Assembly (NCBI GenBank): GCA_965263035.1
Contig: OZ253580.1
Coordinates: 4,992,001-5,056,000 of the forward strand
Direction: 5' to 3'
DNA: 64,000 nt
DNA from: Acidobacteriota bacterium
Lineage (GTDB): Bacteria; Acidobacteriota; UBA6911; RPQK01; JAJDTT01
Part shown: one piece after another, positions 1 through 64,000 of the stretch
Layout of the letters: every line of letters starts with the position of its first letter
Position numbering within the stretch: the stretch's first letter is position 1
Made by a program: the position numbers and the translations under genes
Notes under the pieces: generated by a model
What the model saw: only the letters and a program-made list of their open reading frames with translations
Database searches by the model: none
Told to the model about the DNA's origin: nothing

Positions 1-2061
1 GGAAGTCAGCCGGTCCCGGTTCCGGTGACGGTGAACGGGACCTTGGAGGGACCGGACCGGGACGTCTATCGGTTCCGGACCCGGGAAGGGGAGAGGGTCG
101 TGCTGGAGGTGGAGGGCCGCCGGGTCGCATCGGCTCTGGACCCCGTGCTTCTGGTCCTCGATTCCCAGGGGAAACAGGTGGCCAGAAACGATGACGCCCC
201 CGGAATCGGCGTCGATTCGCGTCTCGACCTTTCGCTGCCCGAGGGCGACTACTATGCGGTGGTTCACGACGCCCGGTTCAGCCGCCAGGACCGGAATTTC
301 TATCGGCTCAAGATCGGCGCCTTCGACTACACCGAAGGGGTCTTTCCCCTCGGTTGGCAAAGAGGCGACAGAGTCCGGGTCGAAATGGTGGGGGGGCATT
401 CCGCCGGTCCCCGGGAGATCCCTCTGGACCTGTCGGGAGTGGACCGGGAATTCGTGATGCTGCGGGTTCCGGGGACCCCGGGCGCGCTACCGTTGCCCTT
501 CGTGGTAGGCGACCTTCCCGAGCGTCTGGAGCTGGAAGACCAGTCTTTGGGAGTGCTGGAGCCCTCCACGGTGGTCAACGGGCGAATCTCGGCACCCGGC
601 GAAGTCGACCGCTACCGTCTCGACGTCTCGCCAGGAGAGGAATGGTCGGTTCATTTGGCTGGATCCCGGTTGGGCACGACCCGCCTCTTCGGCAGGGTCT
701 CGGTCCTGGATTCCCAGGGAAAACTCCTGGCCTCGGGAGGCGATCAGGTGCCCTTGAGGAACGACTCGTTCCGGACTCACGGGGATGTCAGCCGCGACCC
801 CCATCTGAGTTTCAAGGCCCCCGACGGGGCGCGAGAAGTGACCGTCACCGTGGAAGATCTGGTGGGCCGCGGCGGTCCGGACTACGCCTACCGGCTTTCG
901 GCTTGGCGGGGTTCGGCCGATTTCACCATTTCCTTGTTGACTCCGTACCTGAACGTCCCTCGAAACGGAACCGTATGGATCGAAGCCAGGATCGAAAGAC
1001 GGGGATATACCGGCGCCGTCCGGTTGGAGATCCCGGATGCGGGAGAGGATCTGCTGGTGGAGGGGGGTGACGTTCCCCCCGAGTTGGTGTCTCCCGAGAG
1101 TCCCTTCCGCTCCGCCCCCGGGATTCTGACCGTCACGGCCAAGAGCGGAGCGTCCCTGGGAGTACGCCGGATCTCGGTCCGGGGAACGGCCGTGTTGCCC
1201 GACGGCACCCGGATCGAACGTTGGGCCCGGGCGCCGGGTCTCGTCACCGAGGTGAAGCCCGGAACGGGTTTGCCGGAACCCTCCATGCGGATGCGTGAAG
1301 AGCCCTTTACGGCCCCCTGGTTGGGTCTTGGAGTGCCGGTGAACGTGAGCCCTGAGGTTCCCGTTCGCCTGGAATTGGCGGGAGTATCTTCGGAGCGCCT
1401 GCTGCCCGGCATGGATCAGCGTGTGACTTGGCGCATGGTGGCCGCCGATCCCGCGGTGACCCTGCCCCGGAAGCTCAAGACGAACAGGGCAGTAACCCGC
1501 GAACTGCGGATTCGGGCTGTCAAAGGCAGCGGCCAGGACGAACCGGGCACCGGCGCCATTGTCGTGGCCACCACCATGGGCACGGTCCATGGAAAGTTCA
1601 ACTTCCTGGCGGAGGGGGAAGTGGAGATCCGGGGACGCAAGCAGACGATCCGGAGCCGCGCCCTTACCTTCGATGTGGTGCAGGGCTACCACATCCGGGT
1701 CGAGGAAACGGGTCTGACGCTCCAGCCGGGGGGGAGCGGGTATTTTCGGGGCCGGGTCGAACGCGATCCACTTTTCGACCGGCCGGTGAACGTTCAACCC
1801 GAGAATTTCCCCAACGGCGTTCTGTGCGAGTCGGTTCAGGTGGGCCTGGATCAGGAGGAGTTTCAGATCCCTTGCACGGCCGGGCAATCGGTTCAGCCGG
1901 GTGAGTACGCTATGGAGTTGTCCTCGTCCTCCACTCTGGCGACCCGGACGGAAACGCAGGTCCCCTATCGGATTCCATCGGTGGCCACCCGTTTGATTGT
2001 CGCCGGCAAGGAGTCGCAGGAGGACGATACGGGCGTGGCTTCTCTCCGGACGAGGGAATGA
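1..2061 (+). CDS. PPC (pre-peptidase C-terminal) repeat protein, 5'-partial
   Basis: Frame is open from base 1. Repeated 'VNGTLE...D.YRF' / 'VNGRIS...D.YRL' PPC-like units and 'DPVL.VLD...ARNDD' motifs. First gene of a PPC-DUF1549/1553-DUF1501 cluster. Confidence 0.75.
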   Translation, partial: GSQPVPVPVTVNGTLEGPDRDVYRFRTREGERVVLEVEGRRVASALDPVLLVLDSQGKQVARNDDAPGIGVDSRLDLSLPEGDYYAVVHDARFSRQDRNFYRLKIGAFDYTEGVFPLGWQRGDRVRVEMVGGHSAGPREIPLDLSGVDREFVMLRVPGTPGALPLPFVVGDLPERLELEDQSLGVLEPSTVVNGRISAPGEVDRYRLDVSPGEEWSVHLAGSRLGTTRLFGRVSVLDSQGKLLASGGDQVPLRNDSFRTHGDVSRDPHLSFKAPDGAREVTVTVEDLVGRGGPDYAYRLSAWRGSADFTISLLTPYLNVPRNGTVWIEARIERRGYTGAVRLEIPDAGEDLLVEGGDVPPELVSPESPFRSAPGILTVTAKSGASLGVRRISVRGTAVLPDGTRIERWARAPGLVTEVKPGTGLPEPSMRMREEPFTAPWLGLGVPVNVSPEVPVRLELAGVSSERLLPGMDQRVTWRMVAADPAVTLPRKLKTNRAVTRELRIRAVKGSGQDEPGTGAIVVATTMGTVHGKFNFLAEGEVEIRGRKQTIRSRALTFDVVQGYHIRVEETGLTLQPGGSGYFRGRVERDPLFDRPVNVQPENFPNGVLCESVQVGLDQEEFQIPCTAGQSVQPGEYAMELSSSSTLATRTETQVPYRIPSVATRLIVAGKESQEDDTGVASLRTRE

Positions 2062-4574
2062 TGAATGGATTGGGGGCGTCTATGTTCACGGTACGCGTAT
2101 CGATGCAGTTGAACCCGAACAGGACGGTGTTGGCAGTCGTTTTCGGGGCAATAGCTATTGCGGCGGTGCTCGCCGCCGGGCCTCTCGTGGCAGCCGGCGA
2201 AGCCTTCCGTGAGATTCGGGTCGAGCCCTCTCCTCTGGTCTTTTCCGGCCCGGGTTCCGTTAGACGAATTCTGGTCACGGGGATCACGGTTTCGGGAGAA
2301 CGGCGGGACCTGACGGCGAAGGCCCGATATGAGGATTCGGCCGGTTTGGTGGAGGTTCAGGGCCAGGGCTTTCTACACCCCAGGGAGTCGGGAGAAACGA
2401 CGCTCCAGGTCACGGCCGAAGCACTCAGGGTGGACGTTCCCGTTCGGATCGAGCCGGCCCGGGAACGGCCGACCACCTTCCTGAAGGACGTCCTGCCGGT
2501 CATCAACAAGGTGGGTTGCACCCAGGGCGTCTGCCACGGCGCGGCCAAGGGGAAGAACGGCTTCAAGCTCTCGTTGCGGGGCTACGATCCCCGCTTCGAC
2601 TACCAGGCGCTCCTCTACGACATGTCGGGCCGCCGCTTCAATCGCGCCGATCCGGCCCGCAGCCTGATGCTGGCCAAGCCCGCCCAGCAGGTGGCCCATG
2701 GGGGCGGCCTGAGGCTGCAACCGGACTCCCCCTACTACGACACCCTCCTCCAATGGATCACCGACGGAGTGCCCTTCGGCGAAGAGTCGACGGATCGTGT
2801 CCGGCGGTTGGAGGTTCTTCCGGAAGAGGTCTTCCTGACCGCGCCCGGCCGGAAGCAGAGCGTGGTCGTGCTGGCTGAATATGAGGACGGCAGTCTCCGG
2901 GACGTCACCCGGGAAGCTCATCTCGGCAGCAGCAACACCGAGGCCATCGCCGTGACGGACCCAGCGGTGGTGGAGGGAGAGCGGGTCGGAGAAGGGGCCC
3001 TGCTGGTCCGTTACGAGGGAAAGTTCGTGACGGTCCCGGTCACGGTTCTGAATCCCAGCTCCGGTTTCGAGTGGCGGCCGCTGCCTCAGCACAACTACAT
3101 CGACCGCCTGGTGGACGGGAAGCTGGAGCGGATCCGGGTGCAGCCGTCGCTCCCGGCGTCCGGCAGCGATTTCCTGCGCCGTGTCTCTCTGGACCTGACG
3201 GGGCGGCTTCCCCGGCCCCAGGAGGTCCGCGCGTTTCTGGAGGATCCGGCCGATCCGAAGGAGAAACGCCGGGAGGCCATCGACCGGCTCATGGGCAGTG
3301 ACGCCTACGTCGACCACTGGACCCTGAAGTGGGGCGATCTCCTGCGCAACAACCGGAAGTTCCTGGGCCACAAGGGCATCTGGTCTTTCCGGGAATGGAT
3401 CCGGCAGTCGGTGGCCGAGAACAAGCCCTACGACCGGCTGGTCCGGGAACTGCTGGCCTCCAAGGGAAGCACGGTAGAGAACCCCGCCGTCAACTACTTC
3501 CGCGTGGCACGGACTCCCCAGGACGCCATGGAGACCACCACGCAACTGTTTCTGGGAGTCCGCATGGTCTGCGCCCAGTGTCACGACCATCCCTTCGAGA
3601 GATGGACCCAGGACCAGTACTTTCAGATGGCGGCCTTCTTTTCCGCCATCGGAATCCGGCCCGGGTTCAGAAGTGGAGAGGAGATCGTCTACGAGAAGCG
3701 CCAGGACACCCGGATGAAGCATCCTAAAGATGGACGGGTGATGGAGCCCAGGTATCTGGTTCCTGTCGAGGGAGCTCCCGCGCTGGAGGGTGAGGGTGAC
3801 CAGCGTCCGTCCCTGGTGGACTGGCTGACCTCCAAGGACAATCCCTTCTTTGCCCGGGCGGTGGCCAACCGAGTCTGGAGCTACTTCTTCGGCCGGGGCA
3901 TCATCGAACCGGTGGATGACATCCGGGCCTCCAATCCGGCGGTCAACGTTCCCCTGTTGGATGCCTTGGCGCAGGATCTGAAGGACCACCATTACGATCT
4001 TCAGCATCTCATGCGGACCATCGTCGAGTCCCGGACCTACCAGGCGTCGATCCGGACCAACTCCTGGAACGAGAACGACGGGATCAACTTCTCCCGCCGG
4101 ATTCCCCGGCGCCTGAGCGCGGAGCAGCTGGCCGACGCCATCTCCGCGGCGACGGGCTCGCGGGTCGAGTTCGAGACCGTTCCCGACGACTCCCGCGCGG
4201 CGCAATTGCCCGATCCCCACGTGGAGAACGGCGAGTTTCTGGACCTCTTCGGGCGGCCTCAGCGGGACCAGCCCTGCGAGTGCGAGCGCAGGAGCGACAT
4301 GAGCCTTTCCCAGGCGCTGAATCTGGTCAACGGCCCCACCGTGGGCAGGGCCGTGGCGGATCCCGAGGGGCGGATCGCGTCCCTGATTCTGGAAGGCGTT
4401 TCGGATCGCAAGTTGATCGAGGATCTCTACCTGTCCACCCTGAGCCGGCCGCCCACAGCTCCCGAATTCGCCTCGGCTGCGCATCTGTTCGAAGGGCGGG
4501 AGAGCCGGGCCGGAACGGCCCAGGATCTGCTCTGGGCGCTGCTGAACAGCAACGCCTTTCTGTTCAATCGGTGA
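2058..4574 (+). CDS. DUF1549/DUF1553 domain protein with Ig-like domains
   Basis: Motifs NYIDRLV, FLRRVSLDLTG, CAQCHDHPF (CxxCH), NPFFARAVANRVW, RRLSAEQ and C-terminal LLWALLNS..FLFN. The true start may be slightly downstream. Confidence 0.88.
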   Translation: MMNGLGASMFTVRVSMQLNPNRTVLAVVFGAIAIAAVLAAGPLVAAGEAFREIRVEPSPLVFSGPGSVRRILVTGITVSGERRDLTAKARYEDSAGLVEVQGQGFLHPRESGETTLQVTAEALRVDVPVRIEPARERPTTFLKDVLPVINKVGCTQGVCHGAAKGKNGFKLSLRGYDPRFDYQALLYDMSGRRFNRADPARSLMLAKPAQQVAHGGGLRLQPDSPYYDTLLQWITDGVPFGEESTDRVRRLEVLPEEVFLTAPGRKQSVVVLAEYEDGSLRDVTREAHLGSSNTEAIAVTDPAVVEGERVGEGALLVRYEGKFVTVPVTVLNPSSGFEWRPLPQHNYIDRLVDGKLERIRVQPSLPASGSDFLRRVSLDLTGRLPRPQEVRAFLEDPADPKEKRREAIDRLMGSDAYVDHWTLKWGDLLRNNRKFLGHKGIWSFREWIRQSVAENKPYDRLVRELLASKGSTVENPAVNYFRVARTPQDAMETTTQLFLGVRMVCAQCHDHPFERWTQDQYFQMAAFFSAIGIRPGFRSGEEIVYEKRQDTRMKHPKDGRVMEPRYLVPVEGAPALEGEGDQRPSLVDWLTSKDNPFFARAVANRVWSYFFGRGIIEPVDDIRASNPAVNVPLLDALAQDLKDHHYDLQHLMRTIVESRTYQASIRTNSWNENDGINFSRRIPRRLSAEQLADAISAATGSRVEFETVPDDSRAAQLPDPHVENGEFLDLFGRPQRDQPCECERRSDMSLSQALNLVNGPTVGRAVADPEGRIASLILEGVSDRKLIEDLYLSTLSRPPTAPEFASAAHLFEGRESRAGTAQDLLWALLNSNAFLFNR

Positions 4575-4679
4575 GTGGACGGGCGTGAGGTTGCAAGACG
4601 GGGTCCGAGAGTGGAGAATGGGCCGCAACGGCCGGTTCCCCACCGTCCGTCTGGCGGAAGTTTTTGAAGGAGGTATCGA

Positions 4680-6140
4680 ATGCTAGTCGTACCAGGTCAT
4701 CGCGCGTTTCTTTGTGACGGTCCGACGCGCCGGGAGTTTCTCAGGGTCGGCTCCATCGGCCTTTTCGGTCTCGGCCTTCCCAATTTCCTCTCCTGGCAGG
4801 CCGCCCAAGCCGCCTCCACGCCGTCGGTTGCCGGCGACCTGGTGGCCAGCAAAGGCTTCGGCTCCGCCAAGAGCGTGATCCTCCTCTTTCTCCAAGGCGG
4901 ACCCAGCCACATCGATATCTGGGATCCCAAGCCGGACGCCCCGGCCAACATTCGGGGCGAGTTCAAAGCCATCAAGAGCAAGGTCCCCGGAATCTGGCTC
5001 AGCGAGACCATGCCCAAGCTGGCCCAGCAGGTGGACAAGTGCACCTTGATCCGCTCCATGAGCTACACGCCCAAGGGACTGTTCAACCACACCGCGGCCA
5101 TCTACCAGATGCTGACCGGATATCCACCTGATCGGGTCTCGCCGTCGGGACAGTTGGAACCCCCGTCGCCTGCCGATTTCCCTACGGCGGGATCGCACAT
5201 CTCCAAGATGCTTCCTCTCGACGATCCGGTGCTGCCTTTCGTGGAGATGCCGCGACCGCTGCAGGAATCCAACGTGGTGGGGAAGGGAGGGGCCGCCGGG
5301 TTCCTGGGCAAGGCCTACGATCCCTATCGGCTCTATCAGGATCCCAACAAGCCGATCCGGCTGGAGGACCTGTCGTTGCGCCAGGAAGTCCCGCCCCAGC
5401 GGTTGAAGGACCGCTTCGCCCTGCTGAAGGGGATCAACAAGTCCATGCCCGATCTGGAGAAGGCCGTGGGCCAGTACGCGGTCGACGAGTACTACGAGCG
5501 GGCCTACGACCTGGTCCTCTCGGGCAAGGCCCGGGCCGCCTTCGACCTGGAGCAGGAGCCGGTCGCCGTGCGGGAGCGCTATGGGCGCACCACCTTCGGA
5601 CAGGGAGCGCTGATGGCCCGCCGCCTGGTGGAGGCCGGAACCCGCTTCGTTCAGCTCAACTGGCCTTCCGTGGCCAACGGGAACCCGGAAACCACGGCCT
5701 GGGACACCCACGCCGCCAATTTCGGTCCCCTGAAGAACCTGCATTGTCCGGTTCTGGATCAGGCTCTATCCGCGCTTCTGGAGGATATGGACGACCGGGG
5801 GTTGCTGGAGGAGACTCTGGTGGTGACGGTGGGAGAGTTCGGCCGATCGCCTCGGCTGGGCGTGAGCACCTCGGGGAACACCAACTCTCCCGACGGCCGG
5901 GATCACTGGCCCTACTGCTACACGGCGCTGGTGGCGGGCGCAGGCATCGCTCGCGGGGCACTCTACGGAGAGTCGGACGAGACCGGATCCTCACCCAGGG
6001 AGAAGCCGGTGCATCCCAACGATCTGCTGGCCAGCGTCTACTTCAGCCTGGGCATCGATCCGCACATGGAGGTCCTCAACCACCTGGATCAGCCTCGTGA
6101 GCTGGTGAAGGGGACCCCCTTGCTGGATCTGTGGGGGTAG
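4680..6140 (+). CDS. DUF1501 domain protein
   Basis: TRREFL Tat-like start, [53 protein letters not shown] upstream. Confidence 0.92.
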
Positions 6141-6215
6141 TTCCACCGGAATCGGTTGGACGAAAGGAATTTCGGCGCCGGACAACCCGCGGCGGGTCGT
6201 ATCCCGCATGTGTGC

Positions 6216-6337
6216 CTACCCGTCGAATCCGCACCACTCCAGGATGGTCAGCGCGTAGATCGTGAGTCCTTCCACGATCTGATCCAGTTTCAGATACTCG
6301 TCGTAGCAGTGGACCCGGCGGTAGTCCGCCGCCCCCA
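6216..6337 (-). pseudogene. Displaced duplicate of the 3' end of the M20 deacylase gene (copy of 8615-8731)
   Basis: 6221-6337 matches 8615-8731 with 6 mismatches in 117 bp. Reads GAADYRRVHCYDEYLKLDQIVEGLTIYALTILEWCGFDG* on the minus strand. Confidence 0.9.
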
Positions 6338-6456
6338 GCTCGGTCGGGACCGGCTGCGCAAATTACATCCCTGCCGATGCAAGGCACGCGCTCCGATGCA
6401 CCGGCTCGGAGCCGCGCCATCCTGTACGTCGCCGAGGGATGCACGTGGCGGGTTAA

Positions 6457-6618
6457 CAGTCCGTGGTGAAAGTCCCGCGTAAGCACCGAGACCGGGGCTG
6501 CGCCCGCCGGACAAGGCGCGGTGAGGGAGCATATTCGACCCTATGTGACCGAGGCGCAACGCAGTCCGCGCACGATGCAGGGACGGTCGAATGCCGCGAC
6601 GACTTTTGCCACGGGCTG
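6457..6618. mobile_element. MITE family A, copy 1
   Basis: Imperfect 18-bp TIRs (CAGTCCGTGGTGAAAGTC / GACTTTTGCCACGGGCTG) with TTAA on both flanks. Related copies at 29864-30023 and 53857-54014. Confidence 0.85.
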
Positions 6619-8175
6619 TTAACGGACCCTGCCCGCGGTGCTCGCGCGCAGGCCCTTCCAGGTGCTGTAGCACATGGCGACCAGCACCAGCGCGAAGGGG
6701 AGAGCGGCGGCGAGCGTGGCCGCCTGCGCCGCCACAAGGCCGCCGCCGAGCAGCAGCGCGATGGCGGTCAGCCCCTCGAAGACGCACCAGAACACGCGCT
6801 GGGCAACCGGCGCATCCAGCTTGCCGCCGGCGGTGATGGTGTCGATGACCAGTGATCCGGAGTCGGAGGAGGTGACGAAGAACACCACCACCAGCACGAG
6901 GCCGATGAACGAGGTGACGGTCGCAAGTGGCAGCGTCTCCAGCAGCGCGAACAGGGCGATCTCCGGCTGCTGCGCCTGCACCGCCGCGATCACGGCGGGA
7001 TGGCCGCGGTCGACGTACTGCGACACCGCGGTCCCGCCGAAGGCATTCATCCAGATCGTGGCAGTCAGCGTCGGGATGACCATCATGCAGGCGACCAGTT
7101 CGCGCACCGTCCGGCCACGCGAGACCCGGGCGATGAACAGGCCGACGAAGGGGGACCACGAGAGCCACCAGGCCCAGAAGAAGGTCGTCCAGCCGTGCAT
7201 GAAGTCGAGATCCTCGCGTCCTACCCAGTTGCTGAGCGGTCCGATCGATGCGAGATACTGGCCGAGGCTGGTGACGGCGCCGGTGGCGATGGCGCGCGTC
7301 GGCCCGACCGTCAGCACGAAAACCAGCAGCAACAGGGCCAGTAGCAGGTTGGCCTCGCTCAGCCGCTTGACCCCCTTCTCCATGCCGCTGATAACCGACG
7401 CCAGCGCCATGCCGGTGATACCGACGATCAGCAATACCTGGGTGGTGTCGGTCGCCGGCGTGCCCCACAGGCGGGCCAGCCCCGCCGCCAACTGCTCGGC
7501 GCCCAGGCCGAGCGATGTGGCCAGCCCAAAGAGCGTGGCGAAGACGGCAAGGGTGTCGAGGCCGTGGCCGAACCAGCCCCACACGGCCTTCCCCATGAGC
7601 GGATAGAACGCCGACCGCAGCGCCAGCGGCAGGCCGAGGTTATACGACGCGAAGGCGATCGCCACCGCCACCACCGCGTACATGGCCCATCCATGGATTC
7701 CCCAGTGGTAGATGGCGCTGGCCATGCCGAGGCGCGCCGCCGCCGCCGTGTCGGCCGCATCGAGACCGAGCGGCGGTTGCAGGAAATGCTCCACCGGTTC
7801 CGCCACCCCGAAGAACATCAGGCCGATGCCCGTCCCGGCGGCGAACAGCATGGCGAACCAGGTCGATCGGGAGTAGTCCGGCCGGGCATCCGCGCCGCCC
7901 AGGCGCACACGGCCAGGCGGGGTCACCAGCAATAGCAGGCAGAAGAGCACGAAGAGGTTGCCCGCGCCCATCAACACCCAGTCGAAGGTCGACATGAGCC
8001 ACGCGCGCAGCGCCCCGAAGGCGACCGCCGCCTCAGCCTGGAACGCCAGCACCCCGGCGACGAATACGATGATGGTGACGCTGGAGACGACGAAAACCGG
8101 ATTATGGATGTCGAGGCCGAAGAACTGGACGTTGTCCCGACCCAGCTTGTAGTCGATCTCCGAGATCTCAGCCAT
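6619..8175 (-). CDS. BCCT family (betaine/carnitine/choline) transporter
   Basis: WFAMLFAAGTGIGLMFFGVAEP, HWGIHGWA.Y, WTTFFWAWWLSWSPFVGLFIARVSRGRT, FFVTSSDSG signatures. Confidence 0.95.
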   Translation of the reverse strand: MAEISEIDYKLGRDNVQFFGLDIHNPVFVVSSVTIIVFVAGVLAFQAEAAVAFGALRAWLMSTFDWVLMGAGNLFVLFCLLLLVTPPGRVRLGGADARPDYSRSTWFAMLFAAGTGIGLMFFGVAEPVEHFLQPPLGLDAADTAAAARLGMASAIYHWGIHGWAMYAVVAVAIAFASYNLGLPLALRSAFYPLMGKAVWGWFGHGLDTLAVFATLFGLATSLGLGAEQLAAGLARLWGTPATDTTQVLLIVGITGMALASVISGMEKGVKRLSEANLLLALLLLVFVLTVGPTRAIATGAVTSLGQYLASIGPLSNWVGREDLDFMHGWTTFFWAWWLSWSPFVGLFIARVSRGRTVRELVACMMVIPTLTATIWMNAFGGTAVSQYVDRGHPAVIAAVQAQQPEIALFALLETLPLATVTSFIGLVLVVVFFVTSSDSGSLVIDTITAGGKLDAPVAQRVFWCVFEGLTAIALLLGGGLVAAQAATLAAALPFALVLVAMCYSTWKGLRASTAGRVR

Positions 8176-8373
8176 GGGGTTTCTTCAGCGGTGTTGCAGC
8201 ACCGCCGTTCCACCGCCACCACGGCGGTAAACAGCGGGGCAATGACGTGCGGCGTGCACGTCTGATACTGCCGCTGGCCAAAGGTCGGTCATTCTTCGCG
8301 AGCCGGGAAGCTTCGGCGAATACTAGGGTGCACAACCGCTCCTTGGTGCAACCTGCCGGCAGTGTTTATCATT

Positions 8374-8536
8374 AGGAGTCTGCGCGGTAGAAATGATCGT
8401 AGCGAGAAAGTGGGGAATCGAGGCCAGATTTTCTCGATTTTGAGGTGCATAGTTGTTCTATTCGCCGAGAAATCGGGGAAATATGGACCGATTCTACCGC
8501 TTTCGCAGTAGATCAATTTCTGCGGCGCAGGCTCCT
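8374..8536. mobile_element. MITE family B, copy 1
   Basis: 163-bp AT-richer element with imperfect TIRs AGGAGTCTGCGCGGTAGAAAT / ATTTCTGCGGCGCAGGCTCCT. Near-identical copy at 12249-12411. Confidence 0.85.
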
Positions 8537-8588
8537 TGGTGAAGCTGGAAGGATTGCGCGTGGCCACGACCGGACGAGTCGCTGCCGG

Positions 8589-9977
8589 CTAACAGCTTGG
8601 TACAGCACTCTGCGCGTCGAATTCGCACCACTCCAGGATGGTCAGCGCGTAGATCGTGAGTCCTTCCACGATCTGATCCAGCTCCAGATACTCGTCGTAG
8701 CAGTGGGCCCGGCGGTAGTCCCCCGGCCCCATGAGCAGTGAGGGCACCCCGCATTCCTGGTAGAAGCGGGCGTCGCTCACCGGCTGCCAGGTCATGTAGC
8801 GCGGTTCCTGCCCCAGCGCGGTTTCGTACGCACGGCCGGCGGCGGTGACCAACGGGTGGTCCTGCTCGATCCGAAACGGCGGCCAGTCCAGACGCCATTG
8901 CACGTCGGGAGGATGCTCCCGGAGCCAGGGGTCCATCTGGCAGATGGCCTGAATCCGGTCGTCGACTTCCTTCCGGACGCGCTCGTAACTGTCCTGCGGG
9001 TCCCGCCACACGGCGGCTCCCAACTCGCAGTGATCCGCCACGAAGAAGGGGATCTCGATCCCCTTGGGATGGCCGTGGATCCAGGCCGTGATGATGGACG
9101 GGTACCCCATGGGGGTGAGGCCCCGCGGGTCGAGCTTGCTGGCAGCCCACTCCTCGTCCAGCTCGGCCAGGCCCCGGTAGATCTTCAGGGCCTTGCCGAT
9201 GGCGTCCATGCCCACGTCTCCCCCTTCGTAGCCCATGCGGTAGGTGCGGTACCCCATGGCGGCGTGAACCGGTTTACCCGTGACCTCGATGTGCAGCCAT
9301 GAGGCCCCGCCGGAAGCCAGGCAGATACCGTGGCGGTGAGGCGGCGCCGACGATTCACACACCAGGCAGGCGTCGGTGACGCAACGGGGGTTCCGGGGAA
9401 GGAAATATCCCGGGCCGTGCGTCTTCCCGTCCATGGTCTCCTCGCCCACCGTGGCGTGAAGCTGCAGCTCGCCCCGGAGACGAAAACCGGCCCGCTGGAT
9501 CACCTCCACGGCCTTGATCATGCAGGCCAGGGGACCCTTGTCATCGGTGGAACCGCGGCCCCAGAGCTTCCCTTCTTCGAGACGCGCGCTGAACGGATCT
9601 CCCCAGCGCCACTCCTCGTGGGGGCCGGTGGGGACGGTGTCGGTGTGGGCGTTGAGCGCCAGGGACCGACCACCGCCGCTGCCGGGGAGAATACCGATGA
9701 GGTTGGGCCGAAGCGGTTCCTTGGCCTCCATGAAGGTCTCCGCGCCCAGTGTGGAAAAGACCGGCTGCAGGTGCTCGGCCACCTTCTTCTCGCCGCCGAG
9801 GGTCACGGGAGCGTCGTACAGCTTGGTGTAACCCCGCTCCTGGTAGATCTTGGCGTAGGCGTAATTGGGGCTCTCGCTGGGAATCCGCACCAGCTCCCGG
9901 ATGAGTTGGACGGTCTCGTCGTAGAGCCCCTCGGCGGCAGCGGAGACTCGCGCGTGGACCTCTGGGTCGATGCTCAT
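8589..9977 (-). CDS. M20/ArgE/DapE family metallo-deacylase
   Basis: LALNAHTDTVP, GRGSTDDKG, VGEE and HCYDEY metal-binding motifs. Confidence 0.9.
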   Translation of the reverse strand: MSIDPEVHARVSAAAEGLYDETVQLIRELVRIPSESPNYAYAKIYQERGYTKLYDAPVTLGGEKKVAEHLQPVFSTLGAETFMEAKEPLRPNLIGILPGSGGGRSLALNAHTDTVPTGPHEEWRWGDPFSARLEEGKLWGRGSTDDKGPLACMIKAVEVIQRAGFRLRGELQLHATVGEETMDGKTHGPGYFLPRNPRCVTDACLVCESSAPPHRHGICLASGGASWLHIEVTGKPVHAAMGYRTYRMGYEGGDVGMDAIGKALKIYRGLAELDEEWAASKLDPRGLTPMGYPSIITAWIHGHPKGIEIPFFVADHCELGAAVWRDPQDSYERVRKEVDDRIQAICQMDPWLREHPPDVQWRLDWPPFRIEQDHPLVTAAGRAYETALGQEPRYMTWQPVSDARFYQECGVPSLLMGPGDYRRAHCYDEYLELDQIVEGLTIYALTILEWCEFDAQSAVPSC

Positions 9978-9998
9978 TTCGCGCTCCTGTCAGGAGTT

Positions 9999-11558
9999 CT
10001 ATTGGTGAAACCGAAGGGCTCGGCCCGGCAACGGACTTTCCAGATCTCCGACCGGTTCCGAGTTCCGGAGGATGGGAACGCCGTTGACCACCACGTGATC
10101 GATTCCCAGGGGGAGCTGATGGGGGTTTTTGTAGGTGGCTCGATCCTGGACCGTGTCCGGGTCGAAGACCACCAGATCCGCGAAGTTCCCCTCTTTCAGG
10201 ACCCCCCGATCCCGTAGCCCGAAACGGCGGGCCGGGTAGCCGCTCAGCTTGTGAACCGCAGCTTCCAGGGAGAAGAGTTTCCGGTCCCGGACACAGGGAC
10301 CCAGGAGGCGTGGCCCCGATCCGTAATGCCGGGGATGGATGAGGCCCCCCTCATGGTAGATCCCGTCGCTGCCCATCATGTAGTGGCTGTGGCTCAGAAA
10401 GGGCTCCACCATCGAATCGTCCCCCCGGTGAAACACCAGCAGGATCGACAGGTTCTCCTCGATCAGCAGGTCGGCGACCGCGTCGGCCGGGGGGAGTCCG
10501 CGCCGGGAGATGTATTCGCCCATGGACAGGCCTTGCAGGTGGTGGTTGCCCTTGCTGGAGGTCCAGGCGATGATCGCCCGATCCAAGGGCGGGACGTCCA
10601 GGATCGAGGCCAACCGATCCCGAAACCTGCGGGTCCGGAGCTGATCCAGAGCCGCCAGCGGTCCCTGGTCCCAGATCTCGTAGGGCACGAGGAAATTGAG
10701 CATGGTGGACCCGGGCAGGTAGGGGTAGACGTCGAAGGAGAAGTCCACCTCTTGAGTGGCCACTTGGTCGACATAGTTCAGGATCTCTTCAGCCGTGGGT
10801 TCGTTGGCGGCCTTCAGGTGGGAGATGTGCACCGGGACCCCGGCTCTCCGGCCGATCTCCACGGCCTCCTTGAGGGCCTCCAAGGTTCCCATCTTGTAGC
10901 GCATGTGGGTCGCATACAGACCCTGGGGAGCCATGACCCGGCAGGCCCGGACCAGTTCGTCGGTGGAGGCGTGGCACTGGGAGATGTAGTCCAGCCCGGT
11001 GGAGATTCCCACGGCGCCCGCCTCCATCCCCTTTTCGATCTCCCTCAGGATCTGAGCCATCTGGACATCGTCCGGCGCCTGCCGTCGGAACCCGCAGGCG
11101 AGGGAACGGACGTTGGCGTAGGGGATGTGAGGGATGCTGTTCTGTACGGTCCGGCCATCCAGGAGCGACATGTATTCGGCGAGACTCTCCCAGCCTTCGT
11201 ACTCCTCCAGCCGGAGTCCGTTGAGCGACCGCAGGTAGTAGATCCAGGAGTGGGCCGTCTCCCGGTCGACGGGGGCGTAGGAGATCCCGTCGGCCATGAT
11301 CACCTCGGTGGTGAATCCCTGGGCCGTCTTGGACAGGAAGTTGGGGTTCGTGAGCAGCCACGAATCGGAGTGATTGTGAACGTCCACGAAACCCGGCGCC
11401 ACGACCCGCCCCCCGGCGTCGATCCGATCGCCGGCCTCCTTGCCGGTCAGGTCTCCGATCTGTTGAATCCGGTCCCCGCTAATGCCGAGATCCGTCCTGA
11501 AGCGAGGATTGCCGGTGCCGTCGATGAGAATTCCGCCCTGAACGATGAGATCCAACAT
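9999..11558 (-). CDS. N-acyl-D-amino-acid deacylase (D-aminoacylase family amidohydrolase)
   Basis: IDGTG, APGFVDVHNHSD, GISTGLDY, HISHLK, GSDG, HPRHYG, ADLVVFDP. Start taken at MLDLIVQGG. Confidence 0.9.
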   Translation of the reverse strand: MLDLIVQGGILIDGTGNPRFRTDLGISGDRIQQIGDLTGKEAGDRIDAGGRVVAPGFVDVHNHSDSWLLTNPNFLSKTAQGFTTEVIMADGISYAPVDRETAHSWIYYLRSLNGLRLEEYEGWESLAEYMSLLDGRTVQNSIPHIPYANVRSLACGFRRQAPDDVQMAQILREIEKGMEAGAVGISTGLDYISQCHASTDELVRACRVMAPQGLYATHMRYKMGTLEALKEAVEIGRRAGVPVHISHLKAANEPTAEEILNYVDQVATQEVDFSFDVYPYLPGSTMLNFLVPYEIWDQGPLAALDQLRTRRFRDRLASILDVPPLDRAIIAWTSSKGNHHLQGLSMGEYISRRGLPPADAVADLLIEENLSILLVFHRGDDSMVEPFLSHSHYMMGSDGIYHEGGLIHPRHYGSGPRLLGPCVRDRKLFSLEAAVHKLSGYPARRFGLRDRGVLKEGNFADLVVFDPDTVQDRATYKNPHQLPLGIDHVVVNGVPILRNSEPVGDLESPLPGRALRFHQ

Positions 11559-11676
11559 GGGGCCCGATTCTAACATTCGCCGGATAAGGAAATTAGGAAA
11601 CCAGAAAAGAGAGAAGAGACGTGCACCCGCTGGCCCGAGGTTGAGGCGGCCGTATCTGCTAGAATCTGGACCCCGT

Positions 11677-12216
11677 ATGACCGCCCGGGAGTTGGATCCT
11701 CTGGCTGAAGCGTATTCCAGGCGGGGACTCCGTTTGCCTGCCATCGAGCGGGTCGAGGGTTCGGTGATCCCCCAACCGTACCGGGACCTGCTGGTCCACG
11801 ACCGGGACATGACTCCCACCTTGGAAGCGTTCCACGGAGAGCTGATTCATCTCCGGGTGATGAGCCGTGACGCCCCGTCCGGAATTCTCTTCCGGGAAGT
11901 CGTCCTGGTCACTACGGCAAGCGCCAAGCCGGTGGAGTTCGGAGCGATCCGAATCCGGCTCGACGGTTTCGGGGCATCGGCCCGGGAAATGATCCGGGAA
12001 GGCCTGCTCCCGCTGGGGACCATCTTGAAGCGGGAGAACGTCCCTCACCTGAGCGACCCTCAGCGCTATCTCCGAGTCGAACCGGACCAGGTCGTCGCCC
12101 AGGCCCTGGAACTGGACGGCCGCGAACCGCTATATGGGCGGCACAATCTGATATCCGGTGAGGACGGCCGGGTCCTGGCCGAGATGGTGGAGATTCTTCC
12201 TCCCTGGTCCGAGTAG
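11677..12216 (+). CDS. Chorismate-pyruvate-lyase-like (UbiC/DUF98 fold) protein
   Basis: LLVHDRDMTPTLE, REVVL, PLG.IL, YGR, EMVEILP pattern typical of this fold. Confidence 0.6.
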   Translation: MTARELDPLAEAYSRRGLRLPAIERVEGSVIPQPYRDLLVHDRDMTPTLEAFHGELIHLRVMSRDAPSGILFREVVLVTTASAKPVEFGAIRIRLDGFGASAREMIREGLLPLGTILKRENVPHLSDPQRYLRVEPDQVVAQALELDGREPLYGRHNLISGEDGRVLAEMVEILPPWSE

Positions 12217-12248
12217 GGTCTACGCGGAACCGCTCCGTCCCGGAGCCT

Positions 12249-12411
12249 AGGAGTTTGCGCGGTAGAAATGATCGTAGCGAGAAAGTGGGGAATCGAGGCC
12301 AGATTTTCTCGATTTGGAGGTGCATAGTTGTTCTATTCGCCGAGAAATCGAGGAAATATGGACCGATTCTACCGCTTTCGCAGTAGATCAATTTCTGCGG
12401 CGCAGGCTCCT
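12249..12411. mobile_element. MITE family B, copy 2
   Basis: Near-identical, same-orientation copy of 8374-8536. Confidence 0.85.
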
Positions 12412-12445
12412 GGTCCGAAAGAGGCCCCTCCGAGAGAACGCCAAA

Positions 12446-13804
12446 TCAATTTTCGGCGGTGCTCGACCGGTGATTTTCGAAGAGGCGTTCCAGGATGGTC
12501 TGTAGGCGTCCGTGGACGGGAGTCTTCGCTTCCTCGGGGACGGGTCGTGTCTCGTCCGGGTCGGCCGTCAGGTCAAAGAAGCGGCCGTCCCGGTACAGCT
12601 TCCAATCCCGGGTCCGAACCCAACTCTTGCCCCGATGCTCCGCAAAAATCCAATCTCGTCCCGGGCCCGGTTCCCCTCTCAGTAGTGCCGCGAAACTGGT
12701 CCCGTCCAGGGTCTCCCCCGGGGGGGCCTGGGCGCCGCCCAGCTCCGCCAGCGTGGGCAGCAGGTCGCTGAAGTCCATCAAGGCTGGTGTCGATTTACCC
12801 TGGGGCAGCGTTCCCTTCCAGTTTGCGATTGTGGGGACCCGGGTGCCGGCGTCGGTGAGGTCTCCCTTGCCTCCAGGAATCGTGCGCTCTCCCATCCGGC
12901 TCGATACCGGTTCCCGGACGAGCTTTCCGCCCTGAGCTGTGATGATGGACTGTTTGGGTGTCCCATTGTCGGTCGTGAAGAAGATCAACGTCTTTTCCCG
13001 CAATCCGAGGCGGTCCAGAGCTCCCACCAGACGCCCGACCCGCTGGTCCATGGCCTCCACCATCTCCCCAAAATTGTCGTAGCGCCCTCGGGGACCGAAG
13101 GGGACCGGTGCTTCCAGATCATCGGTGACGTCGTGGCAGAGCGCCATGGAATAGAAGGCGAAGAAGGGGCCCGCCCGGTGCCGTTCCATGAATTCCGTGA
13201 GGAACCGGACGTAGGCGTCGGGACCGTACTGGTCGCGGACGTCGGATCGAATCCGGCCGTTTTCCCAGATGAGAGGTTGGTAATAACGGGGACCTTCGTG
13301 CCAGCCAAAGAGGCAATATTGGTCGAAACCCAGGCGAAACGGATGCTCGGGATCTTCCCGGAGGAGCGCGAGCTGCCACTTGCCGGCAATGGCAGTGGCG
13401 TATCCGGCCCGTTTCAGGACCTGAGGCAGAGTCCTCTCCTCCCACCTTTCCGGAAAGGTTCCCCAGACCGGATGTCCCAGCCGGAACGGGTAGCGCCCGG
13501 TCATGAGACAGATCCGGGAGGGGTGGCAGACGGGCATGCTGTAGGCGTGCTCGAAGCGCAGCCCGGTTCGGGCCAACTGGTCCAGGTGGGGAGTGGGGTA
13601 GGAGGTGCCGCCGTAGCTGCCCAGCACCTCGCGTCCCACGTCGTCGGCCAGGATCAGAAGGATGTTGGGTTGCTCTGGTTTCGCAGGGACTTCCCGGCGC
13701 TGCTCGCAGGAGAAGGCGGCCGCCAGCAGGAGGGCGAATAGCAGGGTCGGACCATGAATTTTCAATGAATTGTGAGAATAGTCGAATAATTCGATGCGGT
13801 CCAT
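12446..13804 (-). CDS. Sulfatase (formylglycine-dependent), likely exported
   Basis: PNILLILADD, CHPSR (CxPxR), GKWQL, TTDNG, GTRVP. Hydrophobic, lipobox-like N-terminal segment. Start uncertain. Confidence 0.9.
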   Translation of the reverse strand: MDRIELFDYSHNSLKIHGPTLLFALLLAAAFSCEQRREVPAKPEQPNILLILADDVGREVLGSYGGTSYPTPHLDQLARTGLRFEHAYSMPVCHPSRICLMTGRYPFRLGHPVWGTFPERWEERTLPQVLKRAGYATAIAGKWQLALLREDPEHPFRLGFDQYCLFGWHEGPRYYQPLIWENGRIRSDVRDQYGPDAYVRFLTEFMERHRAGPFFAFYSMALCHDVTDDLEAPVPFGPRGRYDNFGEMVEAMDQRVGRLVGALDRLGLREKTLIFFTTDNGTPKQSIITAQGGKLVREPVSSRMGERTIPGGKGDLTDAGTRVPTIANWKGTLPQGKSTPALMDFSDLLPTLAELGGAQAPPGETLDGTSFAALLRGEPGPGRDWIFAEHRGKSWVRTRDWKLYRDGRFFDLTADPDETRPVPEEAKTPVHGRLQTILERLFENHRSSTAEN

Positions 13805-13893
13805 GGTCCTGGGAGAGATTCGATCTGGCCTTGTTTCAGTCCCCCATAGTAAGCTGAACTCCACAGCGCTCCCAAACACGGTCCAACCCCCAA

Positions 13894-15333
13894 ATGGTTT
13901 TCTCCAGCAGGAACCGGCCCCGAACCAAGATCGTCTGTACTCTCGGCCCATCGGTGCAGTCCCGGTCCAGCATTCGGCAGCTGGTCGAGGCGGGAATGAA
14001 CGTGGCCCGCCTCAACATGGCCCACGGGACACTGGAGGACCACACGACGGCGTTCGGCCACGTTCGCTCCATCGCCGAGGAACTCAAACAACCCGTGGGG
14101 ATCATGGTGGACGTGCCCGGATCCAAGTACCGGACGGGTGAAATTCCGTCGGGATCACTCTCCTTCAAAGAAGGTCAAGAAATCACGCTCACCAGCCGGC
14201 AGAGCGGGACGGGCGGGGAAGACCTCGTGGTACCGGTGAAACCTGCGGGAATCCACCGGGACGCCCGGGCTGGAAAACGGATTCTTCTGAACGACGGAAT
14301 GATTACCCTGGAGATCCGGGAGGTTCAGGGCGAGGATGTTCTTTGCGAGGCTCTGACCGCGGGTCGAATCACTTCCGGTCGGGGAGTCACGACTCCGGGC
14401 GTCGAACCCTCCCAGCCTTTTCCCGACGCAAAAGCAACGGCCGCAATGGGATTTGCCGCTCGGCACCAGGCGGACTTCGTCGCACTCTCCACGGTGACCA
14501 CATCCGATGGCGTGGCGAAAGCCCGCGAGATCCTGTGGGCAATGGGGTTCTCCGGGGGGATCTATTCCAAGATCGAACGCGCCCGTGCCGTCACCAATCA
14601 GGCGTCCATCATCGACGTGAGCGACGGTATCATCGTCGCCCGGGGAGACCTGGGAACGGAGATCCGGCTGGCCCGGGTTCCCATCGTTCAGAAGGAGCTA
14701 ATCGGCCTCTGCAACGAGCTGGGAAGACCGGTGATCACGGCCACGCAGATGCTCGAGTCCATGATTTCCCTGCCGGTTCCGACTCGGGCCGAGGTGGCGG
14801 ACGTGGCCAACGCCGTGTTCGACGGCACCGACGCCGTCATGCTCTCAGGCGAGACTTCCATTGGACGGTATCCCTTGGAAGCGGTCCGGGTCATGGCGGA
14901 GGTATCGATGGAGGCCGAAAAAGCCCTTCCCTACGATGCCATGCTGGTGGACAAGCGAAAACATCTGGAGCCCCTGACCGACGACGCCATCGCCTATAAT
15001 GCCTGTCAGACTGCCCATCATCTGGGCGCCTCCCTGATCGTGGCGTTCACCGAATCGGGGGGCACCGCGAAACGGGTCTCCAAGTACCGGCCACGGACGC
15101 CTGTCATGGCTCTGGTCCACAACGAGCGGACGCGCCGTTCCCTGACCGTTACCTGGGGAGTCCAACCGGTGACCACCGGGAGCCTGGAGCGCACCGACGA
15201 CTTCTTCGACCGGGCTCGGGAGGAAGCCGTGCGTCGCGCCGGTCTGAAAAAGGGCAGGCTGGTGGTGCTGGTGGCCGGCGTTCCCATCGGCCTTCCCGGA
15301 GGCACCGACCTGCTCCGGGTCCTGACTATCTGA
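13894..15333 (+). CDS. pyk: Pyruvate kinase
   Basis: RTKIVCTLGP, ARLNMAHG, SKIE, VARGDLG, TATQMLESM, PTRAEV.DVANA, DAVMLSGETS.G.YP. Confidence 0.97.
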   Translation: MVFSSRNRPRTKIVCTLGPSVQSRSSIRQLVEAGMNVARLNMAHGTLEDHTTAFGHVRSIAEELKQPVGIMVDVPGSKYRTGEIPSGSLSFKEGQEITLTSRQSGTGGEDLVVPVKPAGIHRDARAGKRILLNDGMITLEIREVQGEDVLCEALTAGRITSGRGVTTPGVEPSQPFPDAKATAAMGFAARHQADFVALSTVTTSDGVAKAREILWAMGFSGGIYSKIERARAVTNQASIIDVSDGIIVARGDLGTEIRLARVPIVQKELIGLCNELGRPVITATQMLESMISLPVPTRAEVADVANAVFDGTDAVMLSGETSIGRYPLEAVRVMAEVSMEAEKALPYDAMLVDKRKHLEPLTDDAIAYNACQTAHHLGASLIVAFTESGGTAKRVSKYRPRTPVMALVHNERTRRSLTVTWGVQPVTTGSLERTDDFFDRAREEAVRRAGLKKGRLVVLVAGVPIGLPGGTDLLRVLTI

Positions 15334-15392
15334 ACATTTTCTGAGAGGATGTGCGGGTCCTGCTTCCCGGGGACCGATGGGAAGAGAAGCAC

Positions 15393-17348
15393 ATGATTCT
15401 GGCTCAATCCGTCTGGCTGGGACTGCATTGGGTGGACTGGATCGTCCTGATGGTCTACCTGCTAGCCGTCTCCTTCATCGGATTCTGGTCCTACCGGAAG
15501 GTGCGGGATCTCACCGACTTCTTCATGGGGGGACGCCGCTTCGGCAAGGTCTTCATGATGTTCTTCGCCTTCGGGGTCGGAACCAGCAGCGAGCAGGCTC
15601 TCAGCGTCGCCGCCGGGTCCTTCCGCTATGGTCTGGCCGGAATCTGGTACCAGTTTCTATGGCTCTGGGCCACACCCTTCTACTGGATCATCGCTCCCGT
15701 CTTTCGCCGCATGCGGGCCTTGACCACCAGCGACTTCTTCCAGGCCCGTTACGATTCTTCCACCGCCACGCTCTATTCGTGCCTGGGGATCGCCATGTCC
15801 GTGGTCTTCATGGCGGGAGCCCTGTACGGCAGCGGGGAGATGATCGAAGGCCTTGCGGGAGGCACCGACCCGGCGACGGGAGAGCCTTATTTCCCAATGG
15901 AATATGCCGTCGCCGGGATGACGGTTCTCTTCGTCCTCTATGGGATGGCCGGAGGTCTGGGCGCCGCCATCATCACCGACTTCATCCAGGGTGTCCTGAC
16001 CATCGTCTTCTCGTTCCTGCTCCTCCCCTTCGCCTTTCACGCCGCGGCCCGGGTGGCCGGAACCTCCAGCGGATTCTCGGCGCTACAACAGGGGGTTCCA
16101 GGCCGGAGCGGCTCCGAGCTGTTGAGCCTCACGATCACGGAGGAGGTCAGCAGCCTGATGGGGCAGGAGCCCATCACCCTCTTCTATGTGGTGATGCTCT
16201 CTCTCACCGGGCTCATCGGAATCGTGGTCCAGCCTCACATCATGGGAGTCTGCGGGGCCGGCCGGACCGAGTTCGAGGGGCGGTTCGGCTTCACCGTAGG
16301 CAACTTCATCAAGCGGTTCTGCACCATCGCCTGGACCTTCACCGGGCTGGCCTGCATCATCATCTATCTGACGCCCGAGAACGGGTACCTGTCGGCGGCC
16401 GAGATCCAGCGGGTCCAGTCGGATCCCGGTGCGCTGGCCGCCTTCGCCAACCAGGTTTTCGGGCGGGCCGCGCACGACATTCTTCCCACCATATCGGTCG
16501 GCCTCGTGGGACTGCTTATGGCTTCACTGCTGGCGGCGGTGATGAGCACCTGCGATGCCCAGATGGTGGTGGGGTCCGGACTCTTCACCGAGAACATATA
16601 CAAACGCTTCATCCATCCCCGGGGCAGTGGGCATCACTATCTGTGGGTCGGACGCCTGAGCGGCCTGGGGATCGTTTGCCTGGCGCTGCTGATGCTGACC
16701 CAGTTCGACAACGTGATTCAGGTCCTGACTCGTTACATCCAGCCCATCCCCACCTTCATGGGCCTGGCCTTCTGGTTCGGTATCACCTGGCGAGGCTACA
16801 CGGCCATGGCGGTCTGGGCCTCCACCATTACCACAGCTCTGGCCTGGTACCTGACCCAGATTCACAATCCGTTCGAGATCATCGCCGCCCTGGGCAGCTC
16901 CCAGTTCTTCCAACTCAACATCGACTACCTTCCCGGCCTGGTTCGAGGCTGGCTCTACGAGCAGGTCCCCGGAATCATGCAGGTGGCGCAGGGGGCGGGA
17001 GGCGAAGTAGCCTACCGGACCCGCCTTCCCTACCAGATTCTCGTCTATCTCTCATTCGGCGCGGCGGCCGGTCTGGGCACCAGCTTTCTGACCCGGCCCG
17101 TCGCCCGGGCCAAGTTGGACCGTTTCTTCCGTCTCATCCACACTCCGGTCCGGGAGGGCGAAAAGATCGACGAGCCTTGTACCCTCCCGGAGAACCCCTT
17201 GCCGCCTGAGACCGAAAAGTTGATTTCCGCGGGCGGACTGGAGATTCCTCGTCCGGGCGTGGTGGGGCTGGTCGGATTCGGACTGGCCTGGGTCGCGGTG
17301 GGAGGCTTGATCTGGCTCACCGTAACGCTGGCCGGGATCGGCGGGTAG
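15393..17348 (+). CDS. Sodium:solute symporter family protein
   Basis: DFFMGGR, YGMAGGL.AAIITDFIQG, LLAAVMST and many TM helices. Confidence 0.9.
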   Translation: MILAQSVWLGLHWVDWIVLMVYLLAVSFIGFWSYRKVRDLTDFFMGGRRFGKVFMMFFAFGVGTSSEQALSVAAGSFRYGLAGIWYQFLWLWATPFYWIIAPVFRRMRALTTSDFFQARYDSSTATLYSCLGIAMSVVFMAGALYGSGEMIEGLAGGTDPATGEPYFPMEYAVAGMTVLFVLYGMAGGLGAAIITDFIQGVLTIVFSFLLLPFAFHAAARVAGTSSGFSALQQGVPGRSGSELLSLTITEEVSSLMGQEPITLFYVVMLSLTGLIGIVVQPHIMGVCGAGRTEFEGRFGFTVGNFIKRFCTIAWTFTGLACIIIYLTPENGYLSAAEIQRVQSDPGALAAFANQVFGRAAHDILPTISVGLVGLLMASLLAAVMSTCDAQMVVGSGLFTENIYKRFIHPRGSGHHYLWVGRLSGLGIVCLALLMLTQFDNVIQVLTRYIQPIPTFMGLAFWFGITWRGYTAMAVWASTITTALAWYLTQIHNPFEIIAALGSSQFFQLNIDYLPGLVRGWLYEQVPGIMQVAQGAGGEVAYRTRLPYQILVYLSFGAAAGLGTSFLTRPVARAKLDRFFRLIHTPVREGEKIDEPCTLPENPLPPETEKLISAGGLEIPRPGVVGLVGFGLAWVAVGGLIWLTVTLAGIGG

Positions 17349-17355
17349 GCTGCCT

Positions 17356-17374
17356 GGAGGGGCGATTTCCAATC
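17356..17374. repeat. Left att junction: left half of the split REP palindrome including the 11-bp core
   Basis: GGAGGGGCGATTTCCAATC. Joined to the right junction it restores GGGCGATT-TCC-AATCGCCC. Confidence 0.85.
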
Positions 17375-17480
17375 CCAACTGTCCCTCAGTCAATAACTAC
17401 TAAACATTAACGTTTTCAGTCATTTACCGGGTTCTTCGCCGAATCGGTAAAGTGGTTGACTCCCCATGTTTGGCGTGCTG

Positions 17481-17499
17481 AACAGGCAACAAACAGGCA
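17481..17499 (+). repeat. Putative integrase arm-type binding sites (left)
   Basis: AACAGGCAACAAACAGGCA, identical to 23499-23517. Two tandem AACAGGCA units 11 bp apart. Confidence 0.7.
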
Positions 17500-17907
17500 G
17501 CAGAATTCGCGCCTGAAGGCCAATGCACTCTTCTCATCTTCTTTTGTTCCCCTTTCGAAAATCTACCAGAGATTCGACTCATCGATCCGATGGCCAGACC
17601 CATAACCTGAATCATGGGATTTTCGGAGGCATCTTCCGAGTCAAGAGTATCTTCCCTATCCGCTGCCGTGTGGTCCCCTGGATATGGCCTGGAGATTGAA
17701 CCGATGGATTACGGTGTACCACCCCGAAGAAGCACTTTATCCGCCGCCCGGGGTTTACATGGGCAACAGCAAGCGTGCTCGGGAGAGATTCCGGGCCGCG
17801 TTGTTGGACCAGTCGCGCCTCTGCCGTAGACTCGCCAGCATCGCTCATGGTCCGCAACTCCGTAAGAGGGTATGCTATACGGAAGAGAACCCATGCAAAA
17901 CTAATTC

Positions 17908-18120
17908 ATGGCGGTCACCGTTCCAATCGGCATTGCCATCATCATGGCTACCATCGCCCTCGCCGGCCTCATCCAGGTCCAATCCCGCGCCTTCCGTTCT
18001 GAGCTTCGGGAGTCGGCCCAGCACCGCGCCGAGCTCCGGGATCGAATGGGACGGATCGAAGGGACGCTCGACGTCCTTCGAGATTCCTTCGTCCGGTCCG
18101 GTCGCGACACTGCGGGGTGA
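17908..18120 (+). CDS. Small membrane-anchored coiled-coil hypothetical protein
   Basis: N-terminal hydrophobic helix followed by heptad-like ELRDRMGRIEGTLDVL. Confidence 0.55.
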   Translation: MAVTVPIGIAIIMATIALAGLIQVQSRAFRSELRESAQHRAELRDRMGRIEGTLDVLRDSFVRSGRDTAG

Positions 18121-18537
18121 TCCACAACGCTGAACCATGGAAGAAGCGAACGGCCCCCAGCCGGTGGCGACAAGCGAGACACAAATGAGCTGGTTGCGGA
18201 GAATATGGAGCACGATAACGGTCCTGATTCGACTAAGTGACCTTGACGCACGAGTCGGAAAGCTCGATAGGCAACTCAGAGAAGCGTCCCGGGGGACTCA
18301 GGAGACTCTCAACATTGGCTCAATTGGTACGCTGGACATCGACATCGAAAACATCACCCGTGAAACGATCACTCAGCAGGCCAAATTGGAGGTAACGAGG
18401 CGTCACATCTATACATCAAACGTCGCCCATACGGGACACGCTGTCGGGTTGTCATTGGCGTTGTGCTACAGCTTTGAAGATGAACCGGAACGACTTGAGC
18501 GAGTTGCGGACCGGCTTGAAGAGTGGGCCAATAGCTA

Positions 18538-20187
18538 GTTCTCATCCAGAAAGTCGGGTTTGGGGGGATTGGGTAGCCCGAGGAAGGCCGGAGAAACTGC
18601 AATAAACCGGCTCGATGGGGGCCGAAAGCAGGAAATTCAAGTCCGTTGAGAGCCGATCCCGGATTTTGAAGACACGAGTCCCTGACGGGGCATCGGCAAT
18701 GGATTCAAGCTGCGCTTACAGCAGCAGGCGGGCCAGCACCAGCAGGTTGAAGCTGACGATCGAGAGGTACACATATTGCTGGAAGTGGGGCCAGCCCTTC
18801 CAGGTGCAGCGTCCGAGTCCGAACACTCGCTTGAGCCACGAGATGCACCCTTCGATGCCGGCCCGGAAGCGTCGCAGTTGCCGGTAGACCCAACTGGAGC
18901 GCACCATCTCAGGGACCTTCAGTCCGCGTTTCTTGGCAAAGGCGACATCCTGGACGCCTTGCTTTTTGGCCCACTCCAGATTGGAGCGGCTGGCAAAGCA
19001 TCCGTCACAACTGACCTGTCGAGGCCAACGGCCGTACAGATCATACTGGCGCCGCATCCAGGGCTGGAACTGACCGGCATCGTTAGGGTTCCCCCGCACC
19101 ACCTCAGCATCCAGCATCAGGCCGGAGACGCCGCCGGTCAGAAACAGCTTGTGCCCAAAGACCGTTTCCCGGCGCTTCTTTTTGATGATGTCGGTGTGCT
19201 CCTCAAACAAGGAGAGGACTTTCTCGGCGGCCGGAACCGTCTCTCCCCGCAGCACACGCCGCTCGGTCTGGTCGATGATCTTCTTCGTCAAATCCAAGTA
19301 ATGGCGCAGTTGACCGGCGATGACCAGACTGGGCAGGTCGGTGAACCGATCCGCTTGCCGCAGCGCCCTCTCGGCGTCATGAGCGGTCTTGCGAGCGACC
19401 TTCAACAGATCCCGATAGGCTCGCAGACGACGCTTGCCCCGGTGGTTGGCGATGTTCGCAACAGCGTCGCTTGGCCCGGCGCCGGTGATCCGAAAAGACG
19501 ATCTTGTGAGGTCGGGCCAAGCGGCGCAGCCAGCGGGTGAGGACTCGAACCGAGTCGGACAACATCTGGGAATCCCGCGGATAGGGGATGGGGCTTTCCA
19601 CGGCCGTGGCATCGGCTCGGATCTTCCGTCCCCGTTCCAGTCCCTGGCCCTCCGCCCATTGCACCAGGAGCCGGTTGATCTGCTGCCAGGTTCCGGCTTG
19701 AATCCGGCTGATGTTGTCCTGGAGGCAGGAGGCACTGGGGGTCCATTGCCAAGGGAGTCGAGCGAAGCGACGAAAGCTCTGAGAGTCGCTCCAGAGGAAC
19801 GCCAACTTGGTGTAGGGCAGCTGATGCCAGTTCTTGAGGATGGCCGCGCGCAGGACCTGCTCTGCGGAGAGACCCGGAGCCCCCTGGCCTGAACCGGCGG
19901 TGTCACACAGATCGTGTAGAACCAGACCCAGGATCGAGGGGTTGTCATCCAAGATCTTGGAAACAGCTTTCAATTCCTGGGCGAGTCGGTGACCGGGCCA
20001 GAGCCCGGAGAGCGGAAGCTGGTTTTCCCGTTTTCGACGCATTGTTCAAGCCCCCGGTTTTGTGTAAGTCATTTGGTTGCTTTTATTTAGCACCAATAGA
20101 CTACCAAACGACTATGACAGAATCGGGGCTTGAAAATGCCTCCTTAGTCCTTATTTCCCAATAACTTACGGCTTTCCGGATGAGAAC
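18538..20187 (-). mobile_element. IS element (ISNCY/IS5-like DDE), 1650 bp
   Basis: TIRs GTTCTCATCCAGAAAG / CTTTCCGGATGAGAAC with TAGCTA on both flanks. The palindromic target makes the exact ends ambiguous. Confidence 0.85.
18716..20042 (-). pseudogene. DDE transposase with a frameshift near 19460
   Basis: N-terminal half in ORF 19377-20042 (RADATAVE..I.YP.DS). C-terminal half in frame 18716-19948 (KVLSLFEEHTDII, FGHK, DGCFAS, FRAGIEG.IS.LKR). Confidence 0.85.
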
Positions 20188-20403
20188 TAGCTACACTACG
20201 CTTTGGCGGGAGACGGAAACGACTCCCGCGTTTGAGAAAATGGGATTGTCAGAGGAGTCCAAGCAGAGATTGCGTGACCAGAGGTTAGTGCATGAGATGG
20301 GAGTCCGGTCTGTGTCCGCGTGGATTCGAGGCTGGGTACGCGCTCAGCAGAAATAACGCACCGAGATCCGCGAGGATCCGCCTCGCGAAGATAGTGAGAT
20401 CCT

Positions 20404-20769
20404 TCAGAGGAACGAGGTCAGGTCTTGCCCCAACTTTCGGGCCAGTGCTTCGGCATCGTCAAAAGGCCAGAGAAGTTTCTGGTCTCCATCCCGGTCGCGT
20501 TTCTCATGCAGAACCCAGCCGCGACTTTCCAAGTCCAGGCCGGGAGGTACCATGACATGAACACCCTGCGTCTTGCGGACAAACATCTTGACCAGTTTTG
20601 CTGATTCCGATTTCGTGATGAGAGGGTAAAAAGGAGCAGGAACGTCCATGCTCACTCTCGCCTTGATGGGAGTGATCCAGACTCCCCTGCACCTTGGTGG
20701 CAGTTCTGCCCGGACAATCTTCATCAGTTCCTCCAGTTGACTGAGCACGTTGTTCCAGTCCAGTTTCAT
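20404..20769 (-). CDS. Hypothetical protein (element cargo)
   Basis: 121-aa ORF with an AAGGAGG RBS just upstream on the minus strand. Confidence 0.6.
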   Translation of the reverse strand: MKLDWNNVLSQLEELMKIVRAELPPRCRGVWITPIKARVSMDVPAPFYPLITKSESAKLVKMFVRKTQGVHVMVPPGLDLESRGWVLHEKRDRDGDQKLLWPFDDAEALARKLGQDLTSFL

Positions 20770-20849
20770 GGGGCCTCCTTACGGCTTATGATGGAGTGAA
20801 TCCGCCCGGCTCGTGATGCCTCCAGAGCCGGTGGGTCCGAGTCGCCACA

Positions 20850-21428
20850 ATGACGCTCAGCCGGGAGCCGAACTCAGGAGGGCATCATCATCTCGGTGGT
20901 CCTCCCGGCAGCATATCGCCGGCAAGGTTCCAGCTTCAAGGACCGTGGCCTCAGAACATAGAGGTGATGTACACCGCTCCGGACGCCTCGGGACTGGTCG
21001 AGCAGCTTGCCACGTTCGATTCAGGCACTGTGGATTACGATTACAACAACGTCATGATCCAAGGTCTGGTCGAATTGACCGGGAATGCTCATATCAAGAT
21101 CATTCACAATGACCCATACCATCCGAAGGTCCACTACGGAACTCCGGCTATGCTGCAAGGCATCAGGGAGCTGGCCAAGGCTTTCTTCAACACGTACAAC
21201 AAGAAGGTCGAGGTCAACGACATGAGCCTCCCAAGAGGTGGGCTGTTCGACTACAACGGCAACTGGGTGCCACCGCATCAAACGCACCGCACCGGCATAA
21301 ATGCGGACATCCAAACTCGCAACGTGAGCGAGACGGAGAGGGCGTATCTCAAGGCGAAAGGAGAGGAGCTTGGATTCAGGATGCTCCACGAAGATGATCC
21401 GCCTCATTTTCACGTCACCCTTTTGTGA
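20850..21428 (+). CDS. MepA-like (LAS family) murein endopeptidase domain protein
   Basis: VNDMSLPRGG, HQTHRTGINAD (H-x6-D) and C-terminal HFH (HxH) zinc motif. No signal peptide, possibly an N-truncated cassette. Confidence 0.75.
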   Translation: MTLSREPNSGGHHHLGGPPGSISPARFQLQGPWPQNIEVMYTAPDASGLVEQLATFDSGTVDYDYNNVMIQGLVELTGNAHIKIIHNDPYHPKVHYGTPAMLQGIRELAKAFFNTYNKKVEVNDMSLPRGGLFDYNGNWVPPHQTHRTGINADIQTRNVSETERAYLKAKGEELGFRMLHEDDPPHFHVTLL

Positions 21429-21457
21429 CTGAGAGCTGAACCGTAGGATGTGAGACT

Positions 21458-21946
21458 ATGAAACTGCTGCCGCTGTTGACACTATTACTGCTGCCGGTGC
21501 ACCAAGATGACGTCGTGCTCCTGTCACCAATGGAGTTCGAACACGCGCCCTTGGAAGTTCGCGAACAACTCACCGAAATGGGCTGCTCCATACCCCAAGT
21601 CTCCGATTTGTATGAGGAGAGAGAACACAACATCATCTCCGGTCAGTTCGCTACACCAGAGCAAACAGACTGGGCCGCGATCTGTTACAAAGACGGAAAA
21701 TCGGCAGTTGTCGTGTTGTGGGGCGGCCCGGTGAATTGCAGGTCGTGGATAAATGCTCCACGGAAAGGCTTCTGGATAGTGTTCGATCGCGTACTCTATA
21801 AATACCCGGCTTCGCGTAAGAGTCGGTATGGAGATGTTCCTGTAGTGCGAACACATGATGCAGTAAACTACGCTATCTGGGGGAGAGGAGCGATTGCTTA
21901 CTACTGCCACGAAGGAGAGTGGCTGGAGTTCATTACGTCGGACTAG
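21458..21946 (+). CDS. Secreted hypothetical protein, putative immunity partner
   Basis: N-terminal MKLLPLLTLLLLP signal-like sequence, four Cys, 29 bp downstream of the peptidase. Confidence 0.6.
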   Translation: MKLLPLLTLLLLPVHQDDVVLLSPMEFEHAPLEVREQLTEMGCSIPQVSDLYEEREHNIISGQFATPEQTDWAAICYKDGKSAVVVLWGGPVNCRSWINAPRKGFWIVFDRVLYKYPASRKSRYGDVPVVRTHDAVNYAIWGRGAIAYYCHEGEWLEFITSD

Positions 21947-21969
21947 CAACCAGCAGCAAGCAACACAAG

Positions 21970-22000
21970 AAAGGGTCGGCAGAAATGCCGGCCCTTTTTT
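21970..22000 (+). terminator. Rho-independent terminator
   Basis: AAAGGGTCGGCA-GAAA-TGCCGGCCCTTT stem followed by a T tract. Confidence 0.85.
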
Positions 22001-22242
22001 GTCTGCGTAAAACCCATAAACTCAAGGGTTTACGAGCAGGAATATGTCATGGTCCGCTGTCCGCTCGTCCCCCGTTCCGCTGCACGGTTGCATCCCCTGT
22101 CCGCTGAAACGCTGGTCGGCTATGAAAACCACCCAGTCCTCCATCAACTGCCGGCCGCGCCTCCCTTGACCGCTTAGGGGGCGTCCGTGCATTCGGCCGC
22201 CCAGTCACCCTGATCCAGGTACCCAACCGGAGGCTTTTCAGC

Positions 22243-22470
22243 GTGGCCGCCGCAGCCCAGTATCTGGGCAAGGCCATCGGCACGATTCGCAAATTGGCCG
22301 TTCTGAACGTCATCCAAGCCAGAGCCGAACTGGACACTGCCGGGCGCCGCCGCCGCGTCTTCGCACTGGAGGTCTTGAACGCCTACATCGATTCCCTGGA
22401 GCCGTGGTACGATTCGCCCCACGGCGAAGAACCCGGATCCAGAAAGGAGGAGATGCATGGGCATCTATAA
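22243..22470 (+). CDS. Excisionase-like HTH protein
   Basis: RRLFSVAAAAQYLGKAIGTIRKL resembles a Xis/HTH_17-type helix-turn-helix. Overlaps the integrase start. The true start probably lies upstream. Confidence 0.6.
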   Translation: MAAAAQYLGKAIGTIRKLAVLNVIQARAELDTAGRRRRVFALEVLNAYIDSLEPWYDSPHGEEPGSRKEEMHGHL

Positions 22471-23542
22471 GGTGAAGGATCGCCGGGGGAGGAGACGATA
22501 CGTCGTCAGCAAGTACTGGCCGAACGGATCCGGTCGGCTCCGAATGTACGCCCCCAACTACCGGAGCGCACAGGCGCTTCAAACACGAATCGAGTCCAGC
22601 ATCCTGGACGGCACCTGGAAGCGGCTCAAGCAGGAACTCGCCGGCGGGAAACGCACCATCTGGACGGTGCACAGCTTCTACAAGCGTTTTCTCGAGGAGT
22701 ATTGCAAACCTCGTATGCGCTCCTGGCGGAGCTATGAGGGTTCGTTCAAGAGCCTCAATGCCATGCTCGGGAACATTCCCCTGAAGGAGTTCCAACGCAA
22801 AGACCTGCACCGCTACGTCGCCCAGAGGAAGAAACAGGTCAAACCGGCCACGGTGAACCGTGCCATCGCCGCTATCAGCAAGCTGTTTTCCTACGCGCTG
22901 GAGTGCGGGGAAGTGGACACGCACCCGCTGGTGCGGTTTCCCAAACTGAAGGAGCCGAAGAAGGTCTTCCGGCCTTTGACGGTTCAACAGTTCCGCGACC
23001 TGGTCGAGGCGGTGGACAATCCGTACCTGCAAGCCATGATCGCGGTGATCGGCGAGACGGGGATTCGGAAAGGCGAGGCTTTGTCGCTCACCTGGAAACG
23101 GGTGGATTTGGGTCGCGGACTACTCTGGGTGGAACTCACCAAGAACGACGAGACGAGGGAGATTCCCCTGTCGAAGTACGCCACCGAATACCTGGCCGGG
23201 CTGGTTCGCTACCTGAACATCCCATACGTCTTCGTCAACAGCCGGACGGGGACGAGATGGGTGAATCCCGACAAGCCTCTGCGCCGGGCCGCCGAGAGGG
23301 TGGGGCTGAAGGTCGGATTTCACGATCTGAGGCGATTCCGCTGCAGCCACTGGTTGATGCAGGGTGTGGACGTGAGAACCGTCCAGAAGCTGATGGGTCA
23401 CTCGGCCATCAGCACGACGATGCGCTACGCGGGGTACGTCAGTTCGCATGCGCTTGCCAGCATTCGGGAGGCACAGGCTCACGAAGACTCACAAACGCAA
23501 CAGGCAACAAACAGGCAATGGGTAGGAAACAAGGGGCAATGA
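22457..23542 (+). CDS. Tyrosine integrase
   Basis: Catalytic R (TGIRKGE), K (TKN), HxxR (FHDLRR), H (LMGHS) and Y (TTMRY). SAM-like core-binding region (PATVNR). AGGAG RBS. Confidence 0.95.
   Translation: MGIYKVKDRRGRRRYVVSKYWPNGSGRLRMYAPNYRSAQALQTRIESSILDGTWKRLKQELAGGKRTIWTVHSFYKRFLEEYCKPRMRSWRSYEGSFKSLNAMLGNIPLKEFQRKDLHRYVAQRKKQVKPATVNRAIAAISKLFSYALECGEVDTHPLVRFPKLKEPKKVFRPLTVQQFRDLVEAVDNPYLQAMIAVIGETGIRKGEALSLTWKRVDLGRGLLWVELTKNDETREIPLSKYATEYLAGLVRYLNIPYVFVNSRTGTRWVNPDKPLRRAAERVGLKVGFHDLRRFRCSHWLMQGVDVRTVQKLMGHSAISTTMRYAGYVSSHALASIREAQAHEDSQTQQATNRQWVGNKGQ
23499..23517 (+). repeat. Putative integrase arm-type binding sites (right)
   Basis: Identical to 17481-17499. Lies within the 3' end of the integrase gene. 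Confidence 0.7.
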
Positions 23543-23614
23543 TTAGAGGGAATAATTGGGATAACCTGTTGAAACAAAAGGGCTGATCCCCTGTATTATC
23601 TAGACAGAGCAACG

Positions 23615-23692
23615 GATTTCCAATCGCCCATTCCTTCCCCGGTGGGCTCATGGACGCGATTTCGGAGTTCGGCGGTTGGAAACCGCCGCTCC
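23615..23692. repeat. Right att junction plus remainder of the REP pair
   Basis: Core GATTTCCAATC followed by GCCC. 23663-23692 is identical to 41693-41722. Confidence 0.85.
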
Positions 23693-24961
23693 TCAGGCGG
23701 CGATTCTTTCCGAATGGGCGTCCGATCCGGGACCGGTATCCGGCTCCCGGAAGACTCGCCAGAACACAAGGGCACACAGGGCCGTAATGACCGCGGGGAC
23801 GGCGAAGACGACATCGTAACGAGTCGTTTCGCCCACCGTAGCCACTTCCTTGAGCCAGCCCGAGAACAGGCTCCCGAGAAAGAGGCCGATGCCCAGGACC
23901 GCCACGTTGATCAGCGACTGGGCCGAAGCGCGGATGTCGGCCGGCGCCACCATGTCCGTGTAGATGAACGCCACCACAAAGAAGAAGACGTAGCAGAATC
24001 CGTGCAGGCTCAGTGAGCCCACGACGACCCAGACCAGCACCGGAGCGCTCTCGTACAGCGGCCAGGCGGCCGCGAAGATGACATACCGGACGGGCCAGGC
24101 CAGGATGCCCACCAGCATGGAGACTCGCACGCCCCAGCGGGAGAGGGCGTAGGGGAGGATCAGAGCCATGGTGAAGATCTCGGCGATCTGTCCGATGGTC
24201 ATCCAGGCAGGCAAATTCTCGGAGGTGATGCCCACCGCGGGACCGATGGTCTGAAGGTAGGGGAAGGTGAGGATGTAGTAGAGCTGGAGCTCGGTGGCCA
24301 CGACGAAGGCAATGATGAAAAAGCTGAGGTAGTTCCGGTCCTTGAGCAGCGCGAACGACTTTCGGAAGGCCAGGGGGTCCGGAGCCTCCCGAGAGGGAGG
24401 CGTGTGGGGAAGCGCCAGAGAGAAGAGGCCCAGGATCAGGGAAAAACCGGCCGCCAGGACGAAGGTGTCGATATAGCCGGCCGCCTCGGTGTCGAACAGG
24501 ACCCGCATCCCGGTCAGAGCCCAGTTGGCGCCGATCCAACCCAATGTGCCCCAGACTCGGATGGGACCGAAGTCCCGCTGTCCGTCGGCCAGATGCTGAA
24601 AGGCCAGTGCATTGGTCAGGGCCAGGGTGGGTGCGAAGACCAGACAGTACAGGAGCATCATGATCAACATGGCGCTCAGGGTCTCGGTGTAGGCCATCCA
24701 AAGCAGAAATCCCGCGCCCAGCAGATGAAAGATGGACAACGCCACCTGGGTAGGAAGCCAGCGGTCCGCCACCTGCCCTCCGGTGAACGGAGCCACCAGG
24801 TTGGCCAAGGGAAAGGCGGCGTAGATCAGTCCCAGACCCCATCCCGAGAACCCCAGTTGCACTTCCAGATACCCGGCCAGAGCCGGAGCCCAAGCCCCCC
24901 AGATGGCGTACTGCAGGAACATCATCAGGCCGAGCCGGGGATGGCTGAACATCCTTCTCAT
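23693..24961 (-). CDS. MFS transporter, nucleoside:H+ symporter (NupG-like) family
   Basis: MMFLQYAIWGAW, GQVADRW, FGPIRVWGTLGWI, MTIGQIAE, LHGFCY.FFF. Confidence 0.9.
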   Translation of the reverse strand: MRRMFSHPRLGLMMFLQYAIWGAWAPALAGYLEVQLGFSGWGLGLIYAAFPLANLVAPFTGGQVADRWLPTQVALSIFHLLGAGFLLWMAYTETLSAMLIMMLLYCLVFAPTLALTNALAFQHLADGQRDFGPIRVWGTLGWIGANWALTGMRVLFDTEAAGYIDTFVLAAGFSLILGLFSLALPHTPPSREAPDPLAFRKSFALLKDRNYLSFFIIAFVVATELQLYYILTFPYLQTIGPAVGITSENLPAWMTIGQIAEIFTMALILPYALSRWGVRVSMLVGILAWPVRYVIFAAAWPLYESAPVLVWVVVGSLSLHGFCYVFFFVVAFIYTDMVAPADIRASAQSLINVAVLGIGLFLGSLFSGWLKEVATVGETTRYDVVFAVPAVITALCALVFWRVFREPDTGPGSDAHSERIAA

Positions 24962-25006
24962 TGATCCCTCTCCTTCTTCCGAGTCAGTCGATCAGATCAT
25001 TGACGG

Positions 25007-26170
25007 TCAGGGCAGGGACCCCACCTCGACGGTCAGGCTCCTGGGTTGGTCATCGCGACGTTCCCGGATGTGGAGTTCGGCGCCATCGTATTCCGCGGAC
25101 TCCACCCCCTGGAAATCGCCGGGGATCCGCGCCAGAAAAAGGATGTAGCTCCTGGTGTCCGTTTCCCCCGCATCCAGGTACTCGTAGACTCCTCTGTCCA
25201 GCACTTTGCCCAGTTGGAGCAGGGTTGGGAACGGTTGGTGGATCCCCGTGGTCCCGAACTCGAGCCCGCGAGCGCTCACTTTTCCCTGGTGCCGGTAACG
25301 CCACATGTTCAGCCACGGGTACTCGGAGATCTTCCAGAGATACCCCACCAGAAGGCCGGCGGAAGGCGTCGCGGCCGTCACCCAGCCGTACTCGACTCCG
25401 GGGTCGAAGATGAAGGCGGTGACATCGTGGCCCGAGGCGCCGTCTTCGGTGCCGCGGAAGAAACGAAGGTTCGCCGGCGTCCCCCCGATGGAGATCCGGG
25501 GCCAGCGGTCGGCGTCCTCCACCGATTCCGGTACCGGTTCTTCCTGGACCAGTCCATGGGAGGCGTTGCAGTCCACGATGGTGGTGTCGTCCAGGAAAGG
25601 AGGGGCGATGCTGGGATGTTGCACCAGGTTGTAGACTCGTCCCGCCGCCCGGATGTTGGTGACCTCTTCGGTCACCGTGAGGGACGCCTCCTTTTCCTGG
25701 AGCCGGACGGTTCGCTTCACTTCCATACCCGCCAGGGGAAGGGTGCATCCCATGCGGAGCCCATGGCCTGCGGGTTCATCGGCGGAAGGGTCGAGCCGTT
25801 CCCAGACCACTCGCGGGGCCTCTCCGTGGTAGGGCATCCCCATCTTCTCCTCGGCTGGAGATGGGGCGCCCCAGCGATCGAAGCAGACGAAATGCCCCTG
25901 CAGGTTCGGTCCGTCCGAATTCAACGGTTCGATGTCCTCCGTGGCTCGCCAGCTCAGCGGATTGACCGGGTGGTCCAGGAAGTGGATGTCGATGATGCCG
26001 CCGCCCCAGCGGTCCAGCGCGACCTGGGAAAGTCCATTCTTCAGGACCAACAACCGGGGTGCGGGCGCCGGCTCTTCCGGGGGAGGCGTGCAACTGGACA
26101 GTCCGGCCAGAATCACCAAGACCAGTCCCAGCCATAGAGGGTCGAGAAATTCCAGTGTCTTCAAGATCAT
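25007..26170 (-). CDS. Lipoprotein, galactose-mutarotase-like fold (hypothetical)
   Basis: Lipobox LSSC. GHF.CFD, HGEA, QHPSI and GLEFGT motifs typical of aldose-epimerase-like proteins. Confidence 0.55.
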   Translation of the reverse strand: MILKTLEFLDPLWLGLVLVILAGLSSCTPPPEEPAPAPRLLVLKNGLSQVALDRWGGGIIDIHFLDHPVNPLSWRATEDIEPLNSDGPNLQGHFVCFDRWGAPSPAEEKMGMPYHGEAPRVVWERLDPSADEPAGHGLRMGCTLPLAGMEVKRTVRLQEKEASLTVTEEVTNIRAAGRVYNLVQHPSIAPPFLDDTTIVDCNASHGLVQEEPVPESVEDADRWPRISIGGTPANLRFFRGTEDGASGHDVTAFIFDPGVEYGWVTAATPSAGLLVGYLWKISEYPWLNMWRYRHQGKVSARGLEFGTTGIHQPFPTLLQLGKVLDRGVYEYLDAGETDTRSYILFLARIPGDFQGVESAEYDGAELHIRERRDDQPRSLTVEVGSLP

Positions 26171-26273
26171 GGTCGTGCTCTCCTGGCAGCAGCCTGCGGC
26201 CGATATCGCCGCCGAACTCGGCCGGCGCTGCATCCCGGCCGGATACGGGACAGGATGGCGACAAGGGCCACCC

Positions 26274-27320
26274 CTATAAAGTTTGCCCCTCGTTCTGTTC
26301 CTTCCAAAGCACCAGCCGCCGGGACAGTTGACGGCGCGTCGCCGTGCCGGTCACGGACAGTTGCCGGATCGTGACCGAAGCCGCCAGATTGCCCACCAGG
26401 GCAGCTTCAGGGAGGCTCGCGCCGCTGCACAGCGCCAACACCGCGCCGGCGGTGAAGCTGTCGCCCGCGCCGGTCACGTCCAGCGGTCCTTCGACCTGGA
26501 CGGCCGGCACCCGCGCTATCTCCGGGTCGGTCACCAGGGCTCCCGCATCACCCAAGGTCACGCAGATGGGGGCGCCGGCCCTTCTCCGGAACCGGGGCAG
26601 GATCCGCCGGATGGATTCGACGGGGACCTTCTCTCCGGGTCCGGGGCTGGCGCACCGGATCGCCTCGAACTGATTCGGCTTCAGGATCATCCGGCGGAAG
26701 CGGTGGATCTGGGCCCGGCTGTCGGCCCAGAAGACGACCCGAGGGTGACGATGGGCCAGATCCGCCAAGCCGTCGCGGACCCTTTCGGTCACGACGCCCA
26801 ACTCCGGTTCTTCCACCTGATCCTCGATGATGACCGCGTCGACGCGATCCAGCAAACCTTCCAGATCAGCCAACATCTCCTGCAGGAGATCCGGGGAGGT
26901 GGGGGCTCGGTTCCGGATGTCATAGCGCTCGTGTTCTCCGGAAAGACCCGTCCGGGACGAGTCCCTCGGCTTCAGGTAGGTGGGAGTCAGGTATGCCTTC
27001 CGGCGCCGCAATCCCCGGGTCGTGCAACCGATACGGTCCAGACATTGTCTCAACTCGAATCCGTGGCCGTCATCTCCCGTGATTCCCAGCGCGTGGATCC
27101 GGTCGCAGCCCAGCGACGCCAGGTTGTTCACCGCCGTTCCGGCGGCGCCGGGACTGGAGCGTACGGCGGCAACTTGGTGGGCTCTCTTTCCCGTCTCCAG
27201 ACTTCGCTCCTCCAAGGCCGGGTCGACGTCCAGATACTGGTCCAGAAAGAAATCCCCCAAGACGGCGACCCGACAGGAGGGGAACCGGTCCGTCAGTTCT
27301 GCCAGCCTCGAACTCCTCAT
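26274..27320 (-). CDS. PfkB family carbohydrate kinase (HldE/RfaE-like)
   Basis: VLGDFFLDQY, PGAAG, LKPN..E, DVTGAGDSF. Start MRSSRL overlaps the upstream gene's stop. Confidence 0.9.
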   Translation of the reverse strand: MRSSRLAELTDRFPSCRVAVLGDFFLDQYLDVDPALEERSLETGKRAHQVAAVRSSPGAAGTAVNNLASLGCDRIHALGITGDDGHGFELRQCLDRIGCTTRGLRRRKAYLTPTYLKPRDSSRTGLSGEHERYDIRNRAPTSPDLLQEMLADLEGLLDRVDAVIIEDQVEEPELGVVTERVRDGLADLAHRHPRVVFWADSRAQIHRFRRMILKPNQFEAIRCASPGPGEKVPVESIRRILPRFRRRAGAPICVTLGDAGALVTDPEIARVPAVQVEGPLDVTGAGDSFTAGAVLALCSGASLPEAALVGNLAASVTIRQLSVTGTATRRQLSRRLVLWKEQNEGQTL

Positions 27321-28321
27321 GACTCCGAGTAGCGACCGCGTCGGGCAAGCTCGCCGGCCTGGAGCCGGTCGAGGACCAGATCGTAAAGGGCAGGAACCGT
27401 CGCCGCATGGTTCCCTTGCACGTAGAAGCTCTCCCCGCCGTCGGCCACGGTTCGTACCAGGATGGTCTTGAAAGGCCGGAAGTAGTATCTGGGGTCCGAC
27501 TTGCCGGCCTCCCGGGAGGTGTCCCCCAGAGGGACCAGGTCGAAGACGGCAGTGGTGAAGTTGGCGATGCGCCGGCCTTCCCGGTGAGCGACGTTTCGGG
27601 CCATGGCCAGGGCCTTCAGGTAGATCTCCGGTCCCATGACGGCGGACCCGATGTTGAGGAAGATTCCCCCCTCCAGTTGGGCCACCGATTCGGCGAAGAT
27701 CAGGAAGTCGGTATAGGAGGCCGCCCCGGTGGCGGCTCCATCGAATCCCGGATGCTGGTGGACGATGTCCTGGCCGATGGAGACATGGACCGTGGCCGGG
27801 ACCCCGAGCCGGTAGGCCGCGGCCAAAACGCTCTGGTTCCGGTAGGGGAGGGACTCCTCCTGGATCATTCGTCCCACCGCCTCCCCCAAGCCGATTCGTT
27901 CTCGCGCCGCAGCCGACGCAGCCTCGTTGATGCGCCCGGTCTCCTGCCAGAGTCCGAACTGCCCTTCGGCTACGTAACGGGCCACACTCTCGCAGGTCTC
28001 GTCCACCAGCGCCAGTTCGAAGTCGTGAATGGCTCCGGCGCCATTGAGGGCCAAATGACCGAGGACTCCCCGCTCCATGAGATCGATGAGCAGCGGAGCG
28101 TTGCCCTCCCGCAGGACATGGGCGCCGCAGGCGAAGATGACGGATCGGCCCGCTTGTGAGGCGTCCACCATGCGCCGGGCCAGTGTGGGCAGTGCCGGAT
28201 GCTCGAAGGGCTCTCGATCCCCTCCCGGAGTCTTCAGCACGTCCTCTGCCTTCAGGTCGTGGGTACGCCGGCTCAGGGGGAGAAGCCGCAGGCGGCTGCG
28301 GTCGAACTGGGGGAAGGGCAA
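27317..28321 (-). CDS. Deoxyhypusine-synthase-like fold hypothetical protein
   Basis: GAHVL, NGAGAIHDFE, VPATVHVSIG.DI.H, GSAVMGPE.YLKA, G.H motifs. TTG start. Confidence 0.6.
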   Translation of the reverse strand: MPFPQFDRSRLRLLPLSRRTHDLKAEDVLKTPGGDREPFEHPALPTLARRMVDASQAGRSVIFACGAHVLREGNAPLLIDLMERGVLGHLALNGAGAIHDFELALVDETCESVARYVAEGQFGLWQETGRINEAASAAARERIGLGEAVGRMIQEESLPYRNQSVLAAAYRLGVPATVHVSIGQDIVHQHPGFDGAATGAASYTDFLIFAESVAQLEGGIFLNIGSAVMGPEIYLKALAMARNVAHREGRRIANFTTAVFDLVPLGDTSREAGKSDPRYYFRPFKTILVRTVADGGESFYVQGNHAATVPALYDLVLDRLQAGELARRGRYSES

Positions 28322-28324
28322 TCT

Positions 28325-29182
28325 TCACGCTCGCTGGAAGAGGCAGCGGATGAGGACTCTCCAGTCCCGGAAGTCGGGAACCAAGAGGTCGGCGCCCGCC
28401 GCGCTCAACCGGGTTCGTTTCCAAGGGTCGGGAGCGCCGCCGGGATTGGCTTCGTCGGTGGCTAGGGCAACGGCGATCCCGCCGCACGATTTCACGTTCT
28501 CGATCTCCACGTAGCCGTCCCCGAATCCCACCAGAGAGGCGCCGTCGATCCGGTGCTCCCGGAGGATTCGTTCGATGACCCTTCGCTTGGAGTGGTTCGC
28601 GTAGTCTTCCCGGGCGCCGTAGATGTGGTTTCCGAAGAATCCGTCCAACTCCAGGAGGCGAGCTTCTTCGCGGACGTACTGCTCATCGGTACCGCTGGCC
28701 AGGTAGAGTTGGACGTCCCGCTCCCGGAGGGCGCGCAACATCCGGACCGTTCCCGGAACCAGATAGTCGGCGGGGCGGGCCTTGCCGGTGCGCAGGCGCC
28801 GGCGCCGGTGGCGGATCTTCTCCATCAGAAGGTCCAGATACCGGCTCTTGTATTCCTGGGGATCAGCAGGTGTGCCCCCTCTTTTTTCCAACTCCTTCGC
28901 CAGCCGGATCATCTGATAGATGGTCTGCCGGCCCGTCAGCTCGGTGACGAAGTCGGTGACCACACGCTCCAACTCCTCATCGCTTTCGCCGGTGCCGCTC
29001 TGCTTCAGGATGGCCACCATCATGGGGGTCATGACCTGGGGCCAACCTTCGCGGATCAGGCTGAGGGTGCCGTCGAAGTCGAAAAGGGCGCAACGGGGGG
29101 GCTGGGTCCGGGAGACGTCCCGGAGCACCTCGACGGTGGACCCCTCCAGAAAACCCGGCGTCGCAGAAGTCGTCAGCGCCAT
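28325..29182 (-). CDS. HAD family hydrolase
   Basis: FDFDGT (motif I), LASGT (II), K (III), GFGDG (IV). Confidence 0.9.
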   Translation of the reverse strand: MALTTSATPGFLEGSTVEVLRDVSRTQPPRCALFDFDGTLSLIREGWPQVMTPMMVAILKQSGTGESDEELERVVTDFVTELTGRQTIYQMIRLAKELEKRGGTPADPQEYKSRYLDLLMEKIRHRRRRLRTGKARPADYLVPGTVRMLRALRERDVQLYLASGTDEQYVREEARLLELDGFFGNHIYGAREDYANHSKRRVIERILREHRIDGASLVGFGDGYVEIENVKSCGGIAVALATDEANPGGAPDPWKRTRLSAAGADLLVPDFRDWRVLIRCLFQRA

Positions 29183-29331
29183 GATGAAGAAAAGGATACC
29201 GTCAAAGATCAGCGGATGCGAACTTGTCCACCCCCGGTTTCGAGGCGGTGCGGGACGGGCGAATCCGTTGTGTTCCAGGGACCGGTGACGGCCTTGTGAG
29301 GCGCAGCCGACTGGGCTATGGTGATCCGGCG

Positions 29332-29829
29332 ATGTCTCGGGAACCGGACGAAGACCGAAGCTGGCGAGGGAAGGTGGGGAAGCTGTCCCTGGAGGAACTG
29401 GAGGAATTCCTTTCCGGAGACCCCATTTGCCGGCTCGGTTGTCTGGACCGGGAGGGGTGGCCCTACGTGGTGCCGTGCTGGTTCGAGTACCGGGACGGAG
29501 GCTTCTACATCATTCCACGAGCCCGTTCCGCCTGGGCCAGGCACATTCAGCGGGAGCCCCGGGTGTTTCTGTGCATCGATGACTCCACCCGTTACAATCG
29601 GAGGGTTCTGGTGCGGGGCGAGGCTGAGGTCATGGAAGAGCCCAACGTGGGGGGAAGATGGGTCGAGATCGCCCGCAGAATGTCGCTGCGCTATCTGGGA
29701 GACCGGGGCCCGGACTATCTGGTTCCGACTCTGAACGAGCCCAGATGGCTGTTGTTTGTCCTACCCCGCAAGCTCATGAGCTGGCAAGGGGTCGATTGGG
29801 CCAAACGATACAAGCACCGCGAATGGTAG
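29332..29829 (+). CDS. Pyridoxamine 5'-phosphate oxidase family (flavin/F420-binding) protein
   Basis: CRLGC...G.PYVVPCWF, PRV.LCID, VLVRGEAE. Confidence 0.8.
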   Translation: MSREPDEDRSWRGKVGKLSLEELEEFLSGDPICRLGCLDREGWPYVVPCWFEYRDGGFYIIPRARSAWARHIQREPRVFLCIDDSTRYNRRVLVRGEAEVMEEPNVGGRWVEIARRMSLRYLGDRGPDYLVPTLNEPRWLLFVLPRKLMSWQGVDWAKRYKHREW

Positions 29830-29863
29830 CGGCCTTCGGTCGCCACCGTTCGAGGAGGTTTTT

Positions 29864-30023
29864 CAGTCCGTGGTGAAAGTCCCGCGTAGCACCGAAACCG
29901 GGGCTGCGCCCGCCGGACAAGGCGCTCTGAGGGAGCATACCGGGAGTATGTGACCGAGGAGCAACGCAGTCCGCGCACGATGCAGACCCGGTCGAATGCC
30001 GCGCCGACTTTTGCCACGGGCTG
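29864..30023. mobile_element. MITE family A, copy 2
   Basis: Same TIRs and internal sequence as 6457-6618. No perfect target duplication. Confidence 0.8.
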
Positions 30024-30061
30024 ATATGTAGCTGATTGTTGGATTTTTTCAGGAGGACGCC

Positions 30062-30250
30062 GTGATGGCTGGACCCAAGGTCGAAGCGATTTATCAGTTG
30101 AATCCGAATCACGTGGACTGGCTCAAGCAGATGGCCGACAAGTACGATCTGGGAGATCAGGACAAGGCTCTGCGGGTGGTCATCGACTATGTGTTGACCG
30201 AGGCCGACGAGTCGACGGTCTTCGAAGACATCCGCTGTCTCTACTGTTAG
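30062..30250 (+). CDS. Small hypothetical protein with C-terminal CxxC
   Basis: AGGAGG RBS and host-like codon usage. Ribbon-helix-helix-like pattern ending RCLYC. Confidence 0.65.
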   Translation: MMAGPKVEAIYQLNPNHVDWLKQMADKYDLGDQDKALRVVIDYVLTEADESTVFEDIRCLYC

Positions 30251-30321
30251 TCGTTGTCGGCCGGATCCGGAAGCTCTATTGTTCCGGCCCGGACTGAGCG
30301 GTCAGGCACGCCGCTCTTGAG

Positions 30322-32043
30322 TCATCTCTTCCGGGATTTCCGGATCTTGGCCCAAGCGTCCCGCAGGGTCACGGTGCGGTTGAAGACCAGACTGTCCGGG
30401 GACGAGTCCTCCGAATCCGCACAGAAGTAGCCCAACCGCTCGAACTGAACCCGTTGGCCGCCCTGGGCACACGCGAGGCTGGGCTCAATTTTGCAGTCAT
30501 CAAGGACCTTTAGAGAGTCGGGATTGAGAGTCGAGATGAAGTCCGATCCGGCGCCGGCGTCGTTGGGGTTGTCCCTCGTGAACAGGCTGTCGTAGAGACG
30601 AACCTGGGCGCTTACGGCGTGGGCGGCGGAGACCCAGTGCAGGGTGGCCTTGACCCGGCGCCCGTCGGGTGCGTCTCCTCCCCGCGTGGCCGGGTCGTAG
30701 GTGCAGCGCAACTCCACGACTCGTCCCGCTTCGTCCTTGACGACTCCCACGCAGGTGATGAAGTAGGCGTATCGCAGGCGGACCTCCCGTCCCGGCGCGA
30801 GCCGGTAGAACCTGCGGGGCGGATCCTCCATGAAGTCCTCCCGCTCCAGGTAGAGGACCCGGGAGAAGGGGACCTTCCGGACGCCCGCCTCGGGACATTC
30901 GGGATTGTTGATGGCCGTCAACTCCTCCACCTGGTTCGGGGGATAGTTTTCGATGACCACCCTGAGTGGACGGAGCACCCCCATGACCCGGGGAGAAGTC
31001 TGGTTCAGGTGTTGGCGGAGGCTGTGCTCCAGCATCTGCGATTCCACCACGCTGTCCTTCTTGGAGACCCCGACCCGGGTGCAGAAGTCCCGGATCGCTT
31101 CCGGCGTGTAACCCCGCCGGCGCAGCCCCGAAAGGGTCGGCATGCGGGGATCGTTCCAGCCGCTCACGTACCCCTCCTTCACCAGCCGGGAGAGTCTCCG
31201 CTTACTCAAGATGGTCTTGGTGATATTGAGACGAGCGAACTCGATCTGTTGGGAGCGATAGATTCCCAGGTTCTCCAGGAACCAGTCGTACAGGGGACGA
31301 TGATCTTCGAACTCCAGGGTGCAGATGGAATGAGTGACCTTCTCGATGGAGTCGGACTGGCCGTGGGCGAAGTCATAGGTGGGATAGATGCACCACCTGT
31401 CCCCGGTGCGCGGGTGGGAGGCGTGGAGGATCCGGTACATCACCGGGTCTCGAAGGTTCAGGTTGCCTGAGGCCATGTCGATGCGGGCCCGGAGGACATG
31501 GGCGCCGTTGGGGAACTCTCCCATTCTCATTCGTTCGAACAGGTCCAGGTTCTCTTCCACCGTCCGGTCCCGGTAGGGGCTGTTCCGGCCCGGTTCGGTG
31601 AGAGTGCCCCGGTATTCCCGGATCTGAGTGGCGCTGAGGCTGTCCACATATGCCTTTCCGGCTCGAATGAGCTGAAGGGCGTATTCGTATAGCTGCTCGA
31701 AATAGTCCGAGGCGTGGTAGAGGCGGTCGTCCCAATCGAAGCCGAGCCAGCGCACGTCTTCGAGGATGCTCACCATGTACTCCCGCTCCTCCTTGGTGGG
31801 ATTGGTGTCGTCGAAGCGCATGTTGCAGAGACCGCCGTACTCTTCGGCCAATCCGAAGTCGAGACAGATGGCCTTGGCGTGCCCGATGTGGAGGTATCCG
31901 TTGGGCTCGGGAGGGAATCGGGTTCGGACCCGGCCCTCAAAGCGCCCGGTCTTCAGGTCGTCCTCGAGGATGGCCCGGAGGAAGTCCAATGACCGGGGCG
32001 GCCGGGAATCCCCCGCCACTCTTGGGTCCGGCTTTTTCGCCAT
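30322..32043 (-). CDS. glnS: Glutamine--tRNA ligase
   Basis: [17 protein letters not shown] (HIGH), LSKR (KMSKS-equivalent), [16 protein letters not shown]. Confidence 0.97.
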
Positions 32044-32227
32044 GCGCCGATTCTAACCCGATTTGGCCGGCCCTGGGTAAACGACCGGTCCCAGAGCGTT
32101 CGGCGAGACCTTGTCCGTTCTGATGCGGTTCAATTCGTGTCGGGTGAAACACCCTCCCAACCGTTGTGACAATTGGGAGGCCGTCGATAACCGGTGGTCA
32201 CACGGACTTGACGAGAGGAGGCGTGAG

Positions 32228-32311
32228 ATGGACTACAAGACGGAAGGTTGGGTGCATGGAACGGCGCTGTCGTGGGCCGTGTTCTTCGCGATCGTCAATA
32301 TGAACAAGTAG
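32228..32311 (+). CDS. 27-aa small hydrophobic peptide (putative)
   Basis: GAGGAGG RBS 6 nt before ATG. Sequence MDYKTEGWVHGTALSWAVFFAIVNMNK. Confidence 0.45.
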   Translation: MDYKTEGWVHGTALSWAVFFAIVNMNK

Positions 32312-32376
32312 ATCCTCGTTATCCGCCTGCTTCATCGTGGGGATGGAATGTGCCATCCTGAGGGTGGAGGTGCGTT

Positions 32377-33477
32377 ATGAAGACAGGCGGGAACGCAGAA
32401 ACGACAGTGGAAAGATTCCGGACAGCGAGAACTTCTTCCCACCGATGGGGACGCCGCACGTTTCTGGCTGCCGCGGCCGCGTCGGTTCCCGTCCTGGGCA
32501 GGGAATACGGACCCTCGGCGCATCCGGTGCGCTATCCGGACCCCGACATCGTGGTGCTGGACCAACGCTTCGCCCGCTACAAGTTGGGCAATACGCCCAT
32601 CCAGCGTCTTTACACCGGAACCCTCTGGGCGGAGGGACCCGCCTGGAGCGGAGTGGGGCGCTACCTGGTCTGGAGCGACATTCCCAACGACCGTCAACTT
32701 CGCTGGCTGGACGAGGACGGACACGTGAGCGTCTTCCGGTCCCCCTCGGGAAACAGCAACGGGAATACGTTCGATTACCAGGGACGTCAGATCTCCTGCG
32801 AACATGGAACCCGGCGGGTTGTGCGCTACGAGCCGGACGGCACGGCCACGGTGCTGGCCGGCGAGTGGGAAGGGAAACCGCTCAACGCTCCCAACGACGC
32901 GGTGGTGCATCCGGACGACGGCGCCATCTGGTTCACCGATCCCGGATACGGGAGTCTCATGAACTACGAGGGGCACAAGGGGACGCTCCACATCAAGGAA
33001 GCCGTCTACCGGATCGACGCCGCGAGCGGCCGGATGGACAAGGTGACCGACGAGATCTTCAAGCCAAACGGGCTCTGCTTCTCTCCGGATTACAAGAAGC
33101 TCTACGTGGCCGACACCGGCGCCTCCCACTACCCGGAGGCTCCCAAGAACATCAAGGTCTGGGACGTGGTGGACGGAAAACGCTTGTCTGGCGGCCGCGA
33201 GTTCACCTCCATGGAGTTGAACGGAAAGGCGGGCTTCGCCGACGGAATCCGGGCGGACGTGGACGGCAACATCTGGGCCAGCGCCGGCTGGGTCGGAGAT
33301 GGATACGATGGAGTCCACATCTTCGCTCCGGACGGGGAACGCATCGGGCAGATCCGCCTCCCCGAGATCTGCGGCAACGTCTGCTTCGGCGGCCGGAAGC
33401 GCAACCGCCTCTTCATGACCGCCAGCCAGTCCCTCTACGCCGTTTACGTGGAGACCCAGGGCGCCCACATCTCCTGA
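32377..33477 (+). CDS. SMP-30/gluconolactonase family protein, Tat-like signal
   Basis: GRRTFL, WAEGPAW, NSNGNTFD, NAPND, FTDP.YG, PNGLCFSPD, ADGI..D..GN. Confidence 0.92.
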   Translation: MKTGGNAETTVERFRTARTSSHRWGRRTFLAAAAASVPVLGREYGPSAHPVRYPDPDIVVLDQRFARYKLGNTPIQRLYTGTLWAEGPAWSGVGRYLVWSDIPNDRQLRWLDEDGHVSVFRSPSGNSNGNTFDYQGRQISCEHGTRRVVRYEPDGTATVLAGEWEGKPLNAPNDAVVHPDDGAIWFTDPGYGSLMNYEGHKGTLHIKEAVYRIDAASGRMDKVTDEIFKPNGLCFSPDYKKLYVADTGASHYPEAPKNIKVWDVVDGKRLSGGREFTSMELNGKAGFADGIRADVDGNIWASAGWVGDGYDGVHIFAPDGERIGQIRLPEICGNVCFGGRKRNRLFMTASQSLYAVYVETQGAHIS

Positions 33478-33490
33478 CTTCGGGGATTCC

Positions 33491-35359
33491 ATGCCGCCGG
33501 TCCGGGTCGACCGAGAGCCGCCATTCAAGCTCTCCATGACGGTGGACTTCTTCGGTGACGGGGGCAGGGGGCTCTACACGCCTCAAACCCTCGACCTGAT
33601 GATGCGGGAGGCTCGCCGTCTGGGGGTCACCCGGGTGTATTGGCAGTACCTGGGAGACTTGGAACAGGACCGGTACGGCGCCGGAACCAACATGCTTCGC
33701 ACCCCTTGGGCGAAGTACGGGCCCCTCACGCTGGCGGCGATCGGGGAGCCTTTGGAGGCCGCCGTGCGAGCGGCTCACCGCCGGGGTCTGGAAATCTTCG
33801 GCGTCCTGAAGCCCTATCACACCGGGATGTCGGCCACCTATCCCGAAGGCTCGCCGGATTCGGATCCCGCAACGCCGATGCGTCGGATCGGGGGAAGTCT
33901 CCAGTGCTTCAACCCGTTCATGGAAAGGTTCCCACACACTCGGATCCAACGCCGTCCCGTGAAGGGTCCGCCGAACCTGCGGGACGTTCCGATCCGCCGG
34001 ATCCGGCTGATCAAGCGGGACGACTCCCCCACTCGAATCCGGGCACGGCATCTGGATATCTGGAGCAGTCCGGACAACTATCGGTACGGGTGCCGGCAGG
34101 TGGACTTCCAGCTTGAGGAGACGGTGGAACCATCCCTCCAGTAAAATCGAGATTATTATGGACAAATAGTTACCAAAAAAGGAGATCCAGTCCGGGTTCT
34201 CAGCCTCATCGGTCTCGATCTCCGAGATCGCTATCTGGTGGTGGCCACCAATTTCAGAGGTGGATCCACCGACTTCGAGAACACGGCTCTGGGCATGATC
34301 CAGGTCTTCGGTCCGGATCCCGAAGCCCTGCCCATTGTGCTGGCCACCCGGGACGCCACCTGGGTTCGGCCGCGAGACTTCCGGACTTACGGTCTGGAGT
34401 TCGACTCGGGTTACGGCACCCGTCTGCTTCATCTGGATGGGGTCTGGGGACCAGCGGCTGAAGGGTCGACGCCGAAAGAATCGCAGACCCGCTCCTGGCA
34501 TGAACATCGGGCCGAGCTGGGTCGGGGGTCCGGGGGCGGTTTCATCGCTTTTGCCCGGGGTAAGAACGAGTATCTTCCGGTAGCGCCGTGCGAGTTCTAT
34601 CCCGAGGTGCAACGGCTCTGGAGGTGGCGGGTCAAACGGATGTTGGAGAAGGGGGTCGACGGCGTCGTGCTCCGCGTCTCGGCCCATGGGACCCTCACCG
34701 ACGAGCCCTACGAATACGGTTTCAACCCTCCCGTGGTGGAGGCCTACAGGGAACGCCACGGAGTCGACATCCGGCGGGAGGAATTCGATCCGGACCTGCT
34801 GGGCGCTCTGCGCGGCGAGGCTTACACCCGATTCGTCCGCCATGCCAGCGCCATGACCCGGAGAGCCGGGAAGCTCTTCCAGCTGCAGGTCCACACCGAG
34901 GCCTTCCGTCCCGATCCCGTCTTCGGTCAGCTCATGGGTTTTCCGGCCAACATCCAATTCGCCTGGCGGCAGTGGCTGGAAGAGGGGCTGGCCGACGCCG
35001 TGACCCTGAGGTCCAGTTGGTATGAGGCCGCCGAGGATCCGTTGGATGGATCTCCACCCTGGAGGAGCAGACTGAGCAACGTTCTGGCCGACCCGGTGGT
35101 GGGAGAGGTCCTGGAGGTGGCGAAAGACCTGGAGCTTCCCGTCTACTTGAACCGTTACGTGGCCCGGGCCGTCCCGATCCGGGAATACGCGGACGATCTG
35201 GAGCGGATCTGGCGAGACCGCCGATTCGCCGGCTTCGATCTGTACGAGTTCTTTCACTTGACCCGCGCCACGCCCGACGGCTCGCGACTGGTTCCCGTAC
35301 AGGATCGGATGCGATACATCCGGCGGAAGGCCAGGGAACTGGGTCTGGCGGGGAATTGA
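33491..35359 (+). pseudogene. Glycoside-hydrolase-like TIM-barrel protein with one in-frame TAA at 34142-34144
   Basis: ORFs 33491-34144 and 34238-35359 share a frame, and the gap between them is open after the stop. GV..VYW, AAVRAAH..GLE, GVDGV.L, YGFN.PVV..Y resemble DUF187/GHL10-like proteins. Confidence 0.7.
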
Positions 35360-35384
35360 GGTTGCCGGAACGAAGCGCCCCGAC

Positions 35385-36263
35385 TCAAAGGGAGCGGACG
35401 TCCGCCGAGTCTCTCAGGCCGTCCCCGATGAAATTGACGGCCAGCACCGTCACGGCGATGGCGGCTCCGGGCGCCATCCAGAGCCAGGGCATCCCGGCCA
35501 GCACCGTGGGCGACTGGGCCTCGTTGAGCATTCCTCCCCAACTCGGCGTGGGAGGGGGGACTCCCAGGCCCAGAAAGCTGAGAGCCGCTTCCAGCAGGAT
35601 GGCGTTGGCGAAGCCGAAGGTGGCGATCACGCTCAGTGGGCCCACGGTGTTGGGCAGGATGTGCCGCAGGATGACGCGCGCGTGGCCGTTGCCCAGGGAA
35701 CGTGCCGCCATGATGAACTCCTTCTCCCGCAGCACCAGGACCTCTCCCCGGACGACTCTGCAGGTGCTGGACCAGCCCAGCAGCCCGATGACCAGGGTGA
35801 CCGAGGTGAGGCTGGGCCCCAGGAGCGATACGAAGAGCATCACCATGAGCAGGACCGGGATGCTCATCATGACTTCGGTGGCCCTCATGACGGCCTGATC
35901 GACGGCGCCACCTGAATATCCCGCCAGCGCACCCAGAAGCGAGCCGACCAGCGTGGAGAGGACGACTGCCAGGATTCCCACGGTCAGAGAGGTGCGGCTG
36001 CCATGGATCACCCGGCTCCAGACGTCCCGTCCGATCAGATCCGTCCCCAGCCAATGGACGGCGTCGGGCGCCTGGTTGAGACTTTCCAGTTCGATCTGGA
36101 AGGGGTCGTGCCGGCCCACCCAGGGAGCCAGGAGAGCGGCCAGGATGATGATTCCCAGGAAGACCGCGCCACCGCAGGCGAGCCGGTGGCGGAGAAATCG
36201 AGCCCAGGGTCCGGGACCCCGGCGGAGTTTCGCCGGTCTCTCTTCGTCTCGGGTCAGATCCAT
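35385..36263 (-). CDS. ABC transporter permease (DppC/OppC family)
   Basis: HWLGTD..GRD, EFIMAARSLG, HILPN, PPTPSWG, NFIGDGLRD. Confidence 0.93.
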   Translation of the reverse strand: MDLTRDEERPAKLRRGPGPWARFLRHRLACGGAVFLGIIILAALLAPWVGRHDPFQIELESLNQAPDAVHWLGTDLIGRDVWSRVIHGSRTSLTVGILAVVLSTLVGSLLGALAGYSGGAVDQAVMRATEVMMSIPVLLMVMLFVSLLGPSLTSVTLVIGLLGWSSTCRVVRGEVLVLREKEFIMAARSLGNGHARVILRHILPNTVGPLSVIATFGFANAILLEAALSFLGLGVPPPTPSWGGMLNEAQSPTVLAGMPWLWMAPGAAIAVTVLAVNFIGDGLRDSADVRSL

Positions 36264-37237
36264 GTTCTCTGCTTTCGGGTGAAGCGGACCCTGGGGTCGG
36301 CAATGGCGTAGGAAATATCCGCCAGCAGTGAGCTCAGAAGGACTCCGACTCCCACCACCAGGACCACTCCCATGAGCATGGAGGGGTCGCGGTCCGCAGC
36401 CGCCCGAACGGCCATGAATCCCATTCCCGGCCAAGCGAAGACCTGTTCCGTGATCACCGCTCCCACCACCACTTCCGGCAGCAGGAAGCCCAGGACGCTG
36501 ATGATGGGGATGAGGGCGTTCCTCAGGACGTGACGCAGGAACACGACCCGCTGGGACAATCCCTTGCCCCGGGCCGTCGTCACGTGATCTTCCCGCAGGA
36601 CCTCCAACAGGCTGCTCCGGGTGTGGCGCATCAGCAGGGCAGCGTTCCGCAGTCCCAGGACCGTTGCCGGGAGCACCAGGTGCCGGATCTGATCGGTCAG
36701 GTTGGGGATGGTGCCCAGGGTCGCCATGCCACCCGTCGGCAGCAGCCTCAGATGGACTCCGAACAGATAGATGGCCAACAGTCCCAGGAAGAAGGTCGGG
36801 GTCGAGATCAGGAGCATGGTCAGGGAACTGAGGGCGTAGTCCAACCGCGAATGCTGCTTGAGCGCGGCCAGGGCGCCGCAGGGGATGCCGACGACGATGC
36901 CGAAGAACAGGGCCGCGCCCATGAGCTTCAGGCTGACCGGGAGCCGTGTCCGCAGCTCGTCACCCACCGAACGGCGCGTCGCCACCGAGTAACCCAGATC
37001 CCCCTGGACCAGGCCGGTGAGCCATTTCACGTATTGGACGGGAATCGGTTGATCCAGTCCCAGCTCGCGGCGGCGCTCCTCGATCCACTCCGGCGATTGC
37101 TGGGCCAGGATGCTGGGATCGATCCGGGCCAGGATCGGGTCTCCCGGTGCCAGGGCCAACGCCGTAAAGGCGACGAAGGTGATGCCCAGCAGGACCGGGA
37201 TCGCGATGAGCAGGCGGCGGAGCAGGTAACGGCCCAT
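36254..37237 (-). CDS. ABC transporter permease (DppB/OppB family)
   Basis: YLLRRL, APGDP, LGLDQP..VQY, GDLGYS, TARGKGL, H.LRNAL, DPRVR. Confidence 0.93.
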   Translation of the reverse strand: MGRYLLRRLLIAIPVLLGITFVAFTALALAPGDPILARIDPSILAQQSPEWIEERRRELGLDQPIPVQYVKWLTGLVQGDLGYSVATRRSVGDELRTRLPVSLKLMGAALFFGIVVGIPCGALAALKQHSRLDYALSSLTMLLISTPTFFLGLLAIYLFGVHLRLLPTGGMATLGTIPNLTDQIRHLVLPATVLGLRNAALLMRHTRSSLLEVLREDHVTTARGKGLSQRVVFLRHVLRNALIPIISVLGFLLPEVVVGAVITEQVFAWPGMGFMAVRAAADRDPSMLMGVVLVVGVGVLLSSLLADISYAIADPRVRFTRKQRTWI

Positions 37238-37252
37238 GGAGCGCCTTCCGGG

Positions 37253-38872
37253 CTAGGGATTGAGGGTCCAAGTCTCGATGTTGCCGAATGTCCGGCGTGC
37301 GTCCTGATGCAGTTCAAACCCGCCTCCCAGCCGCTGGTGACGCGCGTGGACCTCGTCGGGCGCCCAGAGGGGCAGGAGTGGCAGGTCCCGGTTCAGCAGG
37401 CGGGCGGCCTGGAAGTAGAGGTCCCGCCGCCGTTCCGGGTCCACGGTGGCCGTCGCTTCCGCAAAATAGCGATCCAGATCGCAATTGGTATAGCCATACT
37501 GCCAGTCGGGCCGCCGGCAGTTGAAGTAGGTGGAGGTCACGTGAGGCCCGAGACCGTAGGCTCCGCCATGGCTCCCCGACATCTCGTAGGTGTCCCGCTG
37601 CTCATAGCGGCGGGCGATGAACGCCGTCGACTCCATGGCCTCCAACTGCACCCTCAGTCCCAAGGCTCTCAACTGTTGTCCGATGATGGGGTAGATCTGG
37701 GCCGCGCTGGGATAAGTCTGGTCGTAGATGAGGCGCAGCGGAGTCGCCGGGTCGAAGCCCGATGCCTTCAGCAGCCTCTTGGCCCTTTCCAGGTCATGCC
37801 CGTAGGAGTCCAGCCTCGCGTCCGGATCCATGCCGAGCGGGATCCCCTCCATGGCCTCGGCACGGCCGCGGAAGAGGGTCCGGGCGACGGCCTTCCGATC
37901 GATGGCGCAGTAGATGGCTTGGCGCAGGCGCCGGTCCTGAACCACGGGGCGGTCCAGGGCAAACCCCACCGAGATCATGCCGATGCCGGGACGGGTCGTC
38001 GTCTCCAGATGGGACAGGGCCGCCAATCGGTCATAGTCCAGTAGTTGAAGCCGCATTCCCAGGTCCAGTTCACCGCTCTCCAGTTGCGCCACCGTCACCT
38101 CGGGCCGGAGACGTTTCATGTAGACCCTGCGAATCAAGGGGGCGCCCCGGAAGTAGTCCGGGTTCGACTCCAACTCCACGTAGAGGTCCGTCAAGTATTT
38201 CACGAAGCGAAAGGGACCGGTTCCCACGGGACGAGTGGTGGTGAAAGGCGCCGACTGCACGGCGTCGGGCTCGACTCCGGCCAGGAGGTGAGACGGTATG
38301 ATCACCATGGACGGCTCGGCGAGTTTCTGCAGGAACGTGACGTCGGTTCCCCCAAGCGTGATTCGAACCGTGAAGTCGTCGATCGCCTCCAGGCCCTCGA
38401 GCCTGTCGGAGCTTCCCTCCTCATAGGCTTCCGCTCCGGCGATTTCGCCGGCGTACTTGACGTAACGGTAGGGCTCCAGGAGCTGGCGGCTGAAGCTGAA
38501 CTCCACGTCCCGGGCGGTAAAGGGTTCGCCGTCGTGCCAGCGGACGTCCCGACGCAAACGGAACGTGAAGACGCGGGCGTCGGGGGAGACCTCCCAACTC
38601 TCGGCCAAGTCGGGAAGTATGGTGGTCAGGTCCGGACCCAGACGGACCAGCTTGTTGAAGAGGAGGAAAAACATCACCGCCTGGCTGAAGGTCTCGTATC
38701 CGGACGGATGCCACATGGGCGTCAGATCTCCCTGCCACGCGAAACGGAGGCTCTCGGATCGGTCGGTGTCGCCGGCGGGATCGACTCCGGCGTCGGTGGC
38801 GGGGGCGCACGACGAGGTCCACCCCAACAGAAAGATCAGCTTGGCGAGCAGGACACGGCGGTTACGAATCAT
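37253..38872 (-). CDS. ABC transporter substrate-binding lipoprotein (family 5)
   Basis: PDLAESWEVS, V.WHDGEPFTA.DV.FS, PVGTGPF, NPDYF, LRQAI..AID. Confidence 0.93.
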   Translation of the reverse strand: MIRNRRVLLAKLIFLLGWTSSCAPATDAGVDPAGDTDRSESLRFAWQGDLTPMWHPSGYETFSQAVMFFLLFNKLVRLGPDLTTILPDLAESWEVSPDARVFTFRLRRDVRWHDGEPFTARDVEFSFSRQLLEPYRYVKYAGEIAGAEAYEEGSSDRLEGLEAIDDFTVRITLGGTDVTFLQKLAEPSMVIIPSHLLAGVEPDAVQSAPFTTTRPVGTGPFRFVKYLTDLYVELESNPDYFRGAPLIRRVYMKRLRPEVTVAQLESGELDLGMRLQLLDYDRLAALSHLETTTRPGIGMISVGFALDRPVVQDRRLRQAIYCAIDRKAVARTLFRGRAEAMEGIPLGMDPDARLDSYGHDLERAKRLLKASGFDPATPLRLIYDQTYPSAAQIYPIIGQQLRALGLRVQLEAMESTAFIARRYEQRDTYEMSGSHGGAYGLGPHVTSTYFNCRRPDWQYGYTNCDLDRYFAEATATVDPERRRDLYFQAARLLNRDLPLLPLWAPDEVHARHQRLGGGFELHQDARRTFGNIETWTLNP

Positions 38873-40004
38873 CGGGGCGTGGAGAACCGTCTCCTGCGGT
38901 CGTGCTGTAGAAGGTGGACCCGTCGGGATTCTGCCATTGGAACGGGGGCCTCATCTCCCGATCCTCCAACGGCAGCCGGACCTTGACGTTGCCTCTGCGG
39001 GAGGAGTCGTGGGTCGCCAGGATCAGTTCCAGGGCATTGCGGGCCGTGGTTCCGTTGGAGAGGGGCTCGCCGCCTTGTTCCACCGCCGCCAGCAGGTCTT
39101 CCAGCAGGTAAACCATGGGCGCGGTGTGGCGCATCATCTGGGGGAAAGGGTGCTCCAGGAGCTCCCGGAACACGCTCCCGGGATTGGTCTTCCAGAGCCG
39201 AACCGCGGTGGTTTCGATGCTGAGCACGCCCCGGGTCCCGTTGACCTCGACCCGGTAGCCGGCGTGACTGTCCCGGCCGTTGAAGAAGGCGCGGATCCCG
39301 TTCGGGTAGACGGCATAGGTGGTGCCGCCGAGATCCTGGCCCCGCTGGGTGGGAATGGCGACCATGGATGCTTCCGGGTCCTCGGAGTGCCCCACGATCC
39401 AGGAAGGGGGAGAGTCACCGGCCAGGTAGTTCACCAGATCGAACCAGTGGGTTCCGGAGAGGAAGAGGCGTCCGGGCCAGGTGGCGACGATGCTGAGGAC
39501 CTCTCCGATGCCCCCCTCATCCAAGAGCCGCCGTGTGCGCAGGATCAGGGGATCGCCTCTGCGGGTGTGGTTGACGGCCAGGCGAGTGCCGCTCTCGCGG
39601 CAAGACGCGATCATCCGGTCGGCCAGCGCCAGATTCGTGGTGAAAGGCTTCTCGCAGAAAATGCCCTGGACTCCGCTCCGGGCGCAGTCTTCGACCTGGG
39701 AGGCGTGGAAATCGGGGGGACTGGCGATGGCGACGATCTCGGGCCGCTCGGCTTCGAGCATCTCGCGGTGGTCCGAATAGAGGGCGTCGACTCCCCATCG
39801 TTTCCCGAAGTCCTCCAGCCGACCCCGGTCCGGGTCCGCCCCCGCCACCAGCCGGGTCCGAGGATGGGTCTTCAGGATTTCCGCATGTCCGTAGGGAAGC
39901 AGGATTCGGCCCGTCGCGTCCTGGAGCTCGTCCATGCAGTAGCTGCCCATGGAGCCGCAACCGATGAGGGCGGCGCGATAGATTTTGCCGGGGTCGTACA
40001 CCAT
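38862..40004 (-). CDS. Gfo/Idh/MocA family oxidoreductase
   Basis: IGCGSMG, CEKP, VNH.RR, GTHWFD. Confidence 0.9.
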   Translation of the reverse strand: MVYDPGKIYRAALIGCGSMGSYCMDELQDATGRILLPYGHAEILKTHPRTRLVAGADPDRGRLEDFGKRWGVDALYSDHREMLEAERPEIVAIASPPDFHASQVEDCARSGVQGIFCEKPFTTNLALADRMIASCRESGTRLAVNHTRRGDPLILRTRRLLDEGGIGEVLSIVATWPGRLFLSGTHWFDLVNYLAGDSPPSWIVGHSEDPEASMVAIPTQRGQDLGGTTYAVYPNGIRAFFNGRDSHAGYRVEVNGTRGVLSIETTAVRLWKTNPGSVFRELLEHPFPQMMRHTAPMVYLLEDLLAAVEQGGEPLSNGTTARNALELILATHDSSRRGNVKVRLPLEDREMRPPFQWQNPDGSTFYSTTAGDGSPRPDDS

Positions 40005-40233
40005 GTTCGTCGTGCTCGTTCCGTGAGAGGAGAAGCGTCCTTCTCAGGGCGCACCATCATATTGGATCGTGGTCCGCTTCGCGAGCACCGCCAGGAGACC
40101 CCGGCCCTTCCGGGTTCCCTCCACCGCGCATGTTGACCGGGCTCCGGAGGTTGGATATGTTTCGCTGCAAGGATCGGTTGAAGTTCTGCCTCGAGGGTTC
40201 GGAAAAGATTCAGGTAATTCAGGAGATAATAAG

Positions 40234-41595
40234 TTGCAAATAACGAATAATAAAGAGAATAAAAGAATATTGGGTCAGAAGATGTACGACCGGGCCCGGG
40301 AGCTCATCCCCGGTGCGACGCAGCTTTACGGAAAGCGCCAGGAAATGACCGCTCCGGGGCAGTGGCCGGCATACTTCGCCCAGGCCCAGGGCTGCGAGAC
40401 CGTGGACGTGGATGGAAACCACTACCTCGACATGTCCATGGCCGGCATTGGCGCCACTCTCCTGGGATATGCTGATCCCGACGTGACCGAGGCGGTCATC
40501 CGGCGGGTGCGCAACGGTTGCATGTCTTCCTTGAATCCCCCCGATGAGGTGGAGTTGGCCGAACTGATGCTGGAACTCCACCCTTGGGCTCAGATGGTGC
40601 GGTTCGGGCGGCTTGGCGGAGAGAGCATGACCATCGCGGTGCGGATCGCCCGGGCCTATACCGGGCGGGACGCGGTGGCCTTCTGCGGCTACCACGGATG
40701 GCACGACTGGTACCTGGCCGCCAATCTTCCCGTCGACCGTAGCGAGGAGACGGTGGACCGGTTGGGCGGGGGTCACCTGATGCCGGGGCTGGAGCCGGCA
40801 GGCGTGCCCAGCGGACTGGCCGGCACGGCCATGCCGTTCACCTACAACAAGATCGAGGAGCTCCGAGCCATCGTGGACCGGCACGGCCCGAGACTGGCCG
40901 CCATCGTGATGGAGCCGACGCGCAACTACGACCCCGATCCCGGCTTTCTGGAGGAGATCCGGGAACTCGCCACCCGTTGCGGCGCCTGCCTGATCATGGA
41001 TGAGATCACCATCGGCTGGAGGCTCTGGCTGGGAGGCGCCCACCTCAAGTACGGGTTGGAGCCGGACCTGGCCGTGTTCGCCAAGACCACCGGGAACGGG
41101 CATCCCATCTCCGCGGTGGTGGGCCGGCGCGAGATCATGCAGGCGGCCCAGAACAGCTTCATCTCCAGCGCGCTCTGGACGGAGGCGGTGGGCCCCACGG
41201 CCGCCCTGGCCACCATCCGCAAGTTTCAGAGGGAGGACGTTCGCTCACACGTGGCTCGGATCGGGGAAGCGGCCAGACAGGGCCTGAAGGAGTTGGGAGA
41301 CCGGTGCGGTGTTCCCTTCGGCGCCACCGGTCATCCGGCCCTCACCTTTTATCACTTCGACCACCCCCAAGCGGCGGCTCTCCAGACTCTTTGGACCGTG
41401 CGCATGCTGGACCGGGGATTCCTCGTGGCCGGCGGCTTCTATCCCACTTTTGCCCACCAGGAGACGCACGTGGAGCAGTTCCTGGAGGCCTGCGAGCCGG
41501 TGTTCCAAGAATTGGCTGAGGCAATTCAGAAGGGAGATATCGAGCCGCGAATCGGCGGCCCGGTGAAACACACCGGGTTCCGCCGGCTGGTGTAA
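40234..41595 (+). CDS. Class III PLP aminotransferase (glutamate-1-semialdehyde aminomutase-like)
   Basis: DVDGN.YLD, GYHGWHDW, IVMEP, IMDEI..GWR, PDLAVFAK. TTG start chosen after AGGAG. Confidence 0.88.
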   Translation: MQITNNKENKRILGQKMYDRARELIPGATQLYGKRQEMTAPGQWPAYFAQAQGCETVDVDGNHYLDMSMAGIGATLLGYADPDVTEAVIRRVRNGCMSSLNPPDEVELAELMLELHPWAQMVRFGRLGGESMTIAVRIARAYTGRDAVAFCGYHGWHDWYLAANLPVDRSEETVDRLGGGHLMPGLEPAGVPSGLAGTAMPFTYNKIEELRAIVDRHGPRLAAIVMEPTRNYDPDPGFLEEIRELATRCGACLIMDEITIGWRLWLGGAHLKYGLEPDLAVFAKTTGNGHPISAVVGRREIMQAAQNSFISSALWTEAVGPTAALATIRKFQREDVRSHVARIGEAARQGLKELGDRCGVPFGATGHPALTFYHFDHPQAAALQTLWTVRMLDRGFLVAGGFYPTFAHQETHVEQFLEACEPVFQELAEAIQKGDIEPRIGGPVKHTGFRRLV

Positions 41596-41613
41596 ACTCC
41601 TTGGAATAATGTA

Positions 41614-41646
41614 GAAAGAGGGCGCCCCTTGTGGGCACCCTCTTTC
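41614..41646. terminator. Hairpin between convergent genes (possible bidirectional terminator)
   Basis: GAAAGAGGGCGCCC-CTTGT-GGGCACCCTCTTTC, a 14-bp stem with one mismatch. Confidence 0.55.
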
Positions 41647-41655
41647 GTCTTATCA

Positions 41656-41722
41656 GGAGGGGCGACTTCCAGTCGCCCCTCCTTGCTCCGGCCGGAGTTC
41701 GGCGGTTGGAAACCGCCGCTCC
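41656..41722. repeat. Intact inverted REP pair (REPIN-like)
   Basis: GGAGGGGCGACT-TCC-AGTCGCCCCTCC followed by the inverted unit GGCGGTTGGAAACCGCCGCTCC. Lies between convergent genes. Same family as the split site at 17356/23615. Confidence 0.85.
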
Positions 41723-41739
41723 CGCGTGTCGCTTGGCGC

Positions 41740-43059
41740 TCAGCCCGCCTGGATGGTCCGCTTCGCCGGATCGAAGGTCATGCGACGTCCGTTCCAGTAG
41801 GCGTCGTTGGACATGATGCAGGCGATGGAATGGGCGTAGCCAGCGTCGACCGTGCAGTAGAGACTCTTGGGATCCTGCCGCCGGACCGCATCGAGCCAGT
41901 TGGCCATGTGGCTGACTTCGCCCGGGGCATCGGGCACCCCGACCATATCGGCCACCTTCCCCTCGGCCTTGACGCCCTTGCCCGAGAATTGCCAACCGTG
42001 GGAAGGATCGGCGTTGGGCTCCTCCTTGCCCTGTTTCCAATCCATCCCGCCGCCGGGAGAGAAGCTGCCCAGGGTGCCGTGGACCTGCGTCGCCTTGCCG
42101 TAGCCGTTGATGAGATTGGTGGAGTAGACGGCCATGAGTTTATTGCCGTCCTTCTCGTACTCGAGAGCGACTTCCAAGGTGTCCGGATTCTCTCTCCAGT
42201 CCTTATACTTGTAGATGCCGCCGTGGGCCACGGCGCTCAACGGAGTCGTCACGCCGGCCAACATGTGGGCCAGGTCGATTCCGTGAGTCATCCACTGGTC
42301 GATGATGCCGCTGGAGAAGTCCTTCCAGAGGCGGAAGCAGCGGAAGATCCTGGGATCGAAGGGGCGGTGGGGTTTCCCCATGAGCCAGCTGTTCCAATCC
42401 ACGTCGCTCTCTTTGACCATGGAGCGCTGGTCGGCTCGCCCGGCCCAACGGTAGGGACTGTAGGCGTTCCATAGGATATCCACCTTGACCACGTCGCCGA
42501 TGATTCCGTCGGCGATCATCTTGGCGGCCTGCCGGTACTTGGGCCAGGAGCGCCTCTGGGTCCCGATCTGAACGATGGTTCCGGCCTTCCTCACCGCGTC
42601 CAGGGCGTCGTTGGCCTCCTCCAGGACGTTGGACATGGGCTTCTCGCAGTAGGCGTCCTTGCCGGCTTCGGCGGCCGCCTTCAGGATCTGGGCGTGGGCG
42701 TGGTCGGGAGTCGCGATGATGACGGCATCCAGATCGGCGTCGGCCAGGATCTCTTCGTGGTGACGGTACACCTTGGGAGCCTGCCCCTGCTTTTCCGTGA
42801 CGAACTTGGAGGATTCTTCACGCCGGTAGCTCCAGAGATCGGCGACCGCCGTCAGGTGAGCGTTGAAGCGATGGTTCTGGGCGAAGAAGTTCTTGAGAAG
42901 GGACGTGCCGCGGCCGCCCGGACCTATGATTCCCACGTTGATCCGATTGTTCACGTTGCGGGCGCTGGCGATTCCGGGGAACCCGGCGACGGCCAATCCT
43001 GCCCCCACTCCAGTGGAGCGAGACAGAAATCGACGGCGGCTGATGGATGACTTGCTCAT
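41740..43059 (-). CDS. Tat-exported Gfo/Idh/MocA oxidoreductase
   Basis: SRRRFL signal, IIGPGGRG, IATPDHAH, YCEKP, QIGTQRRS, H..NWLDAVR. Confidence 0.92.
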   Translation of the reverse strand: MSKSSISRRRFLSRSTGVGAGLAVAGFPGIASARNVNNRINVGIIGPGGRGTSLLKNFFAQNHRFNAHLTAVADLWSYRREESSKFVTEKQGQAPKVYRHHEEILADADLDAVIIATPDHAHAQILKAAAEAGKDAYCEKPMSNVLEEANDALDAVRKAGTIVQIGTQRRSWPKYRQAAKMIADGIIGDVVKVDILWNAYSPYRWAGRADQRSMVKESDVDWNSWLMGKPHRPFDPRIFRCFRLWKDFSSGIIDQWMTHGIDLAHMLAGVTTPLSAVAHGGIYKYKDWRENPDTLEVALEYEKDGNKLMAVYSTNLINGYGKATQVHGTLGSFSPGGGMDWKQGKEEPNADPSHGWQFSGKGVKAEGKVADMVGVPDAPGEVSHMANWLDAVRRQDPKSLYCTVDAGYAHSIACIMSNDAYWNGRRMTFDPAKRTIQAG

Positions 43060-43184
43060 GACGACTCCTTTTTTCCGGTGCATGGCTCCCGGTCCGAGGG
43101 CGCTCGGAAACGGGAATGAGAAGATTATGGACGCCGGCCCCTGCGGTCGACTGCCGCCATATTAGCCGAATCTCCTCCGGCGGT

Positions 43185-44424
43185 TCAAGCATCCGCGGCC
43201 AGACGTGCCACCGTCGCCCACAGTCCCGAGGGGAGGTACTTGTCCCATCCCGACCAACTCTCGATGGACGTGGACTCCCAGAGGACGACCCCCTCGGCTC
43301 CCGCCTCCCGAGCCGCCCGAACGCCCGATTCCAGCCGTGCCGAGCCCTCCTGCAGTCCCAACTGGTCCAGGTTGTAGCAGTAGATTCCGGCCAGGATGCC
43401 GCCCCCGCCATCGGCCGACTGCCTGGCCTGGCGAATCTGCCGTGTCACGGCCTGCGGGTCCAGCCGCGCCAAGTTCCATTCGGGCAGCATGATGTGGGCC
43501 TCCTGGCAGAGTCCCTTGGCGAGCCACGAGGTCCAGTCCACCAGCGCGCCCTTCAGGGCGTCGGTTCGGATCCGCCAGAGGCTCGTCTCCTCCAGGAGCC
43601 CGTCACGGACGTAGCGGGGCCAGTCGGGAAGGACCTGACTCAAGGGACTCTCCGGCGACGCCAGCACGCTCACGGGATATTCGCCACTCTTGGTCCGCCG
43701 CTGCCGGTCCAGCTCTGCCATGAAACGGGTGACGTACGCGGCCCGGTGGCGAATCCAGGAATCGGCGTGGTTGGGTTGCTCCCTGGGATCGATCCCATGG
43801 TCCCGCCGGTAACTCTCCAGGGCCGGCGCCTCATAGCCGTAACGACAGACGCCCCACCGGTCCAGTTGCGGAGGCAGGTTCTCGTCGATCCGGGGCAGTT
43901 GGCGGACGAAGTCCAACAGGACGCCCCGGAAACCGTAGGACATGAGTTCCTCGACGACCGACAGCTTGTGGCGCCGCACTTCGGGATAGGCGAAGCTGAG
44001 CCGGGAGGACCTCCGGTGTCCGTCCCGGGCCACCGCATGGTACTGGGGATGCTCCCGGGCGAAACGGGTCAGCGAGACCTGGCCGTGGGACTCTTCGTAG
44101 AGGCTGTACCAGACCCAGGGCTCCAGGCCGGCTCCGAGAGTGCACTCCACGGCCTCCTCCAGCAGGTTCCAGGTCGAGTAGTCCGTTTCGGCCAGCGTGA
44201 CCTTCCAGTATTCGGGTGCCTCGCACGCTTCTCGGTCCTCGCCCCGATAAGGTGTTCTCGAGAGGGCTGGGGTAGAAGACTCGGGAGCCGCAGTTGGCTC
44301 TCCAGTAGATCCTGCGGATACCCCCCGCGGCGCAGGCGTCCGCGATCCTGCGGACCCCCACCCTCCCCCAATTGCCCCAGGCGGCGGCCCAGTCGGGGTG
44401 CGTGACCACGGTATCGATGACCAT
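43185..44424 (-). pseudogene. Glycoside-hydrolase-like (GHL10/DUF187) protein with a frameshift near 44255
   Basis: N-terminus (GIRRIYWR...VFYPS) is in frame 43831-44424. The remainder (LSFAYPEVR, YGFRGVLLDFVR, YGYE) is in frame 43185-45200. Confidence 0.7.
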
Positions 44425-44428
44425 CGGT

Positions 44429-45490
44429 TCAAGTGAGCGCCGGGTCGGCTCCTAGGTCCCGGAAATCGTGGATCAGCGCGTCGACGTCCTCGTCCCGGGT
44501 GTCCCAGCTGCACATGAAGCGGGCGGCGCCGCCGGGCATGATTCCCACCGTCCAGCCCCGTTGCCTCAGGGCCGCTGCCAGCGCGGGCTCGAGACGGACG
44601 AATACGCCATTGGCTTCCCGCGGGTAGGGTATGGAGATGCCCTCCAACCGTCTCAAGCCCCGCTCCAACCGGGCGGCGCAGGCATTGGCGTGCCGGGCGT
44701 TGCGGAGCCAGGCGCCGCTCTTGAGAAGGGCCGTCCAGGGCGCCGACAGGAAACGCATCTTGGAAGCGACCTGGCCCGATTGCTTCCAACGATACTCGAA
44801 GCCCGAGGCCAGCTCCCGATCGAAGAAGACGATCGCCTCCCCCTGGTGGAGTCCATTCTTGGTGCAGCCGAAGGAGAGGACGTCGACACCCGCTCTCCAG
44901 GTCGTGTCGGCCGGCTCGCAGTCCAGGTGGATCAGGGCATTTGCCAGACGGGCCCCGTCCATGTGGACCCGGAGTCCCAATTCGCGGCTCAGGTTGGAGA
45001 TCTCCCGGAGCCGCTCCAGGCTGTAGACGGTTCCCATCTCCGTGGCCTGGGTCAGACTGACGAGCCGGGGGGCGGGATATTGGAAGTCGCGGGTTCGGGT
45101 CTCGACCGCGTACCGGATGCCGGCGGCGTCCAGTTTTCCGTGCTCTCCAGGTAGGGGCAGCACCTTGGAGCCGCCGCTGAAGAACTCCGGACCGCCGCAT
45201 TCCCCCAGGTCGAGATGAGCCGTCTCGTGACAGATGGCCAGCTCATAGCTCCGGCAGAGATGAGCCACCGCCAGCGAGTTGGCAGCCGAACCGGTGAAGA
45301 CGAAGTAGATTCGGCAATCGGTGGAGAAAACGTCCTGAATGGCGGCGCGCGCCTCCTGGGTATAGGAGTCGAAGCCGTAGGCGGGAGCGTGTCCCCGATT
45401 GGCACGATCCAATGCCTCCCACGCCTCGGGGCAGATGCCCGTATTCGTGTCGCTCGCGAACCCGCGAATCCGGCTATTCCGTATAACCAT
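44429..45490 (-). CDS. ltaE: Low-specificity L-threonine aldolase
   Basis: FASDT, YG.D.YT, GSAAN, TQATE.GTVY, HMDGAR.ANA, GVDVLSFG.TKNG, SKMRF. Confidence 0.88.
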   Translation of the reverse strand: MVIRNSRIRGFASDTNTGICPEAWEALDRANRGHAPAYGFDSYTQEARAAIQDVFSTDCRIYFVFTGSAANSLAVAHLCRSYELAICHETAHLDLGECGGPEFFSGGSKVLPLPGEHGKLDAAGIRYAVETRTRDFQYPAPRLVSLTQATEMGTVYSLERLREISNLSRELGLRVHMDGARLANALIHLDCEPADTTWRAGVDVLSFGCTKNGLHQGEAIVFFDRELASGFEYRWKQSGQVASKMRFLSAPWTALLKSGAWLRNARHANACAARLERGLRRLEGISIPYPREANGVFVRLEPALAAALRQRGWTVGIMPGGAARFMCSWDTRDEDVDALIHDFRDLGADPALT

Positions 45491-45641
45491 GTTTTCTCCG
45501 TGCGTTTCGTTTCAGGAGCGGTTTCAGCACGCTTCCCGAGGCTTCTTGACACTGCAAGTGGCTTGATAGAGCATTTGCGCAATTCGCATTCCCGAGACGG
45601 ACCGCGAAGACTTGGCACGCAGGCGCAGACGCCGAGGACTC

Positions 45642-46808
45642 ATGACCACAGGCATCGACTGGAATCCGAATCTGGCCCAGCTTCCGTTTTCTCCCATACG
45701 CAAGTATTTCAACACCGCCGCCGCCATGGAAGATGTGGTCCATCTCTCCATCGGCCAGCCCGATTTTCCGACTCCCTCCCATATCGTCGAGGCACACGTC
45801 CAAGCGCTTCGGGAGGGTAAGACGCGGTATGAGCTGGACGCCGGCCTGCCCCGGCTCCGGGAGGCCGTCGCCGACTGGTACAATCTCCGCTACGGCATCG
45901 ATCTCGGGCCCGACAACGTCCTCATCACCACCGGATGTTGCCAAGCCATGTTCATGGCTCTCACCGCCGCTGTCAAACCGGGCATGGAGGTGATCGTGGT
46001 GGAGCCGGTCTTCATCCTGGTCCACATCATTCGCATGGCCGGAGGCATCCCTCGGCCCCTGGTCACGACGGCCGGGGAAGGGTACCAGTTGGATCCGCAG
46101 GCGGTAATCGACGCCATCAACGAACGCACCTGCGCCATCATGATCAACTCCCCGGGGAATCCGACGGGAGCCATCTATCCCGCGGAGACGATCCGCGCCA
46201 TCAGCGAGGCGGCGGCCGAGCGGGGCTTGGCGCTGATCAGCGACGAGGTCTACGAGTGCCTCATTCTCGACGACGTGGAGTACGCCAGCGCCTTGACCTG
46301 CTCCCCGGCGCTGGATCATGTGATCGTGGCCAGCAGCGTGTCCAAGACCTATTCCATGGCCGGTCTGCGTCTGGGATGGGCCATCTCCAGCACCCGGAAC
46401 ATCGTGGACCTTCAGCGCTACCACATGTTCATCAGCACCACCGAGAACACGGCTTCCCAGTGGGCCGTCGTGGCGGCACTGGAAGGGGACCAGAGTTGCG
46501 TCGACGAGATGGTCCGGCAATACCGCAGGCGCCGGGACCGGATCGTGGAGCTGGTTAATCAGGCGCCCTCTCTGACCGGCTACAAGCCGGGGGGTGCGTT
46601 CTTCATCATGCCCTTCCTTCCCGAGGGAGCCGATGGATTCGACGTGGCCATGCAGATGCTCCGGGAGGCCCGTGTCTGCACCATCCCGGGAGGCGCGTTC
46701 GGCCGATCCTGCAACAACGCCCTGCGGATCAGCTTCGCCACCTCTATGGACGAAATCGAAAAGGCATTCGAAAGGATGATTCCATGGCTCGAGAAACAAT
46801 CATTCTGA
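45642..46808 (+). CDS. Class I/II PLP aminotransferase
   Basis: LSIGQPDF.TP, NSPGNPTG, SDEVY, SKTYSMAGLRLG, LRISFA. Confidence 0.92.
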   Translation: MTTGIDWNPNLAQLPFSPIRKYFNTAAAMEDVVHLSIGQPDFPTPSHIVEAHVQALREGKTRYELDAGLPRLREAVADWYNLRYGIDLGPDNVLITTGCCQAMFMALTAAVKPGMEVIVVEPVFILVHIIRMAGGIPRPLVTTAGEGYQLDPQAVIDAINERTCAIMINSPGNPTGAIYPAETIRAISEAAAERGLALISDEVYECLILDDVEYASALTCSPALDHVIVASSVSKTYSMAGLRLGWAISSTRNIVDLQRYHMFISTTENTASQWAVVAALEGDQSCVDEMVRQYRRRRDRIVELVNQAPSLTGYKPGGAFFIMPFLPEGADGFDVAMQMLREARVCTIPGGAFGRSCNNALRISFATSMDEIEKAFERMIPWLEKQSF

Positions 46809-47779
46809 CCCGCAAGGACATCGGTTCCCGAATCGACATCAAGGCCGCCATCCCCGCCATCGAGCACGCCATGGGAGAGTTCGAGCGGGGTAATGATTTC
46901 CTCCCGCCCAAGGCCATCTATCCGTTGTCGATTCCCGGGACGAGCGGGGGCATGGCGGCCTGCATCACCGGCTATACCGAGGCCGCCGACCTGCTTTCCA
47001 TGAAGGTCGGCCAGGAACGGGCCGACAACCTGGAATGGGGTCTGCCCACCACCAACAGCTGGATCGCGGCATTCGATCCCCGGACCGGAGAGCTCCTGAT
47101 GATCTGCGACGGCACCCTGCCCACCATGTACCGGACCGGTGCGGCTGCGGCGGTGAGCGCGAAGCACTTGAGCCGTCCCGATTCGGCGACGCTGGCCGTG
47201 ATCGGCGCCGGACAGTTGGGACGCCAGTGCCTGCGGGCGGTCAGCTCGGTCCGGCCCTTCAGCCGGATCTACCTCCACGATATGCGCCGGGAAGCGGCCG
47301 AGCAGGTGAGCCGCGAACTCGCCGGTGAGGCGCCGGCGCCGATCCAGGTGGCGGAGGCCGAGGAGGCGTGCCGCGGGGCGGACGTCATCGTAACCGCGAC
47401 CACCAGCCGCCGGCCCATCGTCCAGTCCGATTGGGTGCGGCCCGGAACTCACCTCTGCTGCATGGGTTCGGATCTGGCGGAGAAGATCGAATGTGAAATG
47501 GAGTTGATGCCCCGCTGCCGGCTTTTCGCCGACTTTGTCGAGCATGCTCTGGTTCGGGGCGAGGTGAGTCAGGCGGTGGAGGCCGGAATCCTGGGCCAGG
47601 ACTGCTATGCCGGCTCGCTGGGCCAGGTCATCAACGGGGACGTCGCGGGCCGGACGGACGAGGATCAGATCACCCTCTATGACGGAGTGGGGATCGGCAT
47701 CCAGGACACCACGATCGCTCGCACCATTTTCCAGCAGGCCCGCGACCAGGATCTGGGCGTCCACATCGCCTTTTCCTGA
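46784..47779 (+). CDS. Ornithine cyclodeaminase/mu-crystallin family protein
   Basis: RTGAAAAV, IGAGQLG, ADVIVTAT, G.GIQD. Confidence 0.9.
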   Translation: MARETIILTRKDIGSRIDIKAAIPAIEHAMGEFERGNDFLPPKAIYPLSIPGTSGGMAACITGYTEAADLLSMKVGQERADNLEWGLPTTNSWIAAFDPRTGELLMICDGTLPTMYRTGAAAAVSAKHLSRPDSATLAVIGAGQLGRQCLRAVSSVRPFSRIYLHDMRREAAEQVSRELAGEAPAPIQVAEAEEACRGADVIVTATTSRRPIVQSDWVRPGTHLCCMGSDLAEKIECEMELMPRCRLFADFVEHALVRGEVSQAVEAGILGQDCYAGSLGQVINGDVAGRTDEDQITLYDGVGIGIQDTTIARTIFQQARDQDLGVHIAFS

Positions 47780-47819
47780 GGGGGCCGGTGGAGGATAAAC
47801 ACGGGGGCATCGACGGGAG

Positions 47820-49202
47820 GTGCAAATGAAAGGCAGAAGTTGGTCGCGCCGTTTCTTTCTTGGCGCCTCGGCCGCGTTCGCAGGCGCCCGGCTTACGGGC
47901 CGGGCGGCCTCGGCGCCGCTGACAAAAACGACTCGAGACGATCGGCTGGCTCTGCTGGGAGGAACTCCGGTCCGGTCGCGGCCCTTCAGCTCGTGGCCGA
48001 TCCTCGAAGACGGCGACCGGAAGATCTGGAAAGAAGTGCTGGAAACGCGGCGCTGGAACCGCAGGGGCGGCAGCTACGTCGAGCGTTTCGAGGCGGAGTG
48101 GAAGGATCGGCTGGGTGCCAGGTACGTCGTCGCCACCTCCAGCGGGACCAGCGCCCTCTACACTTCATTGAAGGCCTTGGGCGTGGGACCCGGAGACGAG
48201 GTCATCGTCCCCCCATATACCTTCGTAGCCACCATCAACGTGGTTCTGCTCTGCCACGCTCTCCCCATTTTCGCGGACTCGGATCGGGAGACTTCCCAGA
48301 TGGATGCGTCACGAATCGAGGGCGCGGTGACCGGCCGGACCCGAGCCGTCATCCCGGTGCATCTGGGAGGCAACGTGTGTGACCTGGACCGGATCCTGGA
48401 GATTTCCCGGAATCGGGAGATTCGGGTAGTGGAAGACGCCTGTCAGGCCCATCTGGCGGAATGGAGAGGACGCCGGGTGGGAACCTTGGGAGATCTGGGT
48501 TGCTTCAGCTTTCAGGCGTCCAAGAATCTGAATTGCGGAGAGGGGGGAGCGATTACCGGTAACGACCCCGAACTGGTCGCGATCTGCACCAGCTTCCAGG
48601 ACGCCGGGCGGGGCTACCAGGCGACGTCCGAGGGACGCCTGGAGCGAGCGGCCGCACCGTTGGCCCACGTGCGAAGCGGCGACAACCGGCGCATGACCGA
48701 ATTTCAGGGGGCGCTGCTGGTGGCCCAATTGCAGCGCCTCGACGCCCAGACTCGACTTCGAAGGGAGAACGCTGCCTACCTGACTCGGCTGTTCCACGAG
48801 ATTCCCGGCATCGAGCCCTCGCGGCAATATGAGGGCTGCACCGGCAATGCTTATCACCTGTACATGTTCCGCTACCGGCCCGAGGCTTTTTCCGGTCTTC
48901 CGAGGAACCGTTTCCTGGAAGCGCTTCGGGCGGAGGGGTTTCGCTGTTCTCCCGGCTACCGTCCACTGAACCGGGAGCCGTTCCTGGAGCGGGCCGTCCA
49001 GTCCCGAGCCTTTCGGAGGATCTATCCGGAAAAGGTGCTCAAGGAGTGGCCCGAGCGGAATCGTTGCCCCGGGAACGATCTTCTTTGCGAAGAGGCCGTC
49101 TGGATGGGACAATCCGTCTTTCTGGGTTCGCGTTCCGATATGGAGGAGATCGCGGCGGCAGTCCGGAAAGTCAGGAGACTCGCGTCGACCCTGGTGGGGT
49201 AG
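47820..49202 (+). CDS. DegT/DnrJ/EryC1/StrS aminotransferase with Tat-like N-terminus
   Basis: [40 protein letters not shown]...GEGG, N.RMTEFQ. Confidence 0.92.
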
Positions 49203-49386
49203 GAGAATGCCCTATTGGTCGCTTGGAGAGAACCTCCGCAGCTTGGGGTCGAAACTTGTACAAGCAGGTCCGGCTCAAGTAAACTTGGTGTTTGAAATCC
49301 CTTAAGAGCATCCTCGAGTCGTTATTTTCTAGTTTGCGAACGGTGGCAAAGGGCCGACTAGCGGACCCTGAATCAAGGAAGCCTTC

Positions 49387-50910
49387 ATGAACATCTTGCT
49401 GTACAACCCCGACAACCAGGTGACGAAGAACTACATGCCGCATCTGTGGATGTTTGTCCTGCAGGCCGTGACGCCTCCGGGGCACAAGGTGTTCCTGATC
49501 GACGGGAACGCCCAGCCCATGACCCGGGCGGACATCATTGAATTCGTCAAGGAGAACGATATCAAGCTGGCCGGCATCGGGGCCATGACCCGCATGGCGG
49601 CGCGCGCGTACCAGATGGCCGACGCCATTCGGTCGGCGGGTGCCAAGGTCGTGATGGGGGGACCTCACGTGACCGAGGTTCCTGACGAGCCGATCGGAAG
49701 GAGCGGCGAACCTCGCCACGCCGACGCGGTGGCTCTGGGGGAAGCGGATAATCTCTGGGCCAAGATCGTGGCCGATGCGGAGGCGGGTCAGCTTCAAGAA
49801 GTCTACAAGCCAGTCGATGAAACGGGCCATGAGATCAAGCCCTCTTTGGACGACTACCCCCACATTCCATGGGAAGATCTGGACTTGAGTCAGTTCGACC
49901 TCATGTCCAAGATCCCCAACTGGGGCCGCTACCTGCTGACGAAAGCGGGAAACACTTGGACGAGCCTTTACATCGTACCCATCGAGTCCGGCAGGGGCTG
50001 TCCGTACGGATGCGACTTCTGCACCGTCACCGGGTTCTTCGGCGACTCCATTCGCTTCCGAAGCGATCAGAGCGTCGTTGACGAGATGCTGCGGCTCAAG
50101 GCCCGGGCCCGAAAGGAGGGCGGCAGAGTCGGCGTTTTCTTCATCGACGACAACTTCGCCCTCAACAAGCGGCGGACCAAATCGCTACTCCGGGCCATCA
50201 TCGCCCAGGGTGCCCAAATTCCGTGGGTGGCGCAGATCAGCGTGAATCTGCTGAAGGACGAAGAGCTGGTAGACCTGATCAAAGAGAGTGGTGGCCGATG
50301 GATTTTCATGGGTCTCGAGTCGGTTGACGACGAGAATCTCAAGGGAGTGAACAAGGGCTTCAATAATCCCACGCAATACGCGGAGGTCCTGGACCGCCTC
50401 GCCAGACGGGGAATTTACTCCATCACCTCCTTCATCTTCGGGATGGACGGCGATCGTCCGGGAGTGGCCCGGAAGACCCTGGACATCATCGACAGCTGGC
50501 CTCCGGGGCTACCCGTATTCGGCTTGCTGACGCCCTATCCCGCAACGCCGTTGTATGATCGTTTGCTGGCGCAGGATCGGCTGACCCGTCCCAAACACTG
50601 GCTCGATTTCAGGCCTTTCCGCATGGCTTTCACTCCCAAAAAAATCAGCATCAAGGCGGCCGAAGCCGAAGTTCACGAAGCCTGGAGCCGGTCTTACTCA
50701 CCCCAGACCACGGCCCAGGCATTGAAGAAAATAGAGGGGCGTCCCTTCCACGAACGAACGTTGATGTTCTTCACGCGGCTGGCGTTCCGGGGCATCTACT
50801 TTCCTCAGATGAAGAAGCGGCATTGGATCCTGTTGCTCTGGCAGAACCGGTCCAGTTTCATGCGCATTCTTTCCGAGGGCATCCGAGAACTTCGCCGGAC
50901 GAGAGCCTAG
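49387..50910 (+). CDS. B12-binding-domain radical SAM protein
   Basis: V.MGG.H, GEA, RGCPYGCDFC (CxxxCxxC), FIDDN, GLES, TPYPATPLY. Confidence 0.9.
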   Translation: MNILLYNPDNQVTKNYMPHLWMFVLQAVTPPGHKVFLIDGNAQPMTRADIIEFVKENDIKLAGIGAMTRMAARAYQMADAIRSAGAKVVMGGPHVTEVPDEPIGRSGEPRHADAVALGEADNLWAKIVADAEAGQLQEVYKPVDETGHEIKPSLDDYPHIPWEDLDLSQFDLMSKIPNWGRYLLTKAGNTWTSLYIVPIESGRGCPYGCDFCTVTGFFGDSIRFRSDQSVVDEMLRLKARARKEGGRVGVFFIDDNFALNKRRTKSLLRAIIAQGAQIPWVAQISVNLLKDEELVDLIKESGGRWIFMGLESVDDENLKGVNKGFNNPTQYAEVLDRLARRGIYSITSFIFGMDGDRPGVARKTLDIIDSWPPGLPVFGLLTPYPATPLYDRLLAQDRLTRPKHWLDFRPFRMAFTPKKISIKAAEAEVHEAWSRSYSPQTTAQALKKIEGRPFHERTLMFFTRLAFRGIYFPQMKKRHWILLLWQNRSSFMRILSEGIRELRRTRA

Positions 50911-51239
50911 CTCGCGTTGCAATGTCGCCTCCTCCTGAACGGTGGCGGCGTTTCAGGGTCCCATGCCGCTCTTTTGTTGACGAGCGGCTGCGACCGCCAA
51001 TCTCCGGCACCAGCCTGGATCATCGTCCCGGTTGAACCTCAGACTCACGGAGGCTCTGTTCCAGTCCCTTTTTCGGGGTTTTGCGATGGGTGGCCGCCAG
51101 CGTCGGCGGGCGACTTTTTTTCGGGGGAGAAGGGTACAATAACGCCGTCCGAGCGAGAGTTGGCTGATCGACGGCTGTGGTGCCGGTGCAGAAGATCCGG
51201 TCGCCGGTACGGTTGTGTTTTTTCTAGTGTCTGGGAGTC

Positions 51240-53774
51240 ATGAGCAAAATGAAAACGGGGAATTCCGTCTCCGAACAATCCAATGTCACCATCGTTTCCG
51301 TAGATCTGGGCCGGTGGACCGCGGCGGAGACTCCGTCCGCCATCGTGCAGGCCGTTAGAGATGAAGTGGCCGCCTCGGTCCCCCGATCTGGTCTTCGCGG
51401 GTCCTGGGTTCAGGCCTTCGGCGGGGACATTCACATCCATCTCTCCAGCCTCAATGGAGACTTTTCCTATGAGGATGCCGTCGGGGTTTCGGCCAGGATC
51501 GGACTGCAAGGGGGACTGACGGCCCTGGAGCGCGCTTTAGCGGCCGGACTGGCGGGACCCGAGGCAGAAGGGGTCCTAACGCTGGCTGCGGACGCGCAGC
51601 GGGAGGCTCTGGGCGTTCGCCTATTGAACTTCCCCTATACCGAGCGAGGAGCCGAACCCATCTTCGTGGCCAAGGCCCTGGACGGCGCGTGGGGTTTCTT
51701 CAACCGTTCCCTCTTCAATCTCTTCTTCAATCCGGACAAGGGATCCGGGCGCAGGATCGAGGCCAATGACTATCTCGGAGTGGTCGAATCCATCGAAGAC
51801 CTGGCCGCGGGCCGGGATCGGGTCCGGACCTACGAGTTCGGACCGGGCCAGCTGAACGAGCTGGTGGCTCTCATCGCCGATGCCGAGCAATGGCGTCTGA
51901 GTCAGGTCTACGCGGTACGGGGCAGGTTCGCGGAGGGCGAGCTGCGGGATGAGCCGGCCGCGCTGGTGGGCGGAAGCTCCAATCCCATCCTGATCGGACG
52001 CTCCCAGTCGGGGCTTCCAGCCATCGGCGAATTCACTCAAGCTGCCGGAGAGTTTCATTTCGGTCCGGGTGGACACTGCGGGGAGTACCGGGTCGGACTG
52101 GTTCCGGTAGACTTTCCCGGAAGCCGTCCCCTCCGTTCCGGCGAGGGAGCCGCCCGGATTGTGGCCTACGCCTACCAGTCTTTCGATCGGGGCCGCATCC
52201 CCTCGGACACCGACGTCGTGGACATTTTCGGCCAGAATCGTCCCGAGACCCGCTGCCTGCAACGGGACGCCGCCGAACTGATCCGGCACCTGGTCGGTCA
52301 CGGCGAGTTCGAGCCCTATCTGAATCCCCATGCGTCGGAATCGAGGGCCGCGGCACTGGCCGGGCGACTCGCAAGTCGGCTCGAGGATATACCCGGCCAG
52401 GATTCCCTGATTGCAAGCGCCAACCAGCGGGCGCGTTTCACCATCTCGGACATCAAGGCCGACGGTGGAGGCAAAGTGGGACACACGACGCCGCCGAACC
52501 ATTTCCGGTTCGTGGCCAAGGCGAGTCTCCAGGAAGCGACCGAGCTGGGCCTCATCTCCTCGACCTCGGAGATCATCGAGGTGGGAGACGACGAGCACCT
52601 GCTCATGACCCATTCCCGCGGCGCCGACGACAACGCGGTCCACCTCTTCGCCTATCGGACCTTCTTTCGCCAGGTTTGGGTCGCCAGCACGCTGGGCTAC
52701 AAGTGGTACGGTCTGGGCCAGGATCTGGTGGGCGACGCCTCTGCCGGCCGCTCCACGGAGGAGCTGGCTCACCTCACCGATCGATTTCTCGAGCTGTTGG
52801 CCGATCACCTGCCCGAGGCCGAGTTGTCCCAGATTGGGGTTCTCGAGAAATCCTACCGGGACTGGAAGGCCGGGTTGGTCGAGGCCGGCGAGCCCGAACC
52901 GGTTTTCTCCGGCAACGTATCGGGGCAGGGGCCCGGCTTCGCCGAGCTGCCCCTCAACCGCACGCAACGGGTAGGCCTTCTGTCCATCGACAAGGCAGGA
53001 CCCTCGGCCTTCAACCTGCCCGTCTGGTGGAGCCTGAATCACGCCCGGACCAGCGGTTCATTGCAACGGCACCTCGAATCCATCGGCGGCGTGGGAGCCG
53101 TTCTGGAGGTCTGGGATGTGGAGCACCATCGCCGGATCTTCCTGGACCTGGACACCGAGTCGGGGCATTGCCAGACGCTGCTGGGCGCCGTGGAGAAGTT
53201 CAACGTCAAACGGGTCTGGAGCCGGAACGGGGAATTCGATCCGTCGCGGCCTCACCAGTGCCTGGACGAGGTCCTGCTGTCGGCTTCCACCGAAAAGCTG
53301 GCCGTCATTTCGGGGGGTGAGTATCTGGGCAAGGACGATCCGGTGCTGCTTTCGGTGGAGCCGCTGGCCGAGGGGCTCAATCTCTTCATGCGGGACCACT
53401 TCTACATGACTCAAGGGGACGGGCGGGGGTCCCACTACATGTTTCCGACGCCACTCTCTTTCCGGGACGCCATCGCCACCATCTCCAGCCGGGGAGTCGC
53501 CGTATCCGCCTGGATCCAGTTGGATGAATCGGGTCGAATGACGGAGTTCCGGGACGTGTTTGCGGACCCCTCTTACGAAGCGGCTCAAGTGCGTGCCTAC
53601 CGGGTGAACAAGGCCATCTGGGACGCTCAGGGCGGGAACTTCATCCCGGTGGGGGTCGGGGCTTCCAAGGTGGAGAGTTCGTATCCCCTGGCCAAGACTC
53701 TGGCTCGCATCACCCGGCCGAATTCCGAGTACGCGTCCAGCCGGGACCAGGACCTTGTCCTGGTCCGGTCCTGA
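51240..53774 (+). CDS. Tandem two-domain FBP aldolase/phosphatase (class V FBPase)-like protein
   Basis: C-half has KADGGGKVGH, VGDD.HLLMTH, YGLGQDL, FSGNVSGQGPG, DK, YLGKDDPV, RGSH. N-half has ER.AEP, RSQSGLPAIGE, HGEFEP. Confidence 0.75.
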   Translation: MSKMKTGNSVSEQSNVTIVSVDLGRWTAAETPSAIVQAVRDEVAASVPRSGLRGSWVQAFGGDIHIHLSSLNGDFSYEDAVGVSARIGLQGGLTALERALAAGLAGPEAEGVLTLAADAQREALGVRLLNFPYTERGAEPIFVAKALDGAWGFFNRSLFNLFFNPDKGSGRRIEANDYLGVVESIEDLAAGRDRVRTYEFGPGQLNELVALIADAEQWRLSQVYAVRGRFAEGELRDEPAALVGGSSNPILIGRSQSGLPAIGEFTQAAGEFHFGPGGHCGEYRVGLVPVDFPGSRPLRSGEGAARIVAYAYQSFDRGRIPSDTDVVDIFGQNRPETRCLQRDAAELIRHLVGHGEFEPYLNPHASESRAAALAGRLASRLEDIPGQDSLIASANQRARFTISDIKADGGGKVGHTTPPNHFRFVAKASLQEATELGLISSTSEIIEVGDDEHLLMTHSRGADDNAVHLFAYRTFFRQVWVASTLGYKWYGLGQDLVGDASAGRSTEELAHLTDRFLELLADHLPEAELSQIGVLEKSYRDWKAGLVEAGEPEPVFSGNVSGQGPGFAELPLNRTQRVGLLSIDKAGPSAFNLPVWWSLNHARTSGSLQRHLESIGGVGAVLEVWDVEHHRRIFLDLDTESGHCQTLLGAVEKFNVKRVWSRNGEFDPSRPHQCLDEVLLSASTEKLAVISGGEYLGKDDPVLLSVEPLAEGLNLFMRDHFYMTQGDGRGSHYMFPTPLSFRDAIATISSRGVAVSAWIQLDESGRMTEFRDVFADPSYEAAQVRAYRVNKAIWDAQGGNFIPVGVGASKVESSYPLAKTLARITRPNSEYASSRDQDLVLVRS

Positions 53775-53856
53775 GACCGCAGGACGGGAAACATGGTCCC
53801 GGGACAAGAGCTCTCGCGAGGTTGGAAGGGCGCTGAATCGCGCCCCGGGGCGTTAT

Positions 53857-54014
53857 CAGCCCGTGGCAAAAGTCGTCACGGCATTCGACCGTCCCTGCAT
53901 CCCGGCGGACTGCGTTGCGACTCGTTCACATACTCCCGGTATGCTCCCTCATCGCGCCTTGTCCGGCGGGCGCAGGACCGGTTTCGGTGCTCGCGGGACT
54001 TTCACCACGGACTG
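53857..54014. mobile_element. MITE family A, copy 3 (inverted)
   Basis: Reverse-orientation copy with TTAT on both flanks (53853-53856 and 54015-54018). Confidence 0.85.
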
Positions 54015-54132
54015 TTATGCTCCGTTCACATTCCGCCGGATGGCGACGGGCGGGCACGAGAGTGCTCCTCCTCCGCGAGGGCTGGCGCATCATTCGTCCG
54101 GCTGGCATGCCGGACCTCCGGCACGGACCTCC

Positions 54133-54450
54133 ATGTCTCCTGACGTCATCCGAGCAGGGGGCATTTCCGTGGATCTGGAGCGATGTACGGCCCTGGCCGG
54201 ACGACGCGTGCTCCGTCTGACTCTCACCGAGTACAATCTTCTGGCTTGCCTGTTGCGAAACGCGGGACGGACTCTGAGCCGCCGTCAACTGCTGAATGCG
54301 GCCTGGGGAGAGCACTATCAGGGCGGCGAACGGACAGTGGATACCCACGTGGGACGGCTCCGGAAGAAGCTGGGCAAGGCGGGACAAAGGATCCAGACCT
54401 TGCGTGGGAGGGGCTACAAGCTGGATGCGATCCGGCGGCGGTCAAGTTGA
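54133..54450 (+). CDS. Stand-alone OmpR/PhoB-type winged-helix DNA-binding protein
   Basis: LTLTEY.LL..L, SR.QLL..AWG, RTVDTHV.RLR.KL, I.TLRG.GY. No receiver domain. Confidence 0.8.
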   Translation: MSPDVIRAGGISVDLERCTALAGRRVLRLTLTEYNLLACLLRNAGRTLSRRQLLNAAWGEHYQGGERTVDTHVGRLRKKLGKAGQRIQTLRGRGYKLDAIRRRSS

Positions 54451-54475
54451 CCTGCTGGTCTTCGAGGCTGAGAAT

Positions 54476-55135
54476 ATGCGGGCCGTGAGTTCCTTCGAGA
54501 TCGAGTCGGACGCAGTGGGGCCGTTCTTCAAGAACGGCTATATCCTGTCATGTCCGGCCACCGGAAACGCCATCTACATCGACCCCGGAGACGAGGCTTC
54601 TCGCCTTCTGGCCCGGATTCGGGAGCGCCGCCTCAACTTGATCGCCGTGGTGCTGACCCATGCCCACGTGGATCACATCACGGGAGTCGGACAAGTGGTG
54701 GAAGAGTGGGGCACCCCCATCTACCTGCACCCTGAGGATCGATCCATCTACGACGCTCTGCCCGAATGGGGCTATTGGTTCGGGCTCACTTGCGATCCTG
54801 CGCCGCCGCCGACCGATGTCCTGGAGGACGGACAAACCTTGAGCTTGGACTGCCTGCAGATCCGCGTGCATCACACGCCCGGCCACTCCCCCGGCAGCGT
54901 CTCGCTGGAAGTGGAGAATCACCTGTTCTGCGGAGACACGGTGTTTCAGGGATCCATCGGCCGGACCGATCTGCCCTCGTCGTCCTACGACGTCCTGATC
55001 GAGACCATTCGAACCCGGATCCTTCCCCTGGGAGACGACACTATTCTGTATCCGGGCCACGGACCCGTGACCACGGTGGGTGAGGAGCGACGCTACAACC
55101 CGTTCCTCACGGGTGCGGTCCGTCCCGTGGGCTAG
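54476..55135 (+). CDS. MBL-fold metallo-hydrolase (glyoxalase II-like)
   Basis: LTHAHVDH, TPGHSPG, GD.VF.GSIGRTD, PGHG. Confidence 0.93.
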   Translation: MRAVSSFEIESDAVGPFFKNGYILSCPATGNAIYIDPGDEASRLLARIRERRLNLIAVVLTHAHVDHITGVGQVVEEWGTPIYLHPEDRSIYDALPEWGYWFGLTCDPAPPPTDVLEDGQTLSLDCLQIRVHHTPGHSPGSVSLEVENHLFCGDTVFQGSIGRTDLPSSSYDVLIETIRTRILPLGDDTILYPGHGPVTTVGEERRYNPFLTGAVRPVG

Positions 55136-55137
55136 GA

Positions 55138-57599
55138 CTGCCCTATACCCACAAATAGTGCTGGACAAACAAGAATGCCTGTCGTAGTCTTCACGACATG
55201 GTAGTTCAGAACCAGATCAAGCGCACCTTGAGCCGAGAGTTGGATCGTTTGCACGCCGTGATGAGGCGGGAGAAGTTCGCCCACCGGACGGCGCTGGCGG
55301 ACCGGGTCTGCTCGGAGTTTGGATTTCACGATGCCCGAGGGCGGGCGCAACGGAGCGGCTGCCTGAAGGCGCTCCGGGAGCTGGAGGCGGGCGGACGGAT
55401 TCGTCTGCCGACGCCGCGACGGCGGGTGAACCATTGCGGGCCCCGAGGACTGGGCCGTGCGGTGCCGGAGCCGGTGGAAGTGCCCGAGACGGTGGACGGC
55501 GTGCGGGAGCTGGAGTTGATTCTGGTGGAGACGGGTCCGCAACGAGCGCTCTGGAACGAGTTGATGGCGCGAGAGCATCCACGGGGCGCGGGGCCGTTGG
55601 TGGGTGCTCAACTACGCTATCTGGTGGGCTCGGCCCACGGCTGGCTGGGGGGCTTGGGGTTCGGGGCGGCGGCGTTGCGGTTGCGGGACCGGGACCGCTG
55701 GATCGGATGGGATGAGGAACAACGCCGGGCGCACCTGCACCGGGTGGTGGGGCTGAGCCGGTTTCTGATCCGTCCGTCAGTGAGGTGTCGTAATCTGGCC
55801 TCCCGGGTGCTGGGGGAGGTGTTGCGGCGGCTGGGTCCGGAGTTCCAGGCGCGCTACGGCTACCGTCCCTGGCTGGTGGAGACCTTCGTGGAGACGGCTC
55901 GCCACGATGGGGCCAGTTTGCGCGCCACGAACTGGAGGGTTCTGGGGCAGACGCAGGGTCGAGGCCGGCAAGATCGGGCGCACCGGGGTGCGGAGACGAG
56001 CAAGGCGATCTATGGGTATGAGTTGTGCCGGGATTGGCGTCGGCGGTTGGGGGTGGGACCGGCGCCGAGGCGGGGAGTGGAACCGATGTCGGAGGGCGAG
56101 GGACTGGAGGGAGAGGGCTGGGCTCAGCAGGAGTTGGGCGGGGCGCCGCTGGGAGACCGGCGCTTGAGTCGGCGACTGGTGGAGAGTGCGCACCGTCAGG
56201 CGCAGGAGCCGGGGCGGGCGTTCACGGGAGTGGCGCGGGGCGATCCGGCGGCGGTCAAGGGATACTACCGGCTGATCGACCAGCCGGAAGCCTCGGCGGT
56301 GACGGTGTCCAACATCCTGGCCCCGCACCGGGAGCGGACCCGGCAGCGGATGCAGGGGCAGCGGACGGTGCTGTGCATCCAGGACGGGAGCGATCTGAAC
56401 TTCACGCGGCACGGCCGGTGTGAGGGACTGGGGGTGATCGGGCGCAACCAGACGGGAGCGACGGCGCGGGGACTGCATCTGCACGCGACGCTGGTGGTGA
56501 GTGAGACGGGGCTGCCGCTGGGGGTGTTGCGGGCGAAGCTGGACGCGCCGAAGCCGGGACCGGTGGCCACGCGGAAAAAGAAGAAGACGTATCGCTGGAT
56601 CGAGGGACTTCGGGACTGCGCCGAGGTGTCGCGGTCCCTCGACGGGGTGCGGGTGGTCAGCGTGGTGGACCGGGAGGCGGATTTTTTCGCACTGTTCGCC
56701 GAGCAACGAGCGTCTCCGGAGGTGGAGTTGCTGGTGCGTGCGAAGCAGGATCGGGTGCTGAAGAGGAAGACCCCGGCGAAGGCGGCCGGGAAAAGCGCGG
56801 ATCCGGACCCGGAGCAGAAGCGGAAGCTGTTCGGGCGCCTGCGATCGGCGCCGGTGCGGGCCCGGATGCTGCTGGAGGTGAAGCGTCAGAGTGCGCGGAT
56901 CAAGGCCAGCAAGCAGGCGGCCCGCCCGCGGCGGCTGGCGCGGGTGGCTCGGATGGAACTGCGCTACGAGACCCTGACGATTCCGGCGCCGCGCGGGAAC
57001 CCAACCGGCATCCCGTCGCTGAGACTGTCGGTGGTGCACGCGCGGGAGGTCGCGCCGCCGGCGCAGGGGAAGCGCCTGGAATGGTTCCTGCTCACCACCC
57101 TGCCGGTGACCGATGTCGAGACGGCGCAGCAACTGCTGAGATGGTATGCGCTGCGCTGGCGGGTGGAGGATTATTTCCGGGTGCTCAAGACCGGATGCCG
57201 GGTACAACAGCTCCAGCACCAAACCGCCGAACGTCTGAAACGGGCCATCGCCATGCACGCCGTCATCGCCTGGCGGATCATGCTGATGACGCTGTTGGGG
57301 CGAGAGGACCCGGACCTGCCGGCGCAATTGTTGTTCTCGGATCTGGAAATTCGGGTCCTGGGGGCGTTTGCCGCGTCGCGAGGATTCCCAGCGCCGGAAG
57401 ACCTGGGGGCGGCCGTGCTCGTGCTGGCCCGCCTGGGAGGATATCTGGCTCGTAAACACGACTCCCCACCTGGGCATCAACTGATGTGGCAGGGCTACGT
57501 CACGCTCTACGGCATGTGTCTGGGCTTCGCTTTACGAGAAGAAACATGAATGAAACCGGACGGCTAATTTGCCCTGTGCAATATGTGGGTAAAGGGCAG
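55138..57599 (+). mobile_element. IS4 family element
   Basis: TIRs CTGCCCTATACCCACAAAT / ATATGTGGGTAAAGGGCAG (17/19 match). Flanked by CTAGGA and TCCTAG. Inserted next to the MBL gene's stop codon. Confidence 0.88.
55198..57549 (+). CDS. IS4 (IS50/Tn5-like) transposase with N-terminal DUF4338-like domain
   Basis: LGDRRL..RL, IQDGS, DREAD, W.LLTT, Y..RW.VEDYFR.LK.GC (YREK), LARLGGY. N-terminal GAQLRYL, RD.WIGW, RFLI.P, NLAS, ETFV. Confidence 0.9.
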   Translation: MVVQNQIKRTLSRELDRLHAVMRREKFAHRTALADRVCSEFGFHDARGRAQRSGCLKALRELEAGGRIRLPTPRRRVNHCGPRGLGRAVPEPVEVPETVDGVRELELILVETGPQRALWNELMAREHPRGAGPLVGAQLRYLVGSAHGWLGGLGFGAAALRLRDRDRWIGWDEEQRRAHLHRVVGLSRFLIRPSVRCRNLASRVLGEVLRRLGPEFQARYGYRPWLVETFVETARHDGASLRATNWRVLGQTQGRGRQDRAHRGAETSKAIYGYELCRDWRRRLGVGPAPRRGVEPMSEGEGLEGEGWAQQELGGAPLGDRRLSRRLVESAHRQAQEPGRAFTGVARGDPAAVKGYYRLIDQPEASAVTVSNILAPHRERTRQRMQGQRTVLCIQDGSDLNFTRHGRCEGLGVIGRNQTGATARGLHLHATLVVSETGLPLGVLRAKLDAPKPGPVATRKKKKTYRWIEGLRDCAEVSRSLDGVRVVSVVDREADFFALFAEQRASPEVELLVRAKQDRVLKRKTPAKAAGKSADPDPEQKRKLFGRLRSAPVRARMLLEVKRQSARIKASKQAARPRRLARVARMELRYETLTIPAPRGNPTGIPSLRLSVVHAREVAPPAQGKRLEWFLLTTLPVTDVETAQQLLRWYALRWRVEDYFRVLKTGCRVQQLQHQTAERLKRAIAMHAVIAWRIMLMTLLGREDPDLPAQLLFSDLEIRVLGAFAASRGFPAPEDLGAAVLVLARLGGYLARKHDSPPGHQLMWQGYVTLYGMCLGFALREET

Positions 57600-57618
57600 T
57601 CCTAGGTCTAGGAAACGG

Positions 57619-58701
57619 ATGATGGGAAACGAAAACAGAGATCCATCGTACTCCCGCCGGCAGTGGATGGGGCTGGCCGCACTGGGCGGCGTAACGGCAG
57701 TGTCCGCCGGAGCACGGCAGGCGGCCTCGGAAACACCGGCGAGTCCACACCGGCTCGCGTTGAGGGCGGGGGAGTTGGAGGCCCTGGTGGTGGACAACCA
57801 CGACGGGCTGGCCGGTGAAGAACAGAAACGCAGCCGAGCTTCGGTCCCCCAAGTGGCCGGGGGATTCGGACGCCTTACCGTCGCGGTCCCCTTTGAGAAT
57901 CGTCACAATGGCTACAACGGAGTCGCCCGCTTCAGTTACCGAGGTTCTCCACACCCCTTTCTTCCCGTTGCTTCGGGTCTGAATTGCGAGTTCTTCTTCG
58001 ACGGTACCGAGGGCACCTTCGAACCCCGCTGGAGTGACCTGGAGAACTTCCAGGCCCAGGCGTCGCGCCTGAAGCGAATTTCCGAGCAGGAGGCCTGGCT
58101 TCAGATCGACCCGGGCGAGCGTTGGGGCGTCCAGGTGGAGACCACGTTCCGATTGGTGGAACCGTGGTTCCTGGACGTGGAGCACGCCTTCACACCCACC
58201 CGGCTGGATAAGATCCGGACCCGGTATTTGGGCGTGTTCTGGGCCAGCTACATCCAGGCTCCCCGAAATCCGGGCTACTACGTCTGGGGCAGGCGGTCCA
58301 ACTTCGATTCGCCGGCTTGGCACGGTATCTTCGACGCCCTGGATCTGCACGAATCGGGAGCGATCCGGGCCGAGCGAGGTCCAGTAGGGGAGGGGTTGCG
58401 GGCCCAGGGAAGGCGTCTGCTCTACAGCTTCGGCTCGGTGCGCTACGTCGAACCCCTGATGGCCGGCAAGGTCCACGGCATGTTGTTAGCCTACTTGTTC
58501 CGCCCTTCGGAAGAGTTGGAAATCCGACCCGCCTTCAACGCCGGCGGGGGAGGAGTCGGCGGCCCCGCGTGGGACTACCAGGCGGTGGTCCCGGACCCGG
58601 AGGAAGGACGTCGGTACAGCTTTCGGCTGAGAGTCGTCTACAAACCCTTCGAAGCTCTGGACGAGGCCCTGGACCTGCACCGGGAGTGGGTCACAGGATA
58701 G
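57619..58701 (+). CDS. Tat-signal hypothetical protein (beta-sandwich, mutarotase-like)
   Basis: SRRQWM signal. HNGYNG, GLN.E, FWASYI and PAWDYQ motifs. Host-like codon usage. Confidence 0.65.
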   Translation: MMGNENRDPSYSRRQWMGLAALGGVTAVSAGARQAASETPASPHRLALRAGELEALVVDNHDGLAGEEQKRSRASVPQVAGGFGRLTVAVPFENRHNGYNGVARFSYRGSPHPFLPVASGLNCEFFFDGTEGTFEPRWSDLENFQAQASRLKRISEQEAWLQIDPGERWGVQVETTFRLVEPWFLDVEHAFTPTRLDKIRTRYLGVFWASYIQAPRNPGYYVWGRRSNFDSPAWHGIFDALDLHESGAIRAERGPVGEGLRAQGRRLLYSFGSVRYVEPLMAGKVHGMLLAYLFRPSEELEIRPAFNAGGGGVGGPAWDYQAVVPDPEEGRRYSFRLRVVYKPFEALDEALDLHREWVTG

Positions 58702-58807
58702 TCTCAAACCGGAACCATCTTCTTCCTGGAAACGTGACGGGTACTCGAGACTCGCTTGGACGGTGGCGATATCCTAACGTCTAATACGGAGGAGGGGTGA
58801 TGAAATC

Positions 58808-59017
58808 ATGGCCCCGTACAACCGTCTGGAGGCAACCATCGCCAGCGGCGACGAAACCCGTCTTCGCATGCTTCACGTTTTGTTGTACGAGGCGTTGACA
58901 CCGAGCGTGGAGAAAATCCGACCGGATATACTCACGATCGCTCAGGAAGTGCCGGACAAACTGCCGAGACCACCCAAGAGTGCTGACCGAGCCAACCCTG
59001 ATCGGTATGTCACCTGA
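58808..59017 (+). CDS. Small hypothetical protein or gene remnant abutting avs2
   Basis: Its TGA is immediately followed by the avs2 ATG. Lower-GC island context. Confidence 0.35.
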   Translation: MAPYNRLEATIASGDETRLRMLHVLLYEALTPSVEKIRPDILTIAQEVPDKLPRPPKSADRANPDRYVT

Positions 59018-60869
59018 ATGAGCCTTCCAGACATCAATTTCGAGAAAATTCGTCCGTTTGACGGAAGCCGTCACGCAGGGTTCGAGGAAATGTGTTGCCA
59101 ACTCGTCTATTTGGAACCAGCATCCTCGGGCAAAACTTTCCACAGGAAAGGCCACGGTGGCGACGCAGGCGTCGAATGCTACCGTCGGCGTGCAGACGGG
59201 ACGGAAGTGGGATGGCAGGCCAAATATCTCTTTCACTGGAATGACGGTCTCAAGGCGCAGCTCGACAATTCGATACGCACGGCATTGGATAAGCACCCGC
59301 ATCTCGTTGAGTACGTCGTCTGCCTTCCGTTCAATCTTTCCGATTCTCGAACCGGCAAGGGCAAGACCGCACGAACGAAGTGGGACACTTGGTGCACGAA
59401 ATGGGAGGAGTTCACCGCTACGCAGCAGCGTCACCTGACAATCACTTTGTGGGGCAAGAGCGAATTCAGCGCTCGGTTGGCTCGCGAAGACCCCGCCTAC
59501 TCCGGTCGACTTCTCTATTGGTTCGGGACCGAAGCTGTCACGTCAGCTTGGTTCAATGAGAAGTTTGGAACGGCAAGGGCGTCTCTGGGCAGCCGATACA
59601 CTCCCGAGACAAACGTCGAACTCCCAATTCGACAGGACTTTGTCGCCTTCGCCCGCCATCCTGAGCTTCAGCGGCAGATTGACGGGTGGCTATTCCGGGT
59701 CACCAAGAAAGGAAGCGATGCCGTAGATGCCATACGCAGGACGGGTTCGGAGGCAGCCGAAATCTATTCCGAGCCTCTGGCCGAGGCAATTCGTGCTCTG
59801 ACGTCTTTACTTGACGGGGATCCAATCGGTCCCGACCAACCCTATCCTGTAGACGATTGGACGTCCGAAGTATCAAGCTGTCTCAATCTTGCCAGAAAGG
59901 CCCTTCGCTGGTCCTACGACCTTCCGCCTTCCAAGCCCGGACGCATGGGGATCAGGCCCGAACAGCAAGCGCAACATACCCTTCATGAGCTGATGGAAGT
60001 ATTGCATGAAATCAAGAGGGCTCTCGCTTCGAACCGTTGGCGACTGACCAACGCGAAGGCGGTTCTGTTACAGGGCCCGGCCGGCATCGGTAAGTCCCAT
60101 TTGCTTGCCGACATCGTGGAGCACCATCTTCACGAAGGTGGTCCGGCGCTGCTCCTTCTTGGAGGTGAGTTTGTCGACAATGCGCTGTGGCCGCAGATTC
60201 GCGACCAACTCGATTGCCCACCAACGGAGCAGTTCAAGCACTTCCTCGGGAGTCTGGACGCAGCAGCGCAGGCCGTGGGCATGAGAGCAATTGTGTGCAT
60301 CGATGCTCTGAACGAACGCAACGGCATTGATGTCTGGCCGGATCGTCTCTTAGGCTTCCTCAATAGTATCGAGGCTTTCCCGCGAGTCGGCGTAATCGTG
60401 TCATGCCGCTCGACCTATGTTCGGTATGTGATCCCGGATGACCTGGATGAAGATCGGCTCTTCCTTGTTGTTCACGAAGGCTTTGCCGCGGATGGCGGAG
60501 AAGCTGCGAGGGTCTATCTCGACAAACGAGGAATGGTTCGACCTGGGGCACCTAATCTCGTTCCCGAGTTTGAAAATCCGCTTTTCTTGAAGACGTGCTG
60601 CGACTCCCTGCAAAAGGAGGGGAAAACCGAATTCCCTAAAGGTCTACGCGGCGCCACATCGATCTTCGAGTTTTATTACGAGGCAGTGACTCGATCGTTG
60701 AACCGGCGAATGAAGCTTGATCCTAATCTGGAGATCGTGCCGCAAGCAATCACAGGCTTTGCGCAATTGCTGGTGGGAGCCGGCGAGGGATATGCCCGGA
60801 AGCGCGATGCAGTTGATTTATTTGAATCAGTCCTCGCCTCGAGCGGAAGCCTTGAAAAGAGTCTGCTAG
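59018..60869 (+). pseudogene. avs2: AVAST type 2 (Avs2)-like STAND ATPase, interrupted
   Basis: N-terminal nuclease-like FEE.CCQL...GGD.GVE...GWQAKY, Walker A GPAGIGKSH, Walker B IDALNE, SCRSTY, EFENPLFLK. Plausible protein sequence ends after ~617 aa at the insertion, with no C-terminal sensor region. Confidence 0.75.
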
Positions 60870-60882
60870 CCTGCATTTCTCA

Positions 60883-62090
60883 GTGCGCCGTGGAAAGGCG
60901 CTGTTTCTCAGTGGGTGCGAATCCCACCCGGCAACTGTCGCTCCAGCCGGTAGCAGTCGGAGCGGTTCATAGAGGCAACGATATGGACTGAAGCACTCCG
61001 ATGTCAAAGGGTCGCTTTAGGCGACTCAGCGAGTCCGCAGGCCGCAACATGTGAACGCTGAGCAGGCCTCGAAACGGGTAATGCGGAAGCCGACCCGCCT
61101 GAGAAACGCACGAAGGCTGCCAGCGGTCGGGAAGCGAGCGACGCAAGCACCGGCCGGCTCCGCCGGGGTAATGGCGGTGGCATGTGGACAAGAGGGAGAC
61201 AGCAGCAACACGGGAAGCCCCGCCGGTGGCGTGGCACGCGTCAACCGGGAACCCGTGAGGGCCAGCCTGGGCCGTCGGGGTGGCGGAGAGGCCCGTAGTA
61301 CTGGAGAAGCCGGGTAACGCCGGTGGAGGGAAGGGGCCTTGGTTCGAGAACCGCGTTGGACGGGGAAAAGGACGTGAAGACTGGTGAGAACCTAGTAGCT
61401 TCAGAGAAAGTTCAGAGACTCCGGAAGACGCTCCATGCGAGCATCGAAGGAGGCTCCGGGCTTCCGGTTCTACTCGCTGTGCGACAAGGTGTGGCGGTTG
61501 GACGTGCTCCGTGTGGCCTGGCAGGAGGTCCGCCGCAACGGCGGGTCGGCCGGGGTGGACGGGGAGGCGATCGCCGACATCGAGTCGTCGGGGGTGGACG
61601 GGTGGCTCGGGGAACTGGCGCGGGACCTGAAGGAAGGGACCTACCGGCCCAACGCGGTGCGGCAGGTTCTGATCCCGAAGAAGCAACGCGGGAAGTTCCG
61701 GCCTTTGGGCATTCCGTGTGTGCGGGATCGGGTGGCGCAGACGGCGGCAATGTTGGTGTTGTCGCCGATCTTCGAAGCCGATCTGGCCCCGGAACAATAT
61801 GCCTATCGGCCGGGCCGGAGCGCGGGCGATGCCGTCAAGCACGTGCACCGACTGCTGAACCGGGGCCACCGCGAGGTGGTGGACGCCGACCTGACGGACT
61901 ACTTCGGCCAGATCCCCCATGCCCAACTGATCAAGTCCGTGGCCCGCCGCATCAGTGATGGGCGGGTGGTGGGTTGGATCAAGGCTTGGTTGGAGATGGC
62001 GGTGGAGGAAGAGGACGGCTGCGGCGGACGACGCCGAACGACCCGGGCGCGGCAAGAGAGGAAAGGGACCCCGCAAGGGGCGCCCATTAC
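60883..62090 (+). mobile_element. Group II intron, 5' part (domains I-IV with truncated RT)
   Basis: GTGCG 5' end, GCGAATCCC hairpin, GCCGACC...GAAGGC EBS1 stem, GAAGCCGGGTAACGCCGGTGGAGGGAAGGGGCC domain III-type block, then the RT ORF. Domains V and VI are not in the window. Confidence 0.88.
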
Positions 62091-63747
62091 GCCCCCAACG
62101 CAAAAGGCAACTTTGGGAAAAAGGGCTCGGCTGCGACGAATTCGGAGCCAGTTTGCCGGGCGAGGAACCGCCCGCTTCCGTCACCGGTATCGAATGGCGA
62201 ATCGTGATCTCCCCGTCGTCCACCAGGACTTCCTTCACCAGTGCGCGTAGCACCTTCTGCCGCTCCCTGACCCCCAGCGTCCCGGCGCCGGCCCGCAACC
62301 GTTCCCGGAAACTCTCCAGCGTCTCGGCGACCCGCAGGTGCCGCTCCCGTTCCTCGACGGCGCTCTCGACCGCTTCCAGTTCGGCCTCCACCGCCTGCGT
62401 CCGACTCCGTAGCGGCGGCATCCGCCGGCGCAACTCGTCCAGCCCGATCAATTCCTCCTGGTATGCCGTCACCAGCCGGGCGCCCGCTCGTTCCAACCGC
62501 TTCCGCTCCCCTCGCAGTTCCGCCACCCGCCGCTGTCGCGGATCCGTCCGGCGCCCCGCCTCCAGCCGACGCTCCAGCTCGGCCTCCAGTAGCGCCGGAT
62601 CTTCCAGCAACCTCACCAACTCGCCCCACACCACCGCGTCCAGCCGGTCCTGGCGCACCGGCCGGCTCGCGCAACGCGCGCCCCCCTCGTAGCGCCAGCC
62701 GTCCGTGCCCAGGCAGCGGTAGTAGTACAGCTTCCGCTTCGTCGTCCGCGTCGACGCCCGGTAGTACGCATATCCGCAGCGCCGGCACACCAACATGCCC
62801 TGCAGCAGCGTCGGCTCCTTCGTCCGTCGCGTTGAATGCCGCTTGTTCGCCTCCAACTGCTCGCGCGCCTGCTCGAACCGCTCCGCGCTCACCAGCGCCG
62901 GAACCGGGATCTCGATCCACTCCTCCCTCGGCCGCTCTTGCCCGGCCACCCGGCGGCTCGCGTATTTCCCCGGCCTCCGCAAGGGCCGCGTCACCCTCTG
63001 CCTCTCGCCGGTCCCGGTCTTGCCGTAACCGGCCCGCCCGGAGTAGGCCGGATTGCGCAGCATGGCCCAGATCACCGAGCGGTCCCAGCGTTGCTTGCCG
63101 GTCCGCGTCGGAATCCCCTGCTCCGTCAGCCGGCGCGCGATCTCCCCGATGCTGCAGGGATCCTGCGCATACCAGTCGAACACCTGCCGCACCACCTCCG
63201 CTTCCCGCGCCAAGACCTCGTAGCGCGCCTCCATTCCTTCGCTCCGCTTCACGTACCGGTACCCGTACGGCGCTCCCGAGAGCACGCTCGGCGAACCCTG
63301 GCGCGCCTTGTAGCGCTTGCCCCGCCGGCTGCGCTCCATGATTTGCGCCCGCTCGTACTCGGCGATCATGCCCTGCACCTGCACCAGCAGGCGCTGCTGG
63401 GGCGTCTCCGCCGCCGGCGTCTGCACGAACTCGCACGCCACCCCGCTCCGCTCGAACTCCTCCAGCAACAGCACCTGGTAGGCGTACTTGCGGCTGAGCC
63501 GGTCCGGCGACAGCACCAGCACCGCCTCGAGGCGCCCCTCCGCGGCCAGGTCGCGCACGGCCTCCAGGCCGGGCCGGTCCAGGCGCGCCCCGCTGAAGCC
63601 GTCGTCCTCGAACACCCACTCAGGCGGGACGACGTAACCGCGCTTGCAGGCGCGCTCTCGAAGGGCGGCCGTCTGGCTGGCGATCGTCCCGCTCTCCTTC
63701 TGGCGGTCCGAGGACACTCGGGCGTAGATGGCGGCGACTCTGGCCAT
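60967..63747 (-). CDS. Large serine recombinase (recognisable part ~62090-63747, frame reads on through the antisense intron)
   Basis: AIYARVSS catalytic Ser, DDGFSG, RPGL, DRLSR, PYGY, LRNPAY.G, zinc ribbon C..CG/YYRC and coiled coil. Confidence 0.92.
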   Translation of the reverse strand: MARVAAIYARVSSDRQKESGTIASQTAALRERACKRGYVVPPEWVFEDDGFSGARLDRPGLEAVRDLAAEGRLEAVLVLSPDRLSRKYAYQVLLLEEFERSGVACEFVQTPAAETPQQRLLVQVQGMIAEYERAQIMERSRRGKRYKARQGSPSVLSGAPYGYRYVKRSEGMEARYEVLAREAEVVRQVFDWYAQDPCSIGEIARRLTEQGIPTRTGKQRWDRSVIWAMLRNPAYSGRAGYGKTGTGERQRVTRPLRRPGKYASRRVAGQERPREEWIEIPVPALVSAERFEQAREQLEANKRHSTRRTKEPTLLQGMLVCRRCGYAYYRASTRTTKRKLYYYRCLGTDGWRYEGGARCASRPVRQDRLDAVVWGELVRLLEDPALLEAELERRLEAGRRTDPRQRRVAELRGERKRLERAGARLVTAYQEELIGLDELRRRMPPLRSRTQAVEAELEAVESAVEERERHLRVAETLESFRERLRAGAGTLGVRERQKVLRALVKEVLVDDGEITIRHSIPVTEAGGSSPGKLAPNSSQPSPFSQSCLLRWGRNGRPLRGPFPLLPRPGRSASSAAAVLFLHRHLQPSLDPTHHPPITDAAGHGLDQLGMGDLAEVVRQVGVHHLAVAPVQQSVHVLDGIARAPARPIGILFRGQIGFEDRRQHQHCRRLRHPIPHTRNAQRPELPALLLRDQNLPHRVGPVGPFLQVPRQFPEPPVHPRRLDVGDRLPVHPGRPAVAADLLPGHTEHVQPPHLVAQRVEPEARSLLRCSHGASSGVSELSLKLLGSHQSSRPFPRPTRFSNQGPFPPPALPGFSSTTGLSATPTAQAGPHGFPVDACHATGGASRVAAVSLLSTCHRHYPGGAGRCLRRSLPDRWQPSCVSQAGRLPHYPFRGLLSVHMLRPADSLSRLKRPFDIGVLQSISLPL
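61374..62090 (+). pseudogene. ltrA: Group II intron reverse transcriptase/maturase, frameshifted (~61440) and truncated at PQG
   Basis: RFYSL.DKV, N.GSAGVDG, IPK, RPLGIP.VRDRVAQ, YAYRPGRS, VVDADL.DYF..IPH, GTPQGAPI. YADD motif absent from the window. Confidence 0.9.
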
Positions 63748-63889
63748 GGTTCAAGTCCTCCTCTCGCGCGAGCCGGACCGGCTGCTGCCGGACGGGGGCG
63801 AGTCGTTCGTAGGCGCCGGCCAGCCGGTCGGGCAGATGGCGGTCGAAGCGGTACTCGAAATGCACCGCCAACGGCCCATCCTCAGCCAT
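63620..63889 (-). CDS. Small hypothetical protein overlapping the recombinase start
   Basis: Start overlaps the upstream gene's stop (CATGGCTGA). Sequence begins V.FEYRFDR...LA.AYE.L.P. Coupled operon arrangement. Confidence 0.5.
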   Translation of the reverse strand: MAEDGPLAVHFEYRFDRHLPDRLAGAYERLAPVRQQPVRLAREEDLNHGQSRRHLRPSVLGPPEGERDDRQPDGRPSRARLQARLRRPA

Positions 63890-64000
63890 GCGGCTCCCGG
63901 GAGGCGAGCCAAGCGCGCAGGGCCCGCGCCACCACTTCGCTGACGGCGGTGCCCGTCGCGGCCGAACGCTCCCGCAAGCGTCGGATCAGGCCGCGCGGCA
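63882..64000 (-). CDS. 3' end of a ribbon-helix-helix-like protein (partial)
   Basis: Reads PRGLIRRLRERSAATGTAVSEVVARALRAWLASREPHG*, a CopG/RHH-like pattern. Runs off the window end. Confidence 0.55.
   Translation of the reverse strand, partial: PRGLIRRLRERSAATGTAVSEVVARALRAWLASREPHG

Follow-up and report, generated by a model that had tools for sequence, protein, structure and literature searches.

The window analysed here, a stretch of 64,000 nucleotides, holds, as an earlier note had stated, a 6.26-kb element bounded by an 11-bp direct repeat, GATTTCCAATC. The repeat occurs in the window only at these two edges (Table 1). The insertion site is flanked by an SSF symporter gene on the plus strand and a nucleoside:H+ symporter gene on the minus strand, and the right end of the element is occupied by an intact tyrosine integrase. 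The left junction reads GGAGGGGC-GATTTCCAATC-CCAACTG and the right junction GCAACG-GATTTCCAATC-GCCC; excising the segment 17364–23625 therefore yields the REP palindrome that the earlier note had predicted. Since 25 direct-repeat families occur in this ~7-kb stretch, an exact 11-mer pair alone is unremarkable there. What makes the GATTTCCAATC pair significant is its location, which completes a REP, together with the existence of natural empty sites and of another 27 insertions with the same anatomy (a computed set plus one junction pair read by eye).

Table 1. Features of the REP-inserted element and of its target sites in the window.
Feature	Position	Strand	Basis or remark
Left half of target REP, GGAG prefix and 5′ stem GGAGGGGC	17356..17363	+	Host DNA; identical in uninterrupted orthologous congener sites
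attL copy of GATTTCCAATC	17364..17374	+	2 bp stem, 7-nt loop TTTCCAA (putative overlap), 2 bp stem
Conserved left arm, ~180 bp	17375..17552	+	blastn, 80–90% identity to sister elements; consensus
Tandem ACAGGCA repeat AACAGGCAACAAACAGGCA, candidate arm-type integrase site, left arm	17481..17499	+	Exact 19-bp repeat of 23499–23517
Two cargo ORFs, 70 aa and 133 aa, no known family	17908–18120, 18137–18538	+	No Pfam match
Nested 1662-bp IS, DUF772 and DDE_Tnp_1 transposase in two frames	18532..20193	-	25-nt inverted repeats 18532–18556, 20169–20193
Cargo ORF, 121 aa, no known family	20404..20769	-	Pfam search
Cargo ORF, 192 aa, weak Peptidase_M74 (murein endopeptidase) match	20850..21428	+	PF03411, E 2e-8, 34.6 bits
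Cargo ORF, 162 aa, hydrophobic N-terminus, no known family	21458..21946	+	Pfam search
Excisionase-like small ORF, 75 aa, overlapping integrase start	22243..22470	+	No Pfam match at E <= 0.01
Tyrosine integrase, 361 aa, intact	22457..23542	+	PF00589 and PF02899; alignment to XerC-like chain 4a8e
Right-arm copy of tandem ACAGGCA repeat, within 3′ end of integrase gene	23499..23517	+	
Relic of tRNA-Arg(TCT) 5′ half (D-arm and 5′ strand of anticodon stem)	23584..23614	+	Ends at putative crossover
attR copy of 11-bp direct repeat GATTTCCAATC	23615..23625	+	
Right half of target REP (GCCC...), spacer, inverted partner REP (23663–23692)	23626..23692	+	Host DNA; contiguous with left half in congeners
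Vacant REP doublet, same family, with stem variant GGCGACTTCCAGTCGCC	41656..41722	+	Between convergent ORFs 40069–41595 (+) and 41740–43083 (-)

The integrase has a PF00589 catalytic domain at residues 174–325 (94.9 bits against a cut-off of 27.1, E 6e-27) and a PF02899 N-terminal SAM-like core-binding domain at residues 75–148 (26.1 bits against 22.3). It aligns to the XerC-like chain with E 2.6e-16, and the catalytic motifs GIRKGE, HDLRR, GHS and RY are in register with 4a8e and 5c6k. About 70 residues precede the SAM-like domain; no arm-binding domain family and no excisionase family was found in Pfam at E <= 0.01. Thus, of the xis-int pair described in the earlier note, the integrase is real, while the 75-aa ‘xis’ matches no Pfam family at that threshold. 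By tblastn, this ORF is full-length and free of stops in two of 27 elements only, the window copy and L023; its matches in the others are truncated, frameshifted or stop-containing. The window copy is also without a non-coding module that is present in 26 of the 27 sister elements. Among its ten ORFs no replication, conjugation or phage family was detected in Pfam. The nested IS, with three more copies elsewhere in the genome (99.5–99.6% identity), is a secondary, later insertion into the element.

The two ends of the element are dissimilar to each other outside the core. The left arm has a CAGGCA copy in all 27 resolved elements (both tandem copies in 25), placed +117 to +133 relative to the core; the right arm has a repeat copy in 26, placed -125 to -108 relative to the right end. 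Judged by their sequence and placement, the ACAGGCA repeats are probably arm-type integrase sites.

Uninterrupted versions of the insertion site exist in nature. In two congeners (G007 and G006) the left flank of the orthologous intergenic region passes through a single repeat copy into the right flank, with one or two substitutions ~30–50 bp downstream. Three others (G003, G002 and G005) have an intact palindrome at the orthologous site, followed by a different spacer. The element is absent from this site in eight of eight congeners. In sequencing run X1, from another study, one contig (depth 56, 8 differences over 575 nt) passes 17374 directly into right-flank letters; another begins at 23615 with left-flank letters before it, and depth is 0 in most element-unique bins. 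Among these contigs no circle junction or excision product of the element was seen. Thus, the empty site that the earlier note expected in related strains is present both in congener genomes and in an independent metagenome contig.

The target is a repeated palindrome. The pattern GGCGNN-TTCCA-NNCGCC has 154 copies in this genome (G000), 24 of which are unoccupied exact matches to the insertion site; the motif as first proposed occurs 57 + 65 times in the 6.2 Mb of the genome. Congeners have 17–199 REP copies, against 0–1 for a reversed control pattern. An inverted partner lies within 120 bp for 31 of 71 forward REP copies. The 30-bp block at 23663–23692, noted earlier as identical to 41693–41722, is indeed so, and it is a second REP in inverted orientation; both blocks belong to a set of seven forward and two reverse exact copies genome-wide. 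Both REP sites of the window lie between convergent genes, which for the sister site GGCGACTTCCAGTCGCC had been recognized before.

Similar elements were found in four congeners. We fetched 35 integrase homologues, 75–95% identical, which form a single clade with the window copy. Full-length copies number 26 in G004 (on one chromosome), eight in G005, and one each in G007 and G003; all of these genomes were assembled from metagenomes and belong to one genus, and copies sharing a genome are not mutually independent. The right junction is visible in 35 of the 36 copies, and in all 35 a REP half-palindrome abuts it, so the expectation that homologues would have their boundaries in the same REP loop was borne out. 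Both ends could be resolved through the conserved left arm in 28 of the 36, giving direct repeats of 7–15 bp, element sizes of 2.7–16.6 kb and, in each case, an implied empty site that is a palindrome with a GGAG prefix; for the other eight a left end could not be located within 19 kb. The integrase gene ends ~75–80 bp from the junction in every copy displayed. Conserved arms lie beside every junction, and the cargo between them is unrelated from copy to copy. Most of it consists of genes for restriction-modification and defence; LRR and fn3 proteins are also encoded. No conjugation, phage or replication family was seen in the 19 largest cargo ORFs from sister elements, and neither they nor the ten window ORFs include a primase, polymerase or helicase-replication family; over these ORFs the earlier note's statement that replication, conjugation and phage genes are absent holds.

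In this genome a single intact element stands beside one decayed copy. Elements of this kind may be active today. The window copy has an intact integrase and an open excisionase-like ORF and has received a later IS insertion; it may be inactive, because 24 perfect sites stand vacant against one intact and one decayed copy.

All junctions share a common frame, GGA-7 nt-TCC, in which the 7 nt are the hairpin loop and would also be the crossover overlap. In class D, exactly 7 bp (TTTCCTA) are common to attL and attR in four elements and, read by eye, in L053. Among class A repeat variants the differences are confined to the central 7 nt, and every class A loop variant also occurs naturally among the REPs of this genome. 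L022, with an integrase of class A type, is inserted in a palindrome with a different stem and the same loop. Class B and class C elements use one palindrome in opposite orientations and are intermixed in the integrase tree, for which the model proposed below gives no explanation. Of the two Y1_Tnp genes in the genome, one has GGGGAC...GTCCCC and GGGGGT...ACCCCC palindromes, shaped like the targets of classes E and D, on both its sides; REP-A copies are absent within 1.5 kb of both genes.

More distant integrases adjoin tRNA genes. The nearest outgroups, four relatives (L056–L059) with 72–85% identity, lie directly upstream of tRNA-Arg genes, and a tRNA gene adjoins nine of ten relatives at 38–53% identity. 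Next to the right core, the window element retains a tRNA relic identical to the host tRNA-Arg(TCT) gene at 22 of 31 nt, in register. All 27 elements have this relic in register (18–27 of 31 nt identical), and its homologous position in L056–L059 is a complete tRNA-Arg gene. A careful maximum-likelihood tree groups the 36 REP-inserted copies in one clade (support 100/93), places the tRNA-Arg copy L056 as its sister (100/97) and needs a minimum of one tRNA-to-REP change. For the four tRNA-adjacent relatives the search gave no convincing attL, so their crossover is placed in the anticodon loop from right-arm homology. With outgroups at tRNA-Arg and a relic that ends at the crossover, the lineage appears to have exchanged the anticodon stem-loop for REP hairpins that look like it.

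We conclude, with a probability of about 0.85, that 17364–23625 is an integrative element that has its own lambda-type integrase, uses a REP hairpin as attachment site and belongs to a clade that switched once from tRNA-Arg. Strand exchange would take place within a 7-bp overlap corresponding to the hairpin loop (TTTCCAA in the window), at cut positions suggested by the junction frame, with the two stem halves as inverted core sites; homology of the overlap would be needed. The element's own site would keep only GGA-7 nt-TCC, between arms of ~190 bp and 125 bp that bear the tandem ACAGGCA repeats. The clade, from one uncultured Acidobacteriota genus, would descend from integrators at the tRNA-Arg anticodon stem-loop and would have switched a single time to REP hairpins resembling it (tRNA GGA-CTTCTAA-TCC versus REP CGA-TTTCYAR-TCG), spreading later onto several REP families chiefly through changes of the 7-bp overlap. 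As the target is multicopy, such elements can accumulate in the manner of transposons, up to the 26 copies on one chromosome, with variable cargo. That they are mobile is likewise read from sequence.

The earlier note had itself suggested how this could fail: homologous integrases might consistently sit at tRNA genes, which would make this a one-off secondary site. On that account a tRNA-specific integrase would have misfired once into a sequence resembling its tRNA site, and REPs would not be the normal target. Distant and intermediate relatives do adjoin tRNA genes, the relic is kept in the element and this genome has a single intact copy. The family survey already contradicts this account, however, with REP halves at 35 of 35 visible right junctions of the clade and tRNA genes at none. 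Unlike L056–L059, the window element is not integrated in a tRNA gene: ARAGORN detected no tRNA in the window, nor at six close-copy loci (L002–L004, L006, L009 and L010). In addition, the attP core has diverged from the tRNA sequence and now matches REP loops, and no integrase match lies near the host tRNA-Arg(TCT) gene. We therefore consider a one-off event very improbable; the association with tRNA genes, confined to distant relatives (nine of ten, and four of four at 72–85% identity) and not seen in the REP clade, tells of the origin of the element and does not refute its REP targeting. Just as improbable is that the integrase is a passenger in a segment moved by RecA-dependent REP–REP recombination or by a REP-associated Y1 transposase. 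REPs are repeated, so that homologous exchange is possible, and the two Y1_Tnp genes are at hand, but attL and attR are hybrid half-sites and not whole REPs, and the duplication is only 7–15 bp. The constant distance from integrase gene to junction, and the conserved arms around unrelated cargo, also speak against it.

The same element and target could also be recognized by structure, as an extruded or single-stranded REP hairpin in the manner of integron attC, and not through duplex core sites. Targets have a G/C-rich stem and a 7-nt loop in common but not the stem sequence, class D attP and attB share nothing beyond the 7-nt loop, and L022 combines another stem with the same loop. A two-armed attP with repeated arm motifs is nevertheless the classical duplex layout of lambda-type integrases, for which weak core-site similarity is usual, and we regard structural recognition as unlikely. 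Within the preferred reading of a lambda-type integrase acting on REP hairpins, it is possible, although we would bet somewhat against it, that target choice is set almost wholly by the 7-bp overlap and a generic G/C-rich hairpin shape. If so, exchanging seven bases in its own site would suffice to redirect an element from the anticodon loop of tRNA-Arg to any of several REP families, or to reverse its orientation, and the integrase would be naturally reprogrammable, with hundreds of landing pads per genome, in a proliferating cargo transposon that parasitises the REP/RAYT selfish system.

In the literature searched we found no description of tyrosine-integrase elements that target REP hairpins. 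IS1397, ISKpn1 and IS621 likewise insert into REP palindromes, a harmless multicopy intergenic target; they are mobilized by transposases or RNA-guided DEDD recombinases and, to our knowledge, carry no cargo. The present elements differ in their heterobivalent-type tyrosine integrase with long arms and in their 1.3–15 kb of cargo. The window element is not itself such an IS: its mobility gene is a tyrosine integrase, its ends are unlike, and its DDE gene belongs to the separate nested IS. Integron attC and Xer-exploiting elements also involve a tyrosine recombinase at short palindromic sites, which are hairpin- or dif-based. Unlike the Xer-exploiting elements, those described here encode their own integrase and do not borrow XerCD; their arms and arm repeats favour a duplex reaction of lambda type.

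Also close are genomic islands and prophages whose integration falls in the anticodon loop of tRNA genes, one of the sublocations in Williams' scheme as summarised in one preprint (bioRxiv 10.1101/2020.11.02.365908). The preprint cites ICEAfe1 for the sufficiency of 19 bp around the anticodon loop and reports integration upstream of the tRNA at arg2, unlike all its other islands, which integrate downstream. The REP-inserted elements similarly have a tyrosine integrase whose crossover would fall in a 7-nt loop between symmetric stem halves, an integrase gene adjoining the junction, nearest relatives at tRNA-Arg and a retained tRNA relic. Unlike those islands, they target a non-coding multicopy palindrome, so no gene needs to be restored and many sites are on offer; moreover, the relic comes from the 5′ half of the tRNA, and integrase and tRNA are co-oriented in the tRNA-adjacent relatives. 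Tycheposons of Prochlorococcus, as presented in bioRxiv 10.1101/2020.12.28.424599, use seven tRNA or tmRNA target genes including tRNA-Arg(TCT), average 1–2 per genome and usually have a replication module. Both groups are small cargo carriers with a tyrosine recombinase as main hallmark, integrases that cluster by target and defence genes in the cargo (defence and niche genes in tycheposons). The present elements differ in their REP targets, in reaching 26 per genome and in the lack of a replication family in the ORFs scanned; with a REP target and no replication-module family among the ten window and 19 cargo ORFs, the window element is not a tycheposon.

Multicopy REP hairpins would be a new kind of attachment site for tyrosine integrases, one that allows a site-specific element to multiply within a genome. 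The clade is also a natural experiment on the preference of integrases for tRNA genes, as it left tRNA-Arg for unrelated sequences; the new targets share only stem-loop geometry and a similar 7-nt loop, which supports symmetry around the loop as the recognized feature. That the variation stays within the 7-nt overlap points to a simple way for specificity to evolve, one that could be copied for genome engineering. For this uncultured Acidobacteriota genus, the elements would carry restriction-modification and other defence, LRR and fn3 genes between strains and, as no conjugation or phage genes were seen in the scanned ORFs, raise the question of the route by which they pass from cell to cell.

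Removal of the segment between the two copies of the 11-mer core repeat GATTTCCAATC, which occurs only twice in the window, was proposed in the earlier note to restore a palindrome. The left junction reads GGAGGGGC-core-CCAACTG and the right one GCAACG-core-GCCC, and excision of the segment therefore does restore a GGAG-prefixed palindrome. The 30-bp block that the note had matched between this site and the intact sister site is indeed identical in both places and has nine exact copies genome-wide. On the other strand this block reads as another member of that palindrome family, and the insertion site is therefore a doublet of the multicopy extragenic palindrome (REP). The element lies between convergent transporter genes, and convergent ORFs likewise flank the sister site, as had been claimed. 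G+C content is 53–60% within the element versus 61–65% in the flanks. By itself, an exact 11-mer pair within 7 kb is no rarity, and 25 direct-repeat families are listed in the 7-kb stretch; the case is therefore built on context rather than on the repeat alone.

The orthologous intergenic region was located in all eight congeneric genomes (G001–G008), and none of them carries the element. The empty site predicted by the note was recovered in G007 and G006, where left flank, one core and right flank match the window, with one or two substitutions about 30–50 bp downstream. The palindrome is intact with a different downstream spacer in G003, G002 and G005, single-base variants occupy the orthologous site in G001 and G004, and the orthologous region of G008 is without a REP. 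In a public metagenome run from another study (X1), one contig (depth 56, 8 differences over 575 nt) reaches position 17374 and continues with right-flank letters, a second begins at 23615 with left-flank letters before it, and depth is 0 in most element-unique bins. Thus, judging by the empty sites in congeners and X1, the insertion in the window is recent and clean. Contigs listed from public runs, in which rare forms are invisible, included neither the circle-junction joint nor a contig across the whole element.

Near-full-length copies of the integrase number 26 in G004 (88–95% identity), 8 in G005 (75–95%), one in G007 (95%) and one in G003 (85%). We fetched 20 kb around each of 39 integrase copies. 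A REP half follows the core in all 34 fetched close-clade copies with a visible right junction, as it does at the window's own right junction, which favours the note's reading of REPs as landing sites; the copy at L036 runs off its contig. Using the conserved left arm, the second end was found for 27 copies by script and for one (L053) by eye, while blastn revealed none within 19 kb for L022, L024, L027, L038, L046, L054 and L055. Elements with both ends located span 2,684–16,565 bp and are bounded by direct repeats of 7–15 bp, and the implied empty site of every one of them is a GGAG-prefixed palindrome. Flanks differ between copies, which therefore represent separate insertions. A decayed integrase paralogue elsewhere in the window's genome (88–90% nucleotide identity) carries an internal deletion and an unrelated insert; its right end adjoins GGACTTTCAGTCCGCCTCC, which resembles a REP half but has another loop, and neither a left end nor a matching repeat was found for it.

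Coordinates of features in the window, in its genome (G000) and in fetched loci around integrase copies (L029, L035)
Feature	Location	Strand	Size	Remarks
Left core copy (attL)	window 17364		11 bp	
Right core copy (attR)	window 23615		11 bp	
Nested IS	window 18532-20193		1662 bp	DUF772 and DDE_Tnp_1, frame split in two, 25-nt inverted repeats
Block right of the element	window 23663-23692		30 bp	matches 41693-41722
Intact sister site	window 41656-41722			
Y1_Tnp (RAYT-like) gene	G000:C1:3477692-3478456			pair GGGGACATCCTTGTCCCC and GGGGGTTRAAAACCCCC on both sides
Decayed integrase paralogue	G000:C1:4175994-4176978			outside the window
Non-coding module	L035:16880-17225	+	~335 nt	homologous stretch in 26 of 27 two-ended sister elements
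Partial module copy	G000:C1:2699320-2699452			
Partial module copy	G000:C1:115616-115756			
Interspersed sequence	L029 element 913-1024		~110 nt	between module and integrase in minimal elements

All elements share one junction frame: the right arm ends in GAGCxxxGGA, 7 nt follow, and TCCCxAC opens the left arm. The 7-nt sequences are TTTCCAA, TTTCTAA, TTTCTAG or CTTCCAG in stems of REP-A, the family hit in the window; CTGTTAG and its complement CTAACAG in the two orientations of one palindrome; TTTCCTA in a REP with the stem GTGGGGGT; and CTTTCCT in a further palindrome. In four elements, and in L053 as read by eye, these 7 nt are the sole identity between the two junctions, and among elements of target class A all repeat-to-repeat differences fall inside them. 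Both observations suggest that the overlap is 7 bp long and coincides with the hairpin loop, the cut positions being putative. Each class-A loop variant is present among natural REP-A copies in the window's genome. In nearly all elements each arm has a tandem ACAGGCA roughly 120 bp away from the core, where arm-type sites are expected, providing candidate binding sites. The two orientations of one palindrome are intermixed in the integrase tree, which our model leaves unexplained.

The target proved multicopy, as the earlier note had supposed: GGCGNN-TTCCA-NNCGCC has 154 copies in the window's genome, 24 of them unoccupied and exactly matching the insertion site. Congeners hold 114–199 copies (four genomes) or 17 (one), and the reversed control pattern gives 0–1. 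An inverted partner lies within 120 bp of 31 out of 71 forward REP copies. The window's genome contains two Y1-transposase genes, neither of which was found to adjoin the REP-A family. The Y1_Tnp gene with paired palindromes is the classical REP-associated-transposase arrangement with its own REPs; the palindromes flanking one Y1 gene are G/C-rich and of kinds used by sister elements. In the G004 chromosome just 13 GGGGACTNNNAGTCCCC palindromes remain intact, nine having a GTT/AAC centre, and 16 elements sit in such sites; more than half of this REP variant appears to be occupied there. G005 has 222 GGGGACTNNNAGTCCCC palindromes with other centres.

More remote relatives of the integrase mostly lie at tRNA genes. 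Directly after four of them, at 72–85% identity (one in G003, one in G010 and two in G035), comes a complete tRNA-Arg (TCT or TCG) in the same orientation. Right-arm alignment between these relatives and REP elements extends to GAGCAACGGA, beyond which comes the anticodon loop in the tRNA relatives and the core in REP elements; this homology argues for a crossover in the anticodon loop of the former. The anticodon loop, flanked symmetrically by the two stem halves, is an established integration sublocation within tRNA genes (bioRxiv 10.1101/2020.11.02.365908). Exact-repeat scans revealed no left ends for these four loci (L056–L059), and a 10-bp candidate in L056 was rejected, having no conserved left arm after it. 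Among distant relatives (38–53% identity), nine out of ten carry tRNA-Arg, -Thr or -Leu no more than about 170 bp away from the 3′-end of the integrase. A careful ML tree groups all 36 REP copies in a single clade (support 100/93) with a same-genus tRNA-Arg copy as its sister (100/97), and a single tRNA-to-REP change suffices. All 27 two-ended elements contain a tRNA relic that stops at the crossover; aligned in register, 18–27 of its 31 nt agree with the 5′ portion of the host tRNA-Arg(TCT). The anticodon arm GGA-CTTCTAA-TCC and the REP variant CGA-TTTCTAA-TCG are one base apart in the central 11, and the switch from tRNA-Arg to REP required very little change. In L057 and L059 (G010 and G035) another, divergent integrase (about 50% identity) lies beyond the tRNA-Arg gene and converges on it from the 3′ side; the tRNA gene thus has an integrase of this broad family on either side.

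The right end of the window's element, where the earlier note had placed xis-int, encodes an intact tyrosine integrase (361 aa; PF00589, E 6e-27); it also has a SAM-like N-terminal domain, and its catalytic motifs line up in register with those of solved integrases of the XerC-like and phage types. The 75-aa excisionase-like ORF overlapping its start matched no family and is open at full length only here and in one other element. Cargo of the window's copy comprises four small ORFs without a family match and one with a weak Peptidase_M74 match. The nested IS landed at the 3′-end of a 133-aa cargo ORF; the genome holds three more copies at 99.5–99.6% identity and diverged ones at 81–85%. Conserved between elements are only the left arm (~180 bp) and the right 1.24–1.47 kb, which consists of the integrase with ~110 bp upstream and ~70 bp downstream. 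The 150 cargo ORFs fall into 100 clusters, and Pfam was applied to the largest 19, of which 14 had matches and 5 had none. The matches include restriction-modification systems (Type ISP, MmeI-like, Type III, Type I), further restriction or defence proteins (GmrSD-Schlafen, a Mrr-methylase fusion), two LRR proteins, an fn3 protein, a PL14 lyase, a TctA-nuclease fusion and a PSCyt3-domain protein; no conjugation, capsid, terminase or replication families were found among these 19 clusters.

A 22-member ‘protein’ cluster common to 20 elements was judged not to be coding for two reasons: Pfam gives no match, and its GC by phase (0.63/0.58/0.64 versus 0.45/0.79/0.58 in the integrase gene) lacks a third-position signal. 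The shared non-coding module, 80–100% identical between elements and likewise free of codon-position GC signal, contains four ATTCACA motifs as well as an invariant nested hairpin of ~100 nt (GGACGGGAGCGACCCCCCC ... GGGGGGGTCGCTCCCGTC). Its RNAalifold energy is –102 kcal/mol, and compensatory change is seen in only 5 pairs. Rfam yielded no match to the module, none in 7 loci at gathering thresholds, and only chance-level matches in the window stretch and one minimal element. Module matches (41 in G004, 37 in G005, 14 in G001) outnumber the integrase. G001 lacks an integrase of the REP clade, and the module therefore also travels without it; its candidate roles are an origin of transfer or of replication, an operator region or an RNA. 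The ~110-nt sequence of minimal elements has 12 dispersed matches in the window's genome (75–89% identity) and is another short interspersed repeat. Being single, IS-carrying and without the module, the window's copy may be inactive.

All genomes used are metagenome assemblies from one genus of uncultured Acidobacteriota, and the mobility they suggest is read from sequence, not from movement in real time. To our knowledge, REP targeting is described for insertion sequences only. Full-text searches on tycheposons, and on integrases or recombinases at REPs or intergenic repeats, returned no tyrosine integrase that uses REPs; subscription journals and supplements fall outside their scope. Tycheposons are the nearest match in lifestyle, but they target tRNA genes and carry replication modules (bioRxiv 10.1101/2020.12.28.424599). 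We rate the chemistry of the REP elements as ordinary, and their target and its consequences as new.

What the first reader, a model, noticed from the sequence alone, without database searches (positions are those of the whole stretch)
62060..64000. Large serine recombinase element inserted at the conserved PQG motif of a group II intron RT
Seen: the RT frame is canonical up to GTPQGAPI (~62088) and then switches abruptly into the antisense 3' end of an LSR. A small ORF and an RHH-like gene form a coupled operon upstream of the LSR. YADD and intron domains V/VI are absent from the window. Inference: this is a hyperparasitic integrative element whose attB is one of the most conserved RT motifs. 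It would inactivate retrohoming while integrated, and excision could restore the RT frame at that point (a separate frameshift near 61440 remains in this copy).
Basis: partly seen in the sequence, partly recalled or inferred. Interest (0 to 1): 0.82.

Follow-up and report, generated by a model that had tools for sequence, protein, structure and literature searches.

The report
Serine-recombinase mini-element splitting an intron RT gene
A 2.2-kb jumping gene driven by a large serine recombinase sits exactly inside a conserved motif of a group II intron's reverse-transcriptase gene, and its many relatives in other bacteria sit at the same codon, so it is a parasite of another mobile element.

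Summary
The window lies in a 6.2-Mb single-contig genome, so the missing part could be read. A 2226-bp element (window 62088-64311 plus one crossover dinucleotide, running 312 bp past the window end) splits a group II intron RT gene between ...GTPQGAP and ISPLLSNLY.... The rest of the RT (YADD, maturase domain) and domains V/VI follow directly. Three other copies of this intron in the genome are unbroken at that point.

The element has 25-nt inverted ends, a promoter-like site and three genes: an HTH/RHH protein, a small protein and a large serine recombinase (LSR). The LSR reading frame leaves the element across the crossover point.

In 67 of 80 related loci from many phyla, at least one flank is RT at the same codon, in either orientation. 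90 of 120 close protein homologues carry read-through tails that decode to RT sequence.

New here:
- The two junction dinucleotides differ (AT/CT), as in 22 of 48 concordant loci.
- The small protein is predicted to bind the base of the LSR coiled coil, which makes it a candidate directionality factor.
- The whole is a four-level nest: Avs2 defence gene, then IS, then intron, then LSR element.

This scan found the same family before on other DNA. I found no paper describing it.

The parts
62088..64000 (-). LSR mini-element, the part inside the window. The whole element runs to 64311 (L009 coordinate + 60000). It is 2224 bp between the two crossover dinucleotides and 2226 bp with one of them. 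Beyond the window end lie: the rest of the RHH gene (to 64211), a promoter-like site (64249-64221, minus strand), the right inverted arm (P arm, 64286-64311), the right crossover dinucleotide CT (64312-64313), then the intron's 3' part (64314-65104: RT C-terminal half with YADD, maturase domain, domains V/VI).
   Evidence: Own-genome BLAST: window 60866-62087 and 64313-65104 are contiguous in three other intron copies. A contig joint skipping 2226 bases appears in 4 of 4 runs, and an identical element, 62087-64311, lies in other flanks in a 5657-nt contig of run X15. Promoter-like site: TTGACT-17-TATATT, 10 of 12, 2 found against 0.2 expected (consensus match only). Intron 3' part: Pfam RVT_1 126-205 and GIIM E 6e-16; Rfam Intron_gpII 35.2 bits, below its gathering score of 40; 3' end shared by the copies.
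62086..62087 (.). Crossover dinucleotide at the left junction (AT; first two bases of the RT Ile codon)
   Evidence: Junction comparison with intact copies B, C and D. The register is fixed by the symmetry of the inverted arms and by 47 related concordant loci.
62088..62113 (.). Left terminal inverted repeat (P' arm of attP). It also encodes the conserved ...LLRWGR end of the LSR.
   Evidence: the repeat finder I1: arms 62089-62113 and 64286-64310, 25 nt, 84% complementary, the longest pair found. The same arms are present in related elements.
62088..63747 (-). LSR gene: 553 codons inside the element and no stop codon inside it. As integrated, it reads on to 60967 (926 codons) through antisense RT.
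   Evidence: Catalytic Ser12 and 100+ other columns are invariant in 35 family members. It is 100% identical to P0001-P0003, which carry other tails.
63620..63889 (-). Small ORF (89 aa; conserved core about residues 10-33). Candidate recombination directionality factor.
   Evidence: tblastn hits in 65 of 80 loci at the same place. Alignment A2. No Pfam, NCBIfam, PHROG, PADLOC or PDB match. Predicted to bind the LSR.
63882..64000 (-). HTH + ribbon-helix-helix protein (109 aa), probable regulator. Only its 3' part is in the window; the gene starts at 64211.
   Evidence: Pfam RHH_1 E 2.6e-4. PHROG CopG-like repressor E 0.008. tblastn hits in 77 of 80 loci at the same place.
60884..62085 (+). Group II intron, 5' part: domains I-IV start and the RT N-terminal half (frameshifted near 61440)
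   Evidence: Rfam group-II-D1D4-4, 92 bits, E 5e-20 at 60909-61052. RVT_1. Intron 5' end GTGCG at 60884, shared by four copies.

Best explanation
This is an integrated copy of a small autonomous mobile element. An LSR moves it by conservative site-specific recombination. Its attP is a near-palindrome: two 24-25-nt inverted arms around a 2-nt crossover. Its attB is the DNA that encodes the RT motif PQG(G/A)(V/P)-(I/V/L)-SPLL(A/S)N of group II intron proteins. The crossover falls on the first two bases of the I/V/L codon.

Shown:
- the exact insert and its inverted ends;
- an intact three-domain LSR;
- empty target copies in the same genome;
- the same target codon in most relatives, in both orientations;
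- an identical element in other flanks elsewhere.

Inferred:
- The element excises as a 2226-bp circle.
- Only in that circle does the LSR frame close, 21 codons past the crossover (575 aa, against a 926-aa read-through product when integrated).
- An internal promoter drives the RHH-small ORF-LSR operon.
- The RHH/HTH protein regulates that operon.
- The small protein binds the base of the LSR coiled coil and sets the direction of recombination.
- While integrated, the element splits the RT. Precise excision would restore it, as Ile or Leu at that codon.
For: Insert and junctions. Inverted ends. LSR domains. Invariant catalytic residues.

RT halves and intron RNA on both sides.

Family, genome loci: 587 of 600 scanned stretches encode relatives, and the best 80 were kept. 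Of those 80, 47 have both flanks RT in one orientation (33 sense, 14 antisense). 4 have both flanks RT but discordant. 16 have one RT flank and the other unreadable or other. 13 have none.

Family, protein tails: of the top 120 homologues, 48 are RT-sense, 42 RT-antisense and 1 attP-like.

The targets are true group II introns of several classes. Rfam matched in 11 of the 15 loci scanned, out of the 80 held.

Circle-form ORF: it closes 18-32 codons (median 24) after the crossover in 65 of 66 elements, including this one. One truncated locus (L070) closed after 2 codons.

Conservation of the small genes: RHH in 77 of 80 loci, small ORF in 65 of 80.

Binding model for the small protein (1-50) with LSR 300-553: score 0.76, best of 3 controls 0.00. 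The mark was reached by 58 of 80 solved complexes and 2 of 110 mismatched pairs. The runs agree in at least 75% of contacts, and the partner's pLDDT is at least 69. Contacts are at LSR 368-394 and 474-521.

Recent mobility: LSRs 100% identical to this one carry three other tails (P0001-P0003).
Against: No circle junction or excision product specific to this locus was seen. Only contigs were laid, and the empty-site joint is expected from copies B-D.

The two junction dinucleotides share only the T (AT and CT). A canonical LSR needs identical dinucleotides.

13 of 80 loci show no RT flank. In 6 of these, both flanks were read as non-RT.

The element is single-copy here although three intact targets are free.

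Conservation of the circle-form tail may partly reflect DNA constraint on the attP arm rather than selection on the protein.

LSR-RDF complexes have been solved (SprA with YotN, entries listed). The binding model may therefore lean on likeness, although the small protein matches no PDB chain (best E 1.1).
Confidence: 0.9

Rival explanations
1. A low-specificity LSR transposon (TnpX/TndX-like) landed in this RT gene by chance.
For: LSR transposons with relaxed targets exist (recalled; the multi-targeting clade is described in PMC10083194, passages read). 6 of 80 loci have both flanks non-RT.
Against: 67 of 80 loci and 90 of 120 protein tails point to the same RT codon. There is no DUF4368 hit. 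The non-RT flanks seen (for example L090, L042) resemble the RT site, as expected for pseudo-sites of a specific enzyme.
Confidence: 0.03
2. The element is a domesticated developmental or regulatory switch (like skin/sigK or the fdxN element with XisF). Its excision turns the intron RT on under some condition, for the benefit of the intron or the host.
For: It is a gene-interrupting LSR element with precise ends. Excision would restore the frame. The best NCBIfam match is XisF.
Against: The XisF match is far below its cut-off (111.6 against 375 bits). The family occurs in many phyla, in many different intron classes, in both orientations, with several copies per genome and with off-target sites. 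That is the pattern of a selfish element. This RT copy also carries a frameshift.
Confidence: 0.04
3. Assembly chimera or random deletion: the LSR is joined to a truncated RT by misassembly.
Against: The contig continues with the exact remainder of the RT. The insert has inverted ends. The same boundaries appear in contigs of four runs from four studies (one of them may be the source sample). The same architecture appears in 47 other loci.
Confidence: 0.01
4. The recombinase mainly inverts the segment between its inverted ends (an invertase-type switch) rather than excising and re-integrating it.
For: The ends are inverted repeats and attP is nearly palindromic. Both orientations occur (33 sense, 14 antisense). 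The commonest dinucleotide, AT, is palindromic.
Against: Identical elements occur in unrelated flanks. Empty targets exist. One homologue reads across a joined P'-P junction (P0019). All of these need excision and integration. Inversion may still occur as a side reaction.
Confidence: 0.02

Closest known systems
Tn4451/Tn4453 (TnpX) and Tn5397 (TndX), clostridial transposons moved by an LSR (recalled; TnpX N-terminal domain is PDB 2mhc)
   Same: The LSR is the sole recombinase of a non-phage mobile element. Excision as a circle is presumed. Crossover is at a 2-nt core.
   Different: Those elements are 6-20 kb with cargo, use a GA core and have loose or different targets (recalled). This element is 2.2 kb with no cargo, has an NT/AT-type core and has one highly specific target in another mobile element. 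Sequence likeness to TnpX is limited to the catalytic domain (E 2.4e-7).
Phage and prophage serine integrases (SPbeta SprA/YokA, A118/LI, TP901-1, phiC31, Bxb1)
   Same: Same three-domain architecture. The best solved relatives are SprA (E 4e-11) and the A118 integrase C-terminal domains (E 2e-7). PHROG 'integrase' E 8e-96. A separate small directionality factor is predicted to bind the coiled-coil region.
   Different: There is no phage. The element is IS-sized. attP is almost a perfect palindrome and lies inside the 3' end of the integrase gene. attB is a motif present in many copies per genome, and both orientations are used.
Gene-interrupting LSR elements (skin/SpoIVCA in sigK, fdxN element/XisF)
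   Same: The element interrupts a coding sequence precisely, and excision would restore it.
   Different: Those are single-locus, vertically inherited and developmentally timed (recalled; passage). This family is multi-copy, spans many phyla and targets a selfish gene. The XisF model scores 111.6 against a cut-off of 375.
Insertion sequences that target other repeats or mobile DNA (IS110/IS1111 family, listing; nested group II introns)
   Same: Hyperparasitic lifestyle: a conserved sequence of another mobile element serves as a safe landing site.
   Different: The chemistry differs (serine recombinase recognising DNA by protein, not a DEDD enzyme with guide RNA, and not retrohoming).
Integration-dependent gene truncation in mycobacteriophages (attP inside a gene; recalled, not checked here)
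   Same: The crossover site lies inside an element gene, so the integrated and free forms encode different C-termini.
   Different: There the affected gene is the repressor and the enzyme is a tyrosine integrase. Here it is the serine recombinase itself.

Membership tests
Large serine recombinase (serine integrase) family | N-terminal resolvase-type catalytic domain with the nucleophilic serine | tested here: met
   PF00239 E 7.2e-32, residues 5-151. Ser12 and Arg10 are invariant in 35 relatives.
Large serine recombinase (serine integrase) family | Recombinase domain plus zinc-ribbon domain after the catalytic domain | tested here: met
   PF07508 E 5.1e-23 (182-300). PF13408 E 2.8e-11 (314-377).
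Large serine recombinase (serine integrase) family | Coiled-coil insertion in the zinc-ribbon domain | tested here: inconclusive
   About 120 residues (about 380-500) lie between the zinc ribbon and the last conserved strand (ITIRHSIP). The complex model places the partner at both ends of this stretch. No separate fold or coiled-coil test was run.
Large serine recombinase (serine integrase) family | att sites with an identical 2-nt crossover core in attL and attR | tested here: inconclusive
   Here AT against CT, with only the T shared. Among 48 concordant loci, 26 are equal and 22 unequal.
Large serine recombinase (serine integrase) family | Conservative recombination through a circular or free attP form | not testable with these tools
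   Only contigs could be laid. One homologue (P0019) reads across a joined junction.
TnpX/TndX-type or multi-targeting LSR transposons | Relaxed target choice; DUF4368 common in that clade (PMC10083194, passage) | tested here: not met
   No DUF4368 hit. 67 of 80 loci are at one RT codon.
IS607 family (small serine transposases) | Equivalog model of the IS607 transposase; no inverted ends | tested here: not met
   NF033518 scores 28.8 bits against a cut-off of 110. This element has 25-nt inverted ends.
XisF / Ccr cassette recombinases | Score above the NCBIfam equivalog cut-off | tested here: not met
   XisF 111.6 against 375. CcrB 85.6 against 900. CcrC 77.2 against 900.
Group II intron (the target) | RT with a maturase domain, inside a ribozyme with domains I-VI | tested here: met
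   RVT_1 and GIIM on the two halves and on intact copy D. Rfam D1D4-4 at 92 bits. The domain V/VI match is below its gathering score (35.2 against 40), but its sequence is shared with the other copies up to a common 3' end.

The most novel reading that the evidence does not exclude
The element uses group II introns not only as a safe landing site but also as a vehicle. It sits in the ORF loop (domain IV) and leaves the ribozyme domains intact. RT/maturase could come in trans from an intact sister copy (copy D in this genome). The 4.2-kb composite intron could then splice and retrohome, which would copy a DNA-recombinase element through an RNA intermediate. A second unusual property may go with this: a crossover that tolerates a mismatch at one base of the core dinucleotide. 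That would let one enzyme use Ile, Val and Leu codon variants of the RT motif.
Probability: 0.1. Interest if true: 0.9.

Novelty: new variant of a known kind. Interest (0 to 1): 0.74.

Why it matters
It adds a layer to the ecology of selfish DNA: a DNA-recombinase element specialised on a retroelement's own enzyme gene, found across many bacterial phyla.

It is also a compact natural integration system. It comprises about 575 aa of LSR, a roughly 50-bp palindromic attP, a defined attB and a candidate directionality factor of no known family. Relatives occur in cultured strains (Nitrococcus mobilis, Sinorhizobium, Bradyrhizobium, Paraburkholderia), so it can be tested at the bench.

The unequal junction dinucleotides raise a testable question about how strict the core-matching rule of serine integrases really is.

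For annotation, these elements produce LSR 'proteins' of very variable length (546-827 aa) and split RT genes. Both are easy to misread as pseudogenes or fusions.

Tried and rejected
The repeat finder with the default seed missed the terminal repeat because the longest exact run is 7 nt. Seed 7 found it.

tblastn with one RT as query left many loci without a hit. Translating the flanks at the located junctions showed RT motifs in several of them.

A first regular-expression census of protein tails under-called the sense class. It was replaced by a position-specific rule. Of its 24 'other' tails, at least 7 are RT-type by eye once the anchor is corrected, but they are not counted.

I tested for the 5-bp outward shift of the outer motif in attP relative to attB, which is expected for LSRs (recalled). 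The inner 8 nt match best in register for both B arms. The outer part of the B' arm matches best at +5 (0.37), but -1 is nearly as good (0.36), and the B arm shows no clear shift. I make no claim from this.

Read laying showed no circle junction. Only contigs were available, and contigs cannot show rare forms. Depths there are not copy numbers and were not used.

Seven literature searches found no description of LSR elements in intron RT genes. Passages read in PMC4853749, PMC9203015, PMC6907783 and PMC10083194 did not bear on it. The supplements of PMC10083194, which list LSR target genes, could not be seen and might include RT targets.

The protein-atlas, structure-prediction and representative-library searches were not used.
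Full report
**Where the window lies.** The window is bases 4992001-5056000 of a 6,198,070-base single-contig genome. The sequence beyond the window end could therefore be read (L009 = window 60001-80000; whole genome). Coordinates above 64000 in this report are window coordinates carried on into that sequence.

**The observation.** On the + strand an RT frame runs from about 61435 and reads ...RKGTPQGAP, then I, at 62085-62088. After that it loses all RT likeness. Pfam places this piece on RVT_1 positions 1-124 of 205. From 62088 the minus strand carries the end of a gene that starts at 63747. That gene has the three Pfam domains of an LSR: Resolvase E 7e-32, Recombinase E 5e-23, Zn_ribbon_recom E 3e-11.

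BLAST of window 60500-84000 against the genome shows three further copies of the intron:
- B at C1:5536883-5538891;
- C at 985509 downwards;
- D at 5841463-5843472.

In these copies, window 60866-62087 and 64313-65104 are contiguous. The insert is therefore window 62088-64311 plus one dinucleotide, 2226 bp in all. Its last 312 bp lie past the window end.

Directly after the insert come three things:
- the rest of the RT (SPLLSNLY...YADDFVVL; RVT_1 positions 126-205 and the GIIM maturase domain, E 6e-16);
- a domain V/VI match (Rfam Intron_gpII, 35.2 bits, below its gathering score of 40);
- an intron 3' end shared by all copies.

**The frameshift.** The frameshift near 61440 is real. Copy D has an open frame of 471 codons through this point, while A, B and C share a one-base difference (table 4).

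**Anatomy of the insert.** The intact site reads ...GCGCCCAT|CTCACCGC.... The left junction keeps AT and the right junction has CT, so only the T is common to both. The ends are inverted repeats: 62089-62113 and 64286-64310, 25 nt, 84% complementary, the longest inverted pair in the region.

Reading on the minus strand, the element holds in order:
- a sigma-70-like match at 64249-64221 (10 of 12; 2 sites found against 0.2 expected);
- a 109-aa protein with an HTH-like N-terminal half and a ribbon-helix-helix C-terminal half (RHH_1 E 2.6e-4; CopG-like PHROG E 0.008);
- an 89-aa ORF whose start overlaps the end of the RHH gene and whose end overlaps the LSR start by 128 nt;
- the LSR.

The LSR frame has no stop codon inside the element. 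As integrated it runs on for 926 codons through the antisense of the RT. With the two ends joined it closes 21 codons past the crossover, giving 575 aa.

**The family.** The LSR has very many close relatives. A capped search returned 8000 proteins at E below 1e-20. The best 120 are 59-100% identical over about the first 550 residues but are 454-827 residues long.

The differences in length come from the tails after a conserved ...YLLRxG(S/R) end, which is the translation of the left inverted arm. I applied a position-specific rule derived from how RT codons read in the LSR frame. Of the 120 tails:
- 48 decode to the sense strand of ...SPLL(A/S)N...;
- 42 decode to the antisense of G-x-PQG;
- 1 (P0019) reads across a joined P'-P junction;
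- 24 are other (at least 7 of these are RT-type by eye once the anchor is corrected);
- 4 are too short, and 1 has no anchor.

The best 80 loci come from Acidobacteriota, Alpha-, Gamma- and Deltaproteobacteria, Gemmatimonadota, Verrucomicrobiota and Binataceae. Some are cultured strains.

I located both element ends in these loci by the arm motif and its inverted copy, then translated the flanks. Most elements are 2195-2305 bp with 24-nt inverted arms. Of the 80 loci:
- 47 have RT on both sides at the same codon and in one orientation (33 with the LSR sense to the RT, 14 antisense);
- 4 have RT on both sides but in discordant orientation (L043, L045, L074, L075), which indicates rearrangement between copies;
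- 16 have one RT flank, with the other unreadable or different;
- 13 have no RT flank, and in 6 of these (L042, L047, L048, L073, L088, L090) both flanks were read as non-RT.

Some of the non-RT flanks resemble the RT site.

I scanned 15 of the 80 loci with Rfam. Of these, 11 have group II intron RNA matches above the gathering score, from five different D1-D4 families. The element is therefore not tied to one intron lineage.

**How it most likely works.** The anatomy is that of a serine-integrase system reduced to IS size. The recombinase would bind the two arms of a nearly palindromic attP on an excised circle. It would pair attP with the RT-motif attB and exchange strands at the first two bases of the I/V/L codon.

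The half-site consensus from 46 concordant loci shows a shared inner motif (xACxCC) in register in all four half-sites.

Orientation in LSR systems is set by the core dinucleotide (established knowledge, recalled). Here the commonest core is the palindromic AT (45 of 96 junctions), which fits the use of both orientations.

The circle-form frame closes 18-32 codons (median 24) past the crossover in 65 of 66 elements, apart from one truncated locus that closed after 2 codons. The tail is alike across the family, with an ...NAKGNF... stretch inside the arm and an F-x-F-(D/E)-R stretch beyond it. When integrated, the extension varies from 0 to 617 codons. The native C-terminus is therefore encoded only by the joined form. 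Whether selection on the protein or on the DNA site explains the conservation is open.

**The small proteins.** The RHH/HTH gene is present at the same place in 77 of 80 loci, and the small ORF in 65 of 80. The small ORF has a conserved core (LEYxFDRLLxxKLxQAYxLLVP). It matches no Pfam, NCBIfam, PHROG, PADLOC or PDB entry.

A complex model of its first 50 residues with LSR residues 300-553 supports binding:
- score 0.76, best of 3 controls 0.00;
- the mark was reached by 58 of 80 solved complexes and 2 of 110 mismatched pairs;
- the runs agree in at least 75% of contacts, and the partner's pLDDT is at least 69.

The contacts lie at LSR 368-394 and 474-521. These are the two feet of the presumed coiled coil and the last conserved strand. 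Directionality factors of other serine integrases act in this region (recalled). LSR-factor complexes have been solved (SprA with YotN, entries), so the pass may partly reflect likeness. I take the small protein as the candidate directionality factor and the RHH protein as a regulator. Both assignments are inferences.

**Evidence of recent movement.** Three proteins 100% identical to this LSR over 553 residues have other tails:
- P0001 is in the same intron family and the same orientation. Its intron copy lacks the frameshift, and its junction codon is Lys instead of Asn, which implies a CT or TT core at that junction.
- P0002 is in the same intron family in the opposite orientation.
- P0003 is in a different RT.

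In run X15 a 5657-nt contig holds the element (62087-64311, no differences) between other flanks. These are separate DNA integrations. That argues against simple copying of one composite intron.

In this genome, however, the element is single-copy while three intact targets remain free.

**Context.** The intron sits 17 nt inside the left end of an IS with a DDE_Tnp_1_4 transposase (E 4e-149; repeat 65105-66860, at least 13 copies; IS ends). The IS in turn splits a gene. Removing 5991 nt (1770 IS + 1995 intron + 2226 element) gives one 1519-codon frame. The two parts match the PADLOC Avs2 model end to end (profile 2-612, E 3e-213; profile 629-1499, E 2e-290). The locus is thus a four-level nest: defence gene, IS, intron, LSR element.

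**What remains unexplained.** The two junction cores differ here (AT and CT). They also differ in 22 of 48 concordant loci, this one included: 15 at the first base in RT sense, 6 at the second, 1 at both.

One explanation is that integration tolerates a one-base mismatch. Each junction would then keep one parental strand after replication. This predicts exactly such unequal pairs and fits P0001. The alternative is exchange between copies in different introns.

For canonical serine integrases a mismatched core blocks recombination (recalled). This point deserves a direct test.

**Comparison and novelty.** By domain content this is an LSR. It fails the equivalog models for XisF, CcrA/B/C and IS607, and it lacks the DUF4368 domain of the multi-targeting clade (PMC10083194, passages). 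It works like a phage serine integrase, but it is an IS-sized, cargo-free element that targets a motif of another mobile element.

Seven full-text searches found no description of it. Supplements could not be read.

Earlier agents of this scan reported the same family at least twelve times on other genomes. One of those reports is marked 'part of it fell', without saying which part. I therefore re-derived each claim used here from my own calls.

Noticed in passing
window 59018-60865 and L009 6861-9568 (window-extrapolated 66861-69568): The gene split by the IS/intron/LSR nest is an Avs2-type antiviral STAND NTPase (PADLOC PDLC02164, E 2.8e-213 and 1.9e-290, profile 2-612 and 629-1499 of 1504). 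Removing 5991 nt gives one 1519-codon frame. A defence gene has therefore been inactivated by mobile DNA.
   Followed up: partly
window 60866-60883 and L009 5105-6860: A 1.77-kb IS with a 470-aa DDE_Tnp_1_4 transposase is present in at least 13 near-identical copies in the genome. The group II intron sits 17 nt inside its left inverted end, and intron copy C sits in an IS end too. The intron may therefore home into this IS.
   Followed up: partly
L009 about 19255-19425: A roughly 165-bp repeat has well over 150 BLAST matches at 85-97% identity scattered over the genome. It looks like a MITE or REP-type element.
   Followed up: no
G000:C1:2512986-2513322: A fifth, partial copy of the intron: only its first 337 nt, at 94% identity.
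   Followed up: no
L043, L045, L074, L075: These elements have two flanks that are both RT N-halves or both RT C-halves, in opposite orientation. This is the pattern expected from recombination or inversion between two element copies in different introns.
   Followed up: no
L016 (ends 4750 bp apart) and L025 (3428 bp): Family members whose ends lie much further apart than 2.2 kb. They probably carry a further insertion, that is, deeper nesting.
   Followed up: no
L046, L047 (Nitrococcus mobilis Nb-231), L062, L072, L077, L080, L081: Family members are present in cultured, named strains of Nitrococcus, Sinorhizobium, Bradyrhizobium, Mesorhizobium, Rhizobium and Paraburkholderia. These could serve for bench tests.
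   Followed up: no
window 61441-61444: Three of the four intron copies (A, B, C) share the one-base frameshift in the RT N-terminus, and only copy D is open. An ATG at 61435 could still give an N-terminally shortened RT.
   Followed up: partly
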